A stretch of 26,248 nucleotides of DNA. It comes from Candidatus Acetothermia bacterium. GTDB taxonomy: Bacteria; Bipolaricaulota; Bipolaricaulia; M55B111. A program made the position numbers and the translations under genes. The stretch is from NCBI GenBank assembly GCA_046543235.1, contig JBKGZT010000015.1:1-26248 (forward strand), in the 5' to 3' direction. The notes beneath the pieces were generated by a model. It ran no database searches. It had not been told where the DNA came from and saw nothing but the letters and a program-made list of their open reading frames with translations. This document shows positions 1 through 26,248 of the stretch, piece after piece (position 1 is the first letter of the stretch; each line of letters begins with the position of its first letter).

Positions 1-366
1 GCGGAGATCGCTTTTCTCGATGACCAGGGGAAGGTCGTAGGTAGCGGGAAGTTGTCGGCTGGAGAAGCGGGGCTGGAAATAGACGGTTCCGCCAGTTATT
101 TTCGTGTGAACTCCAACGACACTCGCCTGAACTACGAATACGAAATCAACTACACTTACCAGCCCTTTCGATTGCTGGCGATTCCCGCAGGTTTGTTGAC
201 CGTATTTGGCGTGGTAGCGTTATACAGGGGGTTTGAAGAGTTCATGTCGAACTTTGCTGAGAGGAGGGCGAAGGAGTTGGAAAAGGAAAAAAGCGGCGGT
301 CATGTAGACTTCATGGGGATTGACGAAGAGGACGTCGAATCCGACGACGAGGATGGTTACAAATAA
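1..366 (+). CDS. Hypothetical membrane protein, 5'-truncated by the window edge
   Basis: Frame is open from base 1 (AEIAFLDDQGKVVGSGKLSAG...). One hydrophobic segment (LLAIPAGLLTVFGVVALY) and an acidic C-terminus; stop TAA at 364-366. Confidence 0.7.
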   Translation, partial: AEIAFLDDQGKVVGSGKLSAGEAGLEIDGSASYFRVNSNDTRLNYEYEINYTYQPFRLLAIPAGLLTVFGVVALYRGFEEFMSNFAERRAKELEKEKSGGHVDFMGIDEEDVESDDEDGYK

Positions 367-367
367 G

Positions 368-787
368 ATGAGGGTCTACTTCAGCCACCCGACGCTTACC
401 TACCGGACCAGGACCGAGGAAAAGTGTATGGGAATCATCGAAGAGGTCCTCGGGCCAGAAGAAATAATCAACCCGGCCAACTACGGTATCAAGGACGATC
501 TCCGACAGATCGTCCGGGCAACCGGCGGGGTCGTGGGGATGGCGATCGGAAACAAGTATACTTTTCTCGTCTGGAACGAGATGGAAGAAGGAGAGAAACA
601 CGGGGCTAAGCTCTATACCATCAGGGTGCAGGACAAGGAGAAGATCGGGGGACTGGAGAAGGGAATGCCCCGAGATACGGTACGCCTTAACAGGGAAGAC
701 TCGCACGAGTTTACCCGGAAGCTATTGAAGGAAAACAGAAGTTCACTTCTTGGTCTGCTGTTCGGAAACTGGGGTAGCAGGTTCTAA
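368..787 (+). CDS. Hypothetical protein, possibly nucleoside 2-deoxyribosyltransferase-like fold
   Basis: ATG at 368 lies 1 nt after the upstream stop, so it is preferred over 320. The pattern MRVYFSHP...INP...D..IVR...VV...VWNE....HGAKLY echoes the NDT-like layout (YxxxP ... E ... GKP). Confidence 0.6.
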   Translation: MRVYFSHPTLTYRTRTEEKCMGIIEEVLGPEEIINPANYGIKDDLRQIVRATGGVVGMAIGNKYTFLVWNEMEEGEKHGAKLYTIRVQDKEKIGGLEKGMPRDTVRLNREDSHEFTRKLLKENRSSLLGLLFGNWGSRF

Positions 788-796
788 AGCGGCGTT

Positions 797-2020
797 TTAG
801 TGCTCGGGCCGGTAGAAATGCTCCCCGATTTCCTTCAGCAGGTTCCGGGCGAGGCGTGCTTTGTTCTGTCCTTCGAACTTCCTTTCTTGTCCTGAACGAA
901 ATACCAGCCTTCCGGTAAATAAAGTTGACCTGAACGGGCTCGGTTCCCCTTCTGCTTCCCGGTGGAAACAGGCATCCAGGTTGTCCTCTTCGATCTTCTC
1001 GTCAAGGCTGACTTCGCTGTCCCCGGTTCGGTAATCGATGGAGACCAGGATCTGGCCCTCTTCTTTTAATTTACCCATCTTTTTCAGAATATTCGGGGTT
1101 TCCTCGATATCCAGGTCTAGTCTCATCGTCTTTTCTTCTTTAAAGATTCCGTTCTGTTTAGACCCATCCCAGTCCTCGGCGGAGGCGGTCATCAATAGTA
1201 CGTCGTGCTGGGAGACCTCCTTCATCAACAACTCGTCCAGCTCTTTCTGGGTTCTCGCCCACACGAGACCTACACCGGGAGGTGCTATTTGTTCCGTCGG
1301 GCCGCTGACCAGGAGGACCTCAGCCCCCATCCCCCGGGCCTGCTTGCTGAGCTCGAAACCCAGGGTGCTAAGGCCCCCCGCACCGGGCTCCCTTGCCTTA
1401 GTGAAAGGTCTGCGCGTCGGACCGGCGGTGACCAGTACCTTTTTTTCGGTTAACAATGAGTCTTCCCGAAATACTTCTTCTGCCCTGGAGATGATCTCTT
1501 CCGGAGGGGGGAATAACAGGGAGCCGGTAGATGTTTCGTCGGGTACTTCTCCCTGGGACGGTTCAACCAGATAGAAACCGCGATCTTGGAGTCTATTCAG
1601 TTCACTCCTTACGTTCTCACTGGCGTAAAGCTTACGGTCCATGGATGGGGCTATGATGGTTGGCTGATCGGACAGGGAAACTACAGTATGTAACGCCCCG
1701 CCTTCCAGGTTGGAAGCAAGGTGGCCGATGAAACTGAAGGAAGCGGGAGCTATTATCACCATATCCGAGTTCCCCGCGGCCTCTTTTAAGCGGGTTTCTT
1801 CTCCATCGAGTCCCGTTTCCTCGAGAACCTGGCCTCCGGTTACTTCTTCAAAAGTCAGGGGGGTGATAAATTTCCTGCTCTCCTCACCGAGAACAACTTT
1901 GACGTCCGCCCCCTTTTCCCTTAACCGGCGGGCCAGGTGAGCAGCTTCGTAGGCCGTACTGACCCCACATACGCCAAGAAGTATATGCTTATTGGAGAGT
2001 AATTTGGTTTTGGTGTTCAT
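797..2020 (-). CDS. coaBC: CoaBC (phosphopantothenoylcysteine decarboxylase/ligase) homologue with degenerate active-site motifs
   Basis: 407 aa with two-domain CoaBC layout: ILLGVCG, KFITPLTFEEVTG, IIAPA, IIAPSM, KKVLVTAGPT, GAEVLLVSGP, TPNIL. Catalytic motifs diverge (see findings). Confidence 0.8.
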   Translation of the reverse strand: MNTKTKLLSNKHILLGVCGVSTAYEAAHLARRLREKGADVKVVLGEESRKFITPLTFEEVTGGQVLEETGLDGEETRLKEAAGNSDMVIIAPASFSFIGHLASNLEGGALHTVVSLSDQPTIIAPSMDRKLYASENVRSELNRLQDRGFYLVEPSQGEVPDETSTGSLLFPPPEEIISRAEEVFREDSLLTEKKVLVTAGPTRRPFTKAREPGAGGLSTLGFELSKQARGMGAEVLLVSGPTEQIAPPGVGLVWARTQKELDELLMKEVSQHDVLLMTASAEDWDGSKQNGIFKEEKTMRLDLDIEETPNILKKMGKLKEEGQILVSIDYRTGDSEVSLDEKIEEDNLDACFHREAEGEPSPFRSTLFTGRLVFRSGQERKFEGQNKARLARNLLKEIGEHFYRPEH

Positions 2021-2141
2021 GGCTAAAATCTAATATCCCGTTGATAATAAATCAAATAGCGAGAGGGATTGTTTTTCACCCCTTTTTTAAGTGGGGAAGA
2101 AATGAGACGAAAATGGTCTGGATTTCAATAAAAAGAGCTAT

Positions 2142-2147
2142 TATAAT
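2142..2147 (+). promoter_or_regulatory. Consensus -10 box upstream of the candidate ncRNA
   Basis: TATAAT 13 nt before the long hairpin. No convincing -35 box (TGGATT at 17 bp spacing). Confidence 0.4.
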
Positions 2148-2160
2148 TCTTATGAAATTC

Positions 2161-2317
2161 CAAGGGTGAAAAGTAATATACCCACCACGGGTCCGCCTGG
2201 GCATACCAGACGGTATGGTGTTTTGCTGCGTTGGTTTAGCCTCCTTCCTTCGCAGTTTTTTCGCCATACCATTAACCAAGTATATGACCTGGGCGGATCC
2301 TACTTTTACCGCCCTTG
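2161..2317 (+). ncRNA. Candidate structured non-coding RNA, long interrupted hairpin (6S-like or sRNA; family not identified)
   Basis: Six nested helices: 2161-2168/2310-2317, 2169-2175/2301-2307, 2189-2201/2288-2300, 2202-2205/2283-2286, 2212-2220/2262-2270 and 2226-2230/2251-2255. Five G-U pairs work only on the + strand. Confidence 0.65.
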
Positions 2318-2504
2318 TTAAACTCGCCCCTTCCCTTTTTTTGGTATCCCTTGCAAAGAATATCGTAGTAGCTGGTGAAAAATGAATCGAAATAACGGGT
2401 TAATAAATCCCATCTCCCTTTCTTAGGCCCCTCTTGCCGAGGCTCGGTTATAGGTACCCGGACCTATCCGTCGGAGTTCGTAACCCTTTATAGTATTACT
2501 CCCA

Positions 2505-2533
2505 TTGCCAGACCGGAAGGAGTGTAATAAACT
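2505..2533 (+). promoter_or_regulatory. Putative sigma70-type promoter for nfnAB
   Basis: TTGCCA (2505-2510), 17 bp spacer, TAAACT (2528-2533). Confidence 0.45.
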
Positions 2534-2580
2534 TGTCACCGATTGTTCGCCTTTTGACGGCTAATTTAGCGAGGAGAGCC

Positions 2581-3414
2581 ATGAACGATATATTAAGAAA
2601 AGAGAAGTTGGCCAGCGGAGTCTACGAATACCTGATAGATGCGCCGTTAATAGCTAAATCCCATCAGCCGGGACAGTTCGTCATACTTCGGCTCCACGAA
2701 AAAGGGGAGAGGTTCCCTCTGACGATCGCCGATTCCGATCCGGAAGCCGGCGTTATTACCCTCGTGGTCCAATCCGCCGGCAAATCCACCATGGAGTTGA
2801 ACCGCGACTACGGGGAAGGCGATGGGGTGCTGGACCTGGCCGGCCCGCTGGGTAATCCCTCGGAAATAGATGATTATGGAAAAGTCGTGGTTATAGGTGG
2901 TGGAGTTGGTATAGCTTTGATATATCCCGTAGCGAAGGCGCTATCCGAGGCGGGGAACCACGTGATCTCGATAATCGGAGCTCAGTCGGCCGATAAAATC
3001 TTTTACCGGGCAAAGGTCGGGGAAATAAGCGACGAACTGATAGTAACTACGGACGACGGTTCCATCGGTAGGAAGGGATTTACCAGCGACCCTTATCGGG
3101 ACCTGCTCGACCGGACGCGGATCGACAGGTCCTGGGCGATAGGTCCGGTGGCCATGATGAGAGCCTGCGCCGGGATGGCGGAAGAGGCCGACAGTCAGTT
3201 GATCGTGAGCCTCAACACGATAATGGTCGACGGCACCGGGATGTGTGGTGGCTGCCGGGTAGAGGTCGACGGCGAGGCGAAATTTGCCTGTGTCGACGGA
3301 CCCGAGTTCGATGCCGGCCGGGTGGATTTCGAACTGCTCTCCCGGCGAATTGAAAGCTACGAGGAAGAAGAAGAATGTGCTCTGGAGAGATATCTGGAGG
3401 GTGACGAGGAATGA
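2581..3414 (+). CDS. nfnA: NfnA/SudB-type FAD/NAD-binding [2Fe-2S] subunit of ferredoxin:NADP+ oxidoreductase (electron-bifurcating transhydrogenase)
   Basis: PGQFVILR, GERFPLTIAD, GPLGNPS, GGGVG and MVDGTGMCGGCRV...CVDGPEFD motifs. GAGGAG RBS precedes ATG 2581, preferred over TTG 2533. Confidence 0.9.
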   Translation: MNDILRKEKLASGVYEYLIDAPLIAKSHQPGQFVILRLHEKGERFPLTIADSDPEAGVITLVVQSAGKSTMELNRDYGEGDGVLDLAGPLGNPSEIDDYGKVVVIGGGVGIALIYPVAKALSEAGNHVISIIGAQSADKIFYRAKVGEISDELIVTTDDGSIGRKGFTSDPYRDLLDRTRIDRSWAIGPVAMMRACAGMAEEADSQLIVSLNTIMVDGTGMCGGCRVEVDGEAKFACVDGPEFDAGRVDFELLSRRIESYEEEEECALERYLEGDEE

Positions 3415-4817
3415 ATATCAGGGAAGAATCCGTACCGATGCCGGAAGCGGATCCGTCGGAGCGGGTGGGTAACTTCGAAGAGGTACCACAGGGTTACGAC
3501 GCCGAGATGGCTGTTGAAGAGGCGGAACGCTGCCTCCAGTGTGATCCAGCTCCCTGTACGGAGGGTTGCCCGGTAGGGGTGGATATACCCGGGTTTATCG
3601 CGAGAATAAAGGAGAGGGACTTTAAGGGAGCCATTGACAGGATAAAGGAGACCAACAACCTGCCGGCGGTATGTGGCAGGGTATGTCCCCAGGAAGAACA
3701 GTGTCAGGCGGTTTGCACCCTGGGTCGGAACTACGATCCGGTGGAGATAGGACGGTTAGAAAGGTTTGTCGCCGACTGGGAAAGGGAGAAAGGACAATCG
3801 GAGGATGCCCTCGAGGTATCGAGGAAGGAGAGGATAGCCGTAGTTGGTTCCGGACCCTCCGGTCTAACTGCCGCTTCGGACCTGAGAAAACGGGGTTACG
3901 ATGTCACGGTTTTCGAACAATTTCACCAGCCGGGAGGTGTGCTGGTCTACGGCATACCGGAGTTCCGGCTTCCGAATGAAATAGTCGAGAGCGAAGTAGA
4001 TCACCTGAGAGGGATGGGTGTAAGGATAGAGACGAATACCGTGGTGGGCCGACTTTTCACCGTGGACGACTTGATTGCCGGAGAAAAAGTCGATAAATAC
4101 GATGCCGTCTTCCTTGGAACTGGTGCAGGCTTACCTTATTTCCTTGGCCTGCCTGGCGAGAGCCTGAACGGTATATACTCGGCAAACGAGTTCCTTACCA
4201 GGGTTAACTTGATGAAAGCATTCAAGTTTCCCGATTACGATACTCCAGTTAAGGTCGGCGACCGGGTGGCGACGATAGGTGGCGGTAACGTGGCGATGGA
4301 CTCAGCCAGAACTGCTCTCCGGCTGGGTGCGGAGAAATCGTTCATCATCTACAGGAGGTCGGAAGAACAGGCCCCAGCCAGGGTAGAAGAACTGGAGCAC
4401 GCCAGAGAGGAAGGCGTAGATTTTCGTTTCCTCCGCAACCCCGTCGCTTTCAGGGGGAAAGAAGGTCGAGTTGAATCGGTCGAATGCCTGAAAACGGAGC
4501 TAGGGGAACCGGATGATTCCGGCAGGCCACGACCCGTACCGGTGGAAGGGTCGGAGATGGAAATACCGGTCGATAACGTCATAATGGCCGTTGGCACTTC
4601 GCCCCACCCCCTCGTTCCCAGGACCACGGACGGACTGAAGACGAACGATAACGGGACCCTATTAACTAAGGAGGGTGGGAGAACCACCAAGAAGGGGGTC
4701 TGGGCCGGTGGGGATATCGTCACGGGAGCGGCGACGGTTATAAATGCAATGGGTGCGGGGAAGACCGCGGCCGCCGATATCCATAGGTGGTTAACCGGTT
4801 CCGAGGCTGGCTGGTGA
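3411..4817 (+). CDS. nfnB: NfnB/SudA-type large subunit (glutamate synthase small-subunit-like, two [4Fe-4S], FAD)
   Basis: EAERCLQC...C...GCPV, CGRVCPQEEQC, GSGPSG, YGIPEFRLP, GGGNVAMD and GGDIVTGAATV motifs. ATGA overlap with nfnA; no glutamate synthase large subunit nearby. Confidence 0.9.
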   Translation: MNIREESVPMPEADPSERVGNFEEVPQGYDAEMAVEEAERCLQCDPAPCTEGCPVGVDIPGFIARIKERDFKGAIDRIKETNNLPAVCGRVCPQEEQCQAVCTLGRNYDPVEIGRLERFVADWEREKGQSEDALEVSRKERIAVVGSGPSGLTAASDLRKRGYDVTVFEQFHQPGGVLVYGIPEFRLPNEIVESEVDHLRGMGVRIETNTVVGRLFTVDDLIAGEKVDKYDAVFLGTGAGLPYFLGLPGESLNGIYSANEFLTRVNLMKAFKFPDYDTPVKVGDRVATIGGGNVAMDSARTALRLGAEKSFIIYRRSEEQAPARVEELEHAREEGVDFRFLRNPVAFRGKEGRVESVECLKTELGEPDDSGRPRPVPVEGSEMEIPVDNVIMAVGTSPHPLVPRTTDGLKTNDNGTLLTKEGGRTTKKGVWAGGDIVTGAATVINAMGAGKTAAADIHRWLTGSEAGW

Positions 4818-4841
4818 CCTCCTTCTAAAACCGGCCGGGGT

Positions 4842-5420
4842 TTAACTGGGCTGTGATAGGTAAAATAGCCCAGCCAGCGTTTTCCCGTCTTTGATTTCTC
4901 CCTTGTTTGCCCTCTCCAAGACTTCATTCGCCGGGAATGCTCCTACCTCCAGGTTCTCGTCCTCCGGGGCTTCTATTTTTTCGGACCCCCCGACCACCTC
5001 TATGTCGGTGGCCAGATAAAGAGAGAGAACTTCGTCGGAGTATCCGGGGGAAGTATAGAGATCAACCTTCTTCTCCAGTTCCAGAGGTTTGAACCCCGTT
5101 TCCTCTATAAGCTCCCTTCGGGCGCATTCCCTTCTGGTTTCACCCTCTTCCAGAGTCCCGGCGGGAAACTCCCAGAGAGTTTGTCCGGCCGGCTCGCGGT
5201 ACTGTTTCACGAGAACCAGTCTGTCGCCCGATTCATCCTGTAGGCGGGGAACTATAACGACCCCGCCAGGGTGGTGGACGACTTCGCGCCGCCCCTTTCG
5301 CCCCTCCGGGTCCCGTACTTCGTTGACCGTTAGGGTTAGCAGGTTCCCGCTGAACTCCTTGCGTTCCCTGATCGTCTTCTCTTCCAGTCCGGGGTCTTTG
5401 CTCCCACCTGAGTTCGTCAT
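4842..5420 (-). CDS. nudF: Nudix hydrolase, ADP-ribose pyrophosphatase-like
   Basis: Nudix box GTLEEGETRRECARRELIEETG, plus REVVHHPGGV, VKQYR, EFPAG, YTSPGYSDE and IKDGKT. Confidence 0.85.
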   Translation of the reverse strand: MTNSGGSKDPGLEEKTIRERKEFSGNLLTLTVNEVRDPEGRKGRREVVHHPGGVVIVPRLQDESGDRLVLVKQYREPAGQTLWEFPAGTLEEGETRRECARRELIEETGFKPLELEKKVDLYTSPGYSDEVLSLYLATDIEVVGGSEKIEAPEDENLEVGAFPANEVLERANKGEIKDGKTLAGLFYLSQPS

Positions 5421-5454
5421 CGGTTACCTCAAGACCTTCCGGTTTTTCCGAGCC

Positions 5455-6003
5455 TCAAACTTTAACTCCTTCGGCCGCCTCGTAACCTTCCTCCAGCGCG
5501 TTACTATTTATCTCAACAAATCCCCCTTTTCCCGATTCCTCAAGGGTCAGTCGCATGCCGGTCTTTAGAGCCCCGAGGGAAAGTCGGTCGGTCGCTTTCG
5601 ACCAGGCGCCGAGGGCGACCATGTTAAGGACCTTTTGATTACCGAGTTCTCTGGCGATATCGTTGAGCGGGACAGGTACGGTCCTTGCGTCCGAATCGTA
5701 GTCTTCTATCAGCGAGCTGTTCAGAATGGTTACCCCTTCTTCTTTCACGTTGGGACCGAACTTTTCCAGGGAGGGTTCGTTGAAAGCGATCAGAGCTGAT
5801 GGCTTTTTTACCACCGGCGAACCTATAAGTTCGGAAGATATGATTGCGGTACAGTTCGCCGTCCCGCCACGCATTTCCGGGCCGTAAGAAGGAAGCCAGG
5901 TAACTTCCAGCCCCTCTTCCATGCCGGACCTGGCAATGATCTTCCCGGTTAGTATGACTCCCTGGCCACCGAAACCGGAGACTATAGTAGAGTGCTCTTT
6001 CAT
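5455..6003 (-). CDS. 2-oxoacid:ferredoxin oxidoreductase gamma subunit
   Basis: GFGGQG, PSYGPEMRGGTANC and NMVALGA motifs. Confidence 0.92.
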   Translation of the reverse strand: MKEHSTIVSGFGGQGVILTGKIIARSGMEEGLEVTWLPSYGPEMRGGTANCTAIISSELIGSPVVKKPSALIAFNEPSLEKFGPNVKEEGVTILNSSLIEDYDSDARTVPVPLNDIARELGNQKVLNMVALGAWSKATDRLSLGALKTGMRLTLEESGKGGFVEINSNALEEGYEAAEGVKV

Positions 6004-6015
6004 CTCTACCCTCCT

Positions 6016-6789
6016 TTAAGTCCTATCGATTATATCCCCGAGGGGGTATACCTTTTCTACCTTTTCCTTTATCCTCTTGTTCGCTTCCACGGGATCCATG
6101 CCCCAGTTTATTGGGCAGGCGGACAGCAACTCCACCATAGCGTAACCGTCTTCTTCCATTTGAACTTTAAAGGCCTTTTTAATTGACTTCTTTGCCTGGT
6201 CTATCCTCTTTACGTCGTAAACTGCCTGGCGGGAGATGTAAGTTGGGCCGTCGAGCTGGCCGAGCATCTCGGACATCTTTATCGGGTAACCATAGTCCTT
6301 TGCGCTCCTGCCGTGCGGAGTGGTAGTCGTCTTCTGGTCCAGCAGGGTGGTTGGAGCCATTTCCCCGCCGGTCATTCCGTAGAGAGTGTTGTTTATGAAG
6401 AACACGGTTATGCTTTCTCCCCTGTTTGCAGCGTGGGTTGAGTTGTTGGTGCCGATGGAGGCGAAGTCACCGTCCCCCTGATAAGCGAATACCGTTAGAT
6501 CCGGCCGGGCACGCTTGACCCCCGTGGCGACAGCCGAGACCCGTCCGTGGGCCGGCTGAATCACGTCTACGTCGAACCATTTGTAGAGAAAAACCGAGCA
6601 ACCGACCGGAGCCGTTCCCACGGTAGAATCTTGAACTCCAAGCTCGTCGATTGCCTCCGCGATGAGCCGATTTATAACGCCGTGATGACAGCCCGGACAG
6701 TAGCTAAATTCCTCGTCGTTCAGGCTTTCCGGCCTGTCGAAGACCTTCTTCATGTTGGAAGTTCCTTCGGCGACTGCCTCTTTAGACAT
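6016..6789 (-). CDS. 2-oxoacid:ferredoxin oxidoreductase beta (TPP-binding) subunit
   Basis: YCPGCHHG, PVGCS, HGR, YQGDGD...NNTLYGMTGG and ACPINW motifs. Confidence 0.92.
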   Translation of the reverse strand: MSKEAVAEGTSNMKKVFDRPESLNDEEFSYCPGCHHGVINRLIAEAIDELGVQDSTVGTAPVGCSVFLYKWFDVDVIQPAHGRVSAVATGVKRARPDLTVFAYQGDGDFASIGTNNSTHAANRGESITVFFINNTLYGMTGGEMAPTTLLDQKTTTTPHGRSAKDYGYPIKMSEMLGQLDGPTYISRQAVYDVKRIDQAKKSIKKAFKVQMEEDGYAMVELLSACPINWGMDPVEANKRIKEKVEKVYPLGDIIDRT

Positions 6790-7837
6790 ATTGCTTTACC
6801 TCCTCGACGATTCTTTCGGGCGTTGGTACGACCCCCCCCATCTCCCCGTAGAAGGGAGTATTTACCTCTGAACCGACAGAAAGCCGGACGTCTTCGACCA
6901 TCTGGCCGGAATTCATTTCCAGTGTTAAAACCGTATCGATCCTTTTGCTGAGTTCGCTTAACCTCTCGTTCGGAAAGGGCCAGAGCGTGATAGGGCGAAA
7001 TATCCCGGCGTTTATCCCTTCTTCGCGGGCAAGCCTGTGTGCCGACCTGGCAATCCTCGCGACGGTTCCGAACGCCACTAGCAGGATATCCGGCTCCTCG
7101 GTTCCGATTTCTTCGTAACGCTTCTCTTTCGCCTCGATATCCGCGTACTTTTCTTGCAGGCCCTGGTTGAGCGATTTTAGCTCCTCTGCACCCAGAGCGA
7201 AGCTTCTGATCACGTTCGGTTCTCTCCCGTCAGTTCCGGTGGTGGCCCAGGGTTTATCCGAGAGTTCGGAAGGGTCGATTTTTTCGGGTAGCTCGACCGG
7301 TTCCATCATCTGGCCGATCATTCCGTCCGCGAGGACGACGACCGGGGTCCTGTAATTGTCGGCCAGGTTGAACGCCTCGTAGGTTAGTTCGGCGGCCTCC
7401 GGGACCGTCGACGGAGCCAGTACGATCAACCTGTAGTCCCCGTGTCCACCGCCTTTTGTCGTTTGAAAGTAATCCCCCTGTGCCGGTTGGATGTTTCCCA
7501 GGCCGGGTCCCCCTCGCATGATGTTGACTATGACCGCGGGCAGTTCCGCACCGGCCAGGTAGGAAATCCCCTCCTGTTTCAGGCTTATGCCCGGACTGCT
7601 CGAGGACGTCATCGTCCGTTCTCCCGTCGAAGCCGCGCCGTAAACCATATTTATCGCACCTATTTCGCTCTCCGCCTGGAGAAAGGTACCGTCTTCCTGC
7701 TCCGGCATGTGGTTTGCCATCCACTGTAGCAGTTCGGCCTGGGGGGTGATCGGGTAAGCGAAGTAGTTCCTGCATCCGGCTCTTATCGCTGCTTCGGCAA
7801 TGGCTTCGTTTCCCCTGAGTAGCTTTTTCTCACCCAT
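6782..7837 (-). CDS. vorB: 2-oxoacid:ferredoxin oxidoreductase alpha subunit (2-ketoisovalerate/VOR-type)
   Basis: GNEAIAEAA, YPITPQ, QAESE, TSSSSPGISLKQE, RGGPGLGNIQPAQGDY and KGGGHGDY, which are typical of the VOR-type alpha chain. Substrate is inferred. Confidence 0.88.
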   Translation of the reverse strand: MGEKKLLRGNEAIAEAAIRAGCRNYFAYPITPQAELLQWMANHMPEQEDGTFLQAESEIGAINMVYGAASTGERTMTSSSSPGISLKQEGISYLAGAELPAVIVNIMRGGPGLGNIQPAQGDYFQTTKGGGHGDYRLIVLAPSTVPEAAELTYEAFNLADNYRTPVVVLADGMIGQMMEPVELPEKIDPSELSDKPWATTGTDGREPNVIRSFALGAEELKSLNQGLQEKYADIEAKEKRYEEIGTEEPDILLVAFGTVARIARSAHRLAREEGINAGIFRPITLWPFPNERLSELSKRIDTVLTLEMNSGQMVEDVRLSVGSEVNTPFYGEMGGVVPTPERIVEEVKQYV

Positions 7838-8064
7838 TATACCCCCTCCTTTTGTTTTTGATAGACGGTGAGCGCTACGTCAGGACAGACCTTTCCGCAG
7901 AAGCCACATCCGACACAATCGTCCGGATTTTCGGCGGTCACGTAGTTGTAACCGCTCGAGTTGAAATCGTCCGAAAAGGACAGGACGTCCTGGGGACAGG
8001 CTTCGATACAGAGCCCGCACCCCTTACAGCGCTCCTCGTTAACCTCCACTTTGCCCCTCGGCAT
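7837..8064 (-). CDS. 2x[4Fe-4S] ferredoxin-like delta subunit
   Basis: [12 protein letters not shown] and [12 protein letters not shown]; stop/start overlap with the alpha subunit. Confidence 0.92.
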
Positions 8065-8083
8065 GGTTGAACCCCTCCTAGAG

Positions 8084-8503
8084 TTAAACGGTCCAGAAGT
8101 CCACGTTCAGTCTTTCTTTTCGGTTTTCTCGTACCTCCTCAAGGGTTTCATCCACCTCGGAAAACCACTCCTCCAGCTCGTCCGATATTTCCGGCTCTTC
8201 TGCCTTTTCGTCACCGTTTTGCTTTTCGTGGGAGACGTTTTTCAGGTATTTGTCGGGTTTTTCCTGGAAGTTGTCCCCCGAGTAAAGCTTCATCAGGGTG
8301 ACGTGGAACCTGCCTTTTTCGATTTGGTTGTCGACCCTCACTTTGGCTTCTGTACCTACATCTATATCCGACTCGGAGACGCTCTCTATAAGGTTATTGT
8401 GCTCGGCAATTCCCGTCACACCGTTACAAAGCGAGATTACGTAACCTTCTTCTCCTATCTCATCTACTACTCCGGTCACTTTTTCGCCGACTCTTATCTC
8501 CAT
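8084..8503 (-). CDS. Single S1-domain RNA-binding protein (divergent YabR/GSP13-like)
   Basis: N-terminus [14 protein letters not shown]...[12 protein letters not shown]......VG....VRV....KGRFHVTL fits an S1/OB repeat, followed by a charged helical tail. Confidence 0.65.
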
Positions 8504-8547
8504 TTTATCACCAACCCCAGGCTTGAGGTAAAAATTGCCTGCATGAG

Positions 8548-8576
8548 ATTATACTTCTCACCCCTGAAAAGATCAA
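8548..8576 (-). promoter_or_regulatory. Sigma70-type promoter for the S1/oxidoreductase operon
   Basis: Minus strand TTGATC (8576-8571), 17 bp spacer, TATAAT (8553-8548). Confidence 0.65.
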
Positions 8577-8913
8577 AAAGCTATTCCTGATTAGCTTAAG
8601 CCCCCTTTTCCGTTTATTACACTGTGCGGTTCAGGTAACGAAAACCGGGTTATCGTCGACTTTATTGAGTATATAGTTTTATAAAATTTGCTTTTTATCA
8701 TTGGAACTGAAAATTGTAATTATGAAAACTCCCCGAATTCAGTACGGCCCATACGAGCCGGAGTTCTTGACTTGTAAGTTTACCCGGTTTCCAAATTACG
8801 TCATAGACACGTGAAGTCCGGAGAGCGACCCTTTGATCCTGACCGACTTGCTTGATCTTTCCTTCGATTTCCGCTACACGTTTATTACCGTTTATGTCTT
8901 TTAGAGGGGAGTT

Positions 8914-10086
8914 ATGAAAATAGGTTTTGTCAGCGGGGCCTACCTGCCCGCACCCGGAGGGGTAACTACTTCGGTTGTCAATTTCTCGGAACAACTGAGA
9001 GAGTTGGGGCACGAAGTGGTGGTATTCTGTCCGGAGTACCCCGACGAGGAGACCCTGGAAAAAGAGGGCGTGAGAAGGATCAAGTCCTATTACAGTCCAC
9101 TGCTAAAGGATTTTCGCCTGACCGATCCGCTGAGGGCTGCCAGGGCTTTTCGGAAAGAGTTTTCCGAGCTGGACGTGGTCCATATCCATCTCCCGACGAT
9201 AATGAGCACCCCGGCACGGTGGGTAGCGAACTACTTCGATATCCCAGTATTTCTTACCTATCATACCAACCTGGAGTTGTACATCAGACATTACGTGCCT
9301 GGCGTGCCGAGAAACGTTGCGCGGTCACTGGCCCGTTTTTATACTTCAAGAGAGACGAAAAGCGGCGAGAAGATATTCGTTCCTTCGCCCGATATGAAGG
9401 AGCTTCTGGGTACTTACGAGCTCGAACCACCGATAGAAGTGCTGCCAACCGGAATAGACCTGGGCCTCTACGATTCCGGGCGAGATAGTTCGCGGAGCCT
9501 GCGGGAGCAGTTTGGCATCGGGGAAGAAGAAAAGGTCCTGCTCTACGTTGGAAGGGTTGGTAGCGAGAAAAACGTGGGGTTCCTGCTGGACGCGTTCCAG
9601 AGGATTTCCCGGAGTTTTTCGCCCGTTCACTTCGTCATCGTGGGAGGGGGGAGAGGGCTGGGTAAGGTCCTTTCTAGTGTCAGCAAGATGCAGGCCTCCA
9701 GGGTTATACATTTTACGGGGTACGTCGAAGACGAGGAAGTGCTGGCGGGGTATTATCAGGAAGCCGACGTTTTCTTATTTGCTTCTCTAACCGAGACTCA
9801 GGGCCTGGTTATAGCGGAGGCTCTAGCCGCTGGTACTCCTGTAGTTGCGGTAGATGCACCGGGAGTAAGGGACGTGCTCGCTCGGGGAGAAGGGGGATAT
9901 CTTGTTCCCGAGGAATTGAACCATTTTAGCGACAAAGTACTCGAACTGCTGGGAGACCCTGAACTTCTCGCGAAGAAGAGTTCCGAGGCAAAACGTGCTG
10001 CCCGGAAGTATTCGGCGAGAAACATGGGGAAGAAACTACTTGATAGCTATTTACGGGTGGTAGAGGGGGAAGAAGTAAAAAAATAA
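8914..10086 (+). CDS. GT4 glycosyltransferase (1,2-diacylglycerol 3-glucosyltransferase-like)
   Basis: YLPAPGGVTTSV, HIHLP, TYHT, LPTGID, YVGRVGSEKN and FASLTETQGLVIAEALAAGTPVV (E-x7-E) motifs; GAGGGGGAG RBS. Confidence 0.88.
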   Translation: MKIGFVSGAYLPAPGGVTTSVVNFSEQLRELGHEVVVFCPEYPDEETLEKEGVRRIKSYYSPLLKDFRLTDPLRAARAFRKEFSELDVVHIHLPTIMSTPARWVANYFDIPVFLTYHTNLELYIRHYVPGVPRNVARSLARFYTSRETKSGEKIFVPSPDMKELLGTYELEPPIEVLPTGIDLGLYDSGRDSSRSLREQFGIGEEEKVLLYVGRVGSEKNVGFLLDAFQRISRSFSPVHFVIVGGGRGLGKVLSSVSKMQASRVIHFTGYVEDEEVLAGYYQEADVFLFASLTETQGLVIAEALAAGTPVVAVDAPGVRDVLARGEGGYLVPEELNHFSDKVLELLGDPELLAKKSSEAKRAARKYSARNMGKKLLDSYLRVVEGEEVKK

Positions 10087-10106
10087 AAAAAGGGGGCAAC
10101 GCCCCC
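10085..10106 (-). terminator. Intrinsic terminator, U-tract on the minus strand (may be bidirectional)
   Basis: GGGGGC-AAC-GCCCCC hairpin (10092-10106) with an A7 run at 10085-10091. Confidence 0.75.
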
Positions 10107-10132
10107 CTTACTGATTTTTTATCGAACTCTTT

Positions 10133-10261
10133 CTACGAGCAATTTTCCTTTTCGTTGGCAGCCTCTTTTCTCATCCTACGTGAAACGTCTTCCAGGTAGG
10201 TCTCCTGATAAATTCTCTTGATGTCGGAGTATTCTTTTGCTGCGTTATTGTTCCTTTTCAT
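10133..10261 (-). CDS. Unannotated 42-aa small protein MKRNNNAAKEYSDIKRIYQETYLEDVSRRMRKEAANEKENCS
   Basis: GGAGGTG RBS upstream of the ATG, an upstream promoter, and a correctly oriented terminator downstream. Confidence 0.7.
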   Translation of the reverse strand: MKRNNNAAKEYSDIKRIYQETYLEDVSRRMRKEAANEKENCS

Positions 10262-10349
10262 GGTAATTGACACCTCCAAGTGTAGTTGAACGCCTTTTTG
10301 CGTTTAAAGTCAAATATTTAACGATTAAAGACTTAATTAATTCAACGAG

Positions 10350-10377
10350 ATTATAAGAGCCCTTTAGGTAATTTCAA
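10350..10377 (-). promoter_or_regulatory. Sigma70-type promoter for the small ORF
   Basis: Minus strand TTGAAA (10377-10372), 16 bp spacer, TATAAT (10355-10350). Confidence 0.6.
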
Positions 10378-10640
10378 GGGGGGGTATATAAAAATAAGCT
10401 AAGTAAATATTTTCTTAAACTTTATAATATCTATGGACTATACTAAAGACAATCCTGATTATAATATTATAGGGGAAAATAAATATACGCGAGCCCGAAA
10501 AGGCTAGACTCCCGACCAAGAAAAATCAAGGCCGGGTTCTAGTCGGGCTAGTTCCGTTCGGTAAACCTAAAAATGAATCCTAAAAACGTGGAAGGATTGA
10601 GTCTGGGGGAAGATTGGGTAACTTAGGAGGCTTGTTGAGG

Positions 10641-11663
10641 CTACTTTCGATCCTCAAAGAAGTCCCGATATATCTCCAGGTATTCCTTGCCCACTTTTTC
10701 CAGACCGTGCCGTTCGGCTGTTTTCCTGGCTTCGGTGGTTAGCCGTTCTTTTAAATCTTCGTCCTCCATGATCCGTTTTATGTGGCTTATGAAGTCCTCC
10801 TCTCGATCGCCCTTGAGGCAGTTACGGTCGCCTTCGAGCCATCCCCTGTAGGCCGGAAGGTCCCTGGTTACTATCGGTAAACCGTGTGCTGCGGCCTCCA
10901 GGAGGACTATCCCTTCGTTTTCCTCCCTTGAGGGAAAGAAGAACAGGTCCCCGGATGAAAACGCCGCGCCTATATCTTCCACGTAGCCGGTAAATTGGAC
11001 GTTTTCCGGCGAATTCTTTATGGCCCGGTCCATCTCCCTGTCGAACATAAAGAGCCTGTTCATCCGGTGACCGTACCAAATGAACTGGTACTCGGGAAGC
11101 TCTCTGGCCACGTTTACGAAGGTGGTTATGTCCTTTCTCGGGATTACCTGACCCACTACAACCACGGTCGGCCGATCCAGGTCGTATCTTTCCCTGTATT
11201 TTTTTCGGCCCTCTTCGGAGTATTCCACTTTGGATAGGTCCACCCCGTTACTGACTACCTTGGTTTTTTGCTTATCGACGCCGAATTCGGCTATCATGTC
11301 TTTCGTGTAATCGGAGGGTGCGATGATCCTGTCGCCGGTGTCATAGAGGGTCGAAAGCCATTTTATGAAAGGTTTTTCGAAGTACTCAGAAAGTGTGAAA
11401 CCGCCCTCTATGTCCTCGCCGGAGTGGGCGAACACCAAGCCCATTTTCCCTCGCCTCTGGGCCTGTTTTAACCTGAGAAACGAAATTGGCCCCGGCCAGT
11501 TGATATGAATGACGTCGTAGGGCTCCTGTGGCTTTTCCTTTACTTCAACTCCGTTCTTTCGCAGCGCTTTTCGTTGTTGCTTTACGGCAGCAGTTATTCC
11601 ATGCACTCCGTACATCGTCGGGTCCTCATATACACAAACGGTTTTCATGTGATTGTTCTCCAT
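10641..11663 (-). CDS. GT4 glycosyltransferase (CpoA-like second-sugar glycolipid synthase)
   Basis: DVIHIN, AHS.ED..G.F, APSDYTK, VSNGVD, GQVIPRK and FFPSREENEGIVLLEAAA motifs. Start may be 11648. Confidence 0.85.
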   Translation of the reverse strand: MENNHMKTVCVYEDPTMYGVHGITAAVKQQRKALRKNGVEVKEKPQEPYDVIHINWPGPISFLRLKQAQRRGKMGLVFAHSGEDIEGGFTLSEYFEKPFIKWLSTLYDTGDRIIAPSDYTKDMIAEFGVDKQKTKVVSNGVDLSKVEYSEEGRKKYRERYDLDRPTVVVVGQVIPRKDITTFVNVARELPEYQFIWYGHRMNRLFMFDREMDRAIKNSPENVQFTGYVEDIGAAFSSGDLFFFPSREENEGIVLLEAAAHGLPIVTRDLPAYRGWLEGDRNCLKGDREEDFISHIKRIMEDEDLKERLTTEARKTAERHGLEKVGKEYLEIYRDFFEDRK

Positions 11664-11734
11664 CAGAGATTGAAATCAAGAATACTATGGTTATGACTAA
11701 AAGATTATCGAGCAGAAGAGAAAATCGCAACCAC

Positions 11735-11752
11735 TTGTGATTTACCTCACCA
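11735..11752. promoter_or_regulatory. Imperfect palindrome resembling a CRP/FNR-family or Rex operator
   Basis: TTGTGA-TTTACC-TCACCA between the divergent GT4 and acyltransferase genes. Confidence 0.35.
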
Positions 11753-11812
11753 TATATGAAGATTAAAATACTGACGACAATGGATTAAAGACAAAAGTAG
11801 GTATAGCGCCTT

Positions 11813-13084
11813 ATGAGCTGGTTCGTATACAACTTGATTGGCCTTACTTTGAGACTGGGGATAAAGCCTTTCTTTGATTTACAGGTTGACGGGCTGGAAA
11901 ATTACTCCGAAACTCCCTCTTCGCTCATCGTGGCCAATCACAAGCGCGATTTGGATTCCGTCTTGATTGCTTCCGTCTTTTTCTATCACGAAGGGTACTT
12001 GAGACCAGCAACTCCCGTTTCCTTCATGGGTGACGAGAACCTGTTTCAGCCCGGTTTTCTGGCTGACTGGATAAAAGGGCCGACGCTATTAAAGAAAGCC
12101 CTGCAGCCCGTATCGCTGAACGGGATCTTACAGAGATTAAACGCATACCCGATCGGCAAGCTGGATTTCCATTCGGTGCCGGTTCACGAAGCTCTCAGGA
12201 TAATCCAGGATGAGGACGACGACCCCCGATTGAGCGAAGTAATCGAGGAGGAACCGCTAAAGGAGATGCTGGAAGATACCTCGTTCGGCAGTCCGGAAAT
12301 GAGGATTTCGGAATTTTTCGAAAAGGAAGGTTATCCTCGAAAAAAGGTTAAATCCGGCTATTTTGAGCCCGAATACAGGCAGGCGGTCAAGAAGACCAAA
12401 TTGAGGGCGGTTAAAAAACAGCTAGACAAGTTCATTGAACTGTTAAACGAGGGGGCAATACTCTATATTACTCCGGAAGGGAGGCTCTCCCGGAATGGGG
12501 CTCTGGGTAAGCTTAAGGATAGTTTGTTGATTTTGGTCGACGAAGTGGAGGCAGGCGTCGTGGTGGTACCGACGAACATCACCTACGACTTTACCAGGAA
12601 GGGTAGGACAAAGATATTCGTCCAGGTTGGAGAGGAGCGACGGGGACTTGAGGAACTGGACAGGGAGGAGAAGAGCAGAACCCTGAGGAAAAACATCCTG
12701 AGTTTAACCACGATCAACCTGGGACAGCTCGCCAGTTACAAACTTGTGAAAGCCAAAGAGTCGGGCAGGGAGAAGATAAGCGAGGAGGAAGTCCATCGGG
12801 AATCCAGGAATTATCTGGAAAAATTTCAGGAGGCAGGCTTTAACCTGGATGACGACCTTTCCGACCGGAAAGGTTTCGAGGCCCGTTGGAGATCCTTCCT
12901 GGGTTACTGCGAGCGGCGAGGAGTGCTGGAACCCGAAGAGAGCGGTAGGGGAGATATACTGATCCTTGATCCCGATCTCGGTTACCGGAAGAACACGGCA
13001 CCGCGGGGCTACCTGCGGGATCCGATAAAATATTCTGCAAACGAGATAAGGGCCCTGGAGAAGGTCGGCCTGATAGAGCTATGA
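11813..13084 (+). CDS. Glycerolipid acyltransferase (PlsC/GPAT superfamily), long form
   Basis: ANHKRDLD (HxxxxD), ITPEGRLS and VVPTNITYD motifs, with an internal insertion and a C-terminal extension. Confidence 0.82.
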   Translation: MSWFVYNLIGLTLRLGIKPFFDLQVDGLENYSETPSSLIVANHKRDLDSVLIASVFFYHEGYLRPATPVSFMGDENLFQPGFLADWIKGPTLLKKALQPVSLNGILQRLNAYPIGKLDFHSVPVHEALRIIQDEDDDPRLSEVIEEEPLKEMLEDTSFGSPEMRISEFFEKEGYPRKKVKSGYFEPEYRQAVKKTKLRAVKKQLDKFIELLNEGAILYITPEGRLSRNGALGKLKDSLLILVDEVEAGVVVVPTNITYDFTRKGRTKIFVQVGEERRGLEELDREEKSRTLRKNILSLTTINLGQLASYKLVKAKESGREKISEEEVHRESRNYLEKFQEAGFNLDDDLSDRKGFEARWRSFLGYCERRGVLEPEESGRGDILILDPDLGYRKNTAPRGYLRDPIKYSANEIRALEKVGLIEL

Positions 13085-13953
13085 GGGAGTTTAGCTGCCG
13101 CGATCTCTACGATCGCAACCGGCTCACTTCTTTTCTCGGGGAGTTCGGGATCAGGCCAAATAAGAACCTCGGTCAGCATTTTCTGACGGACGAAAGAGTA
13201 TTAAGGAGGATTGCCCAGGCCTCCGGAGCCGGCCGTCTTGCCATCGAGGTCGGAGCGGGGGTAGGTTCGCTGACCTGTTTTCTAAAAAGGAAATTCGAAA
13301 AGGTATACGCGGTGGAGCTGGAAGAAGAGTTCAAGGAGCCCTTCGAAGCGATTAACCCCGAAGAAAATGTTGAGTTCCGTCCGGGAAACATTCTTGACCT
13401 GAATTTTTCCGGTTTAGCGGATCGAAGGCTAAGGGAGGAGAACGGAATCGTCGGCAACATTCCGTATAACATAACTGGAAAGATCCTCCAAAGAGCCCTT
13501 GCTTACCGTGAGTACTTTTCTAGGGCCGTCTTTACTCTTCAGAAGGAAGTTGCGGATAGGGTTCTGGCCGAGCCCGGCAACAGAGGTTGCGGTCGACTCT
13601 CCTACCAGGTGCGCGCTTACGGGGAGGTCGATCATCTGCTGGACGTGCCGCCGGAGAAGTTCTACCCTCCCCCTGACGTCGAGTCGGCGGTTATCGTGAT
13701 CGATCTGCAGGAGGAGGGGGAGTTCGACGTCCACGAGGAGCTGTTATCCTCTCTGTTGCGAGGTGTATTTATCCACCGAAGGAAGACGATAAGAAACGCG
13801 CTGATCAACTCCCCGGAGTTTTCCCTCGACCGTGAAGGGGTCGATTCCCTGCTCGGCCAGGCGGTTGTGGAACCCGGGTGGAGGCCGGCGGAACTTTCTC
13901 TGGAGGATTACGGCCGTCTGGCAAAATCCCTGGAGGAGAGCCGGGGTTATTAG
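13081..13953 (+). CDS. rsmA: 16S rRNA adenine dimethyltransferase
   Basis: LGQHFL, EVGAGVGSLT, GNIPYNIT, QKEVADR, FYPPPDVESAV and RRKTIRNAL motifs. Confidence 0.95.
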   Translation: MREFSCRDLYDRNRLTSFLGEFGIRPNKNLGQHFLTDERVLRRIAQASGAGRLAIEVGAGVGSLTCFLKRKFEKVYAVELEEEFKEPFEAINPEENVEFRPGNILDLNFSGLADRRLREENGIVGNIPYNITGKILQRALAYREYFSRAVFTLQKEVADRVLAEPGNRGCGRLSYQVRAYGEVDHLLDVPPEKFYPPPDVESAVIVIDLQEEGEFDVHEELLSSLLRGVFIHRRKTIRNALINSPEFSLDREGVDSLLGQAVVEPGWRPAELSLEDYGRLAKSLEESRGY

Positions 13954-14029
13954 CTTCAAGCCAGTTGCAATCCTCGTATCGGTTTTTTATCATTGTTCAG
14001 AATCCATTGGGAAAGTGGAGGTAACATAG

Positions 14030-14452
14030 ATGGCACAACCAAAAGTCGTTGATGGAAGAGCACATTGCGTCGGTAAAAGAAAAGAGTCACGGGCCCGAGT
14101 TTACCTGGATAGGGGCGACGGAGAGATAACGGTCAACGGTAAAACGGCAAAGGATTACTTTGGCGCTCTCCCATTCACCGAAGATACAATTGACCTCATC
14201 GCGAGAAAACCCTTCTCAGTTACGGGAACCGAAAACAATTTTGACGTAGAGGTTAACGTGGAAGGAGGGGGCTACAAAGCTCAGCTGGAAGCTATCCAGC
14301 ACGGGATAGCCAGAGCGATGGTTGCACTGGGCGAGGAATACAAGAAGGGCCTCAAGCAAGAAGATTTACTCACCAGAGACCCGAGAATGGTCGAAAGAAA
14401 AAAGGTTGGAAAGCACAAAGCGAGGAGAGGGCAGCAGTTCTCCAAACGTTAA
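14030..14452 (+). CDS. rpsI: 30S ribosomal protein S9
   Basis: GKRKESRARV, GGG..AQ..AI.HGIARA and LTRDPRMVERKK.G..KARR..QFSKR motifs; GGAGG RBS. Confidence 0.97.
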   Translation: MAQPKVVDGRAHCVGKRKESRARVYLDRGDGEITVNGKTAKDYFGALPFTEDTIDLIARKPFSVTGTENNFDVEVNVEGGGYKAQLEAIQHGIARAMVALGEEYKKGLKQEDLLTRDPRMVERKKVGKHKARRGQQFSKR

Positions 14453-14518
14453 AGGTCGACCTTTTCTCTCCCGGTTTGCGGGGTTATCATATTTTTTAAC
14501 ATCCTGGAGTGAAGTAGA

Positions 14519-14791
14519 ATGAAAGAAGGAATCCATCCCGAGCTGAAGAAGATAACGGTCAAATGCGCCTGTGGAAATACCTTTGAGACTCTTTCGACGA
14601 AGGAAGACCTGCACGTCGACGTATGTTCGGATTGCCACCCTTTCTTCTCGGAAGGTGACCGGTTTCTGGACTCGGAAGGTAGAATTAGTAAGTTCGAGAA
14701 GAAATACGGTATCGAGTCCGAAGAAGAACCGGAGTCCTCGGAAGGCGTCGAATCTGAGGCCGCCGAAGAGGAAGAAACCGATTCCGAGTGA
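14519..14791 (+). CDS. rpmE: 50S ribosomal protein L31 (Zn-ligand type) with acidic tail
   Basis: MKEGIHP, CACGNTF, DVCSDCHPFF and GRISKFEKKYG motifs. Confidence 0.97.
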   Translation: MKEGIHPELKKITVKCACGNTFETLSTKEDLHVDVCSDCHPFFSEGDRFLDSEGRISKFEKKYGIESEEEPESSEGVESEAAEEEETDSE

Positions 14792-14831
14792 AGTACCGTG
14801 TTTTTACCTTAGCTAAATCCCGGGAATTCCA

Positions 14832-15716
14832 ATGTCAGTTGGCGGACAGGCGGTAATCGAGGGCGTCTTGATGAGGAACGGGGATAACATCTCCGTCGCG
14901 GTCAGACGTTCTTCTGACGGCGAGATAGTCGTTGAAGACTTGGAACCAAGGGACAAGTTTAAAGGCCTTAGCAAAATCCCCTTCGTCAGGGGAATTTTTA
15001 ACCTTTATGACATGATGAGTACCGGGATAAGGGCTTTGAACCTTTCGGCGGAAATAGCTCTCGAGGAAGAAGACGAGGACTTCGGGACGTCCGAAACTAT
15101 TTTGACGACAGGAATAGCCTTTCTGGTAGCTATCGGCGTCTTTGTGGTTCTTCCCGTATGGGCCACAAATAACCTCTGGGGGCTTTCCGAGGGTAATGCC
15201 TTTCTATTCAACCTGGTCGAAGGGTTGATCAGGATAGGATTCTTCCTGCTTTACCTGGCAGGTATAACGTTCTTCGAGGATATCAGGCGCGTTTTCCAGT
15301 ATCACGGGGCAGAGCATAAGTCCGTTTACGCTTACGAGAACGATCGGGATCTGGTCGTGGACGAGGCCAGGGAATACAGCACGTTGCACCCTAGATGTGG
15401 TACTGCTTTTTTGATGATAGTTCTGGTAGTGGCGATTTTGACTTTTTCCCTCGTTGGCAATCCACCGCTCCTGCTTAAAATTATCTCCCGTCTCCTGTTG
15501 TTACCGGTCGTAGCCGGTGTTTCTTACGAGATACTCAAGTTTTCCGGCAGACACGCGGATAACCCATTTTTGAGACCATTCCTTTTGCCCGGGTTGGCGC
15601 TTCAGAAGATCACCACCAGGGAGCCTTCGGATGAACAGCTGGAGGTAGCACTCGAGGCGATAAAGCGCGTGGTGGGTTCGGACGGAAGTAACGAGTCAAT
15701 CGATACTGAGCAGTAA
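14832..15716 (+). CDS. DUF1385 family membrane protein
   Basis: GGQAVIEGV, PFVRG, RVFQYHGAEHK, HPRCGT and LQKITTREP motifs; usual position after rpmE. Confidence 0.9.
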   Translation: MSVGGQAVIEGVLMRNGDNISVAVRRSSDGEIVVEDLEPRDKFKGLSKIPFVRGIFNLYDMMSTGIRALNLSAEIALEEEDEDFGTSETILTTGIAFLVAIGVFVVLPVWATNNLWGLSEGNAFLFNLVEGLIRIGFFLLYLAGITFFEDIRRVFQYHGAEHKSVYAYENDRDLVVDEAREYSTLHPRCGTAFLMIVLVVAILTFSLVGNPPLLLKIISRLLLLPVVAGVSYEILKFSGRHADNPFLRPFLLPGLALQKITTREPSDEQLEVALEAIKRVVGSDGSNESIDTEQ

Positions 15717-16484
15717 CTCGTCGTCCTCGATATCCCTTTCGGAAAAGCTCTGAAGTAGGTCATCTATTGTGAGCGACTGCTTTTTATCCCCGTTTACGTC
15801 GTAAACTATCCTTCCCCGGTGGAGCATAGTCAATCTATTTCCCAGTTTTAATGCTTGCTTCATGTCGTGGGTAACCATGATCGTAGTCAATCCCTTTTCG
15901 CGGACCAACTTCTTCGTTATATCTATTATCTTATCGGCGTTTTTGGGATCCAGTGATGCCGTGTGTTCATCCAGCAGCAGGAGATTTGGGGTAGTAAAAG
16001 TAGCCATCAGTACGGCCAGCCCCTGGCGCTGACCACCGGACAGGTGCCTGATTCTTTCCCCCAACCGTTCCTCAAGCCCCAGACCGAGCTTACTCAGTTC
16101 TTCCCGGAACCGTTCCTTTCTATCGGATGTAACGCCCTTGCGCAGCCCCCTGCCTGATTTTTTTATAGCCAGGCTAAGGTTCTGGGCGACAGTCATTCCC
16201 GGAGCCGTCCCCTTTCCCGGTTCCTGAAATACCCTGCCGATGTAGGCTGCCCTCTGGTGTTCCGAATATCCAGTTACGTCAACTCCCTCAAGGAGAACCT
16301 TGCCGGTCGTCGGCGATATACTCCCCGCGATTAAATTCAAGAAAGTGGTTTTTCCGGCTCCGTTGCTGCCAATGACGGAGGCGAAGTTCCCATCGTCGAG
16401 TGAAAAATCAATTTTTTCTAGTGCTACAACTTCGTTATTTGTTCCCTCAAGGAATTTTTTACTCAGGTCAATTACTTCTAACAT
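15696..16484 (-). CDS. ABC transporter ATP-binding subunit (aromatic amino acid type)
   Basis: GSNGAGKT, LSGGQRQ, LLLLDEHTASLDP and MVTH motifs. Confidence 0.92.
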   Translation of the reverse strand: MLEVIDLSKKFLEGTNNEVVALEKIDFSLDDGNFASVIGSNGAGKTTFLNLIAGSISPTTGKVLLEGVDVTGYSEHQRAAYIGRVFQEPGKGTAPGMTVAQNLSLAIKKSGRGLRKGVTSDRKERFREELSKLGLGLEERLGERIRHLSGGQRQGLAVLMATFTTPNLLLLDEHTASLDPKNADKIIDITKKLVREKGLTTIMVTHDMKQALKLGNRLTMLHRGRIVYDVNGDKKQSLTIDDLLQSFSERDIEDDELLLSID

Positions 16485-16512
16485 TTTCCCTCCTGTTTTC
16501 TTAAACTTCCTC

Positions 16513-17403
16513 TCAGAAATGCAAATTTATCTTTTCTCTAACCTGGGGGAAGGCCAGAGCCAAAATCACTATCATGGAGGTTATTAGCTTCATGTCGCTG
16601 GACCGGAATCCTAGGTTGTGGCCGTATCTCAGAGCGACCATTATCGTCGTTCTGTAAATTAACGAACCGGTAATTACCGCGGTAGTCATCCAGCGAAAGC
16701 TCTTAATTGGTAAAAGGGTTTCACCGATTATTACGGACGCCAGTCCGGCGATTATCGTTCCGATCCCCATTCCTACGTCGGCAAATCCGGAGTACTGTGC
16801 AACCAGCCCCCCGGAGAGTGCGACGAGGCCGTTGGAAATTGCCAGCCCGAGTACCTTCATGAGATCCGTATTGACACCCTGAGCTTTAATCATTTGCTCG
16901 TTGTCCCCTGTAGCTCTCAGGGCAAGCCCGATCTCGGTGTTGAAGAATGAGTCGAGTAGAAGCTTGATTATTAGAACGAGTACCACGAAGAATACCAGAG
17001 TTGAATAATCCCCTAGCCCCAGTGGAGTTAGGATGTGACTGACTTCATCAATTAATGTTTCTTCCCCAAGCAGCGGCATGTTTGGGCGACCCATTATGCG
17101 CAGGTTCACGGAATAAAGCAGGGTCATTGTCAGAATGCCTGCCAGAAGGTTCAATATTTTCAATTTGGTGCTAAGCAAACCCGTAAAAACCCCGGCGCTT
17201 ATCCCCCCGATTATTCCTAACAGGATAGCGAGGAACGGATTCCAGCCAAAAACCAATAGAGAAGCGGTAATCCCAGCTCCCATGGGGAAGCTTCCGTCAA
17301 CAGTTAGATCCGGAAAGTCCAGAACTCTGAAAGTAATCAGTACTCCAAGTGACATTATTCCGTATACGAGACCCTGTTCCAATGAGTTAATCAGTAAAGA
17401 CAT
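16513..17403 (-). CDS. ABC transporter permease (aromatic amino acid type)
   Basis: FRVLDFPDLTVDGSF, LLAGIL, YSVNLRIMG, GLALRATGDN and GLASVIIGE motifs; multiple hydrophobic segments. Confidence 0.9.
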   Translation of the reverse strand: MSLLINSLEQGLVYGIMSLGVLITFRVLDFPDLTVDGSFPMGAGITASLLVFGWNPFLAILLGIIGGISAGVFTGLLSTKLKILNLLAGILTMTLLYSVNLRIMGRPNMPLLGEETLIDEVSHILTPLGLGDYSTLVFFVVLVLIIKLLLDSFFNTEIGLALRATGDNEQMIKAQGVNTDLMKVLGLAISNGLVALSGGLVAQYSGFADVGMGIGTIIAGLASVIIGETLLPIKSFRWMTTAVITGSLIYRTTIMVALRYGHNLGFRSSDMKLITSMIVILALAFPQVREKINLHF

Positions 17404-17447
17404 TTTTCGGGATCACCGCTTCTTAATTCTAAAAGAGTTATTTGAAT

Positions 17448-18479
17448 TTAACCTACTTGTTCCCAGAGTTTTTCCGCGTAGTAAACCTGATTTGCGAGTT
17501 CTAGCGCGGACTCGGGAAACTCAAGCTCTATCTCTCGCGCGACGTCGAGGTTCAGGGCAAGCTTGATGTTTTCTTTCGTCTGCTCTAGCTCGTGTATAGG
17601 TATTTCGTTGGGCTCTTCTCCCCCTAAGATACGTACAACCACCTCGCCGCAAACTTCTCCATGTCGTTGGTAACTCCAGCCAAAAGCGGCTACGGGCCCA
17701 TCCGCTATAGTCGTCGGATCAGCTGTTACTAGGGGAATATCTTCGTCTACAGCGACGTCGGATACTGCCGGAAGCGCGGATACGACCGTGTTGTCGTTCG
17801 AGACCCATATTGCCCCTGCGCGCCCCTTTAGGGAATCGGCAGCCATCTGGACTTCGCTTGATTTGTTTGCCGAGGCTTTGACAACTTCAATACCCAGGTC
17901 CTCGGCAACATCTTCGGCGACGCTATTCAGATACCTGGAGTTTGCCTCACCGGGGTTGTATACGATTCCGATCTTTTCGATTTCCGGACGAAGGTCGGTT
18001 ATTAGTTCTATCTGTTTTCTCACGGGGGTCATATCAGTGACGCCAGTAATATTTCCGTTATCTTCGGGATTTTCGTAATCGTCGTAACTATCCACTAGAC
18101 CGGCTTCTACGAAGTTGGTTACAGCACTTACGACTAGTGGCGTCTCGTCGAAGACCTCGGCTGCTGCCTGAGCGGTTGGCGTGGCTATAGGCACCACGAC
18201 GTCAACGTTCTCGGATTTGAAGGTTTGAGCGATGGATAGCGCGTTGTTGAAGTCCCCCTGAGCATTTCTGGTCAGGAACTCTACGTCCTTCCCCTCTTCG
18301 AATCCGTTTTCCTTTACCACTTCTATAACTGCGTCCCGGACTGCGTCCAGGGCCGGATGCTCCACGATCTGGGATATTCCTATTTTGACCGGTTCTTCCG
18401 CTGTTAACCCGCCAAATGAAAAACCGAAAAGCAAAATTCCCACCACGAGGACTAGGGCTAATTTCTTACATGCTAGCAT
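17448..18479 (-). CDS. ABC transporter substrate-binding protein (ABC_sub_bind / TrpX-like Tyr/Trp-binding family)
   Basis: Signal peptide; IGISQIVEHPALD, NAQGD, IATPTAQA, SAVT, NITGVTD, YNPGEANS and NDNTV motifs; AGGAGG RBS. Confidence 0.9.
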   Translation of the reverse strand: MLACKKLALVLVVGILLFGFSFGGLTAEEPVKIGISQIVEHPALDAVRDAVIEVVKENGFEEGKDVEFLTRNAQGDFNNALSIAQTFKSENVDVVVPIATPTAQAAAEVFDETPLVVSAVTNFVEAGLVDSYDDYENPEDNGNITGVTDMTPVRKQIELITDLRPEIEKIGIVYNPGEANSRYLNSVAEDVAEDLGIEVVKASANKSSEVQMAADSLKGRAGAIWVSNDNTVVSALPAVSDVAVDEDIPLVTADPTTIADGPVAAFGWSYQRHGEVCGEVVVRILGGEEPNEIPIHELEQTKENIKLALNLDVAREIELEFPESALELANQVYYAEKLWEQVG

Positions 18480-18532
18480 ATATACCTCCTGTGAAATGGG
18501 TTTTCGTTACTCCAAACTCATATTCCCCAAAT

Positions 18533-18562
18533 AAAAAAAACTATAGGATAAACCTATAGTTT
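18533..18562 (-). terminator. Attenuator-type intrinsic terminator in the transporter leader
   Basis: Minus strand AAACUAUAGG-UUUAU-CCUAUAG followed by U8, lying between the leader ORF and the first structural gene. Confidence 0.85.
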
Positions 18563-18568
18563 GCTTGA

Positions 18569-18604
18569 GTTTAGGGCTAAGTTTGGTATCGTTCTGCCCT
18601 AAAC
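18569..18604 (-). promoter_or_regulatory. Leader hairpin (pause / anti-antiterminator candidate)
   Basis: Perfect 9-bp inverted repeat GTTTAGGGC (18569-18577) / GCCCTAAAC (18596-18604), directly after the leader stop codon. Confidence 0.7.
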
Positions 18605-18605
18605 C

Positions 18606-18659
18606 TTACTTGTGCCAATAATAATAAGTATAGCTAATTGAAGACTCCGCTCCGCTCAC
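18606..18659 (-). CDS. Tyr/Trp-rich leader peptide MSGAESSISYTYYYWHK (17 aa; 35 aa if started at ATG 18713)
   Basis: AGGAGGTGAT RBS (18670-18661), GTG start, and codons TAT ACT TAT TAT TAT TGG just before the stop. Confidence 0.8.
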   Translation of the reverse strand: MSGAESSISYTYYYWHK

Positions 18660-18751
18660 TATCACCTCCTCTGCTAACAATCCGGTATGTACGGATTTGT
18701 GTTTTTTACTCATCACTGTTGAATTCCCCTGTTTTGTTCATAATCTCAATA

Positions 18752-18780
18752 ATAATATCTAGTTCACGGTAAATTGTCAA
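18752..18780 (-). promoter_or_regulatory. Sigma70-type promoter of the leader/ABC operon
   Basis: Minus strand TTGACA (18780-18775), 17 bp spacer, TATTAT (18757-18752). Confidence 0.8.
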
Positions 18781-18857
18781 ACCAAATGGCCTGTAAATTA
18801 TGGACTATTAGATCTACAATTCAGCATAATAAACTGGTGGTTTGTTCCCTGGGTCAC

Positions 18858-19029
18858 ATAGTGTAGCATTTTACCTGTAAAACTAGCTTTGGAAACCGTT
18901 CGACAAAACCAGGGATCGATTTCCCCAGCGGGGAAATCCCCCTTTCCAAGCTCGGCTCGCCTCCGATGGGATTTTCCTGAACGGTTTCCAAAGCTATAAA
19001 ATCATTTTTCACAGTTTCTTCCACAATAT
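18858..19029. repeat. Palindromic intergenic repeat, copy 1 (MITE-like)
   Basis: Perfect 18-bp inverted repeat TAGCTTTGGAAACCGTTC (18884-18901 / 18979-18996), internal hairpin GATTTCCCC-AGC-GGGGAAATC, and arms shared with copies 2 and 3. Confidence 0.9.
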
Positions 19030-19083
19030 TCTGGGCCGAAGTTATTCAGGTAGGTAAATTATATTTTTTGTAAACTTCAAGTC

Positions 19084-19112
19084 TTGTATAGCTGTAAAAT
19101 TTTCATTATAAT
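19084..19112 (+). promoter_or_regulatory. Sigma70-type promoter for the LivK-like gene
   Basis: TTGTAT (19084-19089), 17 bp spacer, TATAAT (19107-19112); AGGAGG at 19131-19136. Confidence 0.7.
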
Positions 19113-19143
19113 CCCTTTAATCAAACCAAAAGGAGGGTAAATA

Positions 19144-20442
19144 GTGAAAAAACTTAAGAATATTAAAAGTGGTTCATCTGGGATAATGCTCGGAATAGTT
19201 TTGGTTCTGCTTGCCGGACTGATAGTGCCCAGTACTGGAGTTCAGGCTCAGGAAGATGATATTAAGATCGGATCTTTAATGGCGATGAGCGGGGCCCTGG
19301 CTTCTTATGGACCGCCGATCAACGACGGAGTAGAACTAGCGGCGAAACACTTAAACGAAGCGGGAGGAATTCTAGGTAGGGACGTGGAAATAGTGACGAG
19401 AGATAGCAAAACTGACCCGACTAGCGGAGTGGACGCCGCCAAGAAACTGGTTGACGTAGATGAAGTGAGCGCCTTCGTGGGCCCTCTCTCCAGCGGGGTT
19501 ACGCTTCCGGTTGCGGAAAGCGTCTCCGTCCCGGAAGAGGTAGTTCAAATATCTCCTTCAGCTACCACCCCTCAGATGACCGGCCTGGAAGACGACGACT
19601 ACGTCTTCAGGACCGTCCCCAGTGACGCGCTGCAGGGAGTGATAATTGGACAGCTTGCCTTGGACCTGGGCTACGAGAATTTCTCCGTGATTTACGTAAA
19701 CAACGACTACGGAAAAGGTTTGGCAGACGCCGCAGGCGACTGGTTCGAGGAAAGGGGCGGAGAAGTATTGACTAAAGTTCCTTACGAGAAAGGGAAGGCT
19801 TCTTATCGAGGAGAGCTTGAGGAAGCCGCGGCGGGGAACCCGGAAGTCCTCGTGCTTGTTGGCTATCCTGAAAACGGTACCAACATCGTCCGTCAGGCGC
19901 TTTCGGGTGGTTACATGGATGAATTCATTTTCCCGGATGGCATGCAAGCACCGGAGATAATCGAGAACATCGAGGCCCAGTACCTAAATGGGACATACGG
20001 CACCGCCCCTGGTTCGAAGGACACTCCTTCGGCCGAAACTTTCGAGGAAACATATACTGAAGAGTACGGTTCCACCCCACCGAAGCCTTTCATGACCAAT
20101 GCCTACGACGCCGCTACCGTGATCAGTCTGGCCATGCAGAAGGCGGGAAGCACCGACTCGGAAGCCATAAAAAACAACCTGCGCGACGTCTCGAACCCTC
20201 CCGGGGAGAAAGTCTACGCCGGCCCCGAGGAATTCGAAAAGGCGTTCGAGCTGCTGGAAGAGGGTGAGGAGATTAACTACGAAGGGGCCGGTGGATCGGT
20301 CGACTTCAACTCCGACGGGGACGTCGTTTCTCCGATTCAGGTATGGAAGATCGAGGACGGGGAAATCGTTACCGATAGAGTGGAGGAAATAGCCGTGCAG
20401 GACGGCAGGTTCGTTCCCGCCAAGATAGTGGAAGAGGAATAA
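19144..20442 (+). CDS. LIV/HAAT-family ABC transporter substrate-binding protein
   Basis: Signal peptide; IKIGSL..MSG, LNEAGGILG, ISPSAT, FRTVPSD, NNDYGKGL and AYDA motifs. Confidence 0.9.
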   Translation: MKKLKNIKSGSSGIMLGIVLVLLAGLIVPSTGVQAQEDDIKIGSLMAMSGALASYGPPINDGVELAAKHLNEAGGILGRDVEIVTRDSKTDPTSGVDAAKKLVDVDEVSAFVGPLSSGVTLPVAESVSVPEEVVQISPSATTPQMTGLEDDDYVFRTVPSDALQGVIIGQLALDLGYENFSVIYVNNDYGKGLADAAGDWFEERGGEVLTKVPYEKGKASYRGELEEAAAGNPEVLVLVGYPENGTNIVRQALSGGYMDEFIFPDGMQAPEIIENIEAQYLNGTYGTAPGSKDTPSAETFEETYTEEYGSTPPKPFMTNAYDAATVISLAMQKAGSTDSEAIKNNLRDVSNPPGEKVYAGPEEFEKAFELLEEGEEINYEGAGGSVDFNSDGDVVSPIQVWKIEDGEIVTDRVEEIAVQDGRFVPAKIVEEE

Positions 20443-20469
20443 GAGGTTTAAGAATTATCTTAGATGAGT

Positions 20470-20502
20470 AAGGGCCCCGAAACCGGGGCCCTTTTTATTT
20501 TT
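20470..20502 (+). terminator. Intrinsic terminator
   Basis: AGGGCCCCG-AAAC-CGGGGCCCT followed by TTTTATTTTT. Confidence 0.85.
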
Positions 20503-20549
20503 CCTTATCGATTCTTTCATTGAAACGTAACTTAAGATCCTAAAGATGC

Positions 20550-20737
20550 ATAGTGTAGCATTTTACCTGTAAAACTAGCTTTGGAGACCGTTCGACAGAA
20601 CCAGGGATCAATTTCCCAGCGGGGAAATCCCCCTTTCCGATCTAAGTGTTGGAACCACTCCCGCTCGCCTCCGATGTGATCTTCCTGAACGGTTTCCAAA
20701 GCTATAAATTCATTTCACGCAGTTGTTTATACACTAT
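20550..20737. repeat. Palindromic intergenic repeat, copy 2 (MITE-like)
   Basis: Outer ends ATAGTGTA...TACACTAT. Inner 18-bp inverted repeat at 20576-20593 / 20687-20704 (1 mismatch). About 16 extra bases inside relative to copy 1. Confidence 0.9.
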
Positions 20738-20778
20738 CGAGATGTGGAAAGAAATGAAACTCTTGTCTTTAATCAGAG

Positions 20779-21720
20779 TTATTCGTTGCTACCCCCCAGC
20801 TTGGATATTATCTTCTCCCTGCCAAACAGGCCTTGAGGCCTGATCAACAGGATTACATCCAGAAGAATACCCATGAGAAGCATCCTGACGAACCCCGCCT
20901 TGTTGGTTATCCCCGAAGGCAGGATATCGATAAGAAACTCGCTTCCTATCCAGACGCCCCAAACCACGAATGCGCCGAGGATTACCCCCTTGTTGCTCCC
21001 CGTACCACCGAGCAGGATCATCAACCAGACTATGAAGGTCGCCATTAGTGGTGTGAAGGAACTGGGACTGATGAAGCCGACGTAATGGGCATAGAGTGCA
21101 CCGGCGATTCCCATGACCATGGATCCGAAGACGAAGGACTGCATCTTAACGTTCCAGCTGTCCTTGCCGGACATTTCGGCCATCTTCTCGTCCTCCCTTA
21201 CGGCGTTGAGCATCCTGCCCCACGGGGACCTGACGCCGATTTCTGTCATCCGGTAGAAAATAAATAGGAGAACCCCGGCAATTCCCAGGTAGATCCATTC
21301 CGAGAGATCAGCGCCGACGAGGTTTCTCGTTGGTTGAGGAATGCCTCTAATACCCCAGACGCCGTTTGTCAGCCATTTTTCGTTTTTTACTATGAGCCGA
21401 ATTGTCTCTGAGATTGCCAGCATGGAGATGGCGAAGAAGCCCCCGCGCAATCGAAGGGCGGGGAAAGCTAGGAGATAGGCCAGGAATCCGGACAGGATCG
21501 CCGCGCCCAATAGCCCCACTATGAAGGGCAATCCAAAACCACCGACGTAATCAGGGGATGAAGAGGTAGTAAGTAGCGCGGAGGTGTAGGCGCCGACGAA
21601 GTAAAACGTACCGATACCAAAGTTCATTAAGCCCGTAAAACCCCACTGGAGATTGAGCGCCAGGGCGGCAATTCCGTACGTGCTGGCCATAATGAGATAC
21701 GATATAAAGTAGCTTAGCAT
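20779..21720 (-). CDS. livM: LIV-family ABC permease (LivM-like)
   Basis: LNLQWGFTGLMNFG, PALRLRG.FFAI, SPWGRMLNAVREDE and LLGGTGS motifs. Confidence 0.85.
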   Translation of the reverse strand: MLSYFISYLIMASTYGIAALALNLQWGFTGLMNFGIGTFYFVGAYTSALLTTSSSPDYVGGFGLPFIVGLLGAAILSGFLAYLLAFPALRLRGGFFAISMLAISETIRLIVKNEKWLTNGVWGIRGIPQPTRNLVGADLSEWIYLGIAGVLLFIFYRMTEIGVRSPWGRMLNAVREDEKMAEMSGKDSWNVKMQSFVFGSMVMGIAGALYAHYVGFISPSSFTPLMATFIVWLMILLGGTGSNKGVILGAFVVWGVWIGSEFLIDILPSGITNKAGFVRMLLMGILLDVILLIRPQGLFGREKIISKLGGSNE

Positions 21721-21724
21721 CTTA

Positions 21725-22651
21725 TCACTCTCCCGTTCCGAATATTCCCTGTGGTCTAAATAACAAAACGATTACCATCAGTACAAAGGCAATGGCTGGT
21801 TTGTAAGCGGTCATTAGCACGTCCAGCTCCAGAGCGTCGAATACGTTCTGTAGCACGCCGGTCAGCATTTCCTGAGCCACTCCGATGATCATTGCTCCAA
21901 CCATGGCACCCCATAGATCCCCGACTCCGGCGACGACGACTGCCACGAATATCGGTATCAGGATGTTCCAGCCCATTATCGGTCGTAGCTGAACTTCTAT
22001 TCCGTAGAGAACGCCGGCTGCCGCTGTGAGGGAGACGGCAATGATCCAGGTCCAGTTGACCACCTCTTCCGTATCTATCCCTGTAACCCGGGCCAGGGTC
22101 TTGTTGTCGGAAGCTGCCCGCATTGCCTTGCCGATCTTCGTCTGTTTGAGAAACAGGTATACGACGACGACCAGGAAGAGGGCGGTCCCCACGATGAAGA
22201 ACTCGTCAGGTTTGACCGTAATTCCCAGCGGAAAGCGCTTCGTCATTTGCAGCCCGCCGTAGTATTTTGCCTGAGGCCCCCAGACCAATCTTATAATTGA
22301 GCGGAAGATGAACGCGACCCCGAGCGAGGAGAGCGCCAGGAAGAGCTCGCTCGCCCCCCTCTCCCGAAGGGGCTTAAACAGTACCTTGTCGAAGAACAGA
22401 GCGAAGGCGGACATCACGACCATCGCAAATACGATGGCCAGGATCATTGCGGGGCCGAAAGATAGGGCGGGGAAGTTACCCCAATTCGGCATGACCCCGA
22501 CGAAGAAGAGGGCCAGGTAGGCGCCGAAGCTGAGCATATCCCCGTGGGCGAAGTTGAAGAAGTTCAGGATATCCGCGATCAACGTTACGCCTATGGCGCC
22601 CAGAGTAAAGATGCTGCCTAGAATCAATCCGTTTACAAACAGGTCAGCCAT
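21725..22651 (-). CDS. livH: LIV-family ABC permease (LivH-like)
   Basis: NGLILGSIFTLGAIG, NFAHG, TKIGKAMRA and LLFRPQGIFG motifs. Confidence 0.85.
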   Translation of the reverse strand: MADLFVNGLILGSIFTLGAIGVTLIADILNFFNFAHGDMLSFGAYLALFFVGVMPNWGNFPALSFGPAMILAIVFAMVVMSAFALFFDKVLFKPLRERGASELFLALSSLGVAFIFRSIIRLVWGPQAKYYGGLQMTKRFPLGITVKPDEFFIVGTALFLVVVVYLFLKQTKIGKAMRAASDNKTLARVTGIDTEEVVNWTWIIAVSLTAAAGVLYGIEVQLRPIMGWNILIPIFVAVVVAGVGDLWGAMVGAMIIGVAQEMLTGVLQNVFDALELDVLMTAYKPAIAFVLMVIVLLFRPQGIFGTGE

Positions 22652-22657
22652 GTCTTC

Positions 22658-23365
22658 TCACCTCGAACCCCCAAAGTAAAGATCCTGTACTCTATCCGTT
22701 TCCAGCAATTCTTCCGTCTCTCCTGAAAGGACCATCTCGCCTGCGGATAGCAGGTAGGCCCTGTTGGCTAGACGGAGTGCGTCTATTGTCTGAGCTACCA
22801 GGAGCACCGTGACGCCTCTATCGTTTATCTCCTTGACTTTGTTAAGCATCATTTTGACCAGAGAGGGCTGCAGTCCCGCCGTAGGTTCGTCGAGCAGCAG
22901 GAGGCGGGGCCGAATCAACAGACCGCGGCCCACGGCGACCATCTGCTGCTGGCCTCCGGACATCGTACCCGCTTTTTGTCCCATTCGCTCCCTCAACTGG
23001 GGAAATATGGAACATATCTCTTCGATTCTATCCTCGAAGTCCTCCTCCAAGGTGAAAGCACCCATCTCCAGGTTCTCCCTCACGGTGAGGGAGGGAAATA
23101 TATTGTCGTCCTGGGGGACGTAACTCATTCCCAATCTAATCGTATCCTCGGGTTCCGTACCCGTAATATCCTTTCCTTCCAGTTTCAGTTTGCCCTCGTC
23201 CGGATGTAGGACCCCGGAAATCGAACGCAGTAGAGTGGTTTTTCCGGCTCCGTTTGGGCCTATCGTTGCCACCAGCTCTCCCTCGTCGATCTCAAGCGAT
23301 ATCCCGTGCAGTACGTCCACTTCCCCGTAGCCGGCGGAAAGATTATTCACGCTCAGTAAAGACAA
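22658..23365 (-). CDS. livF: LIV-family ABC ATPase (LivF-like)
   Basis: GPNGAGKT, TVRENLEMGA, MSGGQQQM and LLLDEPTAGL motifs. Confidence 0.9.
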   Translation of the reverse strand: MSLLSVNNLSAGYGEVDVLHGISLEIDEGELVATIGPNGAGKTTLLRSISGVLHPDEGKLKLEGKDITGTEPEDTIRLGMSYVPQDDNIFPSLTVRENLEMGAFTLEEDFEDRIEEICSIFPQLRERMGQKAGTMSGGQQQMVAVGRGLLIRPRLLLLDEPTAGLQPSLVKMMLNKVKEINDRGVTVLLVAQTIDALRLANRAYLLSAGEMVLSGETEELLETDRVQDLYFGGSR

Positions 23366-23386
23366 AACCGTTCACCTCCTTTTGGT

Positions 23387-24148
23387 TTAGCTTCCCAGGT
23401 AAGCTTCTATTACCTGTTCGTCATTGCGTACTTCTTCCGGTTTTCCTTCCGTCAGCGTCTCGCCGTCCACTAGTACGATGATCGGGTCGCAAAGATCCAT
23501 GATTATATTCATGTCGTGTTCTACGACGAGAAAGGTTATCCCTCGATCCTCGCTTATATCTCTCACGTAATTGTTGACTTTGTTCTGCAGGGAAGGTGGA
23601 ACCCCGGATCCCGGTTCGTCCAGCAATACCATCTCCGGCTCCGCCATCATCATCCTTCCAAGATCCAGCAGCTTCTTTTCGCCGCCCGGAAGGTTCTTGG
23701 CCAGGTCGTGTTTTCTATCCTCCATTTCAAGGAATTCCAGGACTTCCATGGCGGTTTCTCTGTGGCCGTCTTCCTCTCTGCTAACCAGGTTGCGATTGAA
23801 CCAGGCGTTCCACAGGCTTTCTCCCGTCTGCTGTCGCGGGATGAGCATGAGGTTTTCCAGGACCGTCATTTCCTGAATTTCTCTTGTTATCTGGAAGGTC
23901 CGGAAGAGGTTCCTCTCGAAGATCTCGTGAGGAGTAAGATTTGTTATGTCCTCGTCCTTAAAGTATACTCGCCCCGAATCGGGCTGATGGAACCCAGTTA
24001 TCAGGTTGAAAATGGTCGTCTTGCCGGCTCCGTTGGGCCCGATTAATCCAGTAATTGTTCCTTGTTCCACGGACAGGGAGCAATTGTTGACCGCCTGTAT
24101 TCCGCCAAAACTCTTGCTCAAATTATCAACCCGTAACACCACGATCAC
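23387..24148 (-). CDS. livG: LIV-family ABC ATPase (LivG-like)
   Basis: KSFGGIQAV, GPNGAGKTT, RTFQ, LLDEP, VVEHDM and VIEAYLG motifs. Confidence 0.9.
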   Translation of the reverse strand: MIVVLRVDNLSKSFGGIQAVNNCSLSVEQGTITGLIGPNGAGKTTIFNLITGFHQPDSGRVYFKDEDITNLTPHEIFERNLFRTFQITREIQEMTVLENLMLIPRQQTGESLWNAWFNRNLVSREEDGHRETAMEVLEFLEMEDRKHDLAKNLPGGEKKLLDLGRMMMAEPEMVLLDEPGSGVPPSLQNKVNNYVRDISEDRGITFLVVEHDMNIIMDLCDPIIVLVDGETLTEGKPEEVRNDEQVIEAYLGS

Positions 24149-24283
24149 CTCTGAGTCTTTCCGTAAGAACCACTGCTAGGTTCTCAACTTATTTTGCGGT
24201 CGAGTGTTTATCCCTAACTGCCGGAGTGAACCCGTCTCGTTGGAAAGTACCCGGCTCTTGTAAATTGGTAACTTTCATGTTAT

Positions 24284-25171
24284 TTATTTCCGATCGGCCC
24301 GATCGTCGATCTTTAGCTGTCTCGATTTTTTCGTTGCCTCTTCTATTGCCTTGAAGAAGGCCACCCGGACGCCTCCCTCCTCCAGCTTCATTATCGCGTC
24401 TACCGTTACACCGGCCGGCGTCGTTACCATGTCTTTTAGTTTTGCCGGATGTTCGTCAGTTTCTAAGACCATCTTTGCCGCGCCAAGAAGAGACTGGGCT
24501 GCGAGGGTCGTCGCCCTTTCCCGGGGCAGACCGACGCGGACCCCTGCTTCGATCAGCGACTCTATAACCAGGTATCCGTAAGCAGGACCGGACCCGGAAT
24601 AACCAGTTATAGCGTCCATAAGGTCCTCGTCTTTTACCACTTCGACGAGACCGACCGGTTCGAATATCTGTTTGGCCAGCTCGAGGTCGTCCTCGTCGGC
24701 GTTTGTACCACTGACCAGCGTCGTCGCCCCCGAGTTCACGGTTATAGCCGTGTTGGGCATGGAGCGGACCACCGGTACTTCCCTGTCAAGTTTTCCCTCT
24801 ATAAATTCCGTCGTTATTCCGGCAGCCACGGAAATTACCAGCTGGTCGGAATCGAATGAGTAACTAATCTGATCGAGAACGTTCTCGATCATCTGTGGTT
24901 CGACAGCCAGAACGACGATATCGCTTTTGCTTACGACGGCCTCGTTATCGGTGGTGGCTTCGATCCCGTATTTTTCTCTCACCTTCTTTGCACTTTCTTC
25001 ATGAGAGGTACTTCCTATGATCTTGTCCGTGACGGTAATTTCGTTCTTGATCAATGCTTCCACGAGGGTCCCACCGATCGTTCCCACTCCGATGATTCCA
25101 ATCTTTTTATCCTTTAGGTCTTTATTTTTAGTTTCCACAGGAAAATCACCATAAGGGTAAAATTTGTCCAA
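24284..25171 (-). CDS. proC: Pyrroline-5-carboxylate reductase
   Basis: GIIGVGTIG, ISVAAG, VRSMPNT, SGSGPAY and HPAKLKDMVTTPAGVT motifs. Start is uncertain (TTG 25171 or GTG 25138). Confidence 0.93.
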   Translation of the reverse strand: MDKFYPYGDFPVETKNKDLKDKKIGIIGVGTIGGTLVEALIKNEITVTDKIIGSTSHEESAKKVREKYGIEATTDNEAVVSKSDIVVLAVEPQMIENVLDQISYSFDSDQLVISVAAGITTEFIEGKLDREVPVVRSMPNTAITVNSGATTLVSGTNADEDDLELAKQIFEPVGLVEVVKDEDLMDAITGYSGSGPAYGYLVIESLIEAGVRVGLPRERATTLAAQSLLGAAKMVLETDEHPAKLKDMVTTPAGVTVDAIMKLEEGGVRVAFFKAIEEATKKSRQLKIDDRADRK

Positions 25172-25245
25172 ATTAACAAACTGAAAGTTATCATAACTAA
25201 TTAACGAGGGCGTTACAAGGGGTGGTGGGAACGTGTTAAAGGTAA

Positions 25246-26085
25246 TTACGTTTCAAACAGATCTTTGCCGGGTTGAATGAGGTCGCCCGGTTCCGGAAGC
25301 CCATCCGTCCCTCCTTCCAGGCCGAGAAGCCCGGAAAATTTCTTGGCGTCTCGGGCGGATTTGCCCCCGTAATGGTTGTTGAAAAGGATCACGATGTTTT
25401 CCGTATAATCCTTCAGCTCCTCCGTTTTATCAACCCACTCCTCCAGTTCTTCCTCGCCGTAGGAGTAGTCGTATCTCATGTGAGGGTTGGGAGGGTTCCA
25501 CCAGTGTTCCTCGACCCGTCCGTGAAAACGTATGTACCCCAAATCGGTTGTAGCCCTGACTATAGGAGGAACGAGTCTGGGTAGCCGCGGCATATCGACG
25601 CAGACGTAGCCGAGATCGTGCTTCTCGAGGAATTTGAACGTTTCTTCTTTGATCCAGTACTCGTTGCGAAATTCCACGTTGATCGGAAGTTCCGGTAGCT
25701 GGTTCCGCAGGAACTCGAGGTGTTCGAAGCTCTCGTCTTTTGGTTTAAAGGAGTAGGGAAACTGGGCGAGCGTGGTAACCAGCTGGCCGCTTTGAACGAG
25801 TGGCTCTATACCCGCCCTGAACTTGTCAACCGACTTGGCTGCCTTTTCTCTCTCGTGGGTCAGCTCCTTCGAAAACTTCACCACGAACCGGAATTCCTCC
25901 GGGACCTTTTTCCGTATGTTCTCGAACATCCCCGGCGTTGGAAGATGGTAGTAGGTAGAGTTGATCTCCGTTAAATCGAAGTAGCTGGAGTAGCGTTTCA
26001 GAAAGTTCTTCTTGCTCAGGCTTTCAGGGTAAACTACTCCCCTCCAGTCATCATAGGAATAGCCGCTGGTACCGATCTTGATCAA
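25246..26085 (-). CDS. DUF72 family protein
   Basis: IGTSGYSYDDW, EINSTYY, LAQFPYSF, VEFRN..W, YIRFHGR, RYDYSY and FNNH motifs. TTG start at 26085 follows a GGAGG RBS. Confidence 0.9.
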   Translation of the reverse strand: MIKIGTSGYSYDDWRGVVYPESLSKKNFLKRYSSYFDLTEINSTYYHLPTPGMFENIRKKVPEEFRFVVKFSKELTHEREKAAKSVDKFRAGIEPLVQSGQLVTTLAQFPYSFKPKDESFEHLEFLRNQLPELPINVEFRNEYWIKEETFKFLEKHDLGYVCVDMPRLPRLVPPIVRATTDLGYIRFHGRVEEHWWNPPNPHMRYDYSYGEEELEEWVDKTEELKDYTENIVILFNNHYGGKSARDAKKFSGLLGLEGGTDGLPEPGDLIQPGKDLFET

Positions 26086-26136
26086 CCTTATCCCTCCAAG
26101 GAGAAGGGCCCTAATTCCCTTTAAGTTTAACCAAGG

Positions 26137-26248
26137 ATAGTGTATAAGCAACTGTGTAAAATGATTTTATAGCTTTGGAAACCGTTCGATAAAACCAGGG
26201 ATCAATTTCCCCAGCGGGGAAATTGCCCTTTCCGATCTCGGCTCGCTC
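26137..26248. repeat. Palindromic intergenic repeat, copy 3 (truncated by the window end; arm arrangement differs)
   Basis: Begins ATAGTGTA; TAGCTTTGGAAACCGTTC at 26170-26187, followed by the same core (AAAACCAGGGATC.ATTTCCCCAGCGGGGAAAT...GGCTCGC). Confidence 0.9.

Follow-up and report, generated by a model that had tools for sequence, protein, structure and literature searches.

The classical leader-peptide attenuators of amino-acid operons are trpL, pheL and hisL of E. coli. In the transporter family considered here, control by tRNA charging has precedent, since a T-box precedes both the orthologous transporter of Caldatribacterium and, according to the available part of PMC9382623, the trpX importer of S. 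suis. In mycobacteria, leaderless poly-Cys short ORFs act as Cys-responsive attenuators, as far as the accessible portion of bioRxiv 10.1101/834739 goes. In the literature searched, supplements aside, no Tyr/Trp leader-peptide attenuator is described on the PF04392 transporter family, and no attenuators in Bipolaricaulota/Acetothermia.

Here we analyse a 26,248 nucleotide stretch of DNA (the window) from a Candidatus Acetothermia bacterium, in which an ABC importer operon of this family is preceded by what is probably a ribosome-mediated transcription attenuator, the importer being of the Tyr type for aromatic amino acids. A first-pass annotation of the DNA had proposed an attenuator of this kind. 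The core of that reading, a Tyr/Trp ribosome-stalling leader controlling an aromatic importer, has strong comparative support, because of 51 conserved leaders, two codon-matched sister attenuators and a residue pair in the binding protein that is shared with a tyrosine binder. Its ribosome binding site (RBS) and start codon, its ORF length and its antiterminator pairing did not hold.

The leader element and the importer operon

All features lie on the minus strand. The promoter of the first-pass annotation, which is of the sigma-70 type, is present at 18780-18752 (TTGACA at 18780-18775, a 17-nt spacer and TATTAT at 18757-18752) and matches 11 of the 12 consensus positions. The scan returned four promoter-like sites, compared with 1.9 +/- 1.3 in shuffled sequences, and the upstream regions of relatives have a -35/-10 pair at the equivalent place. 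No promoter was found between the leader element and the importer genes, which in every case follow the element directly. The genes encode a substrate-binding protein (17448..18479; PF04392, E = 4.3e-73), whose ATG at 18479 follows an RBS at 18490-18485, a permease (16513..17403; BPD_transp_2 domain match, E = 7.2e-28) and an ATPase (15696..16484; ABC_tran domain match, E = 1.2e-28). One operon thus holds the three components that the TrpXYZ / CD0873 type of importer requires. At the gathering score, Rfam families including Trp_leader, Phe_leader, His_leader and T-box gave 0 matches in the window, and a scan of the leader region at E values up to 10 gave nothing relevant. The sister leaders described below and two other Bipolaricaulota importer leaders likewise had no Rfam match, T-box included. 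A T-box or a known leader family at the importer was rejected for want of any relevant match.

The leader ORF (18606..18713) has 35 codons, running from the ATG at 18713, with GTG at 18716 as an alternative start, to the TAA stop at 18608-18606. It is preceded by a purine-rich Shine-Dalgarno (SD) sequence at 18725..18730; in relatives the SD lies 4-10 nt before an in-frame ATG or TTG. Near its end, as the first-pass annotation had seen, is a cluster of putative regulatory codons for Tyr, Thr, Tyr, Tyr, Tyr and Trp (18615..18632). The last seven sense codons hold four Tyr codons, all of them TAT (18632-18630 and 18626-18618), and one TGG (18617-18615), TAT being the minor Tyr codon of the genome (27%).

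Further upstream in the ORF is an in-frame internal SD-like motif (18660..18671) with the core GGAGGTGA, read as Glu-Glu-Val-Ile. The sequence AGGAGGTGAT at 18670-18661 had been taken for a perfect RBS serving a leader of 17 codons. It lies in frame inside the longer ORF begun at the ATG at 18713, and we rejected the shorter ORF since orthologues keep the long frame: it is always open in orthologous leaders, with its start upstream of the GGAGGTGA motif, and a start codon at usable spacing after the motif is found only in the window and its closest relative. The motif occurs in frame 0 in 22/22 importer leaders of groups A and C and in 13/13 trp leaders of the family. In family f1 it lies 45-51 nt ahead of the Trp codon in the importer leaders and, in 11 of the 13 trp leaders, 48 nt ahead of the first W of a W-x-W sequence. 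The element is conserved at the nucleotide level, third codon positions included, and GTG makes up only 21% of the Val codons in the genome. We take the motif to be complementary to the 16S rRNA tail; the 16S rRNA 3' end was sought in the assembly and not found. A chance origin of the aromatic cluster and the in-frame motif is unlikely, because only 16 of the 395,030 six-residue windows in the genome's long ORFs contain at least five aromatics, and the in-frame motif is expected by chance only ~0.01 times per 35 codons.

The hairpin that the first-pass annotation placed just after the stop codon, here called HP1 (18568..18605), does begin directly there. Its arms (18605-18596 and 18577-18568) form 10 pairs, with a folding energy of -14.1 kcal/mol and z = -4.05 relative to shuffled sequences. 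It is followed by an intrinsic terminator (18530..18562; -11.2 kcal/mol, z = -3.76) with its stem at 18562-18538, a run of 8 T at 18540-18533 and a further T-rich tail, so that the annotated order of terminator, U8 and binding-protein RBS is borne out. The last aromatic codon starts 12 nt before HP1, flush with a ribosome footprint of ~12 nt.

Conservation, sister attenuators and substrate

We looked for conserved Tyr/Trp codon runs upstream of orthologues, a check proposed in the first-pass annotation. Upstream of PF04392 importers we found 51 distinct leaders with a promoter, an ORF ending in a Tyr/Trp/Phe cluster, a hairpin and a terminator. Detection required at least four aromatics within six residues, and hence all 51 contain such a run by definition. 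Every one of them retains the ORF frame, its start and the aromatic codons. The leader is present in 16 of the 17 relatives' loci, the 17th having just 86 nt of upstream sequence, and in 16/16 loci on genome contigs titled Acetothermia/Bipolaricaulota or (uncultured) Thermotogae/Thermotogota, compared with 0/64 loci of other taxa. The leader-bearing loci from titled genome records are all of the Acetothermia/Bipolaricaulota type, with none in another phylum. Among metagenome loci with at least 250 nt of upstream sequence, the leader was flagged in 29 of 70, of which 3 were duplicates and 1 was spurious.

The composition of the cluster shifts between groups, group A leaders being Tyr-rich and those of groups B and C Trp/Phe-rich; in one relative (L004/L024) Arg replaces the Trp of the cluster. 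Both synonymous codons of Tyr and of Phe are used across the 51 leaders, so it is the identity of the amino acid that is kept. The leaders of groups B and C start ~0-3 nt from the predicted transcript start. The two stems are also conserved. In 50 leaders the arm-to-arm duplex of HP1 has a mean z of -3.6, with compensatory changes present, and the terminator duplex a mean z of -5.4, below -2 in 50/50. The terminator at the present locus is weak (-7.6 to -11 kcal/mol), and those of groups B and C reach -15 to -36 kcal/mol. The HP1 sequences are wholly different among groups A, B and C and the pairing is kept, whilst within each operon type the HP1 and terminator stems are unusually conserved across genera and the remaining leader has diverged. 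In 50/50 leaders, 3-12 nt separate the start of the last aromatic codon from the first paired base of HP1. In group B the distance from cluster to stop varies from 2 to 9 codons, the distance from cluster to HP1 is steady at 3-11 nt, and the 5' arm of HP1 encodes the peptide tail, which changes along with the arm.

The same genome has two sister attenuators of matching layout, one before the trpE/trp operon and one before an aro operon. The trp leader contains two Trp codons in the pattern W-x-W-x-x-stop, which recurs in 13/13 trp loci of the family with upstream DNA. The aro leader precedes an operon for chorismate mutase, DAHP synthase and prephenate dehydrogenase and has a Tyr/Phe run with no Trp; it is present in 16/16 relatives, with exactly two codons after the last aromatic codon in 15 of the 16. 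The codon content of the leaders therefore tracks the pathway, which is a hallmark of ribosome-mediated attenuation. Judged by these sequences, the importer, the trp operon and the common aromatic pathway together are a predicted aromatic-amino-acid regulon. When we looked genome-wide for leader-type ORFs before terminators, only the three aromatic ones stood out, and the criteria used brought up no leaders for His, Leu, Thr or Ile/Val. One weak further leader-ORF candidate was noted on contig C91.

The binding protein offers a separate view of the signal. Its PDB relatives are 3lkv, 6hni and 3lft, which bind Phe, Tyr and Trp, respectively, with two residues setting the preference, according to the part of PMC6816091 available. 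At these two positions the window's protein has Asp254, aligned with Glu263 of the Tyr binder, and Tyr270, aligned with its Tyr279. This Asp/Tyr pair is nearest to the Glu/Tyr pair of the Tyr binder and predicts a pocket for an aromatic amino acid, which agrees with the earlier suggestion that the leader also foretells the transporter's substrate. Both residues are invariant in 13 aligned binding proteins, yet the composition of the leaders shifts, and thus the codons do not correspond one-to-one with the predicted ligand. Genes for chorismate synthase, TrpA and prephenate dehydratase are present in the genome, so that uptake would spare synthesis.

The proposed switch and the missing antiterminator

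On the evidence of these comparisons the element is, we predict, a real and conserved aromatic-amino-acid attenuator. Transcription from the promoter at 18780 would give a leader RNA with the 35-codon ORF, HP1 and the terminator. A shortage of charged tRNA-Tyr or tRNA-Trp would stall the ribosome on the cluster, so that fewer polymerases would halt at the terminator and all three importer proteins would be made; when Tyr and Trp are plentiful, the ribosome would reach the stop codon and transcription would end near 18533. The importer would then most likely be made only when Tyr or Trp runs short. The link between stalling and read-through could take either of two forms. In one, the stalled ribosome would melt the base of HP1, and the freed 3' arm and loop would delay folding of the terminator by weak, non-conserved contacts. 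In the other, folded HP1 would itself signal that the ribosome has stalled and suppress termination.

A classical attenuator would do this through a mutually exclusive antiterminator helix (2:3), and none was detectable in the 50 importer, 13 trp and 5 aro leaders tested, in which HP1 and the terminator served as strongly scoring positive controls. When the part masked by the ribosome was taken out and the 3' terminator arm left off, the folds were no better than those of shuffled sequences; in the window, with region 1 masked, such a fold reached only -2.2 kcal/mol (z = +0.29). The best duplex partners of the terminator arms were inconsistent from leader to leader, a scan of ribosome positions with partition functions gave no trend in the pairing of the 5' terminator arm, and RNAalifold on masked and truncated alignments gave ~0 kcal/mol in all three groups. 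Alternative segment pairings had mean z values all between -0.74 and +0.29 in the 50 importer leaders and z values from -0.41 to +0.57 in the 13 trp leaders and from -1.29 to +0.10 in the 5 aro leaders; in 2 of these 5 the 3' arms of HP1 and of the terminator scored below -2 against each other. Thus the folding of alternative structures, which the first-pass annotation had suggested as a check, left every alternative at the level of shuffled sequence. RNAalifold predicts for group C, with some compensatory changes, an upstream hairpin in which the SD-like motif pairs with the codons just ahead of the cluster, and this hairpin also appears in the centroid fold of the window; as a class it is weak (mean z = -0.63). 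Boxes in the 5'-UTR of some relatives that resemble a terminator arm were rejected, as they are not conserved. Because no antiterminator was found, the step that would make the element a classical attenuator is missing. In addition, the stop codon sits at the base of HP1, so that a ribosome terminating there would mask the 5' arm even more than a stalled one, and the geometry does not lead in any simple way to the classical logic.

These results bear on how the switch might work. In a textbook four-segment attenuator, a segment freed from HP1 would pair with the 5' half of the terminator and block it, either through AAACUUA and UAGGUUU, the rival pairing put forward in the first-pass annotation, or through neighbouring 3'-arm bases and the terminator loop. 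The 7-pair match does exist in the sequence (18584-18578 with 18556-18550), and the weakness of the terminator at the present locus would favour such a device. Within the genus of the window, one heptamer occurs both in the HP1 5' arm and in the terminator, and the HP1 3' arm can consequently form a 6-pair helix with the terminator in four close relatives (-4.8 to -6.7 kcal/mol). However, the AAACUUA/UAGGUUU pairing is unsupported as an antiterminator: it scores at the shuffled level (z = +0.29 in the window, mean z = -0.7 in group A), does not survive in L002, the closest relative (binding protein 93% identical), and is absent from groups B and C, with their far stronger terminators, and from the sister trp and aro leaders. 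We regard this mechanism as unlikely. A distinct class of attenuator in Bipolaricaulota without an antiterminator helix is a tentative possibility that we rate higher. Here the hairpin at the stop codon would report the position of the ribosome directly, staying folded as long as the ribosome is held at hungry aromatic codons and unwinding once the stop is reached. Either this folded hairpin or a ribosome parked against it would make polymerase pass the nearby downstream terminator, in the manner of a cis-acting antiterminator RNA and not by strand competition. The GGAGGTGA motif would be part of the device and might, for example, hold a second ribosome or time the first.

The fixed distance of two codons from the last regulatory codon to the stop in 13/13 trp and 15/16 aro leaders, together with a second conserved element (Glu/Gly-Val) upstream at fixed spacing, could also point to nascent-peptide arrest of the TnaC type. 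The aromatic C-terminal motif and free Tyr or Trp would then halt the ribosome at or near the stop, and its occupancy of the HP1 5' arm would set termination. This seems very unlikely, as in group B the distance to the stop varies and that to HP1 does not, the upstream element is conserved in its nucleotides down to third positions, including a GTG codon that is infrequent for Val, and the codons follow the pathway product in three operons, as sensing of hungry codons predicts. TnaC, moreover, uses Rho and not an intrinsic terminator. The failure to find an RNA antiterminator and the conservation of both stems per operon type, against a diverged remainder, would suit a trans-acting factor, either an RNA-binding protein or a tRNA, that controls the terminator through HP1, with the small ORF as an accessory. 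Such a factor is more improbable still, given that Rfam, T-box included, gave no match, that HP1 keeps its pairing and none of its sequence between groups, that frame, start and aromatic codons are retained in 51/51 leaders, and that the locus contains no candidate regulator gene. Finally, the ORF is conserved and looks translated, with a start and an SD, as would a stand-alone gene, ending in its own terminator, for an aromatic micro-peptide that plays no part in regulation. We consider this extremely unlikely: conservation is limited to the aromatic cluster and the SD-like motif, the group B tail is read from the HP1 5' arm and varies along with it, the leader is invariably joined to the importer with no intervening promoter, sister copies with matching codons precede the trp and aro operons, and no peptide-modifying or export genes lie near the leader.

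Comparison with described attenuators

For a candidate phylum that has no cultured members, the proposed attenuator would provide a regulatory logic that can be read, in which three operons are tied together by sister leader peptides, the codons of each leader name its signal and the substrate class of the importer is predicted as well. It would also extend leader-peptide attenuation to a Tyr/Trp switch on a transporter family that lies under T-boxes in other phyla. With ~70 related leaders lacking an antiterminator helix, and an internal SD-like motif at fixed spacing, there is a concrete test system for asking whether the position of a ribosome can govern an intrinsic terminator in the absence of competing strands.

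Like trpL, pheL and hisL, the element places a short ORF, whose codons match the pathway, and then an intrinsic terminator ahead of the first structural gene; the hairpin touches the end of the ORF, and the trp sister copy has two Trp codons. Unlike them, it has no Rfam match and no detectable mutually exclusive antiterminator helix, its regulatory codons lie upstream of the first hairpin and not inside the 5' arm, and it carries an in-frame SD-like motif at fixed spacing. Its codons form a mixed set (Tyr/Trp(/Phe)), and its target is an importer. TnaC-type arrest peptides resemble the sister leaders in having an aromatic residue at a fixed distance from the stop, and their operon, too, includes an uptake function. 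They differ in relying on Rho where an intrinsic terminator is found here, and neither the variable distance from cluster to stop in group B nor codons that track the pathway fit that type.

With the T-box-controlled importers of the TrpXYZ / CD0873 type, as presented in the available parts of PMC9382623 and PMC6816091, the locus shares the transporter family, the class of signal, namely tRNA charging, and an intrinsic terminator as output. The sensor would differ: in place of the tRNA-binding RNA of S. suis trpX and C. difficile CD0873, it would be a ribosome translating the leader ORF. The mycobacterial poly-Cys ORFs, as far as the accessible portion of that preprint describes them, are likewise short, regulatory and located at an operon's 5' end, and the starts of the group B and C leaders, almost at the predicted transcript start, recall their leaderless arrangement. 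The amino acid and the lineage are different, and in the present element the ORF is followed by a hairpin and a T-run terminator.

Anatomy and conservation of the leader

The window belongs to a metagenome-assembled genome that is 87% complete (1.32 Mb, 52.7% G+C), and the runs listed as containing it are all DNA runs, from hypersaline lake and mat metagenomes. On the minus strand, the leader is preceded by a promoter (TTGACA at 18780–18775, a 17-nt spacer and TATTAT at 18757–18752) that matches 11 of the 12 consensus positions. A purine-rich SD at 18730–18725 is followed by a leader ORF of 35 codons, which begins at ATG 18713 (GTG 18716 is also possible) and stops at TAA 18608–18606. Its last seven sense codons contain four for Tyr, all TAT, and one TGG; across the long ORFs of this genome, at least five aromatics within six residues were found in 16 of 395,030 windows. 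The hairpin that begins immediately after the stop codon (HP1) has 10 pairs, with arms at 18605–18596 and 18577–18568 (−14.1 kcal/mol, z = −4.05), and is followed by a terminator stem at 18562–18538 (−11.2 kcal/mol, z = −3.76) with eight T at 18540–18533. The RBS of the binding-protein gene, whose ATG is at 18479, lies downstream of the terminator. The promoter, the Tyr/Trp cluster with its stop, the hairpin directly after it, the U8 terminator and the downstream RBS had all been proposed in the first-pass annotation, and each is present. Two smaller features were also seen on this RNA. An 11-codon ORF in the 5′ UTR (18706–18741, minus strand), whose stop overlaps the start of the leader ORF, is retained in the closest relative, with different mini-ORFs or none in other relatives. 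A 6-pair hairpin at 18679–18697, within codons 6–12 of the leader ORF, is called terminator-like on the plus strand by the scan.

The same layout was found at 16 of 17 orthologous loci in relatives' genomes, the remaining locus having only 86 nt upstream. Among genome contigs, the leader occurs in 16/16 loci from records titled Acetothermia, Bipolaricaulota or ‘Thermotogae’ and, under the criterion used, in 0/64 loci from other taxa. The metagenome contigs gave 70 loci with 250 nt or more of upstream sequence, of which 29 were flagged, three duplicates and a spurious 9-residue ORF included. The flagged loci are the ones whose binding proteins are most similar. Aromatic codon runs upstream of orthologues, which the first-pass annotation had led us to look for, are thus represented by 51 distinct leaders in three groups. 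Group A (n = 13, the window included) is rich in Tyr and contains one or two Trp; group B (n = 29) has two Trp with Phe/Tyr and a tail of 2–9 further codons; group C (n = 9) has leaders of 22–27 codons. In one relative Arg replaces Trp. In groups B and C, no more than a few bases separate the predicted transcript start from the start of the leader. A metagenome contig from an AT-rich relative (L152) carries a leader of 20 codons, the last five of them aromatic, and then a hairpin, upstream of the binding-protein gene; the sequence of the 5′ arm is repeated just downstream, giving a classical 1:2/2:3 appearance without a clear T-run.

Measured from the start of the last aromatic codon, HP1 pairing sets in after 3–12 nt in 50/50 leaders (12 nt in the window). 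Since the bacterial ribosome covers ∼12 nt from the first base of the A-site codon, one waiting at the last regulatory codon would reach the foot of HP1 or open it in part. Once the ribosome has advanced to the stop codon, HP1 is melted along its whole length in groups A and C and in the leaders of two sister families, described below. In E. coli trpL the Trp codons lie inside region 1, whereas here the codons are upstream of HP1.

Sister attenuators and the predicted importer ligand

A genome-wide scan for short ORFs ahead of 5′-UTR terminators returned two more elements of the same layout. The trp sister (contig C75, locus L182/L209, minus strand) consists of a consensus promoter and an ORF of 27 codons ending W-x-W-x-x-stop, with a hairpin right after the stop, then a terminator and trpE (Chorismate_bind and Anth_synt_I_N). 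A second small ORF, also of 27 codons, lies between that terminator and the trpE frame. The aro sister (contig C90, locus L183/L184, minus strand) is a near-leaderless ORF of 41 codons; near its end, three Tyr and four Phe codons form a run without Trp, and after two more codons come the stop, a hairpin and a terminator, ahead of the genes for chorismate mutase, DAHP synthase and prephenate dehydrogenase. Both are conserved. The W-x-W-x-x-stop pattern was found in all 13 loci of family f1 (one of the families of relatives' genomes) that have upstream DNA; 16 TrpE loci were examined, of which one had only 52 nt upstream, a more distant one carries an aromatic-rich ORF of another kind and one lacks such an ORF. 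Among family loci with enough upstream DNA, 16/16 have the aro leader, with exactly two codons after the last aromatic codon in 15. On another contig of this genome (C91, ∼16565–16606, plus strand), a 14-codon ORF with an aromatic-rich end, a weak hairpin and a T-run stands 17 nt upstream of a gene for an ABC ATPase, and may be a fourth, degenerate attenuator or due to chance.

Across three operons of one genome, codon content therefore tracks the pathway product, and in our view no other observation speaks more strongly for these ORFs as sensors of tRNA charging. Genes for chorismate synthase, TrpA and prephenate dehydratase are present in this genome as well. With the queries used, DAHP synthase was found in 14/18 and TrpE in 13/18 of the family f1 genomes, compared with 1/7 and 0/7 in family f4 and 0/6 for both in family f6. 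The importer leaders of f4 and f6 contain Trp, Phe and Tyr together.

The operon itself comprises a PF04392 binding protein, a BPD_transp_2 permease and an ABC ATPase. The solved structures nearest to the binding protein are 3lkv, 6hni and 3lft, for which PMC6816091 gives Phe, Tyr and Trp, respectively, as ligands, with preference set by two pocket residues: the Tyr binder has Glu263 and Tyr279, the Phe binder Ala and Tyr, and the Trp binder Ala and Gln. HMMER alignments place Asp254 and Tyr270 of the window protein at these two sites, and both are invariant across 13 aligned Bipolaricaulota orthologues. By homology, the importer ligand is predicted to be of the Tyr or Tyr/Phe type. Close by (19144–22651) is another ABC uptake system, branched-chain in type, whose Peripla_BP_6 binding protein is encoded on the plus strand, divergently from the leader promoter, and whose two BPD_transp_2 permeases are encoded on the minus strand.

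RNA structure

Arm-to-arm duplex energies were compared with composition-matched shuffles for 50 leaders, one being left out as its terminator could not be segmented. Only HP1 (mean z = −3.6, 82% below −2) and the terminator (mean z = −5.4, 100% below −2) have helix support. Over both helices, RNAalifold gave compensatory changes at 5/22 predicted pairs in group A and 10/28 in group C.

Folding alternative structures, a check named in the first-pass annotation, gave no antiterminator in any test. Folds of the RNA that a ribosome at the stop codon leaves uncovered, cut before the 3′ terminator arm, were no better than shuffles, and the best partners of the terminator arms fell at inconsistent positions between leaders. 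Pairing of the 5′ terminator arm showed no trend when the ribosome mask was shifted codon by codon, and RNAalifold on masked and truncated alignments returned 0 to −0.9 kcal/mol in all groups. The alternative segment pairings, twelve in all, had mean z between −0.74 and +0.29 in the importer leaders; in the 13 trp leaders every mean z lay between −0.41 and +0.57. For the aro leaders, of which 11/16 did not fit the T-run pattern, the five that could be segmented gave mean z from −1.29 to +0.10; in two of them the duplex of the HP1 and terminator 3′ arms fell below −2. The rival pairing proposed earlier (18584–18578 with 18556–18550) is present in the sequence, but is weak and missing from the closest relative. 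Within the window's genus, the 3′ arm of HP1 could form a helix of 6 pairs with the terminator, which does not carry over to the other groups.

Internal motif, mechanism and known systems

The sequence first annotated as the leader RBS, AGGAGGTGAT (18670–18661), lies in frame inside the longer ORF, which has its own SD upstream, so that the start and length of the leader had to be revised. Every orthologue keeps the longer frame open, with an upstream ATG or TTG and an SD, and no locus but the window and that of its closest relative has a start codon at usable spacing after the motif; what was read as an ‘RBS’ is therefore an internal motif that has been conserved. It reads Glu/Gly-Val-Ile, and we take it to be complementary to the 3′ tail of 16S rRNA; a search of this assembly for the 16S rRNA 3′ end found it absent. 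G[AG]GGTGA in frame 0 was found in 13/13 group A, 9/9 group C and 0/29 group B leaders, and GG[AG]GGTG in 13/13 family trp leaders, where ∼0.01 occurrences are expected per 35 codons. Conservation is at the nucleotide level, since this genome encodes Val by GTG in only 21% of cases and Glu by GAG in 50%. The motif precedes the first Trp codon by 45–51 nt in group A and 27–36 nt in group C; in the trp leaders its distance to the first Trp codon of W-x-W is 48 nt in 11/13. Several group B loci, with leaders devoid of the internal motif, carry a similar GGAGGTGA right behind the terminator T-run. In group B (e.g. L013, L026, L029 and L034) this SD-like sequence lies 60–200 nt before the binding-protein gene, with no usably spaced start codon. 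As ideas for its role, the internal motif might act as a translational pause that times the ribosome, might hold a second ribosome or might form the 5′ arm of an upstream hairpin.

We think it likely that the element works by ribosome-mediated attenuation, sensing charged tRNA-Tyr and tRNA-Trp, with starvation raising read-through. What is observed is the anatomy, conserved among relatives, together with the sister elements and the match of codons to pathway; the antiterminator pairing of the first-pass annotation is not supported. The direction of regulation would follow by analogy and from the trp and aro sister operons being biosynthetic. A stalled ribosome could prevent HP1 from forming, in which case the freed strand would delay terminator folding with no dedicated helix; alternatively, folded HP1 might itself suppress termination. 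Experiments are worth directing at the absence of an antiterminator and at the fixed SD-like motif inside the ORF.

The element matches no Rfam family, and the literature searched yielded no description of a Tyr/Trp leader attenuator on this importer. The same transporter family is under T-box control in S. suis (PMC9382623), and a Caldatribacterium orthologue (L068, 1195–1403, plus strand) has a T-box before the binding-protein gene (115 bits). Compared with the trpL/pheL class, the element would work alike, but without the antiterminator that is a defining feature of that class. The element is real and conserved, and is best regarded as a variant of the already known leader-peptide attenuation.
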